Positions 1-64,000 are shown, counted from the stretch's first letter. The stretch: 64,000 nucleotides of DNA from an uncultured delta proteobacterium (GCA_963832165.1 CAWHTE010000001.1:288001-352000), one strand, 5' to 3'. Program-made: numbers and translations. The notes: generated from the letters alone by a model not told the origin.

Positions 1-359
1 ACCACGAGGCCGCCCATGCTGTGCCCGATCAGGAACAGCGGATCCTCGGGTGCATCTGCGCGGACCTGCTCCAGCACGATCGCGAGGTCGTCCAGATATT
101 CGGCGAACGAATCCACGTGACAGCGCCGGCCCGCGGACTGACCGTGTCCGCGGTGGTCGTAGGCGTGAGCGGCGAAGCCATGCTCTGCGAGCCACTGACC
201 CACGTGTTCGTAGCGGCCGCTGTGCTCGGCGAAGCCGTGGACGATCAACGCGGTAGCGCGCGAGTGCTCGGGCAGCCAGCCGCGCCGGAACAGCGCGGCT
301 TGGGACGAACCGCGCGTCGACAGCTCGTAGCGGCGGGTCGCGGGGGTCGTGCTCTCCAA
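1..359 (-). CDS. Alpha/beta hydrolase (lysophospholipase/Hydrolase_4 family), 5' part only, runs off window
   Basis: Not in the ORF track. Manual minus-strand translation from TTG at 359 gives ...ALIVHGFAEHSGRY...YDHRGHGQS...LFLIGHSMGG, with the GxSxG nucleophile motif. Confidence 0.9.
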   Translation of the reverse strand, partial: MESTTPATRRYELSTRGSSQAALFRRGWLPEHSRATALIVHGFAEHSGRYEHVGQWLAEHGFAAHAYDHRGHGQSAGRRCHVDSFAEYLDDLAIVLEQVRADAPEDPLFLIGHSMGGLV

Positions 360-369
360 CGTGGACCGG

Positions 370-900
370 TCAGGATGCGACCCGGTGGCGAACCGTCGCT
401 CGCGCTGCGCGCACCCGATCCAGATAGGCGACGCCACGAATGTCGGAGCCCCAGAAGTAGGCCGAGATGCCGTCGTCTTCGCCCAGGCGCCGGATGTTGT
501 CGGCGAGAATCGAGCAGCCGGCCGCGATGTTGCTTTCGATGGTCGTCAGGTTACCGGCCAGGATACGCGCTTCGGTCATGTACGGCATGACCTGCATCAA
601 CCCGATCGCGCCCTTCGGCGAATACGCCCAGGGCCGAGCTCCGCTCTCGACGAGGATGATCGCGGTCACGAGCTGGGGATCGAGAGCGTAGTCGGTGCTG
701 CTGCGCAGGACCGCGCGGCCGATCCGCACCCGCTCGGCTTCGGAGAGGTTGGGATTCGCGGAAGCGACGATCTGACCGATCGCGTCGGCGCTCAGCGCTG
801 CGGGACCCCGATCTGCGGCCGAGCGATCCGACGCGACCGCTCCGCGCCATACCTGTGCGGTCGCGAGCGCAGCGAGCAGCAGGACCTGCCAACGCCTCAT
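370..900 (-). CDS. Lytic transglycosylase (SLT domain), secreted
   Basis: Signal peptide MRRWQVLLLAALATA; motifs AIILVES, GAIGLMQVMP and NIAAG. Confidence 0.85.
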   Translation of the reverse strand: MRRWQVLLLAALATAQVWRGAVASDRSAADRGPAALSADAIGQIVASANPNLSEAERVRIGRAVLRSSTDYALDPQLVTAIILVESGARPWAYSPKGAIGLMQVMPYMTEARILAGNLTTIESNIAAGCSILADNIRRLGEDDGISAYFWGSDIRGVAYLDRVRAARATVRHRVAS

Positions 901-1375
901 CGAAGCCTCCCGCGGGTTGGCGCAGCCAACCGCCCCCCTGATTCTCGAGCCGCGCAAGCATATCGAGCGATCGAATCGGGTACCAAATCGGATGAGGCGA
1001 AACGCCCCAAATTAACCCGCAAAGACCGCTCGTTCGCACCGGTTTTTCCGGCGCTTTTCAACGCAACACAATCGTGCGCGAGATGTCGTTTCTGCGCGTT
1101 GACCCTCCGCTCGGGCCGGTGATAGGATGCAGAACGGAAGGGATGGGACAGGCGTCGGGTAACGGCCCGACAGGGGAACCGTACAGAGCACAGGTGGGGC
1201 AGCGCGCATAGCGTTCCTGTTTCTGCACGGTTAGGCGAAATGGTTCCGGCTTCGGGGGGACGGCGCAGATCTTTTGACGCGGCCGCATTTGCGGGCGCGA
1301 TGCAGCAACAGAGCACGGGTTCAGGGCCCCGCAGCCAAAGCTGACCTAATCGCTGGCCCAGGAGTTCCATCTCCG

Positions 1376-2821
1376 ATGACGGCTCAGAAACCTGCCGCGA
1401 CCGATCTGCTTTCCGCCGTACCGATTCGGCGGATCCTGGATGGACTTGCGCGTATCCACCGCTGGGTCCTCGTGATGGACGCGCGGCTCCGGGTCGTCTT
1501 CATGAGCGACGCGCTGCGCGAGCTGCCGGGCATGGAGGACATCGCGGTCGGTGTCGATGCGCGGACCTTCCTGGCCAAGCTGCCGAAACCGGAGCAGGTC
1601 TTCCCGCTGCGCTCGCGGATGCGCGAGCGCGCTCATCTCACCGGCTCGCACCTGGAGATCCGGATCTCCGAAGGGCGCACGATCCCGATCGACATCGACC
1701 TCGTGCGCGTCGATTCCCCGGATTCGCCGGAAGGGAATCTGCTGATCGCGGTCGCGACGGAGCACGCGTCGCCGGCGGGCGACGAGCTGGAAGCGCGTCT
1801 GCTCGACGCGCTGTCCGATGGCGTGCTCGCGGTCGACGCCGGGGGCTTCGTGCGCCGCGCGAACCGCGCCGCGCTTCGGATCCTCGAGGCGTCCGCCGAC
1901 GAGGTGTTGGCCCACTCGATCACGTCGCTGCTCGCGAAGGGCGCCGACGAGATCGAAGCGCTGGCGGAGCTGCTCGGAGGCGCACCGCGCGAAGGCGTCT
2001 GCGAGCTGACCCAGCGCTCGCGGTCGGGTGCGCTTCGCAATCTGGAGGTCCGGCTCGCGCCGCTGTCGAACAACGCGCGCGCGGTCGTTCTGCGCGACGT
2101 GACCGCGCATCGGCTCGCCGAGCAACGACTGCGCAAGGCGAACGAGGAGCTCGAGCACTGCGTCGGATCGCTCGCTCACGACCTGCGTTCGCCGCTGGTG
2201 GGCCTGCTCGGCTTCTCGCGGCTGCTGCGCCAGGACTACGAGGACTCGCTCGACGAGACAGGGCACCATTTCCTCGACCGCATCGAGCAGGGCGCGCGCA
2301 CGATGGAGTCGCTGATCCACGATCTGCTCGAGCTCGCGCGCATCGGCGAATCGGGCGAGCGCCCGGTGCTGGTCGATCCGCGCGAAGTCCTGCTCCAGCT
2401 CGCCGCGGAGCTGAAGCCGCGCCTGGAGTTGAACGGGATCGATCTGGTGCTTCCGACGGCTCTCGTGTCCCGCATGTACTGCGATCGCTCGCGCATATAC
2501 CAGGTGTTCTCGAATCTGATCGGGAACGCGATCGATCACATGGGCCCGCGCCGCGACGCCCGCATCGAGGTGCAGATCGACGAGGACGACCGCCGCCACG
2601 AAATCGTCGTGGCCGACAACGGGCGCGGCATCGATCCGACGCACCGCGGGCGGATCTTCGAGGCGTTCCAGAGCATCGGCACGCGATCGGACGGCCGGCG
2701 CGGCACGGGCATGGGCCTCGCGATCGTGAAGAAGATCGTCGAGAAGCGCGGCGGCGAGGTCTGGGTCGAGAGCGAGCTCGGCCGCGGCACTCGCTTCCAC
2801 GTCACGTTCCCGCGCAGCTGA
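1376..2821 (+). CDS. Cytoplasmic PAS-domain sensor histidine kinase
   Basis: H-box AHDLRSPL, N-box NLIGNA, DNGRGI, GTGMGL; N-terminal PAS-like segments; no TM helix. Start chosen at MTAQKP. Confidence 0.9.
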   Translation: MTAQKPAATDLLSAVPIRRILDGLARIHRWVLVMDARLRVVFMSDALRELPGMEDIAVGVDARTFLAKLPKPEQVFPLRSRMRERAHLTGSHLEIRISEGRTIPIDIDLVRVDSPDSPEGNLLIAVATEHASPAGDELEARLLDALSDGVLAVDAGGFVRRANRAALRILEASADEVLAHSITSLLAKGADEIEALAELLGGAPREGVCELTQRSRSGALRNLEVRLAPLSNNARAVVLRDVTAHRLAEQRLRKANEELEHCVGSLAHDLRSPLVGLLGFSRLLRQDYEDSLDETGHHFLDRIEQGARTMESLIHDLLELARIGESGERPVLVDPREVLLQLAAELKPRLELNGIDLVLPTALVSRMYCDRSRIYQVFSNLIGNAIDHMGPRRDARIEVQIDEDDRRHEIVVADNGRGIDPTHRGRIFEAFQSIGTRSDGRRGTGMGLAIVKKIVEKRGGEVWVESELGRGTRFHVTFPRS

Positions 2822-2886
2822 CCGCGCGAGGACGGGTCCGCCGGTCGGTTGCTCCGCTGCGGGCACTCCCGTAGCCTCGCGCGCCC

Positions 2887-3639
2887 ATGTACCCGGTTCT
2901 GTTCCGGATCGGCGACTTCCCGATCAGCACGTTCGGGCTGATGATGGCCACGGCCTTTCTGGTCGGCTCGTGGATCACGGCGCGGCGCATGAAGGAGGTG
3001 GGGCTCGATCCCGACCTCGCCACGACGATCCTCGTCTACGTGATGCTCGGGGGCATCGCGGGCTCGAAGCTCTACTTCGCGATCGACGTCTCGCTTCGCG
3101 AAGGGCGACCGTTCACCGAGCTCTTGTTCGCGCGCGACGGGATCACCTGGTACGGCGGGTTGATCCTCGGCACCGTGATCGGCTCGATCGGCGCGCGCCT
3201 CCACGGCGTGTCGGTCGTCCAGATGATGAACTGTGTGGCGCCGGCGGTCGCGGTCGGGCAGGCAATCGGCCGCGTCGGCTGCTTCCTGGTCGGCGACGAC
3301 TACGGCAGGGCGAGCGACCTGCCCTGGGCGGTCGCCTTTCCGCAAGGAGCTCCGCCGACCGATCCGGGTGTGCGGGTCCATCCCACCCAGATCTACGAGA
3401 TTCTCTGGCTGTTGCCCGTCGCGTTCTGGCTCTGGAAGCGGCGCGACCGCAGCCCGTTCCTGTTCGGCGAATACCTGTTTGCGAACGGCCTCGGTCGGCT
3501 CGTGATCGAGACGCTGCGCGTGAACCCGAAGGTGCTGGCCGGGCTGACCGAGCCGCAGATCGTCGGCCTAGCGCTGATCGCGGGCGGAAGCGTTTCCTGG
3601 CTCTACTTCCGATCGCGCAGGACGCCTGTCACCGCTTGA
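2887..3639 (+). CDS. lgt: Prolipoprotein diacylglyceryl transferase
   Basis: MYPVLF start, GITWYGG, GRVGCFLVGDDYG, HPTQIYE. Confidence 0.93.
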   Translation: MYPVLFRIGDFPISTFGLMMATAFLVGSWITARRMKEVGLDPDLATTILVYVMLGGIAGSKLYFAIDVSLREGRPFTELLFARDGITWYGGLILGTVIGSIGARLHGVSVVQMMNCVAPAVAVGQAIGRVGCFLVGDDYGRASDLPWAVAFPQGAPPTDPGVRVHPTQIYEILWLLPVAFWLWKRRDRSPFLFGEYLFANGLGRLVIETLRVNPKVLAGLTEPQIVGLALIAGGSVSWLYFRSRRTPVTA

Positions 3640-4606
3640 TCTGCGCTCGCGTCGCCGCGCTGGGGCGCCGCCGGAACCCCGGAGCGGGGCCGCCCAGCCG
3701 CTCGAGCAGCGCGGTCGCATCACCCGCGATCCGCGCGCGATCCTCGCCGTCCGCGAGCTCGACCACGCTCGCCACTGCGTCGCGCGAGAGACCCAGGAGC
3801 TCCGGCTCCGGCGTTCCCGTGCTGGCCCACGCAGCGAGATGGCGGATGCTCTTCGCGTATTCGCGCTCGACGTACGCGTGCATGCCCTCGGCGTAGCTCA
3901 AGAGCCGCGAGGTCGCGGGTTCGGCTTCCGTCTGATCGAGCGCGCGCGAAAAGCAGTCGCGCGCCGCTTCGAACGCTCCGCTCGAGAGATAGGAACGCCC
4001 GGCGCTCTCGAACCCGGCCGCCACCGAGCCGTACATCTCCTCGAGCAGCACATCGAGCGGTACGCCGAACACCGCTTCCACTTCTTCGGGCTTCTCGATC
4101 ACGAAGCGCACGGCTCCATCGTCGCGCAGATCCGCGATCATGAGGCGCAGCTGATCCGCGGTGCGCTGCGCGAGCGTTTCGAGCTCGCGCACGCCTTCGT
4201 CGAGTCGGTCGTCGACCGCACCGAGCATCTTCTCGAACTCGTCGAAGAGCGCCTTCGACTCCTCGCCGGCGTCCGATTGGAGCGCGCGCACGCGCGGGCC
4301 GTAGACCTCGCGCTGGTAGAGGTTCTCGCGCAGCTTCATCGCCTCATGGAACAGCGAGCCCACGGCCAGGTCGAACAGCGCCTCGCGATGCGTCGAGCCG
4401 CGAACCACGCCACCGGGGCCGCGGTACAGGGCGTGGGTGCGCTCTTTGAGCCGGAACAGCACGCTGCTCTCGTCGTCGCGGATCAGCGCGGCGAGCTCGG
4501 GGAAGCGCAGGCCCTGCGCGCGGTGGCGCCGGGCGAGCCCCCGGACCAGCCGGTCGACCTCGACGAAATCGCGCAGGATCTCGAGGATCCGCGTGGGGCC
4601 CCGCAT
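3629..4606 (-). CDS. Hypothetical helical protein with TPR-like C-terminal region
   Basis: Long ORF with typical codon usage; helical, TPR-like AGRSYLSSGAFEAARDCFSRAL. Confidence 0.7.
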   Translation of the reverse strand: MRGPTRILEILRDFVEVDRLVRGLARRHRAQGLRFPELAALIRDDESSVLFRLKERTHALYRGPGGVVRGSTHREALFDLAVGSLFHEAMKLRENLYQREVYGPRVRALQSDAGEESKALFDEFEKMLGAVDDRLDEGVRELETLAQRTADQLRLMIADLRDDGAVRFVIEKPEEVEAVFGVPLDVLLEEMYGSVAAGFESAGRSYLSSGAFEAARDCFSRALDQTEAEPATSRLLSYAEGMHAYVEREYAKSIRHLAAWASTGTPEPELLGLSRDAVASVVELADGEDRARIAGDATALLERLGGPAPGFRRRPSAATRAQIKR

Positions 4607-4703
4607 GGATCGAGTATATGGGAACGCAATGGCCCGCGCGGACGGCTTTCCCTAAGGTAATCGCTTCACCGCGAGGGAGCTGCGCGCAAACCGTGAGGAC
4701 CCC

Positions 4704-6395
4704 ATGACTCAGATCGAACGCGAGAGCATGGAGGTCGACGTCCTCTACGTCGGGGCGGGCCCGGCGACGCTGGCGTCGGCGATTCACCTGATGAACCAGG
4801 TCGAGGCCTGGAACCGGGCCGCCGAGCAGGACGGCCGGCCCCCGATCGAGCCGCCCAACGTGCTCGTGCTCGAGAAGAGCGCGACCATCGGCGACCACCT
4901 GCTCTCGGGCGCGTGCATGAATCCCCGCGCGATCCGCGAGCTGATCCCGGACTTCGAGCAGCAGGGCTTTCCGACCGAGTACGTGTGCAACTACGCCGGC
5001 TTCTGGCTGTTCCATCCGAAGGGCAAGCTCTCGATTCCCGTGGTGCCGCCCAACTTCCGCAAGAAGGGCTACCACGTCGTCTCGCTGAACAAGGTCGCCA
5101 AGTGGATGGCCGAGCGCGCCGAGGCCGCTGGCGTCCAGATCTTTCCCGGATTCGCGGGCGATCAGCTGCTGATCGAGGGCAGCCGGGTGATCGGCGTGCG
5201 CACGGGCGACATGGGCGTCGACAAGGACGGCAAGCCCAAGGGCACCTTCCAGCCCGGCATGGACATCCTCGCCAAGGTGACCGTGCTAGGCGAGGGCGTG
5301 CGCGGCAGCCTCGCGCGGCAGCTGATCGAGCGCTTCGATCTGCAGGGGGTGAACCCGCAGACGTTCGAGACCGGCGTCAAGGAGATCTGGCGCATCAATC
5401 CCGAGAAGCACCAGCCCGGCCGCGTCGTGCACGGGATGAGCTTCCCGAAGATCCTCGACGGCTTCCACGGCATGTGGCTCTACGACATGGCTGACAACCT
5501 CGTGTCGTACGGCTTCGTCACGATGCTCGACTCGTCGAACCCGAACACCGACCCGCACCTCGAGGCGCAGCGCTTCAAGACCAATCCCTGGATGAAGTGG
5601 CTGCTCGAGGACGCGGAGCTCGTGCGCTACGGGGCGAAGACGATTCCCACCGGCGGCCTCTATTCGCAGCCCAAGCTCTATCACGACGGCGTCGCGTTGA
5701 TCGGCGACGCCGCGAGCATGTGCAACGCGCAGAACCTGGCCGGCGTCCATATGGCGATCAAGACGGGAATGCTCGCCGCGGAGTCGATCATCGATGCGCT
5801 CGCGGCGCAGGACTTCACGGCCAAGACGCTGGGCGGATACACCGAGCGCTACCGCAAGAGCTGGGCCTACGACGAGCACTATCAGGCGCGCAACTTCTGC
5901 GCGTCCACGGAGCGCGGCGTGGGCTTCTTCATGCTGAACGAGCCCGTGCGCATGATCACGGGCGGCCGCGGCATCCAGGACGAGATGAAGACCGAGGCCG
6001 GGCATCTGCACATGAAGCAGCTCGCCGACCTCCCGAAGCACAAGCGCGCGCGCGAGGCGTTCGAGTTCGACGGGAAGATCACGTTCACCAAGGAGCACCT
6101 GGTGGGCTTCAGCGGCACGGCCCACGAGGTGGACCAGCCGTCGCACCTGGTGGTGGCCGACACCGATCTCTGCCGCGATGTCTGCTCGGTGGAGTACGGC
6201 AATCCGTGCGAAGCGTTCTGTCCCGCGGCCGTCTACGAGATGGTCGACGATCCGGAGCGGCCCGGAAAGCGGAAGCTCTTCATCCACCACGAGAACTGCG
6301 TGCACTGCAAGACCTGCGACATCGCAGATCCGTATCAGGTGATCACGTGGACGCCGCCCGAGGGCGGCGAGGGGCCCGACTACACCCAGATGTAG
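4704..6395 (+). CDS. Electron transfer flavoprotein-ubiquinone oxidoreductase (FAD + 4Fe-4S)
   Basis: DVLYVGAGPA FAD motif, LSGA, IGDAA, C-terminal FCPAAVYE...NCVHCKTCDI...PEGGEGP. Confidence 0.93.
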   Translation: MTQIERESMEVDVLYVGAGPATLASAIHLMNQVEAWNRAAEQDGRPPIEPPNVLVLEKSATIGDHLLSGACMNPRAIRELIPDFEQQGFPTEYVCNYAGFWLFHPKGKLSIPVVPPNFRKKGYHVVSLNKVAKWMAERAEAAGVQIFPGFAGDQLLIEGSRVIGVRTGDMGVDKDGKPKGTFQPGMDILAKVTVLGEGVRGSLARQLIERFDLQGVNPQTFETGVKEIWRINPEKHQPGRVVHGMSFPKILDGFHGMWLYDMADNLVSYGFVTMLDSSNPNTDPHLEAQRFKTNPWMKWLLEDAELVRYGAKTIPTGGLYSQPKLYHDGVALIGDAASMCNAQNLAGVHMAIKTGMLAAESIIDALAAQDFTAKTLGGYTERYRKSWAYDEHYQARNFCASTERGVGFFMLNEPVRMITGGRGIQDEMKTEAGHLHMKQLADLPKHKRAREAFEFDGKITFTKEHLVGFSGTAHEVDQPSHLVVADTDLCRDVCSVEYGNPCEAFCPAAVYEMVDDPERPGKRKLFIHHENCVHCKTCDIADPYQVITWTPPEGGEGPDYTQM

Positions 6396-6402
6396 AGGCG
6401 GA

Positions 6403-7392
6403 CTACGGGAGCCCCAGGCCGAGGCCGGGAGCCCAGAGGTACAGGAAGGACGGCCCCTGGACGGGTAGCTCGCCCGGCCACAGGTCGAGCACGGCGTCCC
6501 GCCTTTGTCGCGCGCGCGAGTAGTAGTTGTTCGTGTACTCGCGCGGGCGGTGATAGGTGATGACGCTTGCGCTGGAGAGCCCCGCGAGCTCGCGCGCCCT
6601 GCGCACGGAGTCGTCGAGCGAGCCGATCTCGTCGACGAGGCCCAGCTGCTTCGCCTGGGTCGCGCTGTAGATCCTGCCATCGGCGAGCGCGCGGACCTGC
6701 TCGGGCTTGAGCCTCTTGCGGCCCGCCTGCACGACCTCGACGAATCGCGCGTAGAGGTCGTCGATCACCGATTGCAGCTGCGCGCGCTCCTCGGGGCGCA
6801 TGCGCCGCAACACCGATCCCGCGTCCTTGAACTTCCCGCTCGTGATCGTCTGGTTCTCGATTCCGAGCTTCTCCATCAAGCCGTTGAGGTTCACGCCCGA
6901 GAAGATCACGCCGATCGAGCCCGTCACGCTGGTCCGCTCGGCGCGGATCTCGTCGGCGGCGAGCGCCACGTAGTAGCCGCCCGATGCGGCGGTTCCCATC
7001 AGCTGGGCGACGACGGGAACCTTGCGCTCGTGCTTGAAGCGCTGGATCTCGTCATAGAGCAGATCGCTGCCCGTCACGGTGCCGCCCGGGCTGTTGATGC
7101 GCAGCACGAGTGCTTTGACCTGATCGTCGGAGCGGGCCATGTCGAGCTCTTCGCGAACGCGCCCGACCATTCCCTCGTTGACGGTTCCGAAGAACTCCGC
7201 CACGTCCGAGGTCTCGGTGATCACGCCGTCGACCTCGAGCATCAGGACCTTCGCGTCTCCCTCGCCGTCGAGGACCGACTCGGAGAGCGGCTCGACCTCG
7301 CCGCTCGGGATGTTGATCGTGATGCAGCCGAGCGCGAGCGCGGTCGGCAGCAACGCGAGCGCAAAGAGTGCAGTGCGGCGTGCGGGCGTCAT
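6403..7392 (-). CDS. sppA: Signal peptide peptidase SppA (S49), lipoprotein
   Basis: LRINSPGG, AASGGYY, GSIGVI, SGKFKD; lipobox LALGC. Confidence 0.9.
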   Translation of the reverse strand: MTPARRTALFALALLPTALALGCITINIPSGEVEPLSESVLDGEGDAKVLMLEVDGVITETSDVAEFFGTVNEGMVGRVREELDMARSDDQVKALVLRINSPGGTVTGSDLLYDEIQRFKHERKVPVVAQLMGTAASGGYYVALAADEIRAERTSVTGSIGVIFSGVNLNGLMEKLGIENQTITSGKFKDAGSVLRRMRPEERAQLQSVIDDLYARFVEVVQAGRKRLKPEQVRALADGRIYSATQAKQLGLVDEIGSLDDSVRRARELAGLSSASVITYHRPREYTNNYYSRARQRRDAVLDLWPGELPVQGPSFLYLWAPGLGLGLP

Positions 7393-7556
7393 GAATGGGA
7401 GGCCTCCGGCGGGGGTGTACCTCATCGACGCTGTGCGCGCCGTCGAGAAACGGAGCGCGGGGACGAGTGCCACAGCACTTCCGCCCCCGCGCCTCTTGCG
7501 TCTCTCACCCCCCGTTCGAGACGCACGAGATTGCGCAGCTGCGCCGTTGCCGGCAC

Positions 7557-10307
7557 TCAGCTGCAGCCGCTCGTACCTCCGCAATTCGGGCACTTGTAGC
7601 AAGCGCCGTTGCGAATCATGATCGATCCACAGTCGCTGCAGCTCGGTGCATCGGCCTGGTTCACGAATCCGTAGGGAAGCGGGTCGACGCCGGATCCTCC
7701 CGCGACCGCGGCGACGCGCGGCTCGAGCCCGGACTCTTCGGGCGACGCCTCCTGCTCGTCGGCGATCTCGGGCTCGTGCAGGAACCGGTTGCCGAGGTAG
7801 CGGAACACGTAGTCCATCACGGACTTGGCGATCGGGATCTCGCGGTTGTTCGTGAAGCCGGCAGGCTCGAAGCGCGTGTGGCTGAACTTGTCCACGAGCG
7901 CCTTGAGCGGGACTCCGTACTGGAGCGCGATCGAGGTCATCGTGGCGATCGTGTCCATGAGGCCCGACACGGTGCTGCCTTCCTTGGCCATGCGCAGGAA
8001 GATCTCGCCGGGCTGCCCATCGTCGTAGAGCCCCACGATCAGGTAGCCCTCGTGTCCCGCGATCGAGAACTTGTGCGTGCGCGCCGCGCGCTCGTCGGGA
8101 AGCTTGTGGCGGATCGGCCGCGCCTCCTCGTCGGTGCGCGTCTTCACCTCCTCCTTGCCCGCGTTGAGCGGCTGCGTGCGCTTGCTGCCGTCGCGGTACA
8201 CCGCGAGCGCCTTGAGCCCGAGGCGCCAGCCCTCGGTGTAGGCGAGCACGATGTCCTCGACCGAGGCGTCCTCGGGCAGGTTCACGGTCTTGCTGATCGC
8301 GCCGGAGAGGAAGGGCTGCACCGCGCCCATCATGCGCACGTGCCCCATCCAGTGGATGCTGCGCGTTCCGCGCTGCGCTCGGAACGCGCAGTCGAACACG
8401 GGCAGGTGCTCAGCGGCGAGACCCGGAGCCTCTTCGATCGTCTCGTGCTCGTCGATGTACTCGACGATCCGCATGATCTGCGGCTCGGAATAGCCGAGCT
8501 TGCGCAGCGCCATCGGAACGGTTCCGTTCACGATCTTGAGGAACCCGCCGCCGACGAGCTTCTTGTACTTCACGAGCGCGATGTCGGGCTCGACCCCGGT
8601 GGTGTCGCAATCCATCATGAACGCGATCGTGCCGGTCGGAGCGAGCACGGTGACCTGTGCGTTCTTGTAGCCGTGCAGGCGACCCGTCTCGAGCGCTTCG
8701 GTCCAGCTCGCGTGCGCGGCGCTCCGCAGATCCTCGGGCACGCCCGGTGTCGGGATCGCGAGCGCGGCGTTGCGGTGCATGCCGATCACGTCGAGGAACG
8801 GCTTGCGGTTCATGCGGTAGCGCGCGAACGGGCCCATCGCCTCGGCAATCGCGGCGCTCGTGGCGTAGGCCTGTCCGCACATCACCGCGGTGATCGCGGC
8901 CGAGAGATTGCGCCCCTCGTCGCTGTCGTAGGGCAGGCCGAACGACATCAGGAGCGCGCCCAGGTTCGCGTAGCCGAGCCCGAGCGGCCGATACAGATGG
9001 CTGTTGCGCGCAATCTCGGGCGTCGGGTAGGCCGCGTGATCGACGAGGATCTCCTGGGCAAGGATCGTGAGCGCGGCCGCGCGGCGGAACTCCTCGACGG
9101 CGAAGCGCCCCTCGACGTCGACGAACTTCATGAGATTGAGGCTGGCCAGGTTGCAGGCCGTGTCGTCGAGGAACATGTACTCGGAGCACGGGTTGCTCGA
9201 ATTGATGCGCCCCGACGCCTTGACCGGATTCCAGCGATTGATCGTCGTGTCGTATTGAATGCCCGGATCACCGCACACGTGGGCGGCATCGGCCATCTCG
9301 CGGAGCATTTCGCGGGCCTCGAGCGTGTCGAGCGTCTCGCCCGTGGTCACGGCGCGCGTCTGCCACTTCGCGCCGTTGTGCGCCGCCTGCATGAAGCCGT
9401 CGGTGACGCGCACGGAGTGATTCGCGTTCTGGAAGTACACCGAGTCGTAGGCGCCGCCCGCGACGTTGAAGCCGCCGTCGTACCCGGAGTCGATCAGCGA
9501 CCAGGCCTTCTTCTCCTCGCTCGCCTTGCTGTGGATGAACTCCATGATGTCGGGGTGGTCGACGTTCAGGATCACCATCTTGGCAGCACGGCGCGTCTTC
9601 CCACCCGACTTCACGACGCCCGCGAACGCGTCGAATCCGCGCATGAACGAGACCGGACCCGACGCCGTGCCGCCGCCCGCGAGCCGCTCGCGCGACGAGC
9701 GGATCCGCGACAGGTTCGAGCCGGTTCCAGAGCCGCCCTTGAACAGCATCGCCTCGGTCTTCGCGAGATCCATGATCGACTCCATGGTGTCGTCCACGGA
9801 GTTGATGAAGCAGGCGCTCGCCTGCTGGGGCGTGTCCTTGACGCCGAGGTTGAACCAGACCGGGCTGTTGAACGCCATGCGCTGCGTGACGAGCACGTGG
9901 GTCAGCTCGTCCGAGAACGCCTGCGAGTCTTCGGGCGTCGCGAAATAACCCGACGCATCGCCCCACTCGCGGATCTTTCCCACGACGCGCCCGATCAGCT
10001 GCTTCACGCTGTGTTCGCGGTCGGCGGCATCGAGGTGGCCGCGGAAGTACTTCGACACCACGACGTTGGTGGCGAGCTGCGACCAGCTCTTGGGGATCTC
10101 GACGCCCTTCTGCTCGAAGACGACCTCGCCGCCCTCTCCGCTGATCTTGGCGCTGCGCAGCTCCCACGCGACCGCGTCGAACGGGTCCTCTCCGGCCTTG
10201 GTGAAGGTCCGCTCGATCGAGAGCCCTTTGGCCTTGCCGCCCTGGCGAGCCTTGCCGCCAATCGCCTTCAGATGACCCCGATCGCCCGACGTATGCGTGG
10301 TGGACAT
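7557..10307 (-). CDS. nrdJ: Class II (adenosylcobalamin-dependent) ribonucleotide reductase
   Basis: FNSPVWFN, SACFI, NPCSEY, ACNLAS, APTGTI, SKTVN; TSCPD-like domain and C-terminal Zn ribbon CSDC...CPNC. Confidence 0.96.
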   Translation of the reverse strand: MSTTHTSGDRGHLKAIGGKARQGGKAKGLSIERTFTKAGEDPFDAVAWELRSAKISGEGGEVVFEQKGVEIPKSWSQLATNVVVSKYFRGHLDAADREHSVKQLIGRVVGKIREWGDASGYFATPEDSQAFSDELTHVLVTQRMAFNSPVWFNLGVKDTPQQASACFINSVDDTMESIMDLAKTEAMLFKGGSGTGSNLSRIRSSRERLAGGGTASGPVSFMRGFDAFAGVVKSGGKTRRAAKMVILNVDHPDIMEFIHSKASEEKKAWSLIDSGYDGGFNVAGGAYDSVYFQNANHSVRVTDGFMQAAHNGAKWQTRAVTTGETLDTLEAREMLREMADAAHVCGDPGIQYDTTINRWNPVKASGRINSSNPCSEYMFLDDTACNLASLNLMKFVDVEGRFAVEEFRRAAALTILAQEILVDHAAYPTPEIARNSHLYRPLGLGYANLGALLMSFGLPYDSDEGRNLSAAITAVMCGQAYATSAAIAEAMGPFARYRMNRKPFLDVIGMHRNAALAIPTPGVPEDLRSAAHASWTEALETGRLHGYKNAQVTVLAPTGTIAFMMDCDTTGVEPDIALVKYKKLVGGGFLKIVNGTVPMALRKLGYSEPQIMRIVEYIDEHETIEEAPGLAAEHLPVFDCAFRAQRGTRSIHWMGHVRMMGAVQPFLSGAISKTVNLPEDASVEDIVLAYTEGWRLGLKALAVYRDGSKRTQPLNAGKEEVKTRTDEEARPIRHKLPDERAARTHKFSIAGHEGYLIVGLYDDGQPGEIFLRMAKEGSTVSGLMDTIATMTSIALQYGVPLKALVDKFSHTRFEPAGFTNNREIPIAKSVMDYVFRYLGNRFLHEPEIADEQEASPEESGLEPRVAAVAGGSGVDPLPYGFVNQADAPSCSDCGSIMIRNGACYKCPNCGGTSGCS

Positions 10308-10883
10308 GAGAGAGACTCCCCTTTCTCTACTCTGTGTTGATTGCGCTGGGCCGCTCGGATTCGACGGGCCATTCTCGAGGAATCGCGAAAGAAATCCCTC
10401 TCGTAGCCGGAGACGCGGACTCCCGCGATCTCAGGCTGCTGGCTCCCCTTGATCCGGCGCACCCTGCGCGCCCCGATTCAGACGGTCCAGCAGATCTGAG
10501 ACGACGAGACGCCGGTCGGCGGCCTGCCCAACCCCTACGATGCGCGCGAGAAGCTCTTACGGGCGGGGACTCGGCTTCGAAAGCCGGACTCCGCTCGGGA
10601 CCCTCTTGCGTGCATACGAGCCGCCAGTGAATCGATCTGACCTGCGCTCGATCTGCGCTCGTGCCTGCGGCACCGCTGAGATCGGGGGCGAGATTCCCGG
10701 AGATGAGAGAGGCCCCAGAACACCTGAGGCCCCCGAACGAGTACCAGGTCCTCCATCCCGAAAACCCGCTCGCTTCCCTCTGCCGACCGCCTGTTTATCG
10801 AACCCCCCCAGGCCGCCAGAGGGACATGTCTCATCCCCGTTTTGGCTGTTTACTCCTGGGGTCAGAGCGAGTCAAGCGCGAAG

Positions 10884-10931
10884 CCACAAAATCTGGTGGC
10901 TCACTGGGCGCTCGGGCACAACTGGTTGCGC
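10884..10931. promoter_or_regulatory. Tandem NrdR boxes upstream of nrdJ
   Basis: CCACAAAATCTGGTGG (10884-10899) and GCACAACTGGTTGCGC (10916-10931), 32 bp apart. Both resemble the NrdR palindrome and are flanked by minus-strand TTGAC -35-like hexamers. Confidence 0.75.
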
Positions 10932-11052
10932 GTCAATGACTTTTCGGATTCCGCGCCGATCGCGGGACCGCGGTGCGAGCCGCGATCCGACGGCATCCGG
11001 ATTTGCAACCCCGCGAATTCAAAGGGCTGACGCCTTCCGGACCGGATTCGGG

Positions 11053-11727
11053 CTAGGGGAGGCCCGTGAAGCGCACGCCGATCCCCTCCGAAACCCGGTA
11101 CCGGATGTTGAATCCGATCAGCAGCGCGGTGATCGACTCGACGATTCGCGCGTTCGCGAGCGGCCCGCCATCCACGCCGCGCAGACCCGGAACGAGAGCG
11201 CATAGCTCCATCACGCGCGCGCGCGGCTCCTTCTCGCCCGAGACGACCACGTCGCACTCCACGGGGTCGGCGAGGTGCTGCAACCGATGCGCCGAAACGT
11301 TCTGGAACGCGGATACGACGTGGATACCGTCGGGTACGAGCGAGGCCACGAGCTCCGCGCACGAACCCTGCCACACACCGATCATGCGCGAGGCGGCATC
11401 TCCGACGGCCGAGGCGAGCGGAACTCCCATCGAGACCACGATCTGACCCGGCACGAGCCGTTCGCGAATCGATTTGATCGTGCCCGCCGTGTGCTCGAAC
11501 GGAACCGAGAGGATCACGATTCCGGCGCGCGCAGTGGCGTCGCCATTTTCGAGCCCCTCGACGGGCGCGCCGGGCACCTGCTCGCGCACGTTCGCGGCCG
11601 CGGTGACGGCGCGGTCGAGCGTGCGGGACCCGATCACCACATCGCGTCCGGCCGCGCAGAAGCGCAGCGCGAGCCCGAGCCCCTGGTCTCCGGTGCCGCC
11701 GAGAATCGCGATCGGTCCGTCGGGCAT
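11053..11727 (-). CDS. npdG: NADPH-dependent F420 reductase (F420H2:NADP+ oxidoreductase)
   Basis: IAILGGTGDQGLGLA, IGSR, GLEN, SAFQNVSA, DGGPLANARIVESIT. Confidence 0.88.
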   Translation of the reverse strand: MPDGPIAILGGTGDQGLGLALRFCAAGRDVVIGSRTLDRAVTAAANVREQVPGAPVEGLENGDATARAGIVILSVPFEHTAGTIKSIRERLVPGQIVVSMGVPLASAVGDAASRMIGVWQGSCAELVASLVPDGIHVVSAFQNVSAHRLQHLADPVECDVVVSGEKEPRARVMELCALVPGLRGVDGGPLANARIVESITALLIGFNIRYRVSEGIGVRFTGLP

Positions 11728-11782
11728 GGCGGATCTCTGCGCCTCCGATCTCGATCTCACGCACCGCGTCTACCATAGGCGG

Positions 11783-12094
11783 ATGGTCGAGACGGGCGCA
11801 GCGTACACGCCGACCGAGATCGCGCAACGCGGATCCCGCGCGCTCGCGATCCGCTGGTCCGACGGAGTCGAGTCGGTGCTCGACGTGCGCGAGCTGCGCC
11901 TGGCGTGCGGCTGTGCGGAGTGCATCGACGAGTGGAGTGGAGCGGGGCGCCTCGATCCCGCGTCGGTGCCCGACGACGTCCACCCCGTGCGGATCCAGAC
12001 CGTGGGCCGCTATGCGATCCAGATCGAGTGGAGCGACGGACACGGCTCGGGGATCTACCCGTTTCGCCGCCTGCGCGAACTGGGCGGGGGCTGA
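11783..12094 (+). CDS. DUF971/GBBH-N-like Zn-binding protein
   Basis: IRWSDG...LRLACGCAEC...VGRYAIQIEWSDGHGSGIY. Confidence 0.85.
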   Translation: MVETGAAYTPTEIAQRGSRALAIRWSDGVESVLDVRELRLACGCAECIDEWSGAGRLDPASVPDDVHPVRIQTVGRYAIQIEWSDGHGSGIYPFRRLRELGGG

Positions 12095-12118
12095 CTCTCG
12101 ATTGCTACGCTGCGCGGC

Positions 12119-12874
12119 GTGCCTCTGCCGCTCGAAGACGCGCTGCGCGCCGCGCAGGCCGCCGCCGACCGCGGGCGCCGCGAGGTGATGAGCCGCTTTC
12201 GCCGCGTCGCGGTCGAGACCAAGCGCGACGGGTCGCCCGTGACCGAGGCCGATCGCGAAGCCGAGCGCGTGATCCGCGAGACGCTGCGCGACGCATTCCC
12301 GGATTACCGGATCCTCGGCGAGGAGTACGGCGCCGAAGGCGGAGCCGAAGGTCCGTGCTGGGTGATCGATCCGATCGACGGGACGATCGCGTTCTCGCGC
12401 GGGATCCCGCTGTTCTCGACGCTGATCGCGCTGCTCGACGACGGCGAGCCGGTGCTCGGACTGATCGACCTCCCGGCGCTCGACGAGCGCTACACCGCGA
12501 TTCGCGGGGGCGGCTGTCATCGCAACGGCCGACCCACGCGCGTCTCCGACGAGAGCGATCTATCGCGCGCGATCGTCTCGCACGGCGACCCGTTCTGCTT
12601 CGCGCTGTATCGGCGCCCCGACGTGTTCGAGCGCATGGCGCGCGAGATCCCGCTGCTGCGCGGATACACCGACGCATTCGGTCACGCGCTCGTGCTCGGC
12701 GGCGGCGTCGGGGCGATGGTCGATCTCAACCTCAACGTCTGGGACGCCGCCGCGACCCAGCTGCTCGTGCCGGAAGCCGGTGGCCGCTGCGAGACGCTGC
12801 CCGAGGTGGACGGCAAGCTCGGGCTCGTGTTCGGGAGCCCGGCACTCGTCGAGCAGCTGCTTCGCTTCTTCTAG
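12119..12874 (+). CDS. Inositol monophosphatase family, histidinol-phosphatase HisN-like
   Basis: KRDGSPVTEAD, ILGEE, WVIDPIDGT, WDAAA. Confidence 0.85.
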   Translation: MPLPLEDALRAAQAAADRGRREVMSRFRRVAVETKRDGSPVTEADREAERVIRETLRDAFPDYRILGEEYGAEGGAEGPCWVIDPIDGTIAFSRGIPLFSTLIALLDDGEPVLGLIDLPALDERYTAIRGGGCHRNGRPTRVSDESDLSRAIVSHGDPFCFALYRRPDVFERMAREIPLLRGYTDAFGHALVLGGGVGAMVDLNLNVWDAAATQLLVPEAGGRCETLPEVDGKLGLVFGSPALVEQLLRFF

Positions 12875-13314
12875 TTCTCGGGCTGTGCGGGCAGCACCAC
12901 GAGCGTGGCCGTGCGATGCGCGGAGTGCAGGTGGCAGGTGATCTGGAGCACCTGCTTGGGCTCGAGCGCCGGAAGCTCGATCTCGTGCTCCTGCTGCGCG
13001 GGCAGCACCTCCGAGACGTTGAGTGCGGGGATGGCGAAGCCGTGCGGCACGTCGGTGGTGTTGAAGATCGAGAGCTTCACGGGGTGGCCCGAGGTCACCA
13101 CGATCGTCGACGGAATGAAGACGTTCTTGCCGCCGAGCTGCGTCGTCACGACCTGGATCGTGGACTTGTCGGTCGTGAAGCCGTGGTGACGCGCGCGGTG
13201 TCCCCCGCGCGGGCCATGGCAGCCCGCGACCGCCGCGAGCAGCGCGACGAGTGTGAGCGCGAACGCCGTGCGCAGCGCGTGAGATCTCGAGGTCATCCAA
13301 CGAGTCGGGCGCAT
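12871..13314 (-). CDS. Cupredoxin-domain lipoprotein, nitrosocyanin-like
   Basis: AGGAG RBS, lipobox VAGC, FIPSTIVVTSGHPVKL, PHGFAI, CHLHSAH. Confidence 0.75.
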   Translation of the reverse strand: MRPTRWMTSRSHALRTAFALTLVALLAAVAGCHGPRGGHRARHHGFTTDKSTIQVVTTQLGGKNVFIPSTIVVTSGHPVKLSIFNTTDVPHGFAIPALNVSEVLPAQQEHEIELPALEPKQVLQITCHLHSAHRTATLVVLPAQPEN

Positions 13315-13429
13315 CGGTTCTCCTCTCTCGGAGCTCGGTTCGCGGCCGGTTACGCGAGGCCTCACGCTATCCTAGCCGCCCATTTCCGGACAACTCGCCG
13401 CGTGCGGGTCCGGCGCACCGAGGTACCCG

Positions 13430-15055
13430 ATGGATCCGAAACCCACCCTCGCCGACGCCCGACTGCTCTGCGCTGCGGCGGCGAGCCTGATCGAGCGCTC
13501 GCTCGAGCGCGCGCGTTCGATCACCGAGGCGGGCAAGCGGATCGACGACCATCAGGTGCTGACCGAGCGCGTGGCCTACGCGGCCACGCAAGCGCGCGCG
13601 GCCGCGGAGCTGACCCTTGCAGTGGCCGAGTCGGAGCGCGGCGGGATCGCCGAGGCGACCTGCGCGGCCGCGGTCGCCGAGCTCACGCGCAGCCTGATCG
13701 CGCGCCTCGAGCCCGCGCTCGACGATCTCGGCCTCGGCGATGCCGAGCTCGAGCGCGCGTTCCCGACCGAGACGCGCGCGGTCCTGCGCGCCGCCGGTCA
13801 CGAGTCGGTGTTGCGCGCGATCGGGCGCCACTGTGCCGAGACGCGCGGGCGCAACGACTGGCCGCTCGACGATCTGCACGAGCAGGTGCGGGCCGCCGTG
13901 CGCGAGTTCGGCGAGAAGGAGGTCGCTCCCGCGGCGGAGCGGATCCACCGCCACGACGAGCTCGTGCCCGAGTCGTTCATCCGCGGGATGGCCGAGCTCG
14001 GCTACTTCGGCCTCGCGATCCCGGAGCAGTACGGCGGCTCCGAGATGGGCAATCTCGCGATGATCCTCACCACCGAGGAGCTCTCTCGCGCGTCGCTCGC
14101 GGCCGCGGGCTCGTTGATCACGCGCCCCGAGATCCTCACGAAGGCCCTCGTGCAGGGGGGTACCGACGAGCAGAAGGCCCACTGGCTGCCCCAGATCGCC
14201 GCGGGCGAGATCATGGTGGGCATCTCGGTGACCGAGCCCGACATCGGCAGCGACGTCGCGGCCGCCAAGTGCCGCGCCGAGCGCCGCGGCGGCGACTGGG
14301 TAATCAACGGTCCGAAGGCCTGGTGCACGTTCGCGGGCCGCGCCGACGTGCTCGCGGTGCTCGCGCGCACCGATCCCGATCCGAGCCAGGGCGCGAAGGG
14401 CCTGTCGCTGTTCATCGTGCCGAAGGATCGTTTCGACGGACACGCGTTCGAGATGGTGCAGCCGGGCGGCGGCCGGCTGGTCGGCAAGGCCGACGCCACC
14501 CCGGGCTATCGCGGCATGCACTCGTTCACGCTGAACTTCGAGAACTACGTCGTTCCGGGCGACAATCTCGTGGGCGGCGAGCGCGGCATCGGCCGCGGCT
14601 TCTACCTCCAGATGGCCGGCTTCGCCGCGGGCCGGCTCCAGACCAGTGGCCGCGCGTGCGGGCTCGCCCAGGCCGCGCTCGAGAAGACCGCGGAGTACGT
14701 CGTGGACCGCATCCAGTTCGCGCGCCCGATCTCGGAGTTCCAGCTCACGCAGTACACGCTGGGCCGCATGACTGCGATGCTCGCCGCGTCGCGCGCGATC
14801 ACCTACGCGGCCGCGCGCGCGATGGACGGCGACGAGCGCGCCGCAGCTCCGCTCGCAGCGCAGGCCAAGCTGCTCGCGTGCGACATGGCGGTCGAGCTGA
14901 CCCAGCAGGGCCAGCTGCTACACGGCGGATGGGGATATGCCGAGGAATACCCGATCAGCCGCTACGTCGTGGATGCACAGGTGCTGCCGATCTTCGAGGG
15001 CGTGAAGCCGATCCTCGAGCTCAAGGTCGTGGGCCGGAGCCTGCTGGCGGACTAG
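13430..15055 (+). CDS. Acyl-CoA dehydrogenase with N-terminal extension (methylsuccinyl-CoA dehydrogenase-like)
   Basis: TEPDIGSD, NGPKAWCT, GYRGM, HGGWGYAEEY, IFEG; ~140-aa extra N-terminal helical region. Confidence 0.85.
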   Translation: MDPKPTLADARLLCAAAASLIERSLERARSITEAGKRIDDHQVLTERVAYAATQARAAAELTLAVAESERGGIAEATCAAAVAELTRSLIARLEPALDDLGLGDAELERAFPTETRAVLRAAGHESVLRAIGRHCAETRGRNDWPLDDLHEQVRAAVREFGEKEVAPAAERIHRHDELVPESFIRGMAELGYFGLAIPEQYGGSEMGNLAMILTTEELSRASLAAAGSLITRPEILTKALVQGGTDEQKAHWLPQIAAGEIMVGISVTEPDIGSDVAAAKCRAERRGGDWVINGPKAWCTFAGRADVLAVLARTDPDPSQGAKGLSLFIVPKDRFDGHAFEMVQPGGGRLVGKADATPGYRGMHSFTLNFENYVVPGDNLVGGERGIGRGFYLQMAGFAAGRLQTSGRACGLAQAALEKTAEYVVDRIQFARPISEFQLTQYTLGRMTAMLAASRAITYAAARAMDGDERAAAPLAAQAKLLACDMAVELTQQGQLLHGGWGYAEEYPISRYVVDAQVLPIFEGVKPILELKVVGRSLLAD

Positions 15056-15077
15056 CACCAGCCGACGGCGGCGCGAG

Positions 15078-15344
15078 CTAGGCGGGCGGATTCTGCCGGT
15101 CGCGCGCGCGCACTTCGCGGATCGATTGGACCGTGAAGTAGATGCCGAGTGCCACGAGGATCCCGAAGCCCCAGCGGTTGAAGGCGACGTGCTCGAGCAT
15201 CTCGGGATCCTGGTTGATCCAGCCGTCGTAGCCGAACCAGAAGGCGAGCCCCCAGAGCAGCACGGGAAGGAACGCCGGGTGATCGAACGGACTCGAGGCG
15301 TCCTCGTCGTCCGCGCCTTCGGGTTCCTTCTCGAGCTCCGCCAT
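15078..15344 (-). CDS. Small two-TM hypothetical membrane protein (88 aa)
   Basis: MAELEKEPEG...FLPVLLWGLAFWFGYDGW...WGFGILVALGIYF, at the tail of a spurious long ORF. Confidence 0.7.
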   Translation of the reverse strand: MAELEKEPEGADDEDASSPFDHPAFLPVLLWGLAFWFGYDGWINQDPEMLEHVAFNRWGFGILVALGIYFTVQSIREVRARDRQNPPA

Positions 15345-15379
15345 CGCGCGCGAAGCTAGCGTAGGCGCCGTTCCAGTGG

Positions 15380-16687
15380 CTAGGCGCCGCCCTCGGTCAG
15401 GAACAGCTCGAGCACGTCGATCATCGGCGCGACGTCGGCCGCGCCCGCCATCTCGCGGCACGAGTGCATCGAGAGCATCGGATTCCCCACGTCGACCGTG
15501 GGTATTCCGACGCGAGCGGCGCTGATCGGGCCGATCGTGGATCCGCAGCCGATGTCGCTGCGCGACACGAAATACTGCGGCGTCACACCCGCGCGCGCAC
15601 ACAGCTCCGCGAACATTCCCGCGGTGCGCGCATCGCTCGCGTACGACTGACCCGCGTTGTGCTTGATCACGGGGCCGGCTCCGATCTGCGGGCGATGCGC
15701 GGCGTCGTGCTTGTCGGCGAAGCTCGGGTGCACGGCGTGGGCCATGTCCGCGGAAACGAGCGCGCTGCGCGCGAGCGCACGCGGCAGCGCATCGCGGCCC
15801 GCGTCCTTCGCGCCGGTCGCGATCCGTTCGAGCGTCTCGCCGAGCAGCGGGCCGAGGGCGCCGCTCGCGCTTCGGCTTCCCACCTCCTCGTGGTCGAAGA
15901 ACACGACTCCGCGCGTCGCGGCACCGGGGCCCCTGCGCGAAACGCGCACGAGCGCGTCGAGCGCGGCGTGACACGAGGCGAGGTTGTCGATGCGCGAGGC
16001 CTGCACGAACTCGCCGCGCGCACCGGCCACCACCGCGGGCTGCGTGTCGTAGGCCATCAGGTCGAAGCTCAGCACGTCCTCGGCGCGGCTCGCGACGCCG
16101 CGCGCGCGCAGCTCCTGCGCGAGCAGCTCCGGCAGCGGCGGGGTGCCTTCGAGGCCGAGCACCGGGACCACGTGCGTCTGAGGGTTCAGCCGCAGGCCCT
16201 CGGTCGAGATCTCGCGCTGGAGGTGGATCGCGAGGTTGGGGATCCGCAGCAGCGGGCGCTCGAAGTCGACCAGCACGCAGCGCGTGCCGTCGGGAGTGCG
16301 CAACACCGCGCGCCCCGCGAGCGAGAGATCGCGGTCGAGCCAGGTGTGGAGCAGGACGCCGCCGTAGATCTCGACGCCGAGCCGGCGGTACCCGTGCGAC
16401 GTGTCGTCGGGTCGCGGGCGCAGGCGCAGATTCGGCGAGTCGGTATGGGCGCCGATCCAGCGGAAGCCGGTCTCGGCCACCGCGAGCTGGCCGATCTCGA
16501 ACGCGGCCAGGCTTCCCTCGCCGCGCACGCAATAGCGCCGGTCGCCCGCACCGAGCTCCCAGGCGTCTCCGGCGTCGAGCGGCCGGAAGCCCGCGGCCTC
16601 GAGCCGTCGCACGCACTCGGCAACCGCGTGATAGGGCGTGGGCGAGCGGTCCAGGAACGAGAGCAGGTCGGCGACGACGTCCGTCAT
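15380..16687 (-). CDS. M18 family aspartyl aminopeptidase
   Basis: SPTPYHAV, AHTDSP, RIDNL, DHEEVGS, SADMAHAVHP, GSTIGP, LSMHSCRE. Confidence 0.93.
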   Translation of the reverse strand: MTDVVADLLSFLDRSPTPYHAVAECVRRLEAAGFRPLDAGDAWELGAGDRRYCVRGEGSLAAFEIGQLAVAETGFRWIGAHTDSPNLRLRPRPDDTSHGYRRLGVEIYGGVLLHTWLDRDLSLAGRAVLRTPDGTRCVLVDFERPLLRIPNLAIHLQREISTEGLRLNPQTHVVPVLGLEGTPPLPELLAQELRARGVASRAEDVLSFDLMAYDTQPAVVAGARGEFVQASRIDNLASCHAALDALVRVSRRGPGAATRGVVFFDHEEVGSRSASGALGPLLGETLERIATGAKDAGRDALPRALARSALVSADMAHAVHPSFADKHDAAHRPQIGAGPVIKHNAGQSYASDARTAGMFAELCARAGVTPQYFVSRSDIGCGSTIGPISAARVGIPTVDVGNPMLSMHSCREMAGAADVAPMIDVLELFLTEGGA

Positions 16688-16696
16688 GGCGACATT

Positions 16697-18157
16697 CTAC
16701 GGCGCGCCGCGCGTGGCGCGCAGCGCGAAGTCCTCCTCGGGCGACTTCACGAGCCGGTGCCGGCCCCAGATCGCGAAGTAGGCGAGGCCGAGCGCATACC
16801 AGAGCGCTGCCCCGATCGCGACGCGCCGATACACCGGGTCGCCCGCGAACAGCGACGCGAGCGTCACGAGCGAGATCGCGAGCGCGATCACGGCACCCGG
16901 CACGCCGAGCGGACTGCGATAGGGGCGCGCGATCTCCGGCATGCGGAGGCGCAACAGCACGAACGAGAGCATCTGCAGCGCGTAGGAGATCACCGCGCCG
17001 AACACGGCCAGGTTCAAGAGCACCGCGCCGACCGGATGCGTCGGGCCGAGCCAGTGCACAGCGAGCGCCACGGCATAACCGATCACCGCGCCGATCCAGA
17101 GCGCGCGATGCGGCGTCTGGCGGCGGCTGTGCGTCACGGAGAGCCAGCGCGGGAAGTAGCCGGCTCGCGACATCGAGTAGATCTGGCGGCCGTATGCGAA
17201 CACGATCGTGTGGAAGCTCGCGACCAGACCCGCCACCGCGACCAGTGCGAGCGCGCGCGTTCCGATCCCGTCGCCGAAGATCGCGCGCAGACTCTCGAAC
17301 AGCGGCTCGTCGCTGCGCCCGAGCGCCTCGACGCCGGGCGGGAGGCCCACCGACAAGACGAGCGTCAGGAACGAGCAGGCGATCAGCGTGAGCAGACCGA
17401 GCACGATTCCGCGCGGCAGATCGCGCCCCGGCATCCGCGCCTCCTCGGCCGCGAGCGGGAGCTGCTCGATCGCGAGGTAGAACCAGATCGCGAACGGGAG
17501 CGCCGCGAACACCCCGCGCGCGCCGTTCGGGAGCCACGGCGCGTCGCCGGGCATGCGCGCGTTCGCGAGATCGAAGTGCGGAATCGCAGCGGCGTAGAAC
17601 ACCGCGAGGATCGCGAGCGCCACCGCGGTGATGACGACCGTGAAGCGGAACGTCGCCTCGACGCCGGCGATGTTGAGCCCGACGAACAGCGCGTAGGTCG
17701 CGAGCCAGAACCACGGCTCGCTGCTCGCGGGAGCGCCCGTGATCGCGCCGAGATAACCGCCGATCCCCACCACGATCACGGAGGGTGTGAGGATGTACTC
17801 CATGTTCTCGGCGAGCCCGGTCACGTAGGCGCCCCAGGGCCCCATGGCCGAGCGCGCGAAGGAGTAGGCACCGCCCGTGTGCGGCAGCGCGGCGGTCATC
17901 TCCGCGATGCTGAAGCAGAGCCCCGCGTACAGCGCGGTGATCGCGATCGTGGCGATCGCGAGCCCGCCGAAGCCGCCCGCCTGGAGGCCGAAGTTCCAGC
18001 CGAAGAAATCGCCCGAGATGACGGCACCGACCCCGAGCGCCCAGAGAGACCCCACACCGGCGTAGCGCCGCAGCCCGCGGGCCTCGAAGTAGGCCGCTCC
18101 GACCTCGTCGTAAGCGACACCCGAGACCCGCTCTCGTTCGCCGTTCGCGTCGGGCAC
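16697..18157 (-). CDS. APC-family amino acid permease (ethanolamine permease-like)
   Basis: WALGVGAVISGDFFGWNFG, HTGGAYSFAR, WFYLAIEQLPLAAEE, RPYRSP; GTG start inferred. Confidence 0.88.
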   Translation of the reverse strand: MPDANGERERVSGVAYDEVGAAYFEARGLRRYAGVGSLWALGVGAVISGDFFGWNFGLQAGGFGGLAIATIAITALYAGLCFSIAEMTAALPHTGGAYSFARSAMGPWGAYVTGLAENMEYILTPSVIVVGIGGYLGAITGAPASSEPWFWLATYALFVGLNIAGVEATFRFTVVITAVALAILAVFYAAAIPHFDLANARMPGDAPWLPNGARGVFAALPFAIWFYLAIEQLPLAAEEARMPGRDLPRGIVLGLLTLIACSFLTLVLSVGLPPGVEALGRSDEPLFESLRAIFGDGIGTRALALVAVAGLVASFHTIVFAYGRQIYSMSRAGYFPRWLSVTHSRRQTPHRALWIGAVIGYAVALAVHWLGPTHPVGAVLLNLAVFGAVISYALQMLSFVLLRLRMPEIARPYRSPLGVPGAVIALAISLVTLASLFAGDPVYRRVAIGAALWYALGLAYFAIWGRHRLVKSPEEDFALRATRGAP

Positions 18158-18253
18158 GCGCCCCCCAGCACGCGATTGTGCGGCCGCGCGCACGCTGCGG
18201 CCAGCCGCTCGAGCCGCAGCCGGCGCGCTGCGCCGGTATGCTCCCCCTCCGTC

Positions 18254-19906
18254 TTGAGCACAGACCAACCCGGCGACGCGGCAGCGATCACGAACGCGGG
18301 GCAGCCGCTCGCGCGCCGCGCGCGCACGGCGAAGCGGCCCGACGCGCGTCTGTCGCTCGCGCTCGCGGCGTGTCTGCTGCTCGCGGGCATCGCGTGCCGG
18401 GAGCTCTTGCGGTACTCGCCGCCGACCCCGGCTCCGCTGTCTGCCGCGGGCGAGGTCGAAGAGTGGTTCTTCGAGCCCTCCGATTCGTCCCCGATCGTGG
18501 TCCTGGTCCTGTGCGGGTGGTTGCTGTGGCGGCGGCGCGGTCGGCTCGCCGCGCTCTGGGGGCGCCAGGCGGGGTGGGGCCTCACCGCGGGCCCGTGGCT
18601 GGCCGCGCTCGCGATCTTTGGCTGGGCGGTGCGAGCGAATGTGCCCGAGCTCGAGGCGGTCGCGTTGATCCCGGTGCTGCTCGGCGCCGCGAACCTGCTC
18701 GGGGGTACGGCCGCGCTGCGCGTGGTGGCAGTTCCCGCCGCGGTGCTGTTGTTCGCGGTGCCGATTCCCGCGCCGCTGATCAACCAGATCCTCTGGGCGC
18801 TCCAGATCTGGACCGCGGACTTCACGGGGTTCCTGCTGGAGCTGCTGCGCTTCCCGGTGATCGTGTCCGGCGATCGCATCATCATGCGCGACGGGCTGTT
18901 CGCGATCATCGAGACGTGCAGCGGACTGCGCTCGATCGAGACGCTCGCGCTCCTGTCGATCCTCATGGTCGATCTGTTCGGAAGGCGCGGCGCCCACGCG
19001 CTGTTCCTGCTGCTGGTCTCTCCGGCCGTCGCGTTCCTGATCAACGGATTGCGCTGTCTCGGGCTGATCTTCAACCCGCACGCCGACGTCGCGAGCATCC
19101 ACAACCTCCAGGGAATTGCGATGCTGCTCGGCGGGGTGCTCCTGCTCTACTTCATCGACGGGCTGCTCGAGCGGTTCGGCTCGCCGCCCGAGGCGATCTC
19201 CGGGCTCGAACGACGCGCGCGCAGCGACGCAGCGCCGCGCGTCGCGCTGGCGCCGCGCGTCGCCGTGTTGGTCGGCTTCAGCGCGGTGCTCGTCGCGATC
19301 TCCTGCCTGCCCCGGTTCGCGGCGCCGGCGTTCGCCGTGCACGCGCCCGCGAGCGCCGTCGAGCGCACGCTCGACGGATGGGAGGGAGCGGAACAGGCGA
19401 CCGACTGGATGTTCCTGGGCAAGACCGGATTCGGTCAGATCATGCACCGTCGGTACACGAACGGATACGAAGCGGTCGACGCGTTCATCGGCCAGGCCGG
19501 TCCGAGCGCGCGCGTGCGCAGCTATCTGTCGCCCAAGGTCGGCTATCCCGGCAGCGGCTGGATCTCGGAGCGCGAAGAGATCGCGCGGATCGCGGGTCGC
19601 GATGCGCTGCTGCGCGTGATGCGAAAAGGCGCCTCGCGTCTGCTCGTGGCGACGTGGTTCGAGGCGTCTCCAGGCCTCGCGGTGGAGAGCGCGCGCGCGC
19701 TGCTCGGACTCGACTCGAGTCCGTTTTCGCGCTCGCGCATCCCGCTCGCGGTGCGCCTCTCCACGCCGCTCCAGGGCGCTCACGAGCGGGCGATCGACGT
19801 GAGCCGAGAGCGGCTCAGGCGGTTCGCCGAGCACCTGTCGCCCTCCCTGCAGTTGCTTTCCTCCCCGGGGGATTCCAACCTATCTGGGAAACCCTTTTCT
19901 CAATAG
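18254..19906 (+). CDS. Exosortase fused to C-terminal EpsI-like domain
   Basis: Multi-TM N-terminal half with LLFAVPIP and catalytic triad Cys (ETCSGLRS), Arg (INGLR) and His (IHNLQG), then an EpsI-like periplasmic domain (LDGWEG...RRY...SPKVGYPGSGW). The TTG start at 18254 is uncertain. Confidence 0.88.
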   Translation: MSTDQPGDAAAITNAGQPLARRARTAKRPDARLSLALAACLLLAGIACRELLRYSPPTPAPLSAAGEVEEWFFEPSDSSPIVVLVLCGWLLWRRRGRLAALWGRQAGWGLTAGPWLAALAIFGWAVRANVPELEAVALIPVLLGAANLLGGTAALRVVAVPAAVLLFAVPIPAPLINQILWALQIWTADFTGFLLELLRFPVIVSGDRIIMRDGLFAIIETCSGLRSIETLALLSILMVDLFGRRGAHALFLLLVSPAVAFLINGLRCLGLIFNPHADVASIHNLQGIAMLLGGVLLLYFIDGLLERFGSPPEAISGLERRARSDAAPRVALAPRVAVLVGFSAVLVAISCLPRFAAPAFAVHAPASAVERTLDGWEGAEQATDWMFLGKTGFGQIMHRRYTNGYEAVDAFIGQAGPSARVRSYLSPKVGYPGSGWISEREEIARIAGRDALLRVMRKGASRLLVATWFEASPGLAVESARALLGLDSSPFSRSRIPLAVRLSTPLQGAHERAIDVSRERLRRFAEHLSPSLQLLSSPGDSNLSGKPFSQ

Positions 19907-19934
19907 AGCCGAAATTGGGAATCCCCGTTCTCCA
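19885..19934. promoter_or_regulatory. Two putative enhancer-binding-protein UAS sites
   Basis: TGGGAA-ACCCTT-TTCTCA (19885-19902) and TGGGAA-TCCCCG-TTCTCC (19916-19933); imperfect palindromes 31 bp apart. Confidence 0.6.
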
Positions 19935-19968
19935 TGTCGTGTCGTTGGGACGGTAAACATTCTAGTAA

Positions 19969-19981
19969 AATCAATAGTTTA
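19969..19981 (+). promoter_or_regulatory. IHF binding site
   Basis: AATCAATAGTTTA is an exact match to WATCAANNNNTTR, in an AT-rich patch between the UAS and the promoter. Confidence 0.7.
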
Positions 19982-19997
19982 GGTCTTCGTCACCGGC

Positions 19998-20013
19998 AGG
20001 CATGTCGATTGCA
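19998..20013 (+). promoter_or_regulatory. Sigma-54 (-24/-12) promoter
   Basis: AGGCATGTCGATTGCA: GG(19999-20000)-N10-GC(20011-20012), close to TGGCACG-N4-TTGCW. Confidence 0.8.
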
Positions 20014-20235
20014 GATCAAACTGCGCAACAAAGTACGAGTGGGCACCACTCACTCGTGCCGACACAGAAGAGCGGAGGATCTGAGGCAGAGCACTCGAGT
20101 AGATGATGCGGCGGTAATTCCCGAGGGGGAGCCGAGTCGGGTGCAAAACCACAGAGATCCGCAAAGGTTCCGCTAGACACTTTCCCCCGATTCTGGCCTA
20201 ATGCCGAATACGTGTAACACCGAGGAGTAACCAGA

Positions 20236-20682
20236 ATGAAGGTCGGCGTACTGGCAACGATGGTTTTGGCAATTTCGATCGGATACCCGGTCGCGTCCTT
20301 TGCTGGGCTCGCTCCCGACGCGGACAGCGACGGTATTCCGGACGTTCTCGACAAGTGCACGATCGACTCGCGCAATGCGACCGCCGTTCCGGGCGGGACG
20401 TGCGATACGGACGTGGACGGTTACGGCAATCCGTGCGATGGAGACTTCAACCAGAACAACCTGGTCCAGGCGGATGACTTCAGCATGTTCTTCATCCCCG
20501 CGTTCAAGGGTGTAGACAAGGCACCCTGGCCCGAGGGCATGGACATGAATTGTAACAACCTGATGCAGGCGGATGACTTCAGCATGTACTTCATCCCGAA
20601 GTTCAAGAACGTTCCCGCGTTCGGCGGCGCCAAGCCGGGTCCGTCCGGTCTGTCCTGCGCCGGCACGCCGGGCTGCAGCTAG
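20236..20682 (+). CDS. Secreted thrombospondin-3-repeat + dockerin-like protein (no cargo domain)
   Basis: GAGGAG RBS; signal peptide; DADSDGIPDVLDKC...CDTDVDGYGNPCD; duplicated Ca-loop/helix GDFNQNNLVQADDFSMFF and MDMNCNNLMQADDFSMYF; C-terminal PGPSG-C-C tail. Confidence 0.8.
   Translation: MKVGVLATMVLAISIGYPVASFAGLAPDADSDGIPDVLDKCTIDSRNATAVPGGTCDTDVDGYGNPCDGDFNQNNLVQADDFSMFFIPAFKGVDKAPWPEGMDMNCNNLMQADDFSMYFIPKFKNVPAFGGAKPGPSGLSCAGTPGCS
20455..20597 (+). repeat. 44-nt direct repeat encoding the two dockerin halves
   Basis: 20455-20498 vs 20554-20597, 41/44 identical, 99-nt period. Confidence 0.95.
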
Positions 20683-20798
20683 GAAGAGTTTCTCGGAGTT
20701 TTTGATCTGAGTTTTTGTTTGACCCAACCAATCGGAATGCACCGTCGGGCCTGACTCGGCAGGCTGCAAATAGCAGAAGGACAAGAGGAGATAGGATC

Positions 20799-21323
20799 AT
20801 GAAGCGGACTTTGTTTGTTATCGCAGTCGTGCTCGGGTTCGCGACGGCGGCGAGCGCGGCAACGCTCACCGTCGTATCGGACAAGGCGGAGTACCTCGTC
20901 GGTGAGACGATCACGCTGACGGTCAGCGGCGATCCTACGGGCGTCACGACCTACGGCATCCTTGGGGAGCTCACCTACGCAGCGGGTCTGACCAACTTCG
21001 CGAGCCAGACCCAGAGGACGGACGCGCAGTACGGCGCGGGTTGGTTTGGCGGAGCGCTGACCAATGGCGACGGCGCCGCGGTTGCGTTCAATGCGGGCGC
21101 CTTCCCGGCGTCGACGACGAGCGCGGGCACGTTCTCGACGATCACGTTGCTCGCCGAGGCGGTCGGTATCGTAAACGTGGGCTGGGCCTCGAACCTGGAC
21201 TTCTTCGGCCTCACCACGGCTCCCGGCACCTCGTTCTCGATCGTGGTTCCGGAGCCGACGACCGCGGCCCTTCTGGGCCTCGGCCTGATCGGTCTCGCGC
21301 TGGGCGGTCGACGCCGCTCGTAG
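20799..21323 (+). CDS. Cohesin-like domain protein with PEP-CTERM sorting signal
   Basis: Signal peptide MKRTLFVIAVVLGFATAASA; beta-sandwich pattern VGETITLTV...YGILGELTY...GTFSTITLLAEAVG; C-terminal VPEPTTAALLGLGLIGLALGGRRRS. The PEP-CTERM signal is clear; the cohesin call is by pattern. Confidence 0.8.
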   Translation: MKRTLFVIAVVLGFATAASAATLTVVSDKAEYLVGETITLTVSGDPTGVTTYGILGELTYAAGLTNFASQTQRTDAQYGAGWFGGALTNGDGAAVAFNAGAFPASTTSAGTFSTITLLAEAVGIVNVGWASNLDFFGLTTAPGTSFSIVVPEPTTAALLGLGLIGLALGGRRRS

Positions 21324-21367
21324 AGGCGTGACTCGCAGGTTGCCGCTCCGCGGCGACCGCTAGAAAC

Positions 21368-21407
21368 AAAAAGCGCCCCGGGTCTTCACCCGGGGCGCTT
21401 TTCTTTT
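21368..21407 (+). terminator. Strong intrinsic terminator (potentially bidirectional)
   Basis: AAAAAGCGCCCCGGG-TCTTCA-CCCGGGGCGCTTTTCTTTT. Confidence 0.92.
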
Positions 21408-21465
21408 GTGCTCGGCTCGCCGAGAGCAAGGACCCGCAGCAGGCAAGCCCCGAATCCACGCTCCC

Positions 21466-21515
21466 CGTGACGCGCCTCACGAAAAACGCGTACGGCCCGG
21501 GTGACCCCGATCACC
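21466..21515. promoter_or_regulatory. Two CRP/FNR-family-like sites
   Basis: GTGA-N6-TCAC at 21467-21480 and 21501-21514. Confidence 0.4.
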
Positions 21516-21564
21516 CGGCTCCGGCGGAGACGCACCGAAATGCCAGAAGGCTTCGGGGGGCCTT

Positions 21565-23085
21565 ATGTCGAATCGGTTGGGCGTGGCTTTCACTTTTGGG
21601 ATCCTCGGGGTGGCTCTCGCCACCTCTGCGCAGGCGGTGCAGGTCGCGGGATCCTCGGTGTCCATGGGCTGGAACCCAGCCTCTGGCCCCGTGTCGGGCT
21701 ACTACGTGATCGTGTCGCGGAACTCGGCGCCCGCCAAAGTCGAGTCCGTGACGATCGAGACCAAGAAGACGATCACGGCAGCGGTCGGAGAGACGCTCGT
21801 GGTGCAGGTCGCGGCGTTCGGCCAGGACGGCGTGGCGGGCCCGGTATCCCCGGCTTCGGAATCGATCACGTTCGTGAGCTCGACTTCGACTCCGCCTCCC
21901 CCGAGCGGCGGTGGGACCACGACTCCTCCTCCCCCGCCTCCGCCGGACCCGGCGCCGGTCGAGCCCGCACCGGCGCGCGACTTCAACGGCGACGGGACCG
22001 CCGACCTCGTCGTGCAGACCGGATCGGACGTCCGGATCTGGGCGATGCAGGGCGGCAGCGTGAGCTCGGAGATCCAGCTCCCCGCCGCTCCGACCGGCGC
22101 GCGCGTGGTCGGCAATGGCGACTACGACGCCAACGGGTCGGTAGACCTCCTCTGGGAGAATTCCTCGAACGGCGCGCTCACGCTGTGGCGGCTCGGTGGT
22201 GGGGCCGTGCTCGGCTCGAGCACGCTCGATCGCAGCAGCCTGCCTGCGGGCGAAGAGTGGCACGTGGGCGGATCCGCCGACTTCGACGGCGACGGCGCAG
22301 ACGATCTGATGCTGTTCAGCCGCATCAAGGGCGAGGTCGAGGTCTGGACGTTCGCCAACGCCGCGGTCGCCACCCGGACGCGGATCCGCGGACACGCCGG
22401 GGCCTGGAGCGTCGTGGCGGCGGACGACACGGACGGCGACGGCATGGCCGAAATCGTGTGGCTCGATGAGCTGAATCGGGCGCTCGAGCTCCGCGACCCG
22501 GGCGCTGCGGCACCGGTCGCGCTCGGCAGCGTCACCTCGGGCTGGCGCGGCCGCGGCGGCGTCGACCTCGCGGGCGATGGCACCGCCGAGCTCGTGATGC
22601 ACAACACCGCGACCGGAGCGGTGCAGGACTGGGCCATCGACGACAGTGGCGTCCTAGGTGCGGTCAACCTGCCGAGCGCGTCGGGCCTCGGACGCTTCGC
22701 GGGCCACGGCGACTTCAACGCCGATGGCCGTGAGGACATCGCGTGGAGCAATCCCTCCACTCGAGCCGTGACGCTCTGGATGTCCACTTCGGGCATGCCC
22801 ACGTCGCTCGTCGTGAACCGCGCGCTGCCCACCGGCGGCGAAGTCGTGAGTGGCGCCACCGCGTCGGATGACAGCACGTTCCGCCAGCGCTTCTGCAGTG
22901 CTGATCTCGACGGCGACGGAAGAGTGAACGCGACGGATTTCACGGCGGTCTTCAGGCCGTGTCTCAATACTCCGACCGCTGCCAGCTGCCGGGTTGCCGA
23001 CATGGACAGCGATGGCCGCGTCACGACGACGGACATGTCGATCTTCAAGCTGCGCTTCCAGGCCCGATCCTGCGAGGCGTGGTAG
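21565..23085 (+). CDS. Secreted FN3-like + Pro/Thr linker + FG-GAP/VCBS repeat propeller + C-terminal dockerin protein
   Basis: Signal peptide; SVSMGWNP...GYYV...VQVAAF; poly-Pro linker; six DxxGDGxxDL-type repeats; ADLDGDGRVNATDF...ADMDSDGRVTTTDM. Confidence 0.85.
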   Translation: MSNRLGVAFTFGILGVALATSAQAVQVAGSSVSMGWNPASGPVSGYYVIVSRNSAPAKVESVTIETKKTITAAVGETLVVQVAAFGQDGVAGPVSPASESITFVSSTSTPPPPSGGGTTTPPPPPPPDPAPVEPAPARDFNGDGTADLVVQTGSDVRIWAMQGGSVSSEIQLPAAPTGARVVGNGDYDANGSVDLLWENSSNGALTLWRLGGGAVLGSSTLDRSSLPAGEEWHVGGSADFDGDGADDLMLFSRIKGEVEVWTFANAAVATRTRIRGHAGAWSVVAADDTDGDGMAEIVWLDELNRALELRDPGAAAPVALGSVTSGWRGRGGVDLAGDGTAELVMHNTATGAVQDWAIDDSGVLGAVNLPSASGLGRFAGHGDFNADGREDIAWSNPSTRAVTLWMSTSGMPTSLVVNRALPTGGEVVSGATASDDSTFRQRFCSADLDGDGRVNATDFTAVFRPCLNTPTAASCRVADMDSDGRVTTTDMSIFKLRFQARSCEAW

Positions 23086-23112
23086 CGGGATCACGGCGGG
23101 CACCCGCCGGGT

Positions 23113-25228
23113 TCACTCGCGAATCGGCTGACCCGCCGCGATCTTCCCCGCGTGCGCGCGCAACAGCGAGAGCGCCACGTCGGGCATGTTCTGCTGCTCG
23201 GCCATGGTGAGCGCTCGCGAGATCGTCGAACGCGCGTCGTCGCGGCGGCCGGCCGCGGCTTGAGCGACCGCGAGCGTGTCGAGCGCGAGCGGGTTGTCGC
23301 CGAGTGATCCGATCATCGACTCGGCGAGCTCGAGCGCTCGCTTGCCGTCGCGAAGCGGAGCGGCGGGCACCGTCGCGAGCTGGTAGGCGAGGTCGTTCAT
23401 GAGCGCCGGCGGGGAACTGCACTTCTCGATGCCCTGCTCGAGCACTTCGATCTGCTTCGCGCGCGCCCCCGTGCGCGAGTAGACGTTGGCGAGATGCGTG
23501 CGGCTGGTGAGGTCGCAGGGCCAGCGGCGCAGCGTCTCGGTCAGGGTCGTTGCCGCCTCGCGGTCCCGGCCCAGGCGCGTCAAGAGCTCGCCGAGATTGC
23601 TCCAGTACTGCTCGCGATCCGGATCGATCGCGATGCCGCGCTTCAGGCTCGTGACAGCCCCCTCCGCGAGGCCTGCGCCGAGCTGGACGTTGATCAGCAT
23701 CTGGAGGATGCCAGAGCTGTTCGGGAACTCCCGTGAGAGCTTCTCGACCAGCGTGGCGGTCTGCTGCGCATCGACGAACTGAGTGACTCCGAGCGCGTCG
23801 ACGAAAGGCTCGACCTTCGCCGCGATCAGCGTCGGGTCGGGTCCGTGCACTGCGATCGCGTCGAGCGATGGATCGTTGCCCGAGGGCGATCCTGCCACCA
23901 GGTACCCGAGGCTCTCGAGCCGCCGCTGCGTCTCGGCATCGACTTCACCACCCGCAGCGGCCGGCGCCTCGCGGCGGCTTGCGAGCAGCTGCGCGAGCCC
24001 GTGGCGCATCTGCTCGGCCCGAGCCGGCTCGGCCCCGGCCAGGTTGTTCGCTTCGGCGGGATCGGCGACCAGGTCGTAGAGCTCTGGAACGGGCTTGTGG
24101 ATCAGCTTCCAGGAGCCCGCGCGCACGAATCGCAACGGAGATACGTCGACCAGGCGCGCCAGGCTGACGGACTCGCCGTAGACCGCGCGGCTCCGGCAGT
24201 GCGCCTCCCTCGAACGCGGGGAGCAGCGAGATCCCATCCGCGGCGGGATCGGGCTCGAGCCCGGCCCAGGCGAGGATCGTCGGCGCGATGTCGATCGTCT
24301 GCACGGGTGCCGCGACGCGCCGTGCTGGCGGCACTCGCGGCCCCGCGAACACGAGCGGCACGTGCATCGTCGACTGATAGACGAGGTAGGAGTGGCGACT
24401 CTCGCCGTGATCGCCGAGACCTTCTCCGTGGTCTGCCGTGAGCACTACCAACGTGCGCTCGTCGAGCCCGAGGCGCTCGAGCTCCGCGAGTACGCGCCCG
24501 ATGCTGTCGTCGGTGAACGCGACCTCACCCGCATAGCGATCGTTGGAGAAGCGCGACTCGAACGGGACCGGCGCCGCATAGGGAAAGTGCGGGTCGTAGT
24601 AGTGGAGCCAGAGGAAGAACGGACCCGCGCGGTGCTCGCGCAGGAAGGCGATCCCGTTGCTCGAGATCTCTGCCGCGCCGCGGGAATCGAGGTTGACGGT
24701 CCTCGCCTGGGGCTCGCGCGCGACGAGGGCGCTCGGGTCGTGCAGCAATCCGTCCGCGGCGACGGCGATCTGCTTCGGCTGGACGCCGGACGAATCGAGA
24801 TCGCGAAACTGCCCGAAGCCCTGGGCGATTCCCGTCGGGCGGTTCAGGACGATGGCCGCGACCTCCGCGCCCGTGGCATAGCCGGCGTCGCGCAGCCGCT
24901 CGGCGAGCGTGACGCTCTGCTCGGCGAGCTTGTCCACGCCGTTCTCGCGCACGCGATGGTGATAGGGGTGGAGGCCGGTCAGGATCGAGGCGTGCGAAGG
25001 CAGCGTGTTAGGCGATGAGGCGTGAGCCTGCTCGAACAACACACCGCTCTTGGCCAGCTGGTCGAGGTGAGGTGACGCCCCGCTCCCGCTGCCGTAGGCG
25101 CCGAGCGCATCGGCGCGCAGGGTGTCGACCGTGATCAGCAGGACGTTCTGCGCGCTCGGCTCCGCACAGGCGATCGCCATTGCAGGTGCGAGGTAGACGA
25201 GCCAGCGGAGTCGAATGGCTGCATTCAT
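23113..25228 (-). CDS. Sulfatase-like (alkaline phosphatase superfamily) lipoprotein with C-terminal TPRs; 1-nt frameshift near 24190
   Basis: NVLLITVDTLRAD, TLPSHASILTG, WLHYYDPH, ADHGE in one frame; VYGES...WKLI...ELYDL and TPRs in another. Confidence 0.85.
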
Positions 25229-25305
25229 CGAAGCAACTATTCCCGCCGCGCCGCGTAGCTTCAAGGGGCGAAGAGCGCTTGCTCGAGGCGCTGGCGTACG
25301 GCGGA

Positions 25306-28300
25306 TCAGTTCCGGTCGTTCCCCTCGATCAGTCCGATCAGGAACGGCCGGATCCGCTCGGCGGAGATCAGACTCTCCAGGGATCCCACCTCGAGCGCGC
25401 GCTGGACGCTGTGGATCGCGTCGAACTCCGCGCCCAGCTCGGTCTGCTTCTGGAGCAGCACCTGGCGATAGGCCGCGTCGTACGCGCTGCGCGTGTCGGG
25501 CTCGTCGCGCCGCTGAGCCTCGCGCCGCAGCGCGGCCAGCGCGGGATCGCGCAATGCGCGCGCCTGGGCCTCGCGCGTGAACACGACCGCCGCCGCGGGA
25601 CCGCCCCCGATCACCGAGGCGAATGATCCCTCGACCGCGGCAGCGCGCAGGTTCGGGTTGAGCTCGCGGCTGAACACGACGTACGCGCCGCCGTGGTAGC
25701 GCGACACGACCAGGAAGATCAGCGGACCGGTGAAGTTGACCACCGCGCGCGCGATCTCGGCACCGTACTCGAGCTGGAGCTTGCGCATCGACTCGGGCGA
25801 TCCGTCGAAGCCCGAAAGGTTGGCGAGAATCACGGCCGGCCTCACGCCGCTCGCCGCGTTGAGCGCGCGCGCCACCTTCTTGCTCGACAGCGGAAACAGC
25901 GTGCCGCCGGTCCACGCGGACGGCCCGTCTGCGGGGTGATCGCCGCCGCGGTCGAGGTTGCGGCTCTCGATGCCGATCAGCGTGACCGGGTGGCCGCCCA
26001 GGCACGCGTCCCAGACGATCGCGGTCTCTGCTCCTGCCCAGCTGCGCCAGCGCTCGAGGTGGCCGAGGTCCGCGTCGATCACCGAGTTCATGAGCGCGCG
26101 CATCGCGAACGAGCGCTTGCGCTCGGCATTGGCCTCGGCGTCGAAGATCTCGCCGATCCGATCGAAGTCGTGGCCATGCGCGCGCTTGGTCGTGAACTCC
26201 GTCACGGCGCGGTGGATCGGATCCTGCGTCGCGAGCGAGCGCGGCCCCGTTTCTCCGGGCACCACGTACGAATAGCGGTAGTGCTGGTACAGGATCGCGT
26301 AGGCCTCGGCGAGATTGCGCGCGAGGAACTGCGCCTCTCCATTGGGGCCCATCACGCGCTCGTAGCCGCCGATCGCGACCTCGTCTTCGCCCGACACCGA
26401 GCCCGAAGCCGCGAGCGCGGCGCGCCCCGTGAGCACCATCGACGCGCCCGGTGTCATGATCAATACGCCGCGCGTGTGCAGGAGCATCGTCGCCAGCGCG
26501 TCGAAGTAGCTCTGCGCGCCCACGTTCACGCCCTGTACGATCACGTGGATCGAGCCGCCCGCCTGCGTGAACGTGACGATCCGGCGCACCACGCGCGCGG
26601 TGGCGTCGAGGTTCTCGGTGCCGCTGTCCATGGCGATGCGCGCGCCGCTCGAGACCGGCACCCATTCGACGGGCAGCCGGTTCGCCTCGGCGAGATCGAT
26701 CGCGGCGGCGATGCGATCGCACTCGGGCGCGGCGAGCGAGCCCATACCGAGCGTCGGGTCCGAGAGGATCAGCACGCGGCGCATGCCCCCTGGAACCGAT
26801 TCGGTAGGCGTGTCGATGATTCCGAACACGATCGCGCTGGTGTTCTGTGCGGGCGGCCGGCCCGCGACGCTCACCGCGCGCGGCGGGTCCGCGTAGGTGT
26901 CGAGGTCGTACTCCTCGAAGATCCCGGCCGGCAGCGTGCGCTCGCCTGCGAGCTCCACGGCGCCCGGCGCACCCGTGAGCATGCGGACGATCTCGTAGGG
27001 GTAGACCAGGCGGCGCCGGCGCGCTTCGACCACCTTGCGCTCGTAGGTCTGGGCCGGCTCGAGCGGGGCGTGGTGGGGCGTGCGCCACGAGAGCTCGAGG
27101 CGGCTGCCGGTCGGGTCGGCGAACACGATCTCGACCGGCTGCGACGGCGCGTCGGGTCGCGCGCGATCGAGCACGTTGAGGCGCACCACGACCTTCTCGA
27201 GGCCGAGATGACGCGTCGCCGGGTACAGGCGCCGCGCGAGGGAATCGACCAGGTCGCGGTCGAGATAGACCGACGGCGTCGCGAAGAGCATCAGCCGGTT
27301 CCACTGCAGCCGCCGGCGCGGATCCCGCAGCTGGAGGTGATTGCGCAGGCAGCGCGCGGCTTCGAAGAAGTCGCGCTCGAACGCGGCGACGTGGAGGCTC
27401 GCTTCGCGCCCGTCGGATTCGTCGGGCGAGCGCCCGCGCACGTCAGCGAACACGAGCAGTCGCTCGTCGCCCGGGATCTCCGGGCTGCGCGCGTGGAAGC
27501 AGTACAGATCCTCGGGCGCCTCGAGGCGCTCGACGTCGAACTTGCGCAGCCGCGCGAGATCGATCCGCACGGCGGTCTCGGGATGGACTCCGTGCAGCGC
27601 GCGATCCTCGCGCATCGCCGAGGAGCCGTTGCCGACCGAGTGCTCGAACGTGAGATGGGCGGGGCGTCCCGCGATCGGCAGCAGCGTGAGCGTGAGGCGC
27701 TGGGTGGAGAGCGACGGTCCGAGCAGCGGGGTGATCGCCTCGGCGACGCTCGCGACCGAGTCCTCGTCGGGGATCGGCACGAGCAGCTCGATCGCGTCGA
27801 CGCGTCGACTCGGTGCGCGCACCGCCGCGGCGCTCGCGGCGCGGCCGAGCCGTTCCAGCGTCGGCGCGAGCTCGGCCGGATTCGCCACGCTGCCGAGCAC
27901 GATGCGGTCGTCCACGAGGTCGAGCCGCTCCACGTGCACCGGGCCCACGACGCCCGAAGTGTGGGCGCGCGGTCGCTGATGCGCGTACAGCCGCCGCACG
28001 TGCGCGGCGACTGCGATCGCGCGGCGGCGCGGATCCGGGTCGGAGAGCCAGCGCCCGACGCGATCGAACACCGCGCGCGGCGAGCCCGCGAGGTGCGCGA
28101 GCACCGACTCGGGTGGATGGGTGACGGCGGCCTCGGCGGCGGCGAGCCAGCTCTCCACCTCCTTGGTGGTGCGCTCGGCCTGGCTCTCGAGGCGCGGGCT
28201 CTCGAAGATCGCATAACGTGCCTCGAGCGAGAGGTCCGCGAGCGCATCGCTGACGTGCCCGCGCATTCCGGCGATCCGCTCGAGCACTTCGTCGAGGCTC

Positions 28301-30909
28301 CGGTCGTCGCCGAGATGAATGCCGCCCGCGAGCGCGTGCACGCGCGCGAGGCAGCCCAGCACGAGCCGCCGCCGCAGGTCGGGCGCGGCCTGCGACGCGA
28401 GCAGGCGCAGCAGCGCCCGCTCGAGCGCTTCACTCGCTGCGAGGTCGTCGACGCCGTAGTGCGCGAGCGCGCGCAAGAACGACGCGCGGAACGCCTCGGG
28501 CAGCCACGCGCCGCCCTCGCGATAGCGCCGCACGGCATCGAGCAGGATCGCGCGGCTCGAGGGCCCGGCCTCGCCCGTGGGCCGCGGCAGCGGCGCGCGG
28601 CTGAACAGCTGCTCGATGTCGGCGAACAGCACGAGCTCGTGGCGCACGGCCGCGAGCTCCCAGCGGAAGCTCTCGGGGAGGTCCTCGGGCAGCGGCGCTT
28701 CGAGGAAGGCCGCGAGCTTCTCACCGCGCTCGGTGTCGACGTCGTAGCCCATCAAGACGCGACGGACCTCCTCGCGCGCGGCCTCCATCGCTGCGAGTCG
28801 CTCGGGCTCGGGAGCCGCTTCTGCGCGCAGAAGATCCGGGACATCGCTCGCGAAGAACGTGTCGAGCGGGTCCGCTTCGCGCTGCAGTGCGAGGCGCGGC
28901 GCCGACGCTGCGGCGCTCTCGCCGTCGGACTCGATCGCGAGCAGGAGCTCGCCCGCGGAGACCTGCTGGCCCGCGTGGACGAACACCTCCTTCACCACGC
29001 CCGAGATCGGCGCTTCGAAGCCGATCTCCATCTTCATCGCCTCGAGGCGTCCGAGCGCGTCGCCGGCTTCGACGCGGTCGCCGCTCGCGACGCCGATCGC
29101 CACCACCATCGCGGGTGTACCCGCGCGCACCTGGCCGGCCGCGCCCGTCGAGAAGCGGTAGGGGTGACCGTCGACTTCGACGCGCAGCCCCTGATCGTTG
29201 CCGTCGTGGAGCAGGCGCAAACTCTTCCCGCCCGTGACGAGCGTGCCGCGGTGGGGACCATCACTGCGCAGCTCCATGGACACGGAGAGTCCGTCGAGCT
29301 GAACGCGGTAGCGCCAGGCGCCGATTGCGTACACGTGAAGGCGATAGGACTCGCCGCGATGGGACAGGTCGACGCGCTGGCCCGTCGACGCGGGCACCGA
29401 GGTCGGGCCGAGGTGGCTCGGGTCCTGGAGCAGCTTGCGCCGCGCGCGGTCCCGCGAGCGCTGATAGGCGAGCACCGCGGCCCCGCATAGCGCGGGCACC
29501 GAGTAGGCCGCCGATCCCGAGCGCAGCGCGGGCTCGCGGTCGAGCCACTCGGTGTCGACCTCCGCGCGCCGGAAGCGCTCGTGCTCGATCAGGTTCAGCA
29601 GATAGCCCTTGTTCGAGGCGCCGCCCTCGACCACGAGCTCGAAATCGCCCAGCGCAGCCGCGAGGCGCGCACGCGCGGCCTCGCGCGTATCGCCGATCCC
29701 GATCACCTTCGCGATCAGCGAATCGAAGTCGGGAGGCACGTCGCAGCCGGCCGCCACACCCGTATCGATCCGCACGCCGGGCCCCAGCGCTGGATCGAAG
29801 CGCGCGATCCGGCCCGGAGCGGGCAGGAAGTCGGCCTCGGGATCCTCCGCGCACACGCGCGCCTCGATCGCGCATCCGCGGCTCGGCGGCGGCTCCGCAG
29901 CCAGCGCCTCGCCGCGGCCGATCCGGATCTGCAGCTCGACGAGGTCGGTGCCCGTGAGCTCCTCGGTGAGCCCGTGCTCGACCTGCAGCCGTGGATTCAC
30001 CTCGAGGAACGCAGCCACGCCGTCGCTGACCAGGAACTCGACGGTGCCCACGCCGACGTAGCCGACGCGCTGTACGAGCCGCACCGCCGCGTCCATGAGC
30101 TCGCGCTGGAGGACCGCGTCGAGACCGGGCGGCGGCGCCTCCTCGATGATCTTCTGGTGACGGCGCTGCACCGAGCAGTCGCGGCAGCCGAGCGCCCAGG
30201 CGGTTCCGTGTGAATCCGCCGCGATCTGCACTTCGATGTGTCGCCCGCGCCGAAGCCGCTGCTCCAGGAACAGCCGGTCGTCGCCGAACGCCGAGCGCGC
30301 CTCCGCTCTCGCGCTCTCGAACGCCGCAGCGAGACCCTCCTCGCTGTCGACGACGCGAATCCCCCGGCCGCCGCCGCCGGCGCTGGCCTTCAGCACGATC
30401 GGGTAACCGATGTGCGCCGCGTGCGCGCGCGCCGACTCGACGCTGTCGAGCTCGCGGCCGCTCCACGGCAGCACCGGAACGCCCGCCTGCTCGGCGACGC
30501 GCTTGGCGCCGATCTTGTCGCCGAGCGAGCGCATCACGTCACCCGACGGCCCCAGGAACACCAGACCCGCGCGCGCCACGCGGTCGGCGAACGCGGCGTC
30601 CTCGGCGACGAAGCCCCAGCCCGGCCAGACCGCGTCGGCGCCGCCGCGGCGCAGCGCGTCGAGCAGGCCGTCGGCGTCGAGATACGCGCTCACCGCGGTG
30701 GCTCCGGGCGGAACCAGGCGCAGCGCGGCGTCGGCCTGGCGCACGAACGGCGCGTTGCGATCGACGTCGGTGTACAGCGCGAGGCAGCGCAGGTCGATGC
30801 CATCGCGGGCGCGCATCGACTTCACGGTGCGGATGCAGCGCAGCGCGGCTTCGCCCCGGTTGACGATCCCGATGCAGCGCAGCTCGCGCGTTGCGCTAGG
30901 CGACGGCAT
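25306..30909 (-). CDS. Single-chain multidomain acyl-CoA carboxylase (BC-BCCP-central region-CT), ~1867 aa
   Basis: NRGEAA, WPGWGF, GGGGRG, RDCSVQRRHQK, FLEVNPRLQVEH, biotin motif EAMKM (29029-29043), CT motifs SSGARI, ANLSGFDG and YHGGAYVV. Confidence 0.92.
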   Translation of the reverse strand: MPSPSATRELRCIGIVNRGEAALRCIRTVKSMRARDGIDLRCLALYTDVDRNAPFVRQADAALRLVPPGATAVSAYLDADGLLDALRRGGADAVWPGWGFVAEDAAFADRVARAGLVFLGPSGDVMRSLGDKIGAKRVAEQAGVPVLPWSGRELDSVESARAHAAHIGYPIVLKASAGGGGRGIRVVDSEEGLAAAFESARAEARSAFGDDRLFLEQRLRRGRHIEVQIAADSHGTAWALGCRDCSVQRRHQKIIEEAPPPGLDAVLQRELMDAAVRLVQRVGYVGVGTVEFLVSDGVAAFLEVNPRLQVEHGLTEELTGTDLVELQIRIGRGEALAAEPPPSRGCAIEARVCAEDPEADFLPAPGRIARFDPALGPGVRIDTGVAAGCDVPPDFDSLIAKVIGIGDTREAARARLAAALGDFELVVEGGASNKGYLLNLIEHERFRRAEVDTEWLDREPALRSGSAAYSVPALCGAAVLAYQRSRDRARRKLLQDPSHLGPTSVPASTGQRVDLSHRGESYRLHVYAIGAWRYRVQLDGLSVSMELRSDGPHRGTLVTGGKSLRLLHDGNDQGLRVEVDGHPYRFSTGAAGQVRAGTPAMVVAIGVASGDRVEAGDALGRLEAMKMEIGFEAPISGVVKEVFVHAGQQVSAGELLLAIESDGESAAASAPRLALQREADPLDTFFASDVPDLLRAEAAPEPERLAAMEAAREEVRRVLMGYDVDTERGEKLAAFLEAPLPEDLPESFRWELAAVRHELVLFADIEQLFSRAPLPRPTGEAGPSSRAILLDAVRRYREGGAWLPEAFRASFLRALAHYGVDDLAASEALERALLRLLASQAAPDLRRRLVLGCLARVHALAGGIHLGDDRSLDEVLERIAGMRGHVSDALADLSLEARYAIFESPRLESQAERTTKEVESWLAAAEAAVTHPPESVLAHLAGSPRAVFDRVGRWLSDPDPRRRAIAVAAHVRRLYAHQRPRAHTSGVVGPVHVERLDLVDDRIVLGSVANPAELAPTLERLGRAASAAAVRAPSRRVDAIELLVPIPDEDSVASVAEAITPLLGPSLSTQRLTLTLLPIAGRPAHLTFEHSVGNGSSAMREDRALHGVHPETAVRIDLARLRKFDVERLEAPEDLYCFHARSPEIPGDERLLVFADVRGRSPDESDGREASLHVAAFERDFFEAARCLRNHLQLRDPRRRLQWNRLMLFATPSVYLDRDLVDSLARRLYPATRHLGLEKVVVRLNVLDRARPDAPSQPVEIVFADPTGSRLELSWRTPHHAPLEPAQTYERKVVEARRRRLVYPYEIVRMLTGAPGAVELAGERTLPAGIFEEYDLDTYADPPRAVSVAGRPPAQNTSAIVFGIIDTPTESVPGGMRRVLILSDPTLGMGSLAAPECDRIAAAIDLAEANRLPVEWVPVSSGARIAMDSGTENLDATARVVRRIVTFTQAGGSIHVIVQGVNVGAQSYFDALATMLLHTRGVLIMTPGASMVLTGRAALAASGSVSGEDEVAIGGYERVMGPNGEAQFLARNLAEAYAILYQHYRYSYVVPGETGPRSLATQDPIHRAVTEFTTKRAHGHDFDRIGEIFDAEANAERKRSFAMRALMNSVIDADLGHLERWRSWAGAETAIVWDACLGGHPVTLIGIESRNLDRGGDHPADGPSAWTGGTLFPLSSKKVARALNAASGVRPAVILANLSGFDGSPESMRKLQLEYGAEIARAVVNFTGPLIFLVVSRYHGGAYVVFSRELNPNLRAAAVEGSFASVIGGGPAAAVVFTREAQARALRDPALAALRREAQRRDEPDTRSAYDAAYRQVLLQKQTELGAEFDAIHSVQRALEVGSLESLISAERIRPFLIGLIEGNDRN

Positions 30910-31657
30910 CGAAATGCTCCCGCTCGAGCTCGGCGAGCCGGGTGAGGATCTGACGCGAGATCTCGAGCGAGCCGCGCAGGCCGCGCCGGTCGCTCTTTGG
31001 CTCGAGCCAGGCGACCCGCGCGCGCAACGTGTCGCCGCGCGCGGGCACCCCGCTGTACTCGTGCTGCGCGTCACCGCGCAGGTAGACGCACAGCACGCGG
31101 CAGCCCGGCACGCTCTTCACGATCCGCCCCACGCCATAAGCGGCGTTGTCGACCTCGACGCGGCCGGTACGGCTGCGCCCGCCCTCGGGAAAGATCAGAC
31201 CCACTTCGCCGCGGCGCAGCACGTGGATGAAGCGCGCGAGCGTGTCGGCGACCTTCACGCGCGCGCCGCCCCGCGCGATCGGCAGGCACTTGTAGATGTA
31301 GGTGAGCGCGCGCTGCCAGGGCTTGCCCGCGAACGTGTTCTGGTCCGGAACGTTCCACGGCAGCGACGCAAAGTGCGCCACGTACCAGAGCGGCGAGCCG
31401 AGGGCGTAGGCGATCAGGGCGGAGTCGATCATCGTGAGGTGGTTGCCGCATACGAGCAGCGGGGCGTTGCTCTCGCGCCGGAACCGCCGGTAGCCGCGCC
31501 GCAGCTCGTCGGTTCCCTCGAAGCGCAGGCGGAGCCAGACGCGCAGGATCACGAGCGCCGACAGCGTCGTGAGCGGGGATAGGGCGAGGCACACCCCGCG
31601 CTGCACGATGAGCGCGAGGCGCGCTCGCTGCGGCAGCGCGGTGGGGGCCTCCGTCAC
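30896..31657 (-). CDS. PlsC-family lysophospholipid acyltransferase
   Basis: NHLTMID (HX4D), FPEGGRS. Confidence 0.88.
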   Translation of the reverse strand: MTEAPTALPQRARLALIVQRGVCLALSPLTTLSALVILRVWLRLRFEGTDELRRGYRRFRRESNAPLLVCGNHLTMIDSALIAYALGSPLWYVAHFASLPWNVPDQNTFAGKPWQRALTYIYKCLPIARGGARVKVADTLARFIHVLRRGEVGLIFPEGGRSRTGRVEVDNAAYGVGRIVKSVPGCRVLCVYLRGDAQHEYSGVPARGDTLRARVAWLEPKSDRRGLRGSLEISRQILTRLAELEREHFDAVA

Positions 31658-31905
31658 TAGCCGAGCTTCGACGCGATCAGCTCCACCGCATTGCCGACCG
31701 TCTCGACGGAATCGACGTCTTCGTCGGCGATCTCGATGTCGAAGGCGTCTTCGAATTCGAGCACCACGTCGACCAGCCGCGCCGAGTTCACTTTGAGCTC
31801 GTCGAGGATGTGGGTCGACAGGCCGACCGAATCGAGGGCCTCCTGATTCTTCACGTAGGGGGTCAGGATCTTGACGACCTGCTCGAAAATCTCGTCCTGG
31901 GACAT
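31657..31905 (-). CDS. Acyl carrier protein
   Basis: Acidic 82 aa; LKVNSARLVDVVLEFEDAFDIEI...TVGNA. Confidence 0.88.
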   Translation of the reverse strand: MSQDEIFEQVVKILTPYVKNQEALDSVGLSTHILDELKVNSARLVDVVLEFEDAFDIEIADEDVDSVETVGNAVELIASKLG

Positions 31906-31934
31906 GTCAGCTCCTTGTGTTGAATCCAAAAAAA

Positions 31935-33215
31935 CTAACTTCGTGCGTGCCAGCGCCGGAACACGAGACATGCGTTCACGTCACCGAAGCCGAAGCCGGC
32001 CTTGACGACGACGTCGAGGTCGGGTTTTTCGAGAACCGTGTGCGGGATCGAATCGGCGTGCTCCTCGATCGCGGGATGCACGTCCTCGCAGTTGATCGAG
32101 GGATGGACGAACCCGCCCGCGAGCATGAGCACGCACGCGATCGACTCGATCGCACCCGCGGCGCCGAGGGTGTGGCCGATCATCGACTTGGTGGACGTGA
32201 TGGGCGGAAGCTGTCCCGGCGCGGCGCCGAGCGCGGCGGCCCACGAGGCCACTTCCTTCGGGTCGGCGCCGGTCGCGGTCAGGTGGCCGTTGATCGCACC
32301 CACTTCCGCCGGGCCGATGCCCGCGTCGTCGAGCGCGAGCTGGATGCAGCGCTTCACGGCGTCGGGGTTGGGCGCGGTCATGCTGCCGCCGCCGCGGTGG
32401 CCGCCGCAGTTGATGCCCGCGCCGGCGACCTCGGCGTAGATCCGCGCGCCGCGCTCGAGCGCGCTCTCTTCGCTCTCGATCATCAGGATGCCCGCTCCGG
32501 CCGCGGCCACGAAGCCGGCCGCGGAGGCGCTCATGGGCCGCGAGGCGAGCTCGGGCGCGTCGTTGTGGGTGCGGGCCAGCACGCGCATCGCATCGAAGCC
32601 GGCCCAGATGTACTGGCTGTCGCCCTCCGCTCCGCCGCATAGCATCCGCTTCGCCTGACCGCGGCGGATCCGCTCGAGTCCCATGGCGATCGCCTCGGCG
32701 CCGGTGCTGCACGCGCTCGAGTTGGTCGTCACCTGATTGCCGAGCGCGAGCAGGCCCGAGACGCGCGCGGACACCCCGCTCGCCATCACCTGCTCGACGG
32801 CCGTGCTGCCGAGGCGGCGCACGTTGCCGGCGTCCGTGAGTGGAACCACCTTGGAGCCGATCGTGTCCATGCCGCCGATGCCGGTTCCGATCACGGCTCC
32901 GCTGTCCCAGTCGACGGCGTCGTCGCCGGGATTCGGGCGCGCGAGCCCGGCGTCCCGCCAGGCGTCGATTGCCGCGACGGCCGCATAGCGGTGCGAGGCG
33001 TTCATCGCGCGCTGCAGCTCCTCGTCGAAATTCTTCTCGACGAGCGCGTCCACGCCCTGCGGGATGCCCGCGACACGGCTGCCAAAGCCCAGCTCGGCGA
33101 GCTTCGGCTGCGCGCGGATCCCCGAGGTGCCGCTGCGCAGCGCGGTCTCGAACTCGTGCACTCCGTTGCCGTTCGGCGCCACGACGCCGAGGCCGGTCAC
33201 GACCACGCGCTGCAT
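31935..33215 (-). CDS. Beta-ketoacyl-ACP synthase (FabB/FabF family)
   Basis: RVVVTGLG, SSACSTG, INGHLTAT, KSMIGHTLGAAG, GFGFG. Confidence 0.92.
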   Translation of the reverse strand: MQRVVVTGLGVVAPNGNGVHEFETALRSGTSGIRAQPKLAELGFGSRVAGIPQGVDALVEKNFDEELQRAMNASHRYAAVAAIDAWRDAGLARPNPGDDAVDWDSGAVIGTGIGGMDTIGSKVVPLTDAGNVRRLGSTAVEQVMASGVSARVSGLLALGNQVTTNSSACSTGAEAIAMGLERIRRGQAKRMLCGGAEGDSQYIWAGFDAMRVLARTHNDAPELASRPMSASAAGFVAAAGAGILMIESEESALERGARIYAEVAGAGINCGGHRGGGSMTAPNPDAVKRCIQLALDDAGIGPAEVGAINGHLTATGADPKEVASWAAALGAAPGQLPPITSTKSMIGHTLGAAGAIESIACVLMLAGGFVHPSINCEDVHPAIEEHADSIPHTVLEKPDLDVVVKAGFGFGDVNACLVFRRWHARS

Positions 33216-33661
33216 CACTTCGGTACCCCTATGCCGGAGAGTGTCCCTGAGCACACCAGAGTACCGTCTTCGCGCTTCATCTCGACGGCGCAGCGCAGCT
33301 TGCGTCGGCGGAAGAACATGACGCGGCCGGTCGTAATGACGCGCATGCCGGGCAGCACGATCCCGCTGAACTCGACCTCCGCGTCCGTGAACAAAGTCGT
33401 GTACTTAGCGGCCTCGTCCGACCCGACCTCGCGCTCGAGCAGGTGGATCCCGAGCGCGACCACGCCCGCCTGGGCCATCGCCTCGATCAGGATCACCCCC
33501 GGGGTGATCGGGTTGCCCGGAAAGTGGCCGCGATAGAAGTCGGCGTCGGCGCGAAACGTCGTGCTCGCGACGATGTGGTCGTCGCCGAGCTCGAGGATCT
33601 CGTCGATGAAGCGAAATGGCTCCTGCTGCGGGATCGCCGCGAGCACCGCCTCCGGGGTCAT
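33215..33661 (-). CDS. 3-hydroxyacyl-ACP dehydratase, FabZ-like
   Basis: PFRFID, FYRGHFPGNPITPGVILIEAMAQ. Confidence 0.88.
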   Translation of the reverse strand: MTPEAVLAAIPQQEPFRFIDEILELGDDHIVASTTFRADADFYRGHFPGNPITPGVILIEAMAQAGVVALGIHLLEREVGSDEAAKYTTLFTDAEVEFSGIVLPGMRVITTGRVMFFRRRKLRCAVEMKREDGTLVCSGTLSGIGVPK

Positions 33662-33663
33662 GA

Positions 33664-34254
33664 CTACCGCTCCATCCGTCCGCCGCGGGAGTTGGCCGAG
33701 GGGAAGGGATAGTCGGGATAGGCGATGCCCTGGAACGTGCCCACGCGCGCGCGCTTGACCGTGTAGATCGGGGATCCGTCGACGAGCAGCGTCGCGTCGC
33801 CGATCACCATCGAGGCGCCGGCCTTCTCGAGCTCCGTGTAGCGCCGCACTTCGATCTCGGTGCGCACGCATCCGTCGTGCGGCCGGATCTGTCCCGCGAA
33901 CTCGACTTCGCCGCAGCCGAGCGCGCGGCCCGAGCCGAGCCCGCCCGCCCACGCACAGAAGAAGCCGAGCAGCTGCCAGACTCCGTCGACGCCGAGGCAG
34001 CCCGGCTGCACCGGGTCGCTCAGGAAGTGGCACTGGAAGAACCAGTCGTCGATCCGCACGTCGCGCTCGCCGACGATCCGCCCGCGCGCGCCGTTGCGCT
34101 CGATCGACACGACCCGGTCGAGCATCAGCATCGGCGGCAGCGGCAGGCGGGCGTCGAAACCGAGCGGCGCGTCGGTGAACAACCGGCCGTGCGCGAAAGC
34201 GAGCAGCTCGTCGCGCGAGAAGGCGTTGCGTTCGCGGAACTCGGCGTACTTCAC
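33664..34254 (-). CDS. fabA: 3-hydroxydecanoyl-ACP dehydratase/isomerase
   Basis: LPLPPMLMLDRV, WFFQCHFLSDPVQPGCLGVDGVWQLLGFF, GRALGCGEVEFAGQI. Confidence 0.88.
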   Translation of the reverse strand: MKYAEFRERNAFSRDELLAFAHGRLFTDAPLGFDARLPLPPMLMLDRVVSIERNGARGRIVGERDVRIDDWFFQCHFLSDPVQPGCLGVDGVWQLLGFFCAWAGGLGSGRALGCGEVEFAGQIRPHDGCVRTEIEVRRYTELEKAGASMVIGDATLLVDGSPIYTVKRARVGTFQGIAYPDYPFPSANSRGGRMER

Positions 34255-35264
34255 GCGCTGCGCTCCGCAGCGTCCGCACCGGCAAAGCGCACGAGATAGC
34301 TCGACCAGGTGAGTCCGGCGCCGACACCGACGATGGCGACGTCGTCGCCGTCGCGCCACTTCTCCCAGTTCATCGACAACACGGAGGCCGAGCTCGCCGC
34401 GCCCGTGTTTCCGTACCACTCGCAGTTGGTGTGGTGCCGCTCGGGCGCAATCCCCACCGTGCTGCGCACGTTCTCGAGCATGCGGAGGTTGGCCTGATGG
34501 CCGATGAAATGGAAGCGGCGGTCGTCGCGCTCGAAGAGCTCGCGCAGCCGGGTCAGGCCCTGGACCATGCGCTTGATCCCGAACATCTGTACGGCGCGAC
34601 CCTCCTGGCGGAAGTGTCCGCCGCGCGGGATCAGCACCTTCTCGCGCGCCGCGGGGCTGCTCGCGAGCTCGTTCGCGAGGATCTGCGCGCGGCCGACGTG
34701 CCGCGTCGAAACCACTGCCGCTGCCGCCGCGTCGCCCCATAGCACCGCGGAAGCGCGATCGTTGTAGTCGACCGTGGTGGTGAGCGTCTCGGGCGCCACG
34801 AGCAGCACCCAGTCGGGGACGCGCGCCGGGTCCATCAGCGACATCATGTAGAGCTGGACGTAGAAGCTCGTGCACGCCGAGCTCACGTCGAACGCGGGCA
34901 CCTCCATGCCGAGCTCGCCCGCGATGTTGCAGGCCTCGGCCGGCGCGCTCGTGTCGTGGGCGGAGCTGCCCGCGATCACGAGGCCGATGTCGGAGGCGGC
35001 GACTCCGGCCCGCTCGAGCGCGAGGCGCGCCGCGCGCGAGCCGAGCGTCGCGTTGTTCTCGGTGGCGGCTTCGAGCGCCGCGACCGGATCGCGGTTGCGC
35101 GTCTCACGGATGTAGTCGAGCGGCAGCACGGTGCGGCGGCTGCGGATGCCCACGCGCTCGAGGATCCAGGCGTCGTCGGTCCCGATCTCGAGTTCCTCGA
35201 GGAAGCGATTCGTGATCTCGGGCTCGGGATGGGCGTGCCCCAGTCCGTGCAGATGTACAGCCAA
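34251..35264 (-). CDS. 3-oxoacyl-ACP synthase III (FabH-like)
   Basis: WILERVGIRSRR, SSACTS (Cys), GHQANLR (His), YGNTGAAS (Asn), GAGLTW; TTG start inferred. Confidence 0.9.
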   Translation of the reverse strand: MAVHLHGLGHAHPEPEITNRFLEELEIGTDDAWILERVGIRSRRTVLPLDYIRETRNRDPVAALEAATENNATLGSRAARLALERAGVAASDIGLVIAGSSAHDTSAPAEACNIAGELGMEVPAFDVSSACTSFYVQLYMMSLMDPARVPDWVLLVAPETLTTTVDYNDRASAVLWGDAAAAAVVSTRHVGRAQILANELASSPAAREKVLIPRGGHFRQEGRAVQMFGIKRMVQGLTRLRELFERDDRRFHFIGHQANLRMLENVRSTVGIAPERHHTNCEWYGNTGAASSASVLSMNWEKWRDGDDVAIVGVGAGLTWSSYLVRFAGADAAERSA

Positions 35265-35409
35265 GCTCGGGCTCCAGACCCTTGCGGGGAACGACGGCTC
35301 GAACCCCGCGGCGCGCCAAGGTCCTGATCCGATTTGGTTTTTAGGGTAGACCCAACCGAGCGCTGCCCGCGTGGGATCCCGCGGGGCGCTGGTCGGTCGG
35401 GCGGTCACG

Positions 35410-35437
35410 ATTATGACCGCGAGTCATATTCTGTCAA
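35410..35437 (-). promoter_or_regulatory. Sigma-70 promoter of the fab/ACC cluster with overlapping palindromic operator
   Basis: Minus strand TTGACA-N16-CATAAT; palindrome TATGAC-CGCGA-GTCATA at 35412-35428. Confidence 0.7.
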
Positions 35438-35478
35438 TGTCTCGGGGACGACTCCGCGACCCACTAGACTGCCCCCGC

Positions 35479-36270
35479 ATGGGCGGACGCGTTCGCACCG
35501 AACGAGACGACCGGGACCCGCGGCTCGGCTGGATCGTGTTCGATCATCCGGAGCGGCGCAATGCGATCAGCGTGGAGATGTGGCGACAGATCCCGCTCGC
35601 CGTGCAGGAGTTCGCCGAGGACGCGAGCGTGCGCGTCGTGCTGCTGCGCGGGGCGGGCGAGGACGCGTTCGTGGCCGGGGCCGACATTTCGGAGTTCGGC
35701 GAGAAGCGCAGCGGGTCGTCTGCGACCGACTACGACGTCGATGGCGCGCGCGCGTTCGCCGCGCTCGCGGGCCTCGCCAAGCCCGTGATCGCGATGGTGC
35801 GCGGCTACTGCGTCGGGGGCGGCGTCGCGATCGCTCTGTGCGCCGACCTGCGTTACGCGGCCCAGGACGCCGTGTTCGCGATTCCGGCCGCACAGCTCGG
35901 CGTGGGTTACCACATGGCCGGCATCGAGATGCTCCAGAGCGTGGTCGGCCCTTCGCGCGCGAAGGAGATCTTCTTCACCGCGCGCCGCTACTCGGCGACC
36001 GACGCGTTCGCGATGGGGCTCGTCAACGAGGTGATTCCCGGGGCAGAGCTCCTGGGACGCGTGCGCGACACCGCGCGGCGCATCGCCGACAACGCGCCAC
36101 TCACGATCGGCAGCGTGAAGCGGATCGTGAGCGAGCTCGCAAAGCCGCCGCAGCAGCGCGATCGCGCCGGGATCGACGCCTCGATCGCGGCCTGCTTCGA
36201 GAGCGAGGACTACCGCGAAGGCGTCCAGGCCTTCCTGTCCAAGCGCAAGCCCAGGTTCGAAGGGCGTTAG
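35479..36270 (+). CDS. Enoyl-CoA hydratase/isomerase family
   Basis: AFVAGADISEF, GYCVGGG, DYREGVQAF. Confidence 0.9.
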   Translation: MGGRVRTERDDRDPRLGWIVFDHPERRNAISVEMWRQIPLAVQEFAEDASVRVVLLRGAGEDAFVAGADISEFGEKRSGSSATDYDVDGARAFAALAGLAKPVIAMVRGYCVGGGVAIALCADLRYAAQDAVFAIPAAQLGVGYHMAGIEMLQSVVGPSRAKEIFFTARRYSATDAFAMGLVNEVIPGAELLGRVRDTARRIADNAPLTIGSVKRIVSELAKPPQQRDRAGIDASIAACFESEDYREGVQAFLSKRKPRFEGR

Positions 36271-36273
36271 GCA

Positions 36274-37449
36274 GTGGCCGCACCCCTCGCGGGCGTGCGC
36301 GTGATCGACCTCACGCGCTTCCTCGCGGGTCCGTACTGCACGATGCTGCTCGGCGACTACGGCGCCGACGTCGTGAAGTTCGAGTCGCCCGAAGGGCGAG
36401 AGTTCCGTGCGCCCGGCGCGTCGCGCGACTCATACTTCTTCTTGTCCGTGAACCGCGGCAAGCGCTCCGCGACGCTCGACCTGCGGCGCCCCGAGGCGCG
36501 CGCGCTGCTCTTGCGCATCCTGCCCCAGTTCGACGTTCTCGTGGAGAACTACCGGCCGGACGTGATGGAGCGCTTCGGGCTCTCGGCCGAGAAGCTCACG
36601 AATCAGTTCCCGCGCCTCGTCTACTGCGGAATCTCCGGCTTCGGCCCCGACGGTCCCTATCGCGACCGCCCCGGATTCGATCAGATCGCGCAGGGGATGA
36701 GCGGGTTCATGAGCCTCACCGGCACCGAGCAGACGGGCCCGACGCGCGCCGGCATCGCGATCGGCGACGTGCTCGCGGGGATGTTCGCGGCGCACGGCAT
36801 CCAGCTCGCGCTGCTCGAACGCGCGCGAACGGGCCGCGGGCAGATCGTGCACACGTCGCTGCTCGAGTCGATGATCGCGGTGCTGACGTGGAGCGCGGGC
36901 ATGTACTTCGAGTCGGGCCAGGCGCCCGGACCCGCGGGCCAGCACCATCCGCTCACGGCTCCCTATGGGCGGTTCGCCGCGCGCGACGGATTCCTGAACA
37001 TCGCCGCGGCGGGCGACGCCCAGTGGAAGCGGCTCGCCGAAGTGCTCGAGCGGCCCGAGTGGCTGAGCGACCCGCGCTTCGCGGGACTGCTCGAGCGCCG
37101 TGCGCACCGCAGCGAGCTCACCGACGCGATCGAGGTGGTGCTGCGCGAGCGCGACGTGGCGGACTGGGTGGAGCGCATCAACGCCGCGGGGGTGCCGTGC
37201 GGCCCCGTGCTCGACGTCGCGCAGGTGTTCGCCGATCCCCAGGTGCGCGCGCGAGAGATGCTCGTCGAGATGGCGCACCCCGAGTTCGGCACGTTCCGGA
37301 GCACGGGTTTGCCCGTGAAGCTCTCGCGCACGCCCGGCGCGATCGAGCGGCGTCCCCCCCTGCATGGCGAGCACACCGACGAGGTGCTGCGCGAATGCGG
37401 GATCGATACCGCGGAGATCGCCGAGCTGCGCGCGTGCGGTGCGCTTTGA
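36274..37449 (+). CDS. Family III CoA transferase (CaiB/BaiF)
   Basis: LAGPYCT, NRGKRS, ENYRP, GFDQIAQ, PLHGEHT. Confidence 0.93.
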   Translation: MAAPLAGVRVIDLTRFLAGPYCTMLLGDYGADVVKFESPEGREFRAPGASRDSYFFLSVNRGKRSATLDLRRPEARALLLRILPQFDVLVENYRPDVMERFGLSAEKLTNQFPRLVYCGISGFGPDGPYRDRPGFDQIAQGMSGFMSLTGTEQTGPTRAGIAIGDVLAGMFAAHGIQLALLERARTGRGQIVHTSLLESMIAVLTWSAGMYFESGQAPGPAGQHHPLTAPYGRFAARDGFLNIAAAGDAQWKRLAEVLERPEWLSDPRFAGLLERRAHRSELTDAIEVVLRERDVADWVERINAAGVPCGPVLDVAQVFADPQVRAREMLVEMAHPEFGTFRSTGLPVKLSRTPGAIERRPPLHGEHTDEVLRECGIDTAEIAELRACGAL

Positions 37450-37468
37450 GCGGGGATCGGAGCGCGCG

Positions 37469-38635
37469 ATGAGCCGATCCGGAGAGCGCCTGGTCGCGAT
37501 CGACTGGCTGCGCGGTTTCGTGATGATGGTGATGGCGGTCGATCATGCCTCGGTGATGTTCAACACGGGGCGCGCCGCGATCGATTCGCCGTATCCGATC
37601 GAGGCGTTCTTCGAGCCGGCGTGGGTGCCCGGTTCGCCGCTGGGCGCGGCGCAGTTCTACACGCGCTGGATCACGCACCTGTGCGCGCCCACCTTCCTGT
37701 TCCTGTCGGGCACGTCGCTCGCGCTCTCCACGGCGGGCCGCGTCGCGCGCGGGATTGCGCCACTCGCGATCGATCGACACCTGATCGCGCGCGGCCTGGT
37801 GCTGATCGCGCTCGAAGTGGTCTGGCTCTCGCTCGGTCCGAGTGCACAGATCGGACACTACTTCCTCGTATTCCAGGTTCTCTACGCGATCGGGTTCTCG
37901 CTGTGCGCGATGGCGCTGCTGCGCCGTCTGCCCGCATCCGTGCTCGTAGGGATCGCACTGGTCTGGCTCGCGGGCAGCGAGCTCGTCACGCTCGCGATCG
38001 CGCCGGCCGGCGTGAGCGCGCACGGCGTGGCTGCGCTGCTCTTCGCGCCGGGCCGCGCTGGCCTCGCCGCGATCGCGTATCCGTCGCTCTCGTGGCTCGC
38101 GATGATGATGCTGGGCTGGGCGTTCGGCATCCACCTGACCGCTCTGCGCGCGAGCGGCGTACCCGCGTCGAGCGCTGCACCGCGCTGCGCGGCCGCCGGC
38201 GTCGCGGCGCTCGCGCTGTTCGTCGCCGTGCGCGCGGTGAATGGCTACGGGAACATGGCGGTGCTGCGCGACGACGGCTCGTTGATCCAGTGGCTCCACG
38301 TGAGCAAGTACCCACCGAGCCTCGCGTTCAGCGCGCTCGAGCTCGGCTCGATGGCGCTCGTGCTCGCGGGTCTGCTCGTCTTGCAGGCGCGGATCGCGGG
38401 TCCGCCGCGCGCGCGCAACCCATTCCTCGTGCTGGGCAAGACGGCGCTCTTCTTCTACCTGCTGCACTTCCTGTTGCTCGCGGTGGCCGCTGTCGCGACG
38501 GGCCTCGCGGCGCGCGGCGGGCTCGTACACACGTGGGTTGCGGCCGCGGGGGTCGTCGTCGCGCTCTACCCGGCGTGCCTCTGGTACGGGCGCTACAAGG
38601 CCGCGCATCCGGGTGGCATCACGCAATACATCTGA
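37469..38635 (+). CDS. DUF1624/HGSNAT-like membrane acyltransferase
   Basis: IDWLRGFVMMVMAVDH, TRWITHLCAPTF, KYPPSL, FFYLLH. Confidence 0.82.
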   Translation: MSRSGERLVAIDWLRGFVMMVMAVDHASVMFNTGRAAIDSPYPIEAFFEPAWVPGSPLGAAQFYTRWITHLCAPTFLFLSGTSLALSTAGRVARGIAPLAIDRHLIARGLVLIALEVVWLSLGPSAQIGHYFLVFQVLYAIGFSLCAMALLRRLPASVLVGIALVWLAGSELVTLAIAPAGVSAHGVAALLFAPGRAGLAAIAYPSLSWLAMMMLGWAFGIHLTALRASGVPASSAAPRCAAAGVAALALFVAVRAVNGYGNMAVLRDDGSLIQWLHVSKYPPSLAFSALELGSMALVLAGLLVLQARIAGPPRARNPFLVLGKTALFFYLLHFLLLAVAAVATGLAARGGLVHTWVAAAGVVVALYPACLWYGRYKAAHPGGITQYI

Positions 38636-41600
38636 TCAGCCGCCGAGCGCGGCGATCAGCGATGCGCGCCACTCCTCCCATTCCGGATCCGGTGCGAGCG
38701 CGCGCAGCTGGTCCAGGACCTCTTGCCGCCACGGATCCGCGATCGGTCGATTCCCGTTCGCGATCATCAACTCGGTGAGTGCTCCGAGCGCGGCCGTGGC
38801 CGCGCCTTCGCGTGCGTGGGCGCGGGCGCGCGTGACGTACCACTCGGGGCGATCCGCGCCGCGCGCGATCAGGCCGTCGAGCAGCTCGCCGGACTCGCGG
38901 GCATCGCCGATCTGCGCGCGCCACGCCGCGCGCAGCCAGCGCGCATCCGCGCCGAGCGGGTGCTCGAGCGGGATCTCCGCGAGCGCGCCGTCGGCGGCGC
39001 GCAGCGCATCCCACGCCTTCGTTGCGAGGTTTCGCCAGCCCGCGACGACCGCGCGTTCCACAGGCGTCTCGATCCACCCCTCGGCCACGTCGACCACGCG
39101 CTGCGCGAGGATACGCGGGCGCATGAGCTGGTAGAACCATCCGCGCGCTTCGAACGCATCGGGGTCCTCGTGATGGAGCAGGGCGAGTAGCGCCACGGGA
39201 CCCGCACGCGTCGACGTGACCATGCTCAGCGCTTCCGATCGCGCGCGCTCTCCCACGACCGCCTGCGCCGCGCGCTCGGCGCGCCGCGGGTTGCCCAGCT
39301 CGAGCAGCCGGCGCACGAGGTAGAGCTGGTCGGCATCGGGGCGCGCCGCTGCGATCGCGTCGACGCGATCCAGCTCGGGCTGCTCTGCCGAAGCGAGCGT
39401 CCGCCGCGAACGCAGGAGATCCGGCGAGCGCATCTGGAGCCAGTTGCGGTCGTCCGTGTTCAGCGGCGCGCCTGCGGAAAATTCGCGGCAGCCAGATTCG
39501 TCGAGCAGCAGCGCCAGATCCACGTCGAGCGGCGACGCGATACCGAGCGCCGCCATCCGCGCCGGATCGCGCGCCACTTCGCTGCGGATCCATCCGGCGT
39601 CGCGCGCGAGCGGCGCGTGCGAGGCCGCGAACAGAAGGTCACCGCCGAGCGGGCGATAGACCTGCACGTGGGGCCAGGTCGCGAGCAGCGTCGCCACCAG
39701 GCTCTTCAGCAGCTCTTCGTTGATGAACGCGGCTCCCATCCACTGCACGAGGACGCCGCCTTCCGCGAGCCGCGTATCGACGAGCGCGAAGAACTCGCGC
39801 GTGTAGAGGTGGGAGGATCCCGCCGTCCACGGATGCGAGGCTTGCGCCACGATCGCGTCGAAGCGCTCGCCCGAGAGCAGGAGTGCGCTGCGCGCGTCGT
39901 TCACGACGATGCGCACGCGCGGATCCGCGAGCGGATCGCTCACGCGCCTGGCCCCGATCGCGCGATTCGCGGCGACGATCGCGCGCTCGATCTCGACCAC
40001 GTCGATCTGCGCGACGCGGCCCGGGATCGCCTCGAGGTGTACCCCCCCGCCGAGTCCCACCGAGGCGAGTCGGGCGGTGTCGGGGCGCAAGAGCGGCGCG
40101 AGCGCGCCGAGCCAGCGCGTGGAGGTGCCGGCGCGCCGCAGCGAGGGCGCCGCGATGATCAGCGACTCGGGCAGCCCGTTGCTGCGCAGCCGCCAGCGCG
40201 CGGGCCCCGCATCGGCGAGCAGCACCGTTCCGCTGCGCCCCACCTCGTAGTAACGGATCGCGGCGTCCGACTCGCTTCCCACCGGCAACGGCGAGGAGAA
40301 GAGCAGCTTCCAGGGCTCCGCCGGACGGATGGCAGCGACGAGCAGCAGCGCCGCGAGCGGCAGCGCCACTGCGCTGACGCCCGCGCGCAGCGCGAGCAGC
40401 GCGAACGCTGCGAGTGCGGCGCTCGTGGCCGCGAGCAGCTGCACCGTGCCGCCGAACGCGAGCGCGGGCAGCGTCCAGTAGGCGCACGAGATCGCGCCCG
40501 CGATCGCGCCGGCCGTATTCCACGCGTAGGCGCGCGCGGTCGCGTTCCCCGCATGCTCGGGGCGCTCGGCGAGCAGTCGCACGCCGGCCGGGAACGCGAT
40601 GCCGAAGCAGAACGCGGAGGGCAGCAGCGCGCACAGCGCAATCGCCGCGTGCAGCGCGAGTCCGCCCCCGGATTCGAGCCGGGGCGCGGCCCAGCTGGGC
40701 AGCCACGCGAGCATCTGGAACGAGGCGAGTGCGGTCGCACACGCGCCGAGCTGCGCGCCCGCCACCGTCCAGCCCGCGCGCCGCGCATCGTTTGCGAACC
40801 CGGCCGCGACCGCCGCGCCCGCGGTGATCCCGAGCAGAAAGCTCGCGAGCATGACCGCGAAGGAATAGATGCTGCCGCCGAGCAGATGGGACAAGAGGCG
40901 CGTCCAGAGCACCTCATAGGAGAACGAGACCCAGCCCGACACGGCGAGCAGCGGCAGCACCCAGCGCGCGGCGAGCGCGGGACGCGCGGGGGAGGGCGCG
41001 TCGCTCGCGAGCTGCGGCTCGACGGTACCGCGCGCGATCCACGCGGCGAATCCGAACACACACGCGTTGATCGCGACGGCGAACCAGATCGTCGCGCGCA
41101 GGCCGAGCGCGGGCAGCAGCGCGAAGGCCGTCGCAACCGTTCCGCACACGGCGCCCGCGGTGTTGAGCGCGTAGAGCGCACCCACGCGCGAGCCGATCTC
41201 TCCTTCGCGCCGCACGGCGTGCTTTGCGAGCAGCGGAAGCGTCGCGCCCATGAATGCCGTCGGAATCATGAGGATCAAGAACGAGGCGGACAGGCTGAAC
41301 AGCGACGGGAGCACTTCCTCGCCGGGCAGCTCCGCGCGGCCGCCGAACAGCGCGAGCAGCGCCGCGCGCGCCGCTGCGAGCCCGGCTGGGATCGCGAGCG
41401 CCGAAACGGCGATGCCGAGCTCGAGCAGGCCGTAGGCGAGCACGGGACGCGCGACGCGCGGCGCGAGTCGCCCGCCCGCGACGGATCCCGCGGCCAGACC
41501 CGCCATGTAGGCCGCGAGCACTACGGCGATCGCGAGCTCGGAGGTGCCGAACACGAACGCGAACTCGCGCGTCCACGCGGTCTGGTATACGAGCGCCGCG

Positions 41601-41662
41601 AAGCCGGAGAGCGCGAAGCACGCGCCTAGCGCGGCGAAGTGCGCGGCTCCGCGTGTCGCCAG
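38636..41662 (-). CDS. Fused MFS-like membrane domain/spermidine synthase-like methyltransferase with helical C-terminus
   Basis: FALSGFAALVYQ, MGATLP, LYALNTAG, VGLGGG, VVEIE, VNDAR, LYTREFF. Start inferred at CTG 41662. Confidence 0.85.
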   Translation of the reverse strand: MATRGAAHFAALGACFALSGFAALVYQTAWTREFAFVFGTSELAIAVVLAAYMAGLAAGSVAGGRLAPRVARPVLAYGLLELGIAVSALAIPAGLAAARAALLALFGGRAELPGEEVLPSLFSLSASFLILMIPTAFMGATLPLLAKHAVRREGEIGSRVGALYALNTAGAVCGTVATAFALLPALGLRATIWFAVAINACVFGFAAWIARGTVEPQLASDAPSPARPALAARWVLPLLAVSGWVSFSYEVLWTRLLSHLLGGSIYSFAVMLASFLLGITAGAAVAAGFANDARRAGWTVAGAQLGACATALASFQMLAWLPSWAAPRLESGGGLALHAAIALCALLPSAFCFGIAFPAGVRLLAERPEHAGNATARAYAWNTAGAIAGAISCAYWTLPALAFGGTVQLLAATSAALAAFALLALRAGVSAVALPLAALLLVAAIRPAEPWKLLFSSPLPVGSESDAAIRYYEVGRSGTVLLADAGPARWRLRSNGLPESLIIAAPSLRRAGTSTRWLGALAPLLRPDTARLASVGLGGGVHLEAIPGRVAQIDVVEIERAIVAANRAIGARRVSDPLADPRVRIVVNDARSALLLSGERFDAIVAQASHPWTAGSSHLYTREFFALVDTRLAEGGVLVQWMGAAFINEELLKSLVATLLATWPHVQVYRPLGGDLLFAASHAPLARDAGWIRSEVARDPARMAALGIASPLDVDLALLLDESGCREFSAGAPLNTDDRNWLQMRSPDLLRSRRTLASAEQPELDRVDAIAAARPDADQLYLVRRLLELGNPRRAERAAQAVVGERARSEALSMVTSTRAGPVALLALLHHEDPDAFEARGWFYQLMRPRILAQRVVDVAEGWIETPVERAVVAGWRNLATKAWDALRAADGALAEIPLEHPLGADARWLRAAWRAQIGDARESGELLDGLIARGADRPEWYVTRARAHAREGAATAALGALTELMIANGNRPIADPWRQEVLDQLRALAPDPEWEEWRASLIAALGG

Positions 41663-41665
41663 GGA

Positions 41666-42436
41666 TCAGGCCTCCATCTTGGGATCGCGCGCGCGCGACA
41701 TGATCGCGATGTCGTCGACGAAGCCGTCCACCGCGATCACCGACAGGATCGCCTCTGCGAGCACGGACAGGGTCATCATCGTCGACGCCGGGAACAGGTT
41801 GCGGGTGACCCACACGTTCATCGCCTCGGCCATAGCATCGGAGCTCCAGCCGCTCGCGAACCCGGTGCCCCCGGTATTGCCCACCACCACGCGCGTGAAG
41901 TCGACGTCGGGGTGCTCCATGCGCCAGCACTCGATCAGCGCGTCGAGCGCGACCTTCGAGACGCGATAGAGCCCGAGGCCCGGCAGCGACTGGCGCACTG
42001 CGTACGACGAGATGTATACGGCGCGGCCACCGCTCTCGCGCAGGTGGGGCAGCGCGGCCGCGGTGATCTGCGAAGCGCCGATCAGGTTCACGTCGAGCAC
42101 GCGGCGCCACTCCGGCGTGCTCGCCTTCTCGAGCATCACGAGCGGCGACATTCCGGTCGCATACACGAGCGCATCGATGCCTCCGAACACGCTCACGGTT
42201 TGATGCACGGCGCGCGCGCAGTCGTCGTTCGCCGTCACGTCGCAGGATACGGCGAGCGCTTCGTTCTTGGCCTCCGCGACCGCGCTCTCGAGCAGCTCGC
42301 GACGCCGCGCTGCAAACGCCACGCGCGCGCCAGCGCGGCTCGCGGCGAGGCCCACCTCGCGGCCGACACCGCTCGACGCGCCGATCACGAGAACCCGCCG
42401 GCCGGAGAGGTCGTATTGGACGCCCACCCCCTCCAC
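41666..42436 (-). CDS. Short-chain dehydrogenase/reductase
   Basis: GASSGVG, YRVSK. Confidence 0.88.
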   Translation of the reverse strand: MEGVGVQYDLSGRRVLVIGASSGVGREVGLAASRAGARVAFAARRRELLESAVAEAKNEALAVSCDVTANDDCARAVHQTVSVFGGIDALVYATGMSPLVMLEKASTPEWRRVLDVNLIGASQITAAALPHLRESGGRAVYISSYAVRQSLPGLGLYRVSKVALDALIECWRMEHPDVDFTRVVVGNTGGTGFASGWSSDAMAEAMNVWVTRNLFPASTMMTLSVLAEAILSVIAVDGFVDDIAIMSRARDPKMEA

Positions 42437-42480
42437 TCTACAGGCTCTGCGCTCGGTGCGGACCCGTTAGAATGATTTCG

Positions 42481-43182
42481 ATGCCGATCTTCCGACTCGG
42501 CCGCGAGGTCGCGTTCCCGCCTGCGGAGGAGAGCGACCCGTCCGGTCTGCTCGCGGTGGGCGGCGATCTTTCGCCGGAGCGGCTCCTGCTCGCCTACGCG
42601 TCGGGGATCTTCCCGTGGTATTCCGACGATCAGCCGATCCTGTGGCACTCCCCGGATCCGCGCGCGGTGCTTCGGCCCGGCGATCTCCATGTGCCGAAGA
42701 GCCTCGCCAAGACGCTGCGCCGCGGCCGGTTCGAGGTGAGACTCGACACCTCGTTCGAAGAGGTGATCCGGAGCTGTGCGGAGGCACCTCGGCCGGGCGG
42801 CGGCGGCGGCACGTGGATCACGCCGGACATGCTGCGCGCCTACTGCGAGCTGCATCGGCTCGGCTTCGCGCACTCGGCGGAGGCGTACGTGGGCGATCGG
42901 CTCGTCGGAGGGCTCTACGGCGTGTCGCTCGGCAGCGTCTTCTTCGGCGAGTCGATGTTCGCGCGCGAGCCCGACGCGTCGAAGGTCGCCTTCGTGCTGC
43001 TCGTGCGTCAGCTCGAGCGCTGGGGCTTCGACCTGATCGACTGCCAGCAGCACACGCGCCACCTCGCGCGCTTCGGGGCGGTGGTGTGGTCGCGTCGGTG
43101 CTACTTGGATGCACTCGCGCGCTGCATCGAGCGTCCGACCCGGTACGGCGCATGGAAGTTCTCAGCCGAGGAGACAGCATGA
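42481..43182 (+). CDS. aat: Leucyl/phenylalanyl-tRNA-protein transferase
   Basis: GLLAVGGDL, GIFPW, WHSPDPR, GGLYGV, FFGESMF, ASKVA. Confidence 0.95.
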   Translation: MPIFRLGREVAFPPAEESDPSGLLAVGGDLSPERLLLAYASGIFPWYSDDQPILWHSPDPRAVLRPGDLHVPKSLAKTLRRGRFEVRLDTSFEEVIRSCAEAPRPGGGGGTWITPDMLRAYCELHRLGFAHSAEAYVGDRLVGGLYGVSLGSVFFGESMFAREPDASKVAFVLLVRQLERWGFDLIDCQQHTRHLARFGAVVWSRRCYLDALARCIERPTRYGAWKFSAEETA

Positions 43183-44045
43183 CGCAGGCGAACACAGCGA
43201 CGGGACCCAACGCGGAGCAGATCGAGTACTGGAACTCGAGCCAGGCCCAGAAGTGGGTGGCGCTCCAGGAGCGACTCGACGCGCTGATCGAGCCGTTCGG
43301 CGCGCTCGCGATCGAACGCGCGGAGCTCTCCCTGCGCGACCGCGTGATCGACGTCGGCTGCGGCTGCGGCGCGACGAGTCTCGCGCTCGCCGAGCGCGTG
43401 GGACCCTTCGGACGCGTGCTCGGCATCGACGTGTCGGCGATCATGCTCGAGCGCGCGCGCGAGCGCGCGCAGCGCGAGGGCGCGCCGCAGGCCGAGTTCG
43501 AGAACGCCGATGCGCAGACGCACGCGTTCGAAGCGGGTGAGTGGGACTGCGCCTACTCCCGCTTCGGCGTGATGTTCTTCGCCGATCCGACGCGAGCGTT
43601 CGCGAACCTGCGCACGGCGCTGCGGCGCGGCGGCCGCGTGTCGTTCGCGTGCTGGCGTTCGTTCCCGGAGAATCCGTGGATGACGGTGCCGTTCGCGGCG
43701 CTCGCGACCTTCCTGGCGCCGCCGCCACCGCCGCCGCCGGGAGCACCCGGGCCGTTCTCGTTCGGAGATCCGGAGCGCGTGCGCGGCATTCTCGACGGAG
43801 CCGGATTCGAGAAGGTCGAGCTCGCGCCGCACGACGGCTCGCTCACGCTCGGAAACGATCTCGACGAGGCCGTGGGATTCACACTCTCCATGGGACCCGC
43901 GAGCCGCCTGCTCGAGAACGCATCTGCGGCCGAGCGCACGCGCGCCGAGCGCGTGGTACGCGCCGCGCTTGCGCCTCACGCGAGCGGCGGAGCCGTCTCG
44001 CTTTCGGGCGCGATCTGGCTGGTCACCGCTCGCAACCCGGGCTGA
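43179..44045 (+). CDS. Class I SAM-dependent methyltransferase
   Basis: VIDVGCGCG, GIDVS, SRFGVMFFADP. Confidence 0.9.
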   Translation: MTQANTATGPNAEQIEYWNSSQAQKWVALQERLDALIEPFGALAIERAELSLRDRVIDVGCGCGATSLALAERVGPFGRVLGIDVSAIMLERARERAQREGAPQAEFENADAQTHAFEAGEWDCAYSRFGVMFFADPTRAFANLRTALRRGGRVSFACWRSFPENPWMTVPFAALATFLAPPPPPPPGAPGPFSFGDPERVRGILDGAGFEKVELAPHDGSLTLGNDLDEAVGFTLSMGPASRLLENASAAERTRAERVVRAALAPHASGGAVSLSGAIWLVTARNPG

Positions 44046-44088
44046 TCGCGGCGCGCGCGCGCCGATGCTCAGCTGCGCGCGACTTCGA

Positions 44089-44802
44089 CTAGTACCACGG
44101 CGACCATTCGACCGTGCGCAGGAGTCGGCTCTCCCAGCGGTCGCGCAAGCCAAGCGCGTCGTGCATCCATGTGCCCGGCTCCTTGTAGCGCGCGGGAACC
44201 TCGGACGAGAGCAGCGGCGCGAGTCCGCGCGGCTCCGTGATCTTCTGCCAGAGCACGATCTCGCGGCGCAGCCCCGCGCCGAACGCGGTGCGGAAGCCGC
44301 CCAGGATCGTGAGCAGCGTTCCGCCGCGCTCGGCGTTGCGCCGCATCTCGGCGAGATAGTGGTCGCCCGAGCGCGCCACGTAGGTCTCGAGCTGATCCTC
44401 GTCGGGCCAGACCGTGTCCTCCATGAACAGCGAGAGCTCGTGGACCGGTGGCGCCTCGCTCGGCACCGTGGCCAGATCGATGTCCTGGAGCGGCGACCAC
44501 GGCAGCGGCACGAGCAGCTTGGCGGTGACGTCGTGGCGCAGCGCGTCGAGCGCGCGCGCTTCGTCGCGCAGATCCCCGCGGTCGATGCGCTCGGTGGTGC
44601 GCCCCCAGGCCGCGGCATCGCGCACCGCCGTGATCGTCACCACGCGATACGACGCGCCCGAGCCGTGCGCGTGCTTGAGGAAGTAGAGCAGGCGTGCGTC
44701 GGGGTCGCGCGCGAGCGCGGGCACCCAACGCGTGCGCACCGCGTGCTCGAAGGCGTCTTCCTCGCGGCCGCGAACCTCGTGGAGCTCGTGGACGAGGATC
44801 AC
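44089..44802 (-). CDS. Hypothetical protein, NIPSNAP-like dimeric alpha+beta barrel
   Basis: Two similar halves (HELHEV.../MEDTV...), C-terminal RWESRLLR. Confidence 0.65.
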   Translation of the reverse strand: MILVHELHEVRGREEDAFEHAVRTRWVPALARDPDARLLYFLKHAHGSGASYRVVTITAVRDAAAWGRTTERIDRGDLRDEARALDALRHDVTAKLLVPLPWSPLQDIDLATVPSEAPPVHELSLFMEDTVWPDEDQLETYVARSGDHYLAEMRRNAERGGTLLTILGGFRTAFGAGLRREIVLWQKITEPRGLAPLLSSEVPARYKEPGTWMHDALGLRDRWESRLLRTVEWSPWY

Positions 44803-44815
44803 GTCGATCGCCGCG

Positions 44816-46603
44816 CTAGCTCTTCGCCGCTTCCAGTCGCTCGCGCATCGCGTCGAGCTCGGCCACGAGCGCTTCGGGCATGCGATCGCCGAACTGCGCG
44901 TAGTACTCGCGCACGAGCGGCACCTCCGAGAGCCAGCCGTCGACGTCGACGCGCAGGAGCTGCGCGAGATCCTCTCGGCTGACTTCGAGCCCGTCGAGAT
45001 CGAGCGCACCGTTCGCGGGCAGGTTGCCGATCGCCGTCTCGACCGCCTTCGCGGTGCCCTCGCAGCGCTCGAACACCCACTTGAGCACGCGGCTGTTCTC
45101 GCCGAAGCCCGGCCACAGGAAGTCGCCGCCGTCGCTCTTCCGGAACCAGTTGACGTAGTAGATCTTCGGCAGCACGGCGCCCGCGCGACGTCCGATCGAG
45201 AGCCAGTGGTTCCAGTAATCGGCCATGTTGTATCCGCAGAACGGCAGCATGGCCATCGGATCGCGGCGCAGCTCACCGATCTTGCCCGCGGCCGCGGCGG
45301 TCTTCTCGCTCGAGATGATCGAGCCCAGGAACGCGCCGTGCTGCCAGTCGCGCGCTTCCGTCACGAGCGGCACGACCGTGGCGCGCCGCCCGCCGAACAG
45401 GATCGCGCTGATCGGAACGCCCTTCGGGTCCTCCCACTCGGGCGCGATCACGGGGCACTGCCGCGCGGGCGCGGTGAAGCGCGCGTTCGGGTGCGCCGCC
45501 GGCTTGCCCTTCTTCGGAGTCCACGGCTCGCCGAGCCAGTCGGTGAGCTGTGCGGGGAGCTCCTTCGTCATCTCCTCCCACCAGACGTCGCCGTCGGGCG
45601 TGAGCGCGACGTTGGTGAAGATCGCGTTCTCCGTGAACGACTTCATCGCGTTCGGGTTCGACTTCATGCTCGTGCCCGGTGCGACGCCGAAGAAGCCGGC
45701 CTCGGGGTTGATCGCGTAGAGCCGGCCGTCCTTGCCGAACTTCATCCAGCAGATGTCGTCGCCGACGCACTCGACCTTCCAGCCCGGGATCGTGGGCGTG
45801 AGCATCGCGAGATTGGTCTTGCCGCACGCGCTCGGGAACGCGGCCGCGATGTAGCGCGACGTGCCGGCCGGGTTGGTGAGCTTCAGGATCAACATGTGCT
45901 CGGCGAGCCAGCCCTGATCGCGTGCCATCACCGACGCGATCCGCAGGGCGAAGCACTTCTTGCCGAGCAGCGCGTTGCCGCCGTAGCCCGAGCCGTACGA
46001 CCAGATCTCGCGCGTCTCCGGGAAGTGCACGATGTACTTGTTGTCGGCGTTGCAGGGCCAGGGCACGTCCTTCTGGCCGGGCGCGAGCGGCGCGCCGACG
46101 GAGTGCAGGCACGGCACGAACGCACCGTCCCCGAGCACGTCGAGCACCTTCTTCCCGACGCGCGTCATGATGTGCATGTTCGCCACGACATAGGGCGAAT
46201 CGCTGAGCTGGACGCCGATGTGCGCGATCGGCGAGCCGATCGGGCCCATGCTGAACGGAATCACGTAGAGCGTGCGGCCCTTCATCGAGCCCGCGAACAG
46301 CCGCAGGAGCTCTTTCTTCATCTCCACGGGCGCGCGCCAGTTGTTGGTCGGGCCCGCGTCTACCTGCTTCTCGGAGCAGATGAAGGTGCGGTCTTCCACA
46401 CGCGCGACGTCGGCGGGGTCGGACCAGACCAGATAGCTGTTGGGGCGCTTGGCGAGCTTTCTAGCGGTGCCACCCGCGACCATGAGCCGGATCATTTCGT
46501 CGTACTCGGCCTTCGACCCGTCGCACCAGTGCACCCGGTCGGGCTGGCAGAGGGACTCGATCTCGGCGACCCAGGAGTTCAGTTTCGCGTTCTGGCTGCT
46601 CAT
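44816..46603 (-). CDS. pckG: Phosphoenolpyruvate carboxykinase (GTP)
   Basis: [47 protein letters not shown]. Confidence 0.97.
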
Positions 46604-46835
46604 CGAAGCTTCCGGTGCTCCCTTTTGATCTTGAAACGCCCACGGGCCGAGCCCGAGGGGTGCGGGTCGGGATTCGCGGACGCGGTTCTTGCGGGAAGGC
46701 GCGATGTCGCGCGGAGGTGGGGCCCGCGGAGAACCGCGGAACCTTCATTATATCCGCAGTAGTGGGTCCGGCGCAGGAAAGGGTGGCGCGGGAACTGAAC
46801 TTTGCGCGCGGCCGCGACCGGTCCCCTCGGGGCCC

Positions 46836-47222
46836 CTATCCGAGTGCCGCGACGATCGCCCCGATCAGCCCGCCCAGCACCAAAACCGCGTTCGAGACGT
46901 AGGACAGGACGAACCCGGGCCCGCGCTTCGCGGGGTCGGCGACATAGCCGCGTGCGAATAGCGCGCGCCCGATCAGGAACACCACGCCGAGCCCCGCGGC
47001 GACGTCGGGCCTCACGTAGGCCGAAAACATCCAGAGACCGGGGAAGAAGATCACGAGTTGCTCGACGGTGTTGGCCTGGACCCGCGCCCAGCGCTCGAAT
47101 ACGGGATGGCCCGTCATCGCGGGGGCGGCCACCTCGTAGAGGCCGCGCGCGCGTCCGACGTACCGGATGATCACCATGTACTCGAGCAGCACGAGCGCCG
47201 CGACGATGGCCACCGCCTCCAT
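46836..47222 (-). CDS. MAPEG family membrane protein
   Basis: VGRAR...APAMTG...FERWARVQANTVEQ...GR...GY. Confidence 0.88.
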   Translation of the reverse strand: MEAVAIVAALVLLEYMVIIRYVGRARGLYEVAAPAMTGHPVFERWARVQANTVEQLVIFFPGLWMFSAYVRPDVAAGLGVVFLIGRALFARGYVADPAKRGPGFVLSYVSNAVLVLGGLIGAIVAALG

Positions 47223-47312
47223 GCCGTCCCCTCTTCTCGCGAGGCGCTCCGCGAGCGCACCCCGGCTCATAACATGACTGGGAGTCCCCTGACAACGGTT
47301 TCGGGGCCACCG

Positions 47313-49052
47313 TCATTGCCCGGCGTGGAAAAGGTCGAGGTTCTCGCTCGCAAAACGGGTGAGCCGATCGGTCGCGTCGCGGCTCGTTCGGCATGCGAGA
47401 ACTTCCGAGGCGAGAGCTTCCGCGTCCCTGCAATCGATGCAAGCGATCGCGCGCCGCACCCTTGCCGCTCGCGCAGGACTCATCGAGAGCTCACGCAGGC
47501 CGAGACCCACGAGGAGCGCGGCAGTAGCCGGATCTCCTGCAGCTTCGCCGCACACGGAAACGCGGCGCCCACGGTCGCGCGCGGCGCCGACGACGCGGGC
47601 GATGGCGCGGAGAACGGAAGGGTGCAACAGGGAATAGCCATCGAGGAGGCCGACGGCGTCCCGGTCCGCGGCGAGGACGAATTGTGTGAGATCGTTCGTG
47701 CCGAGACTCACGAAGTCGACCTCCTCCAGGATTTCGTCGATCAGAAACACCGCTGACGGGGTCTCGATCATCGCACCGATCTCGATCCCGGATCCGATCG
47801 CCCCGGCCGCGGCCTGCAATCGGGTCTTTGCCTCCTTCAGGTCGGCATCGCCTAGCACCATGGGAAAGAGTACGCGCACCGGGCCTGAAGCGGCCGCGTA
47901 TGCGAGCGCGCGTAGCTGGGTTTCGAATAGCCGGCACTCCCGGAGCGAGAAGCGCAGGCCGCGCAACCCGAGGCTCGGATTGCGTTCGGCGTGAGGGGCC
48001 ATGAACAGCGGAATCTTGTCGCCACCCAGGTCCAGGGTGCGGATCGCGAGCGGGAGTCCGTCGAGCGCGCGAACTACGTCGAGGTAGGCGCTCACCTGCC
48101 GTTCGAAGCTCGGCGGCTCTCGCGAGTCGAGGAACAGGAACTCCGTGCGGAACAGGCCCACGCCGTCGAGGTTGTGCCGCCGCACCTCGCGCGCTTCCTC
48201 GGCGCGTCCGAGATTTGCGCATAACTCGATCCGCTGTCCGTCACGCGTGCGGCAATCCGTGATCTCGCTCGACGCCTCCACAGCGGAGCGAATCTTCCAG
48301 TTCTTCGAGCGAATCTCGTAGTTCTGCCAGTGCCGCTCGGTCGGTGACACCGTCACGTCGCCGAGGTCCCCGTCGACCACTACCCACTCACCGGAGGGGA
48401 TGGCGCGCATGGCGTCCGGGACACCCGTCACGGCGGGGATGCCGAGCGCGCGCGCAAGGATCGCTACGTGGCTCGTCTCGCCCCCGACCTCTGTCACGAT
48501 GCCCGCAACGTGCGCGCGGTCGAGGTCGACGGTGTCCGACGGCAGCAGCTCCACGGCAACGAGGACAGTGCCCGGAGGCAGGGGAGCAATCGAATCGCTA
48601 TTGCGCGGGGAGAGACTCGACAGCAGACGCCGCCCGACGTCGCGGACGTCGACCGAGCGCTCGCGGAGATAAGGATCGTCGGTCGCGGCGAGCCGCTTCG
48701 CAGCCTCCTCGACCTCCGCCTGGACCGCGCGCTCCGCGACGACGCGATCGCGCGAGACGCGCTCTCGGACACGCTCGAGGAACGCCGGGTCCGCCAGCAG
48801 GATCTCATGAGCCGAAAAGATCTCCGCCTCCTCGACCCCCACGTCTGCCTGGACCCGGATCCGGACGCGCTCCAGGTCCAGGCGCGCCGAGTCGACGGCA
48901 GCCTCGAATCGGCGCAGCTCGCGGTCAGATTCGTGGACCGAGATCTGCTCGTCGGAAGCCGTGACTGCGGGAGCGGTCGGGTAATGGGCGGCGCGCCCCT
49001 TGCCGATGCCGGGCGACAGTCCGCGTCCGTGAAATCGAAGCTCTGCAGCCAC
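47313..49052 (-). CDS. ptsI: PTS enzyme I (PEP-protein phosphotransferase)
   Basis: GGETSHVAILAR, GVGLFRTEFLF, RTLDLGGDK, NPSLGLRGLR, SLGTNDL, VCGE. Confidence 0.93.
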   Translation of the reverse strand: MAAELRFHGRGLSPGIGKGRAAHYPTAPAVTASDEQISVHESDRELRRFEAAVDSARLDLERVRIRVQADVGVEEAEIFSAHEILLADPAFLERVRERVSRDRVVAERAVQAEVEEAAKRLAATDDPYLRERSVDVRDVGRRLLSSLSPRNSDSIAPLPPGTVLVAVELLPSDTVDLDRAHVAGIVTEVGGETSHVAILARALGIPAVTGVPDAMRAIPSGEWVVVDGDLGDVTVSPTERHWQNYEIRSKNWKIRSAVEASSEITDCRTRDGQRIELCANLGRAEEAREVRRHNLDGVGLFRTEFLFLDSREPPSFERQVSAYLDVVRALDGLPLAIRTLDLGGDKIPLFMAPHAERNPSLGLRGLRFSLRECRLFETQLRALAYAAASGPVRVLFPMVLGDADLKEAKTRLQAAAGAIGSGIEIGAMIETPSAVFLIDEILEEVDFVSLGTNDLTQFVLAADRDAVGLLDGYSLLHPSVLRAIARVVGAARDRGRRVSVCGEAAGDPATAALLVGLGLRELSMSPARAARVRRAIACIDCRDAEALASEVLACRTSRDATDRLTRFASENLDLFHAGQ

Positions 49053-49196
49053 TGTTCATCTCGGGGAAACGGTCCGACCCGGCCTCGCTCCATCACCGAC
49101 GCGAAGGCCTCCTGCAACGAGGAGATGGTGCGCTCGGCGAACAGTCCCGGAGGGCGCAGGTGCGTCCTCCGGGACGATGCAAGGCGACGCCAGTCG

Positions 49197-49595
49197 CTAG
49201 CCCGCTTGGACCTGGATGGCGCGCGGGCGGCGCTCGGCGCTCCTGGGCAGCACCAGCTCGAGCACGCCGTTGTTCATCTTCGCCGCGACGCCGGCGGAGT
49301 CGATCTCCTCGGAGATCCGGAACTCGCGATGATAGGAGCCGTATCGATACTCCATGTGCAGCGGTGTCCAGGAGCGATCCGGCACCGTTGCGAGCCGCGC
49401 GTCGAGCGAGAGCGTGCCCCGGTCGAGTTTTACCTCGACGGACTTGTCATCCGCGCCCGGAAGATCGGCATAGACCACATAGCCGTCGCGGTTCTCGATG
49501 ATGTCGATGTCGGGCCGGAAGACCAGGCCCGGCCGGGTGCTCTCCTCCTGCAGCTCCTGCTTCTCACGTGCTTGCAGTGTCTGTGTTTCGTTCAT
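49197..49595 (-). CDS. Hsp20/alpha-crystallin small heat shock protein
   Basis: PDIDI, ADLPG, YGSYHREF, NGVLELVLP. Confidence 0.92.
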   Translation of the reverse strand: MNETQTLQAREKQELQEESTRPGLVFRPDIDIIENRDGYVVYADLPGADDKSVEVKLDRGTLSLDARLATVPDRSWTPLHMEYRYGSYHREFRISEEIDSAGVAAKMNNGVLELVLPRSAERRPRAIQVQAG

Positions 49596-49607
49596 CTCGA
49601 TTCCTCC

Positions 49608-50069
49608 CTAGCTCGCTCGCACTGAAATCTGGCGCGGCTTCGCTTCCGGTGTCTTGGGCAGCCGAAGCGTCAGCACGCCGTTGCGATGAACCGCCTCGAC
49701 CGCATCCGCATCGACGGCGGCCGGAAGATCGAACGCCCTTCGGAACGCACCGCTGTCGCGTTCCCTCCGATGCAGACTGGTCTCCTCGCGGCTCGCGTAA
49801 TCGATCTTGCGCTCGCCCTCGAGAACGAGCGTCGAGCCTTCGAGCGAAACGTGGATCTCGCCCGGCTCGACGCCGGGGAGTTCGGCGGTGAGGTGATAGG
49901 CATCTGCGGTCTCGTAGAGGTTCACGGCCGGAAAGACCCCGCGCCAATCGCCTGATCGCGCCGGCGTTCCGCCAAAGCGGTTGAACACGGTGTCCATCTC
50001 GCGCCGGAGCTGATCGAACGGGCTCCACGATGCCGCCGCCCAGGGTCGATCGAAGCTGTACTGAGCCAT
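49608..50069 (-). CDS. Hsp20/alpha-crystallin small heat shock protein
   Basis: FPAVNLYE, AELPG, GAFRRAF, NGVLTLRLPK; AAGGAG RBS. Confidence 0.92.
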   Translation of the reverse strand: MAQYSFDRPWAAASWSPFDQLRREMDTVFNRFGGTPARSGDWRGVFPAVNLYETADAYHLTAELPGVEPGEIHVSLEGSTLVLEGERKIDYASREETSLHRRERDSGAFRRAFDLPAAVDADAVEAVHRNGVLTLRLPKTPEAKPRQISVRAS

Positions 50070-50179
50070 GCGGTTTCTCCTTTGCTCTCTCGCATCCGAC
50101 TGGCGGAATCGCCAGCCAAGAAACTCAATCGTCACGAGCGAAGCCGCGTCAAGCTCCCCCAGTGCGCATGGCGAATCTT

Positions 50180-51130
50180 TCAAAACGAGAGGAGAGCCGC
50201 GGCGCGCCTCTGCCAGCGCCGGAACCGGCGACGTACCGGCACGGCGCGCGCGAGCGCGGCGCGCAGCTCCGGGAGGGCCTGCTCGGCGCTCTGCCGACCC
50301 ACTTCGACTAGCTCGGCGGTACGGTGAAATTCGAATACCCCGACCTCTGGGACCGGGATCTGGAGCAAGAACCCGGGAGGATCGTCGCGCAGACGGGCGC
50401 TCGCGATCTGTGCCGCGAGAATCCGCGAGGCGCTCCAGACGATCTCGACCAGACCGAGTTTGTCCTGGATCGCTTCACCGCCAGGCGGAGGTCCATTTTC
50501 GCCGTTGCTTGCGTGCAATTCCTTCAGGTGTTCGGATACGCGTTGGGAGGTCTTCTGCGGGTCGCGAAGCGGGAGGACATTCATCGCGATCACGAACTCC
50601 GCGCCCAGCGCATGTGCCGTGGATACGGGTACCGGGTTGACGAGCCCACCGTCGACGAGGAGACGGCCTCCGAAGCGCCAGGGCGTGAAGATTCCGGGAA
50701 TCGCGATACTCGCGCGCACTGCGTCGAACACGCCGCCGCGCGTCAACGCAACTTCGTCTCCGCTCCGGAGGTCGGTAGCCACCGCGGCGTACGGCAAGCC
50801 GAGATCCTCGATCTCCTCCCCGAGGTGGGGTCGGACGAACTCGAGCGCACGCAATCCGTGGAGCAGTCCCTCCCGCGGCCACGCCAAGTCGAGGAGCCGC
50901 AGCACGCGGCGCCGAGACAGGCCCTCCATCGCCGCGCGGAATTCCGCGAGCCGGCCTGCCGCGAGGGCCGCTCCCACCATTGCGCCGGCGCTGCTCCCGG
51001 CGACGCAGTGCAGCGGGATTCCCGCGTCGGCGAGCACCTCCAGTGCGCCGATCTGCGCCATCGCCGCCGCGCTGCCCGCGCCGAGCGCAACGCCGACGCG
51101 GAGCGGAATCCCGCCGCTGGCCTCTGTCAT
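50180..51130 (-). CDS. Patatin-like phospholipase (RssA-like)
   Basis: ALGAGSA, GSSAG, ASIAIPG, VDGG. Confidence 0.9.
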   Translation of the reverse strand: MTEASGGIPLRVGVALGAGSAAAMAQIGALEVLADAGIPLHCVAGSSAGAMVGAALAAGRLAEFRAAMEGLSRRRVLRLLDLAWPREGLLHGLRALEFVRPHLGEEIEDLGLPYAAVATDLRSGDEVALTRGGVFDAVRASIAIPGIFTPWRFGGRLLVDGGLVNPVPVSTAHALGAEFVIAMNVLPLRDPQKTSQRVSEHLKELHASNGENGPPPGGEAIQDKLGLVEIVWSASRILAAQIASARLRDDPPGFLLQIPVPEVGVFEFHRTAELVEVGRQSAEQALPELRAALARAVPVRRRFRRWQRRAAALLSF

Positions 51131-51163
51131 TGTGGGTTGCCTCTCTGGAGCAACCCTTCTTTG

Positions 51164-51179
51164 TGCAAGAATCGGGCCC
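51164..51179 (-). promoter_or_regulatory. Putative sigma-54 promoter
   Basis: Minus strand GGGCCCGATTCTTGCA, GG-N10-GC, ~34 nt upstream of the patatin ATG. Confidence 0.6.
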
Positions 51180-51195
51180 GGTCAAGCCAGGGGCG

Positions 51196-52113
51196 CTACA
51201 CCTCGGGCATCGGGTAGCCGTCGACGATCGGCTTCTGCTTCTCGAAATGGGGGCCGAGATGGCGGTGCAGGCCCTCCACGGTCCAGGCCGTGTCGTTGTC
51301 GAATACCTCGCCGTGCGCGGGCCGGGCCATCACGACCACCTGCTTGCCCCACACGATGAACAGCTGCGCGGTGATGTTCTGCGCGGCCGGACTCGCCAGG
51401 TAGGCGAACAGCGGTGAGCTGTTGGCCGGGTTCATGTTGTCGAAGCCCTCGGGCGGCGCTTCGAACATCTTCCCGAACGGTCCCTGCAGCGTCATGCGCG
51501 TGCGCGCGCGCGGCATCACCACATTGGCCGTGCCGCCGTACTTGAGCAGCACCTTGGCCGTGCCCATCGTGAACGACACGATGCCGGCCTTGGCGGCCGC
51601 GTAGTTCGGCTGGCCCGGGGTCCCGAACAGGAACGATTCGGATGCGGTGCTGATCACGCGCGCGTAGACGGGGCCGCCGATGGCCTTCGACCGCTCGCGC
51701 CAGTAGATCGACGCGAACTTCTGCGGTGCGAAGTGGCCCTTCAGGTGCACGCGCACGACGTTGTCGAAGTCCTCCTCGGTCATGTTGAAGATCACCGAGT
51801 CGCGCGTGAACCCCGCGTTGCAGATCAGGATGTTGAGATCGCCGAACGCGTCCACGGCGGTCTTGATCAGCGCCTGCGCGTCGTTCCAGCTCGCGACATC
51901 GCCGAAGTGCGGCACGGCTTCGCCGCCGAGCTTCTCGATCTCCTCGACCACCGCGCGCGCGGCCGATTCGTCGCGTCCCTTGCCGTCGGCCGTGGTGCCG
52001 AGGTCGTTCACGACGATGCGCGCACCCTGGCGCGCGAGCTCGAGCGCGTGCGACTTGCCGAGTCCGTTCGCGGCGCCCGTGATGACTGCGACCTTGCCTT
52101 CCAGCGTTCCCAT
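51196..52113 (-). CDS. SDR oxidoreductase (17-beta-HSD4/3-oxoacyl reductase-like)
   Basis: TGAANGLG, VVNDLG, NAG, NYAAAK. Confidence 0.9.
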   Translation of the reverse strand: MGTLEGKVAVITGAANGLGKSHALELARQGARIVVNDLGTTADGKGRDESAARAVVEEIEKLGGEAVPHFGDVASWNDAQALIKTAVDAFGDLNILICNAGFTRDSVIFNMTEEDFDNVVRVHLKGHFAPQKFASIYWRERSKAIGGPVYARVISTASESFLFGTPGQPNYAAAKAGIVSFTMGTAKVLLKYGGTANVVMPRARTRMTLQGPFGKMFEAPPEGFDNMNPANSSPLFAYLASPAAQNITAQLFIVWGKQVVVMARPAHGEVFDNDTAWTVEGLHRHLGPHFEKQKPIVDGYPMPEV

Positions 52114-52114
52114 A

Positions 52115-54274
<2,160 letters not shown>

Positions 54275-54278
<4 letters not shown>

Positions 54279-55249
54279 AGAGCCAGGCGATTGCGCTGCG
54301 CACGACGGGGGGTCCCGAGGTATTGCATCTCGAAGAGCGCGAGCTCGCGCAGCCGAGCCCGGGCCAGGTACGGATCCGGACCCGCGCGATCGGCGTGAAC
54401 TACATCGACGTCTACTTCCGCACCGGGGCCTATCCGCGCCCGCTGCCGTTCGTCGCGGGCCTCGAGGGCGCCGGCGAGATCGAGTCCGTAGGCGCCGACG
54501 TGCGCGATCTACGCGCGGGCGACCGCGTGGCGTGGTCGTCGGTGCCCGGGTCCTATGCGAGCGGAGTGCTCGCACCGGCCGCGAACGTCGTCCGCGTCCC
54601 CGATGGCGTGGACGATGCGGTCGCGGCCGCGGCGATGCTCCAGGGCATGACCGCGCACTATCTGGTGCACGGCGTGCGCGAGACGCGGTCCGGAGACACA
54701 GCACTCGTGCACGCGGCAGCGGGCGGCGCGGGACTCCTGCTCGTCCAGATGCTCAAGAACGCCGGCGCGGTCGTGGTCGGCACCTGCTCGACGGCCGAGA
54801 AGGAGGCGCTCGTGCGCGCGGCCGGAGCGGACCACGTGATCCGCTACACCGAGCGCGAGTTCGCGCCCGAGCTGCGCGAGTGGACGCGCGGGCGCGGCGC
54901 CGACGTCGTCTACGACTCGGTCGGCGCCACCACGTTCGAGGGCAGCCTCGCGTCACTGCGGCCGCGCGGGCTGCTCGTACTGTTCGGTCAATCGTCGGGT
55001 CCGGTACCGCCGTTCGACCTGGCTCGGCTCAACGCGCTGGGCTCGCTCTTCGTGACGCGCCCGTCGCTCGCGCACTACACGCTCGACCGCGCCGAGCTCG
55101 AGCTGCGCGCGGGCGCGGTGTTCGATGCGATCGCATCGGGCCGCCTGCACGTGCGGATCGGCGCCGAGTTTCCGCTCGCGCGCGCGGCCGACGCGCACCG
55201 CGCGCTCGAGAGCCGCGCCTCGACCGGCAAGATTCTGCTGCGGCCGTAG
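54275..55249 (+). CDS. qor: NADPH:quinone oxidoreductase (zeta-crystallin/MDR family)
   Basis: GVNYID, LQGMTAHYL, HAAAGG, YDSVG, GKILL. Confidence 0.9.
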
Positions 55250-56101
55250 CTACGAGAGCTCGACGACCCCGGCCCAGAGCAGCGCGCCGAGCACGGCGCT
55301 GAGCGCGATCCGATACCAGCCGAACGGCGCGAGTCCGTGCCGCTCGAGGAAGCGCACGAGCCAGCGCACGGCGACCGCCGCCGAGAGCGCGGCGACCGCG
55401 AAGCCGATCGCGGTCGCGCCGACGCCGAGCGCTTCGAAGAGGTTCGGCGCGCCGGTGCGCGAGGACGCGAGCAGGTTCTGGAGCAGCTTGTACGCGCACG
55501 CGGCGCCGAGCGTGGGGACGCCGAGCAGGAACGAGAACTCGGCCGCAGCGCTGGCGCGCAGGCCCAGGAGCACTCCGCCCGCGATCGCCATCATCGAACG
55601 CGAGGTCCCGGGCCACATCGCGGCACATTGGAACAGGCCGATCGCGAGCGCGGAGCGCGCGGTGAGCGACTCGAGCCCGGCGCCCTGCGCGGGCGTACGC
55701 GAGCGGTCGAGCCAGATCATCCAGAGCCCGCCCAACAACAGCGCCTCGAGCACGGGCACGGGCCGGAACAGGTAGTGCTCGATCGTGTCGGCGAGCAGCG
55801 GCCCGAGCAGCACCGCGGGTGCGAACGCGAGCGCCACGCGTGAGAGCAGGCGCAGGCCCGCCGGATCGCGGCCGACGAGCCCGCGCGCCATCTGGGCGAC
55901 GCGCTGCGCGTAGAGCCCGAGCACGGCGAGGATCGCGCCGCCCTGGATCGCCACCTCGAACGCGGCGAGCGCGTCGTGTTGCTCGGGGCGATCGAGCCCG
56001 AGCAGCGAGGACGCCAGGATCAGATGGCCCGTGGACGAGATCGGCAGGAATTCGGTGATGCCCTCGACCAGCCCGAGCAGCGCGGCCTGCCACCACTCCA
56101 T
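55250..56101 (-). CDS. uppP: Undecaprenyl-diphosphate phosphatase
   Basis: VEGITEFLPISSTGH, PGTSRS, AAEFSFLL. Confidence 0.95.
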   Translation of the reverse strand: MEWWQAALLGLVEGITEFLPISSTGHLILASSLLGLDRPEQHDALAAFEVAIQGGAILAVLGLYAQRVAQMARGLVGRDPAGLRLLSRVALAFAPAVLLGPLLADTIEHYLFRPVPVLEALLLGGLWMIWLDRSRTPAQGAGLESLTARSALAIGLFQCAAMWPGTSRSMMAIAGGVLLGLRASAAAEFSFLLGVPTLGAACAYKLLQNLLASSRTGAPNLFEALGVGATAIGFAVAALSAAVAVRWLVRFLERHGLAPFGWYRIALSAVLGALLWAGVVELS

Positions 56102-56105
56102 TCGA

Positions 56106-57357
56106 CTACCCCTCTGCGGGCTCGCCGCGCGAGACCACGACCGCGGCCGCGAGATCGCCCGTGACGTTCACGGCCGTTCGGCACATGTCGAGGAAGCGGT
56201 CGACGCCGAGCACGATGCCGATTGCCTCGACGGGCACGCCGATCATGCCCAGGATCATCGCGATCACGGGCAGCGAGCCCGCCGGAACGCCGGCCGTGCC
56301 GATGCCGCCGAGCACGCAGATGAACGCGGTGGTGGCCTGCTGTCCCAGCGTCAGCTCGACGCCGAAGAACTGCGCGAGGAAGAGGACCGTGACGCCCTCG
56401 AACAGTGCCGTGCCGTTCTGGTTCGCGGTCGATCCCAGCGTGAGCACGAAGCGGGAGACGTGGGGAGGAAGGCGCAGCTCGTGCTCGGCTACCCAGAGCG
56501 CGGTGGGCAGCGTCGCGTTGCTCGACGCGGTGGAGAACGCCGTGACGGTGGCGGCGCGCGTGGCGCGGAAGAAGTGATAGCGGACTCATGCCCCCGAGCC
56601 AGCGCACCGATGCCCCGTACACGACGAACTGCTGCAGCAAGAGGCCGATCAGCACGACCGCCACGTAGGCCGCGAGCCGCACGAACAAGTCCAGGCCGAG
56701 TCGCCACGCGAGCGTGAACACGAGACACGCTACGCCGACGGGCGCGATCCGGATCACGAGACTCAGCAGGTGCATCGTGACGTCCTGGAGTCCGCGCAGC
56801 CCGTCGGTGAGCTTGCGCACCGACTCTCCGGGCGCCGTCGCGAGGCCGATCCCGAGCACGATCGCGAACACCATCACCGCGAGCATGTCGCCCTCGGCCA
56901 TCGCCTTCACGACGTTCGCAGGCACCAGGTTGATCAGGAAGTCCACGCCGCTGCGGCCAGCGGCGCTCACCGTGGCGGGCAGCTTCGCGCCTTCGCCGAG
57001 CCGCTCGAGCAGCGCGGGGTCGAGGCCCACGCCCGGCTCGAGCGCGTTCACGAGGCCCACGCCGATCGCCACCGCGATCGTCGAGACCACCGCGGTGTAG
57101 GCGAGCGTCCGCAGTCCGATCCGACCCACGCGGCGCAGATCGCCGAGGTCCGCGATCGAGAGCGCGAGCGCGGACAGGACCAACGGGATCACGAGCACGA
57201 AGAGCAGGCGCAGGAAGATCTGACCCGCGGGCTCCACCGCATATCGCACGATCGCGTCGACGACGGTCGATCCCGCGAGCAGCGCATGCGCGGCGGTCCC
57301 GAGCGCGAGGCCGAGTGCCAGGCCCGCGAGCATCTGGAACGGGAGGCGTTCCGACAT
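56106..57357 (-). CDS. Dicarboxylate/amino acid:cation symporter; 1-nt frameshift near 56575
   Basis: GQIFLRLL...IAPVGV in one frame; FSTASSNATLP, NQNGTALFE and DRFLDMCRT in another. Confidence 0.88.
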
Positions 57358-57362
57358 CCCGT

Positions 57363-57692
57363 TCATCGCCGCGCGCGCGGACGCCACCCGTAGCGGGTGA
57401 GATCGGCGCGGCCGGACTTGTCGAAGCGGACTCCCTCGCGCTCGAGCAGCGCGCGCTGGACGCGGTCGCCGCCGGGCTCTGCGCGCGGGCTCACGCGCCC
57501 CTGCGCGTTGAGCACGCGGTGCCAGGGCAGGCGATCGTCGGAGTCGACCGAATGGAGCGCATAGCCCACCTGGCGCGCGTGACCCCCGAGCCCCGCGATC
57601 TGGGCGACTTGTCCGTAGGTGGCGATCCGGCCGCGCGGGATGCGCCGGACTACGGCGTAGATGCGCCGATAGCTGTCGCTCTGGGCCGCCAT
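57363..57692 (-). CDS. Alkyltransferase-like (ATL, MGMT family) protein
   Basis: IPRGRIATYGQVA, ARQVG, PWHRV (Trp replaces the acceptor Cys). Confidence 0.88.
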   Translation of the reverse strand: MAAQSDSYRRIYAVVRRIPRGRIATYGQVAQIAGLGGHARQVGYALHSVDSDDRLPWHRVLNAQGRVSPRAEPGGDRVQRALLEREGVRFDKSGRADLTRYGWRPRARR

Positions 57693-57797
57693 CGCCGGAT
57701 CATCGCAGATCCGCGCGTGGCGCGGGATCACCTGCTGCGAGCGCGCTTCGCTGCCGCGTGCTCAGTCGGGTATCCTGACGGACCTCATCAGGTCCCC

Positions 57798-58565
57798 ATG
57801 CCCGTCCTGCTCGTCGAGAAGTCCGGCGGGATCGCCACGATCACACTGAACCGCCCCGAAGCGCTGAATGCGCTCAACGCAGAGCTGCGGGGAGAGATCG
57901 AGCGGGCGTTTCGCGATCTCGCCAAGGACGCGGAGGTTCGCGTCGCGATCGTGACCGGCGCCGGACGCGCCTTCTCTGCGGGCATCGACTTGAAGGAGCT
58001 CTCGAGCGCTTCGCTCGATCGCTCGGGCGCCGCCGACTACGACATGATCGGCGCGATCCACGATTTCGAAGCGCCCGTGATCGGCGCGATCAACGGGCAC
58101 GCGATCACGGGGGGCTTCGAGCTCGCGCTCGCTTGCGATGTGTTGATCGCGAGCGGGAGCGCGGTGTTCGCCGACACCCACGCGCGCGTGGGCATCGTGC
58201 CGGGCTGGGGACTCTCGCAGAAGCTGCCGCGCCTGATCGGGATCGGGCGCGCGAAGGAGATCTCGTTCACGGGCAATTTCATCGGCGCCGAGCAGGCCGA
58301 GCGATGGGGGCTCGTGAACCGCGTGGTGCCCGCGGAAGAGCTCCTACCCGCCTGCCGGCAGCTCGCGCTCGACATGCTCTCGTGCGACCCGCCCTCGCTG
58401 CGGCGCTACAAGCAGATGATCGACCGCGGATACGCGGTCGCGTTCGACGAAGCCCTCGCGCTCGAGCGGCGGGTCTCGCGCGAGCACCTGGCCGGCGTGA
58501 CCTCCGACGCGGTCGCCGCGAGGCGCGCCGGCATCCAGGACCGCGGGCGCAAGCAGCAGCGGTGA
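57798..58565 (+). CDS. Enoyl-CoA hydratase family
   Basis: LNRPEALNAL, AFSAGIDL, AITGGFE, DTHARVG. Confidence 0.9.
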   Translation: MPVLLVEKSGGIATITLNRPEALNALNAELRGEIERAFRDLAKDAEVRVAIVTGAGRAFSAGIDLKELSSASLDRSGAADYDMIGAIHDFEAPVIGAINGHAITGGFELALACDVLIASGSAVFADTHARVGIVPGWGLSQKLPRLIGIGRAKEISFTGNFIGAEQAERWGLVNRVVPAEELLPACRQLALDMLSCDPPSLRRYKQMIDRGYAVAFDEALALERRVSREHLAGVTSDAVAARRAGIQDRGRKQQR

Positions 58566-58575
58566 GAGGGCGCCG

Positions 58576-59272
58576 ATGATCAAGCTCTATGGCGCCGCCC
58601 ACGTTCCCTACACCGAGAAGGTTCGGCGGGCACTGCTCTACAAGCGCCTCGCCTTCGACTTCCAGGAGCCCACCGCGCCCGAGGACTATCAGCGATGGAA
58701 TCCGAAGAGCGGGATGTTGCCCGTGATCCACGTCGGCGAGGAGCTGATCGAGGACTCCACGCAGATCCTGTTCGCGCTCGAAAGGCTCTATCCCGATCCT
58801 CCGCTGCTCGCGCCGGACCCGATGGTGGCGAGCCAGCAGCGCCAGCTCGAGGACTGGGCCGACGAGTCGTTTCTCTGGTACTGGATGAAATATCGGCGCA
58901 TGATCGGCGAAGCGGTCGTCGTGCCGCTCAAGCTCGGATCGGCGTCATCGCAGCCGCTAGGCGACGAGCGCAGCGGACCGCTGCGGCGCCTCGCGCGCGT
59001 GGCTGCGCGCAGGCGGCACCTGGGAGCGCCCGATCACGGGCCTGCATCGCGAGCTCGGATCGCGCATGGACGACCTCGTGAACTTCCTCGGCGCGCGGCC
59101 GTTCTTCTACTCGGAACGGCTCTCGATGGCCGACCTCGGCGTGTACGCGATGCTGTTCACGATGCGGCGCGACGCGATTCCGGGCTCGGCGCGGCTCCTG
59201 GCCGCGCGCCCGACCCTCGTGGCGTTCATGGCGCGCGTCGAGGAGGCGACCGACGGCGCCACCCGCCCGTGA
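58576..59272 (+). CDS. Glutathione S-transferase family; frameshift near 58995
   Basis: PYTEKV, NP..MLPV, IEDS in frame 1; LGARPFFYSERLSMADL in frame 2. Confidence 0.82.
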
Positions 59273-60000
59273 CGCGCGCGGAGAAGGCGCGGCGGATCGC
59301 TCGGATCCTCGATCGTCTCCACCCCGAGGAGCGCGTCCCGCTCGACCACGTCGACCCGTACACGCTGCTCGTCGCGGTGATCCTCTCGGCGCAGTGCACG
59401 GACGAGCGCGTGAACCAGGTGACGCCGGCGCTGTTCGCGCGCGCGTCGACGCCCGATGCGATGGCGAAGCTGTCGGTGGCCGAGATCGAGCGGATGATCC
59501 GCTCGTGCGGGCTCGCGCCTGCCAAGGCCAAGGCGATTCACGCGCTGTCGGAGATCCTGCGCGACCAGTACGGCGGGCGCGTCCCGGCCGACATGGATGC
59601 ACTCGAGGCGCTGCCCGGCGTCGGCCACAAGACCGCGAGCGTGGTGATGGTGCAGGCGTTCGGCGTTCCGGCCTTCCCCGTCGACACCCACATCCACCGC
59701 CTCGCCGCTCGCTGGGGCCTCTCGCGCGCCCGCAACGTGGTGATGGTGGAGCGCGACCTCAAGGCGCTGTTCGCGCAGGAGGACTGGGGCAAGGTGCACC
59801 TCCAGCTCATCATGTTCGGGCGCGCGCACTGCCCCGCGCGCGGTCACGACCTGCGCGCGTGTCCGATCTGCTCGTGGGCTGCCTCGAAGGCGCGGATCGC
59901 GCGCGAGATGGGAATCAGGCGTTCGGGATCGCGTCGGGATCCATCCAGAACACTTCCCAGTGATGGCCGTCGGGGTCGTAGAAGCTCCAGCCGTACATGA
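59269..60000 (+). CDS. nth: Endonuclease III
   Basis: LLVAVILSAQCTD, LPGVGHKTA (HhH), VDTHIHR, CPARGH...CPIC. Confidence 0.93.
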   Translation: MTRAEKARRIARILDRLHPEERVPLDHVDPYTLLVAVILSAQCTDERVNQVTPALFARASTPDAMAKLSVAEIERMIRSCGLAPAKAKAIHALSEILRDQYGGRVPADMDALEALPGVGHKTASVVMVQAFGVPAFPVDTHIHRLAARWGLSRARNVVMVERDLKALFAQEDWGKVHLQLIMFGRAHCPARGHDLRACPICSWAASKARIAREMGIRRSGSRRDPSRTLPSDGRRGRRSSSRT

Positions 60001-60326
60001 AGCCGTGGTCCTGCGGTTCCATCGCGTGCTTGCCGCCCGCGGCGACCGCGGCGTTCACGAGGTCGTTCACCTCCTGCCGGCTCGCGCACGAAACCGAGAG
60101 CAGCGCCTCGGTGTGGGTGGCCGTCTCGCAGATCTCCTTGCTCGTGAACTCGGCGAACTTGTCCGGGACGAGCAGCATCACGAACGCCTCGTCGGAGACG
60201 ATCATGCAGGTCGCGGTTCGTCCGTGAACGCGGATTGAAGGTGAATCCGAGCTCGTGAAGAAGTCGACGGACCGCTCGAGGTCGCGGACGGCGAGATTGA
60301 CGAAGAGCTTGCGCGATGGCTGCCAT
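59915..60326 (-). pseudogene. VOC/glyoxalase family protein broken by several single-base indels (possibly sequencing error)
   Basis: Fragments KLFVNLAVRDLERS, LGFTFNP, FTDE and CMIVSDE...FYDPDGHHWE lie in different frames. Confidence 0.75.
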
Positions 60327-60389
60327 GGCGATCTCCTGTTGAATGGGCGCTCGTGGATGTGACGCGCGAGCGCGCGCCGATTCGACAGC

Positions 60390-61082
60390 CTAGCGGCCGT
60401 ATTCGTCGTGGCGGCGCCACCATCGGTAGGGCGGAGTCTGCGGGTAGCCCTCCGGCGAGTCCTCCCACTCCTCCTGGCGGCCCAGCGGCGTCAGGTCGAG
60501 CAGGGTCCAGACCGGGCCGAGTGTCTCGACGCCGCGGTGCTGCGTGAAATAGGTCCGGAATACCTCGCCGCCGTCGCGCACGAACACGGAGAGGCCGAAC
60601 ATCTCGCCGTCCTGGTCCTGGTCCGGCTGCGGCCGCTCCGGGCCCAGGCCGAAATCGTGGCTGAAGGAGGTTTCGAACGACGAGACCCACGGAATCCTCC
60701 AACCCATGCGCTGGCGGTAGGCCTCGATCTTGGCGATCGGCGCGCGCGAGACGGCCGCGAACGAGGTGTCGCGCGCGTGCAGGTGCGGGAGCGGGCAGAT
60801 CTGGTCGAGGACCATCGAGCAGCCGGTGCAGCCCGCGTCCTGGTTCGGGCCGAACATGAAGTGGTAGAGGAGCAGCTGGCGGCGCCCCTCGAAGAGGTCG
60901 AGCAGACTCGCTTTGCCCGCCGGGCCCTCGAAGGTGTAGTCCTTCTCGATCCGGACGCGGGGCAGCCGGCGGCGCTCGGCGGCCAGCTTGTCGCGCGCGC
61001 GCGTGGCCCTCTTCTCCTTCGCGAGCAGCTTGTTCCGGGCGGTCTGCCACACCTCTTCCGAGACGATCCGCGGATACTTCAT
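60390..61082 (-). CDS. DUF899 thioredoxin-like protein
   Basis: RRRLP, LFEGRRQLLLYHFM, CTGCS, LDLTPLGRQE. Confidence 0.9.
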   Translation of the reverse strand: MKYPRIVSEEVWQTARNKLLAKEKRATRARDKLAAERRRLPRVRIEKDYTFEGPAGKASLLDLFEGRRQLLLYHFMFGPNQDAGCTGCSMVLDQICPLPHLHARDTSFAAVSRAPIAKIEAYRQRMGWRIPWVSSFETSFSHDFGLGPERPQPDQDQDGEMFGLSVFVRDGGEVFRTYFTQHRGVETLGPVWTLLDLTPLGRQEEWEDSPEGYPQTPPYRWWRRHDEYGR

Positions 61083-61145
61083 GGGTGCTCTCCTTCCTCT
61101 CTCTTTGGAGACGAACGAGCGCGCCCGAGTGCGACATTTTCGCGA

Positions 61146-61621
61146 TTATTTTCGGCCCCGCGGGTCGTCGGCGGGGTTCACGTACGTGATCGTCCAGGGG
61201 CCCTTGCCGTGCAGCTGCAGCACCGTCTCGCCTTCCGTGTAGGCGAAGTGCTTCATGCCGATCGGCCAGAAGCCGAACGAGCCCGCGGGCATCGGACGCG
61301 TCTTCGCGCGGTCGAACTTCTCGCCCATCCCGAAGTGCAGCGTCCCCGCAATCACGGTCACGTGCTCGATCTGCGAGTGGAAGTGCGGCTTTACCTCGAA
61401 GTCGTCCGGGAGCTTCAGGCGCATCGTGAACATGCCTTCTTTCGCGGGATCGCCCTCGAGAACGGCCATCGCGGCGCCTTTCGCGAGCGTGGGCGGCCCG
61501 TCGCCCCATTTGATTTCGGATGACGGAAACAGACCCATGTCGCCGGCCGGCTTTTCGTGCTGGTCGGCTCCGACGGCGACGGCGAGCCACAGCGCGAGCG
61601 CGGTCGCAGCAGATGCATCAT
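61146..61621 (-). CDS. Secreted cupin-domain protein; probable frameshift in signal peptide
   Basis: PHFHSQIEHVTVIAG, MKHFA; upstream AGAGGAAG-ATG lies in a different frame from the signal ATALALWLAVAVGA. Confidence 0.78.
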
Positions 61622-61876
61622 CGGGAATCTTCCTCTAACGATGGAATGTAGTCGAGGATCTTCTGTGTGGCCCTTTTGAGCGCCGCTTTGCCTTGACGGG
61701 AGGGGATTCGCGGGGTCTTCCATCCCGGTATGGCAGTTGAGGCGGCTGCCAGCACGATCTCGACGCAGTCCTTGCTGTCGCGCTCGATACACGCGACCGT
61801 CGCGAGCGCTCGACATCGGCTTCGGCCGGTCGCGGAAACCCTCGTCGACAGGATCGCCTACCTGCGCGCCGTACCC

Positions 61877-62152
61877 TTACTCGAGAGGCTCGTCTTCGAC
61901 CTCGATGACTTCGCCGGTGTCGGCATCGATCTCGACTTCCTTGACGATCTTCCCGCTCCGCTCGCCGGCCGGCTTGATTCTGAATTCGTAGATCAAGCGT
62001 CCATGCTCGCGGTCGAGCTCTTCGCTCCTCACCTCGCCGGGGACACTCGCCAGCGCCGTTTGCCGCGCCGTCTCTATCGGCACCTTCGCCTGGTCGAAGC
62101 ATCCAGTCGCGCAAACGACCGCAGCTCCGGAGATCGCGATGAATCGTTTCAT
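61877..62152 (-). CDS. PepSY-domain lipoprotein
   Basis: MKRF...ATGC; ELDREHGRLIYEF...EVEIDADTGEV. Confidence 0.85.
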   Translation of the reverse strand: MKRFIAISGAAVVCATGCFDQAKVPIETARQTALASVPGEVRSEELDREHGRLIYEFRIKPAGERSGKIVKEVEIDADTGEVIEVEDEPLE

Positions 62153-62166
62153 GATTCCCTTCGACC

Positions 62167-62814
62167 TCACGCAGCACCGCGCACGAGGTTGCGATTGAGC
62201 GCTCGTCGGCACTCGCTCCAGAAGTAGCCGAGCCACACCGTGATGCCGACGAACTTGAGGCCGTCCTCGTAGAAGGTGGCGGTTATTTCGGGCGGCATGT
62301 ACCCGAAGATGACGTCGATCGCGGCGGAGCTGCCCATCAGGCCGAGCGCGAGCACTAGCGCTCCCCAATTGCCGTCCAGCACGTATGCGCGGCAGCGGAA
62401 GATGTACAGCGCGACAACCGCCATGTACGCCGCGTAGGTCACCTTCTGCGGAATTCCGAACAGGGACCAGAACACGCCCTCGTGGAACATGAACAGGTCG
62501 TCCACGCAAAGGAACGCCGACAGCGCGGCCGCCCCGAGCAGGAAAGTGCGCGCAGCGCCGGTGACCGCGAGACCCGTGAAGCCGCAGAGAGCGGCTGACA
62601 TCGCCCAACACAGGATTCCGAGATTCGAGATCATGCCGTAATACGGCGGAACGTGGCCGAGCGCCGCGAGATCGCGCGTCAGCACGGCCAGGTCGAGTTG
62701 ATGGAGGGCGCCGACGACGCCGGCCACAATCACGAGCCCGAGCGCCGGCAGGGCGGTGCGCGACGCGATCCGGAGCGTCGGAGCGATCTGCCCGGCGAGG
62801 TCGATGTGGGGCAT
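62167..62814 (-). CDS. Hypothetical multi-TM membrane protein
   Basis: Six to seven hydrophobic segments; DDLFMFHE and EDGLKF motifs. Confidence 0.7.
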   Translation of the reverse strand: MPHIDLAGQIAPTLRIASRTALPALGLVIVAGVVGALHQLDLAVLTRDLAALGHVPPYYGMISNLGILCWAMSAALCGFTGLAVTGAARTFLLGAAALSAFLCVDDLFMFHEGVFWSLFGIPQKVTYAAYMAVVALYIFRCRAYVLDGNWGALVLALGLMGSSAAIDVIFGYMPPEITATFYEDGLKFVGITVWLGYFWSECRRALNRNLVRGAA

Positions 62815-63123
62815 GCGATGCAAGTACGAGAGTGCCACGGCAGCTCCGGTCCCCCCGCTCCGACGAGTCTAGAGGATTATGACGATGTGCTTAGCGCTGT
62901 CAGGATTTTTTGAGGATTATCTGTGATGAATCCGGATGGCTACTCGCGATTTGCAAATTGGCGAATCTGCACGTACCGGAGACGCGCACGATCGATTTCG
63001 CGCCCACGCTGGCGGCACTTCACGGCGTGACATTACCGGACGCCGACGGCCAGTCGATCCCTGCACTCGTAGGCGCGACGATCGCGACTGCGCGGCATGA
63101 GCCGCGCGCGGGCTCGTGCCCGG

Positions 63124-64000
63124 CTAGTCCCGCTCGATCGCGAAGTGGTCGACGCGCCGACGCGGCGCACCTCCTTCCGGAATACCGACGATCTCGACCT
63201 CGAGACGGCGTGAGTCGATCCGCAACACTCCGTAGTGGTGACACTCATCATTGCGTACGGCGATCTGCGGCGGTGTCGCGCAAGTGATCCGAGAAAAATC
63301 GCTCGAACGGTTGGACCGCTTTCCGGCGGGACTGACCTTCGCGTAGACGACGCCGCTCCCCGCGCGAATCCGCGCGGGGTCCGCTGCAGCCACGCGCGAC
63401 GCACCTTCGCACAGTGCGAACGTGCGCTCGTAGCTCTGGTCGTGGGCCGAGAGATGCAGATCGACTCCATACCGCTCGAAGATCGGCGGCAGCGCTAGCA
63501 GGACCTCGTCACGTGCCGGGTGCGAACGGCCGTGCGCGAACACCGGGGCGTGTTGATAGACGACGAGCCAGAGTGCGCCCGTCTGGCGCGCCGCAGCGAG
63601 GTCGCGTTCGAGCCAATCGATGTGCCTGCGGTCCGGCAGGATCCCCGGGGCGAATAACGCGCAGAAGTGGGTCGGTCCTACGTCGAACGAGTAGCTGCGG
63701 ACGCCTTCCTCACCCGCCGGAAGTGCAAGTCGGCCCGCCCACTCGTCGTAGCCTTCGCCGAGCATGATCTCGTGATTTCCTAGCACCGGCATGAACGGGG
63801 CAGTCGCAAAAAGGGGTTGCATCTGATTGAACCATGCATCGATCGCATCGGCCGGGTCGACGAACCGCAGATCGGTGTCCTCGTACGCGTAATCGCCCCG
63901 CCCAATGCGACCGCCGGCGCATCGGCGACGATCTCGCCGACCACGCGCGAAGCGGCGTCCGCCAGACCGTCGGGCCGGCCGCCACTCCAACGTCGGCAAA
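63124..64000 (-). CDS. Purple-acid-phosphatase-like metallophosphoesterase, 3' part; frameshift near 63899
   Basis: GDYAY, LGNHE, YQHAP, SAHDQSYER. Confidence 0.85.
   Translation of the reverse strand, partial: LPTLEWRPARRSGGRRFARGRRDRRRCAGGRIGRGDYAYEDTDLRFVDPADAIDAWFNQMQPLFATAPFMPVLGNHEIMLGEGYDEWAGRLALPAGEEGVRSYSFDVGPTHFCALFAPGILPDRRHIDWLERDLAAARQTGALWLVVYQHAPVFAHGRSHPARDEVLLALPPIFERYGVDLHLSAHDQSYERTFALCEGASRVAAADPARIRAGSGVVYAKVSPAGKRSNRSSDFSRITCATPPQIAVRNDECHHYGVLRIDSRRLEVEIVGIPEGGAPRRRVDHFAIERD

Follow-up and report, generated by a model that had tools for sequence, protein, structure and literature searches.

The window, i.e. the whole 64,000-nucleotide stretch of DNA that was analysed, contains four open reading frames in the same orientation between positions 18257 and 23085, and all four are confirmed. 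Their coordinates and those of the accompanying regulatory features are presented in Table 1. The original prediction had described four co-oriented genes, and every frame could be located. They do not, however, make up a single unit: a sigma-54-like promoter separates the first from the second and a 15-pair terminator the third from the fourth. What stands of the proposed set is a conserved core of three genes, namely the exosortase-EpsI, a cargo-less TSP3/dockerin-like protein and a PEP-CTERM protein, whereas the FG-GAP gene lies outside the transcription unit and accompanies it in close relatives only. Among 59 genomes with a best exosortase match of E<=1e-65, four are interrupted by contig ends, and the small dockerin gene directly follows the exosortase gene in 50 of the 55 informative ones (genome G146, at a contig edge, was left out). 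The order exosortase–dockerin–cohesin is kept in relatives, so that the loss of adjacency named beforehand as a ground for refutation is not seen. Also, no Pfam glycoside hydrolase family matches any of the four genes, in agreement with the earlier statement. The host belongs to a group of uncultured diderm bacteria; its genome, 89% complete, encodes BamA, GspD and RpoN.

Table 1. Features of the locus (window coordinates)
Feature	Position	Strand	Basis or detail
Exosortase with fused EpsI-like domain	18257..19906	+	PF09721, PF11984, three family motifs
Degenerate palindrome, likely enhancer-binding-protein site	19917..19933	+	Aligned promoters
IHF-site-like motif	19969..19981	+	Exact consensus match
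Sigma-54 -24/-12 promoter-like site	19998..20013	+	Conserved in 22 spacers
Predicted conserved 5' leader, about 210 nt	20025..20235	+	Contig starts, consensus structure
Secreted cargo-less TSP3-like + dockerin-like protein, Cys-rich	20236..20682	+	148 aa; F-hand repeats about 20434-20616
Single predicted cohesin-fold domain + PEP-CTERM tail	20799..21323	+	174 aa; domain 20859-21245, tail 21246-21320
Intrinsic-terminator-like hairpin	21369..21402	+	15 pairs + T run
Secreted FN3-like/FG-GAP protein, C-terminal dockerin 22900-23049	21565..23085	+	Pfam

Concerning the first gene, the start codon is uncertain (18254 is GTC, with a TTG at 18257). The protein matches Exosortase_EpsH (PF09721, E 7e-37, 127.5 bits against a cut-off of 25.7) and DUF3485 (PF11984, E 3e-11); the EpsI model TIGR02914 gives E 1e-8, under its cut-off. 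Both traits of the EpsH family, a multi-pass membrane protein and three motifs (C-x-G, N-x-x-R and H-x-x-x-G; PMC1569441), are found, with six hydropathy peaks in a crude scan and the motifs C-S-G, N-x-x-R and H-x-x-x-G (Cys221, Arg266, His282), and the assignment as an exosortase-EpsI is retained. The best NCBIfam subfamily is XrtD (exosortase D, TIGR04152, VPLPA-CTERM-specific), which was rejected because the score is 120.8 bits where 400 are required and the neighbouring tail is VPEPT. Seven exosortase matches at about six places and about 85-90 PEP-CTERM-like ORFs are found genome-wide, and for this reason the enzyme may not be dedicated to the cohesin: gene adjacency is what links it to the cohesin anchor that, as had been proposed, it would install.

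The third gene product has a signal peptide (by eye), a PEP motif, a hydrophobic helix and a basic end. Its tail exceeds the cut-offs of both Pfam PF07589 (25.9 vs 20.7) and TIGR02595 (23.3 vs 16), bearing out the clear PEP-CTERM signal claimed before. The protein is predicted to contain a cohesin-fold domain: its beta-sandwich model (mean pLDDT 90.2) has cohesins as its four best structural matches (VIA-align Z 13.6, 13.5, 13.1 and 13.0), the best superposition of the model having an rmsd of 2.7 over 127 residues. Cohesins occupy seven of the first eight entries of the match list, with 2ZF9, 3UL4 and 4DH2 among the matches, at 8-18% identity. The fold check thus came out as expected, with the qualification that the CLIPPER domain 9IFR (Foldseek rank 1, Z 12.9, 20% identity) ties with the cohesins, which counts against cohesin identity; Z values for pilin CnaA domains are about 11. 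Built from 35 mature domains stripped of signal and tail, a profile places five A. cellulolyticus ScaB type II cohesins at the top over the whole domain (E 0.003-0.014). Searched against the PDB, a profile of 135 full-length relatives (150 representatives minus 15, all >400 aa) finds antibody chains only and no cohesin, and profile A1 finds a type II cohesin only at E 0.62. Pfam Cohesin (PF00963) matches neither this protein nor any other in the genome, and is weak in relatives (1 of 35 at E 0.052; 2 of 135 at E<=0.01). An Atlas search with the domain reaches a Cohesin cluster at 0.84, which is a lead only. Each of the genome's profile matches has one cohesin domain. A toxin B-subunit identity suggested by NCBIfam (E 0.04, 14 bits vs 204) was discarded as noise.

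The small protein between them, previously described as secreted TSP3+dockerin, has a signal-peptide-like N-terminus and two near-identical F-hand repeats with symmetric recognition positions, as in dockerins; these positions are numbered as in the dockerin literature. The description holds in part: these traits and the Dockerin_1 matches of 27 of its 120 family members (E<=0.01) speak for it, but the TSP_3 match is weak (E 0.007, under cut-off) and the protein itself has no Pfam Dockerin_1 (PF00404) match. An Atlas search returned neighbours bearing Dockerin_1 (score 0.93). The AlphaFold model is poor (mean pLDDT 55.5), and a fold search with this unreliable model gave no match. In the PDB, the best 60 matches of the repeat profile are all calmodulin-type EF-hand proteins and no dockerin, which counts against docking; profile A2 finds a dockerin-bearing chain only at E 0.86. 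All 120 family members resemble the TSP3-containing cohesion protein MtsC at low score, far under cut-off. In 13 genomes of one family (f4) there is a second, differently built mini-dockerin, each time preceding a cohesin paralog, and both mini-dockerins tested pass Pfam Dockerin_1.

The fourth gene product was correctly described as an FN3/FG-GAP protein with a C-terminal dockerin as far as its FG-GAP repeats and Dockerin_1 (E 1.5e-9, 38.3 bits vs 22.9) are concerned, both over cut-off; fn3 is weak (E 0.006, under cut-off). The gene adjoins the cassette in the two further genomes available for the genus (inverted in one) and in three long metagenome contigs, and with this query it was not found in any of the 48 f4 genomes. 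The protein is likely a cargo, accessory to the core. The genome has 13 Pfam dockerin ORFs, none with a PEP-CTERM tail or a glycoside hydrolase family and one with CBM6; dockerin-tagged proteins include hydrolase-like and carbohydrate-binding domains. A cellulosome was rejected, as the genome's cohesin-profile matches and the 13 dockerin ORFs include no multi-cohesin scaffoldin and no dockerin-bearing glycoside hydrolase. Ten of the 13 dockerins are of another type for which no receptor was found, which counts against the docking reading; the NGQDA-dockerin cluster (G000 C1:32709-34255) includes two PEP-CTERM genes, which showed no sequence link to cohesins. Tail-less cohesin–dockerin fusions exist, and none was found in this genome.

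Upstream of the dockerin gene, the sigma-54 site has at most two mismatches in 22 of 22 exosortase–dockerin spacers, a level reached by 71 of 2200 shuffles, and at least four mismatches in five loci without the cassette. No sigma-70-type promoter was found at the locus. Most promoters in the alignment of 22 have a GGAAAA..TTTTCC-like palindrome at a constant upstream distance (by eye); the window copy is degenerate and is likely an enhancer-binding-protein site. The IHF-like motif exactly matches the IHF consensus and belongs to one of the two IHF-plus-sigma-54 composites genome-wide. Ten short contigs begin in the first conserved motif of the leader, just downstream of the promoter position (L180, with a miscalled start codon, was excluded from the count). 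The consensus structure of the leader has two-sided changes in 6 of 33 pairs, and Rfam gave it no credible match, the matches being far under gathering scores. Of 19 relatives, 16 have a hairpin comparable to the terminator 3' of their first cohesin gene, and 29 of 35 short contigs with the whole tail stop no more than 70 nt from the cohesin stop codon. Because promoter and terminator are conserved in these numbers and many short metagenome contigs end where predicted, the dockerin and cohesin genes appear to form a sigma-54 bicistron that has a terminator to itself. Eight sequencing runs contain at most 0.08 of the words; contigs of one RNA run span 20159-21332 piecewise, one bridging the dockerin–cohesin gap, and can neither rank expression nor prove a single transcript, so they were given no weight as to expression level or habitat.

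The recognition positions are symmetric within each dockerin, vary between genomes and are common to unrelated tagged proteins of one genome. At positions 9, 10, 11, 14 and 15 the two repeats agree at 0.73 against 0.25 when shuffled (23 loci), and at 0.72 against 0.30 (120 proteins). Gene conversion as the sole source of this symmetry was rejected, since the identity of synonymous codons is 0.70 both inside a genome and between genomes. In the 13 f4 genomes, repeat 2 of the mini-dockerin matches the code of its own genome (0.71-0.73 vs 0.42-0.48, P 0.0003) and repeat 1 does not (0.10 vs 0.12); the excess of identical codons is small (0.56-0.62 vs 0.49-0.54), which favours selection over gene conversion. 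For 38 other modules of 14 genomes (two mis-parsed repeats retained in the counts), agreement at positions 9-11 is 0.59 vs 0.23; control positions of cargo modules also show a within-genome excess (0.41 vs 0.28), so that the code is in part due to recent duplication, and related genomes do not count as independent. In the window, the FG-GAP dockerin reads N-A-T and T-T-T and the small dockerin Q-A-D twice, matching only at position 10 of one repeat. The cohesin domain is 31% identical, against 63% for the exosortase (63-64% for neighbours) and 93% for the PEP-CTERM tail; judged from these identities, it is a fast-evolving domain. Cohesin paralogs pair by genome in 8 of 12 cases. The correlation of dockerin code with cohesin similarity is not significant after correction for the divergence of the exosortase (partial r 0.21, P 0.15, 13 loci).

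Based on these sequence patterns, we consider it fairly probable that the cohesin-fold protein and the cargo-less dockerin-like protein bind each other in a calcium-dependent manner at the envelope, encoded next to the exosortase in a predicted sigma-54 unit. They would likely constitute a docking system of the cell envelope that has not been described before and whose plug code is specific to each genome; no paper in the literature searched joins PEP-CTERM with cohesin or dockerin. Both proteins have signal-peptide-like N-termini, and only the cohesin ends in PEP-CTERM. From what is known of the family, an exosortase, probably the adjacent one, would cut this tail and attach the cohesin either to the envelope or to the matrix. 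The presumably co-transcribed empty dockerin would be the default, roughly stoichiometric partner, so that the coat element would consist of two subunits and the board would not be empty; since it has no cargo, the socket is likely already occupied in the default state. Secreted proteins with the same tag, e.g. the FG-GAP protein, may then compete for sockets. As the socket diverges fast between genomes while the plugs of one genome keep matching recognition positions, display would be lineage-specific. The modular plug-board first envisaged is thus supported by the genome-specific code and by the further dockerin-tagged secreted proteins, but not by the cargo-less co-encoded dockerin and the accessory FG-GAP gene. 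Rather improbable, in our view, is a broader form in which the anchored, fast-diverging cohesin, an abundant cargo-less dockerin and tail-less cohesin–dockerin adaptors make a self-assembling surface coat, with a genome-specific lock and key that would hold only the cell's own enzymes and may cross-link kin.

Known single-cohesin anchoring scaffoldins are ScaE of R. flavefaciens (sortase, LPXTG) and OlpA and OlpC of C. thermocellum (SLH-anchored). The PEP-CTERM protein shares with these Gram-positive proteins one cohesin-fold domain (predicted here) and a C-terminal envelope anchor; unlike them it would rely on a PEP-CTERM tail and an exosortase in a diderm, and its co-encoded dockerin is cargo-less, Cys-rich and fused to a TSP3-like element. 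Unlike in cellulosomes, no multi-cohesin scaffoldin or glycoside hydrolase is present among the tagged ORFs scanned. Non-cellulosomal cohesins include C. perfringens GH33 and GH84C modules and A. fulgidus 2XDH; like these and the planctosome, the locus has predicted cohesin–dockerin modules outside cellulose degradation. A dockerin-like C-terminal tag is also seen in NCBIfam NF041540 ('GC-type dockerin domain-anchored protein'), but the FG-GAP protein scores 15.4 bits against its cut-off of 29; the genome has one sub-threshold match and 3 of 120 small-protein family members match weakly. The hypothetical planctosome is a planctomycete model involving TSP3 repeats; in the accessible text its proposed anchor is a 2,210-aa lamin-tail-domain protein, and exosortase is unmentioned (PMC6461901). 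Dockerin-like partners with duplicated F-hands and lineage-specific recognition positions are shared with cellulosomal systems (PMC12484212). Sigma-54-controlled PEP-CTERM/exosortase systems are described in Haft 2006 (PMC1569441), for Aquincola PepA (PMC9850573) and for Nostoc CrtB (PMC12188702). The locus resembles them in its EpsH-family enzyme with three motifs and fused EpsI domain, and the PepA type in a PEP-CTERM gene between a -24/-12 promoter and a terminator; it differs from such systems in that the predicted unit has two genes, the first of them for a partner lacking PEP-CTERM, and in a substrate with a predicted cohesin fold. A sigma-54 site upstream of the dockerin gene is as in the PrsK-PrsR-RpoN regulon, but, unlike in those systems, no PrsK or PrsR is over cut-off in this incomplete genome (best 415 vs 503 and 97 vs 300).

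Two alternatives are equally unlikely. The proteins may be co-regulated but non-interacting coat or matrix components, a sigma-54-driven, PepA-like PEP-CTERM matrix protein that happens to have a cohesin-like fold and a small Ca-binding protein that self-associates or binds elsewhere. In Aquincola, pepA expression depends on RpoN, the gene carries its own terminator, and the protein promotes flocs (PMC9850573), and the generic EF-hand resemblance, the non-significant covariation and the many PEP-CTERM-like ORFs fit this; it leaves unexplained why a cohesin paralog follows each of two dockerins of different build, why variable dockerin positions agree within a genome, why paralogs pair by genome and why fusions exist. 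At the same low probability, the pair may bind as a cross-linker, the empty dockerin and tail-less fusions extending cohesins into a lattice or filaments, possibly between same-code cells only. A dockerin that lacks cargo, is symmetric internally and shares the predicted transcript, the tail-less fusions, fast cohesin divergence and the low-scoring MtsC similarity agree with this. However, a symmetric type I dockerin binds a single cohesin in either of two orientations (PMC12484212), so symmetry alone is no sign of two binding sites; no fusion was found in this genome, and in the f4 mini-dockerin only repeat 2 carries the code. Still less likely is binding without surface display, with the cohesin periplasmic or released into extracellular polymer, where it would hold dockerin-tagged proteins: some cyanoexosortase B substrates are periplasmic and the destination of processed PEP-CTERM proteins is left unsettled (PMC12188702), and no polysaccharide-export family is among the Pfam matches of the four genes, but the hydrolase-like and carbohydrate-binding domains of tagged proteins suit an outer location and the genome has a type II secretin. 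Very improbable is a CnaA-like adhesin stalk (CLIPPER/DUF11 or pilin type), for which the 9IFR match and the conservation of Lys29 (88%) and Asn126 (70%) in the close family speak, and some DUF11 domains do lack the isopeptide bond (CLIPPER paper), but no conserved Asp follows the third strand to complete a Lys-Asp-Asn triad, Gly is the sole near-invariant residue across 35 distant members, the D-K motif also occurs in type II cohesins (alignment), DUF11 matches one of 35 members (E 0.06), and the domain is mostly single, with no tandem stalk.

If the docking system proposed here is real, PEP-CTERM proteins, mostly without an assigned role, would gain a concrete job as sockets, Gram-negative dockerin-tagged proteins would gain a receptor, and diderm bacteria would have a means of retaining secreted enzymes for their own use. 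As the pair is small and soluble, both exosortase action on substrates and the partners of non-cellulosomal dockerins become directly testable, and natural genome-specific pairs could supply orthogonal cohesin–dockerin parts. Should the less probable self-assembling coat also hold, it would be a diderm counterpart of cellulosome logic for public-goods ownership and self-recognition.

The host genome (5.5 Mb, 70% GC, 89% complete) contains BamA, the type II secretin and RpoN, all over their cut-offs in profile searches, so the host is a diderm; its relatives carry the labels Myxococcota or Deltaproteobacteria. The four ORFs of the original prediction are all present as it described them, namely an exosortase-EpsI, a protein with a TSP3-like start and F-hand repeats, a PEP-CTERM protein and an FG-GAP protein with a Pfam dockerin. 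Their coordinates, and those of further features, are collected in the table.

Locus genes and further features in the window (C1:288001-352000), elsewhere on contigs (C) of the host genome and in a fetched locus (L)
Feature	Location	Description
Exosortase with EpsI-like domain	window 18257-19906	three exosortase-family motifs present, taken from the accessible text of PMC1569441
5' leader	window 20025-20235	also in L138, L143-L166
Small protein	window 20236-20682	148 aa, Cys-rich, TSP3-like start and two near-identical F-hand repeats
Cohesin-fold candidate	window 20799-21323	174 aa, PEP-CTERM protein
FG-GAP protein	window 21565-23085	506 aa, with Pfam dockerin
Sulfatase-like and TPR coding sequence	window 23113-27304, minus strand	seems divided between two or more reading frames, possibly by a frameshift or an assembly error; no bearing on the dockerin-cohesin system
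Paralogous PEP-CTERM pair	C1:32709-34255, in the cluster C1:26182-40186 (L084)	two small genes, conserved cysteines, flanked by four NGQDA-type dockerin cargo genes
Orphan paralog of the cargo-less dockerin	C3:554379-554819 (L085)	no PEP-CTERM gene within 6 kb
Two other exosortases	C5:125510-157365	next to PEP-CTERM genes whose tail is a distinct Cys-His variant
Cohesin-like paralog	C11:230516-231357 (L088)	its PEP-CTERM tail is out of frame with the rest; frameshift or assembly error
Large TSP3 ORF	C11:873212-877567 (L093)	many TSP3 repeats, two TSP3-dockerin modules in tandem
Cohesin-like domain fused to TSP3-dockerin module	L099:1813-2883; also protein P0345	without PEP-CTERM tail; could serve as an adaptor or a polymerising unit

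Across the 151 genomes of the class, the TSP3-dockerin module is found in 100 and a close exosortase homologue in 76. Synteny was compared in the 59 genomes whose best exosortase match has E<=1e-65: the small dockerin gene directly follows the exosortase gene in 38 by listed coordinates and in 12 more among 20 fetched loci, five lack it, and four are cut by contig ends (one of them not fetched). The order exosortase, small dockerin is therefore present in 50 of 55 informative genomes, and a PEP-CTERM gene comes next in all 20 larger regions, which bears out the predicted adjacency for these three genes. The fourth does not share in it: the FG-GAP gene adjoins the cassette (small dockerin gene plus cohesin gene) only in the two other genomes of the genus, once inverted, and in three long contigs, and in family f4 this query found it in none of 48 genomes. 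In one genus the dockerin-PEP-CTERM cassette is tandemly duplicated behind the exosortase (L222, L223), and extra cohesin copies occur in L064, L065, L067 and L134. A contig titled 'uncultured Spirochaetales' (L001) shares with the window the three genes and also the peptidase-like neighbour upstream of them; it is possibly mislabelled or misbinned.

The cassette has the marks of a transcription unit. All 22 exosortase-dockerin spacers contain a -24/-12 site that has two mismatches or fewer (3.2% in shuffles); the same holds for 13 of another 20 fetched loci, and for none of the five loci that lack the cassette. Upstream of the site lie an IHF-like site and a palindrome, and a terminator follows the cohesin gene in the window and in 16 of 19 relatives. 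The unit resembles pepA, which is RpoN-dependent and terminator-bounded according to the accessible text of PMC9850573; neither PrsK nor PrsR was over the cut-off in the 89%-complete host genome. The metagenome set comprises 80 loci, 35 of which are contigs shorter than 2.2 kb with the whole tail. Of these short contigs, 29 have their end no more than 70 nt from the cohesin stop codon and ten begin 190-202 nt before the dockerin ATG, counts in which full-length units are favoured, the shortest contig among those listed being 1,022 nt. All ten starts fall in a leader motif that is conserved and lies just downstream of the promoter position (216-223 nt before the ATG in long contigs), and none of the ten includes the promoter. 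From these ends and starts we infer that the short contigs would be assembled bicistronic mRNAs, and that the dockerin-cohesin unit would be strongly expressed in nature. In the window, the predicted transcript would begin near 20025 and stop near 21405. The conserved leader has a nearly invariant 18-nt block ahead of the ribosome-binding site, a partly covarying stem and a predicted long-range pairing onto the Shine-Dalgarno region; it matches no Rfam family and is a possible cis-regulatory RNA.

Concerning the two predicted dockerins, the tail of the FG-GAP protein passes the Pfam cut-off. The small protein itself has no Pfam dockerin match, its structure model is poor and found no match in a structural search, and a profile of its repeats pulls out generic EF-hand proteins; what speaks for a dockerin is that 27 of 120 relatives match Dockerin_1, that its Atlas neighbours carry this domain, and that its repeats are symmetric. 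At positions 9, 10, 11, 14 and 15, in the numbering of dockerin recognition positions that we take to apply here, repeats 1 and 2 agree at 0.73 vs 0.25 shuffled in 23 loci, and repeats of the same protein at 0.72 vs 0.30 shuffled in 120 proteins. Synonymous codons of the repeats are without such an excess (0.70 and 0.70). In the agreement at these positions, the repeats behave like the dual-mode dockerins described in the accessible text of PMC12484212.

The residues at these positions also agree within genomes. A second, convergent cassette is found in 13 f4 loci, consisting of a different mini-dockerin (mature length about 60 aa in 12 of 13; both of the two tested pass Pfam) and then a cohesin paralog; the two cohesins of one genome pair with support in 8 of 12 cases. 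At positions 9, 10, 11 and 14, repeat 2 of the mini-dockerin agrees with the locus dockerin from the same genome (0.71-0.73 vs 0.42-0.48, P 0.0003); no such match was seen for repeat 1 or for control positions in the 13 loci. Among the listed matches of 14 genomes, beyond which there are 288 further matches, 38 other TSP3-dockerin modules agree at positions 9-11 (0.59 vs 0.23), most at position 10, with a smaller excess at control positions. Repeat 1 of the FG-GAP dockerin follows the local code closely in the two congeneric genomes; in two metagenome contigs, as in the window, it does so at one position. Over the 13 f4 loci, exosortase and dockerin average 63% and 64% identity, the cohesin domain 31% and the cohesin tail 93%; dockerin-code similarity tested directly against cohesin similarity in these loci was not significant (P 0.15). 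Comparative support for a putative recognition code is good at the sequence level. Two other explanations, coat proteins that do not interact and a cross-linking or kin-recognition lattice, are both unlikely, and equally so. Locus L111 (contig C250 of genome G116) has three dockerin ORFs whose code is unlike that of their own genome and nearer that of genome G083, beside two cohesin-like ORFs; the locus was possibly acquired as an island that has sockets of its own.

Elsewhere in the host genome there are about 85-90 PEP-CTERM-like ORFs, seven exosortase matches and four further cohesin-resembling ORFs. The proposed census of dockerin-tailed proteins gave 13 ORFs with a Pfam dockerin, all of them lacking a PEP-CTERM tail; ten of them have in common an NGQDA-type repeat, differing from the TSP3 type; their other domains are alpha/beta hydrolase, peptidase-like, ThuA, CBM6/PKD, amidase, beta-helix or Kazal. 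The PEP-CTERM pair of L084 is a candidate second, orthogonal receptor class that may serve the NGQDA dockerins, for which a sequence link to cohesins was looked for and not found. The exosortases on C5, with their Cys-His tail variant, suggest dedicated sorting subsystems. That the assembly is not at the cell surface is improbable.

The cohesin assignment of the PEP-CTERM protein was checked on its predicted fold and with two profiles. The model is confident (mean pLDDT 90.2, built from 115 homologues), and cohesins occupy seven of the eight top rows of an exhaustive structural search (best Z 13.6, rmsd 2.7, 127 residues). A CnaA adhesin domain in place of a cohesin is very improbable: a CLIPPER domain is ranked first by Foldseek, with mostly cohesins behind, and ties with cohesins at Z 12.9 in the exhaustive search (pilin CnaA domains are next, near 11), but the Asp of the CLIPPER triad (accessible text of 10.1101/2025.04.25.650565) has no conserved counterpart in the cohesin-like family alignments, and a profile built on 35 domains of related loci in their mature form, with signal peptide and tail removed, places five ScaB type II cohesin sequences first (whole domain aligned, E 0.003-0.014), so that sequence leans towards cohesin rather than CLIPPER. 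Pfam Cohesin matches neither this protein nor any other in the host genome, and no cohesin was retrieved by the other profile, which was made from 135 full-length relatives; the protein is predicted to have a cohesin-fold domain that is probably a remote homologue, outside the Pfam family. Among 201 genomes of the phylum, 8 have matches to the 35-domain profile, and all of these belong to the order; this may reflect divergence. By our own pattern, a PEP-CTERM-like tail ends 116 of the 150 best representatives found with the profile. Six large PEP-CTERM proteins (P0244, P0254, P0274, P0293, P0297, P0309) carry a cohesin-like domain at the N-terminus, and BNR, FG-GAP, TSP3 or FGE-sulfatase domains come after it.

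A full-text search of the available literature did not find PEP-CTERM together with cohesin or dockerin, and earlier work or supplements may mention such architectures. Exosortase and dockerin are both present, treated separately, in the accessible text of PMC5244752, and the Omnitrophota giant proteins, in the portion of their description available, have dockerin and TSP3 repeats and no PEP-CTERM. The planctosome, as presented in the accessible part of PMC6461901, is a hypothetical non-cellulosomal model whose anchor differs from an exosortase-sorted cohesin. The exosortase-dockerin-cohesin locus is real and conserved, was not found in the literature searched, and is a new combination of two known systems. 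For the genes, synteny, promoter and terminator motifs, predicted fold and code patterns observed here, the reading we favour, and consider fairly probable, is an exosortase-sorted single-cohesin socket. The exosortase would cleave the PEP-CTERM tail and anchor the cohesin, presumably at the cell surface; the co-expressed empty dockerin would bind it as the default partner, and the socket would be open to other proteins with the same code, which may dock onto it as cargo.
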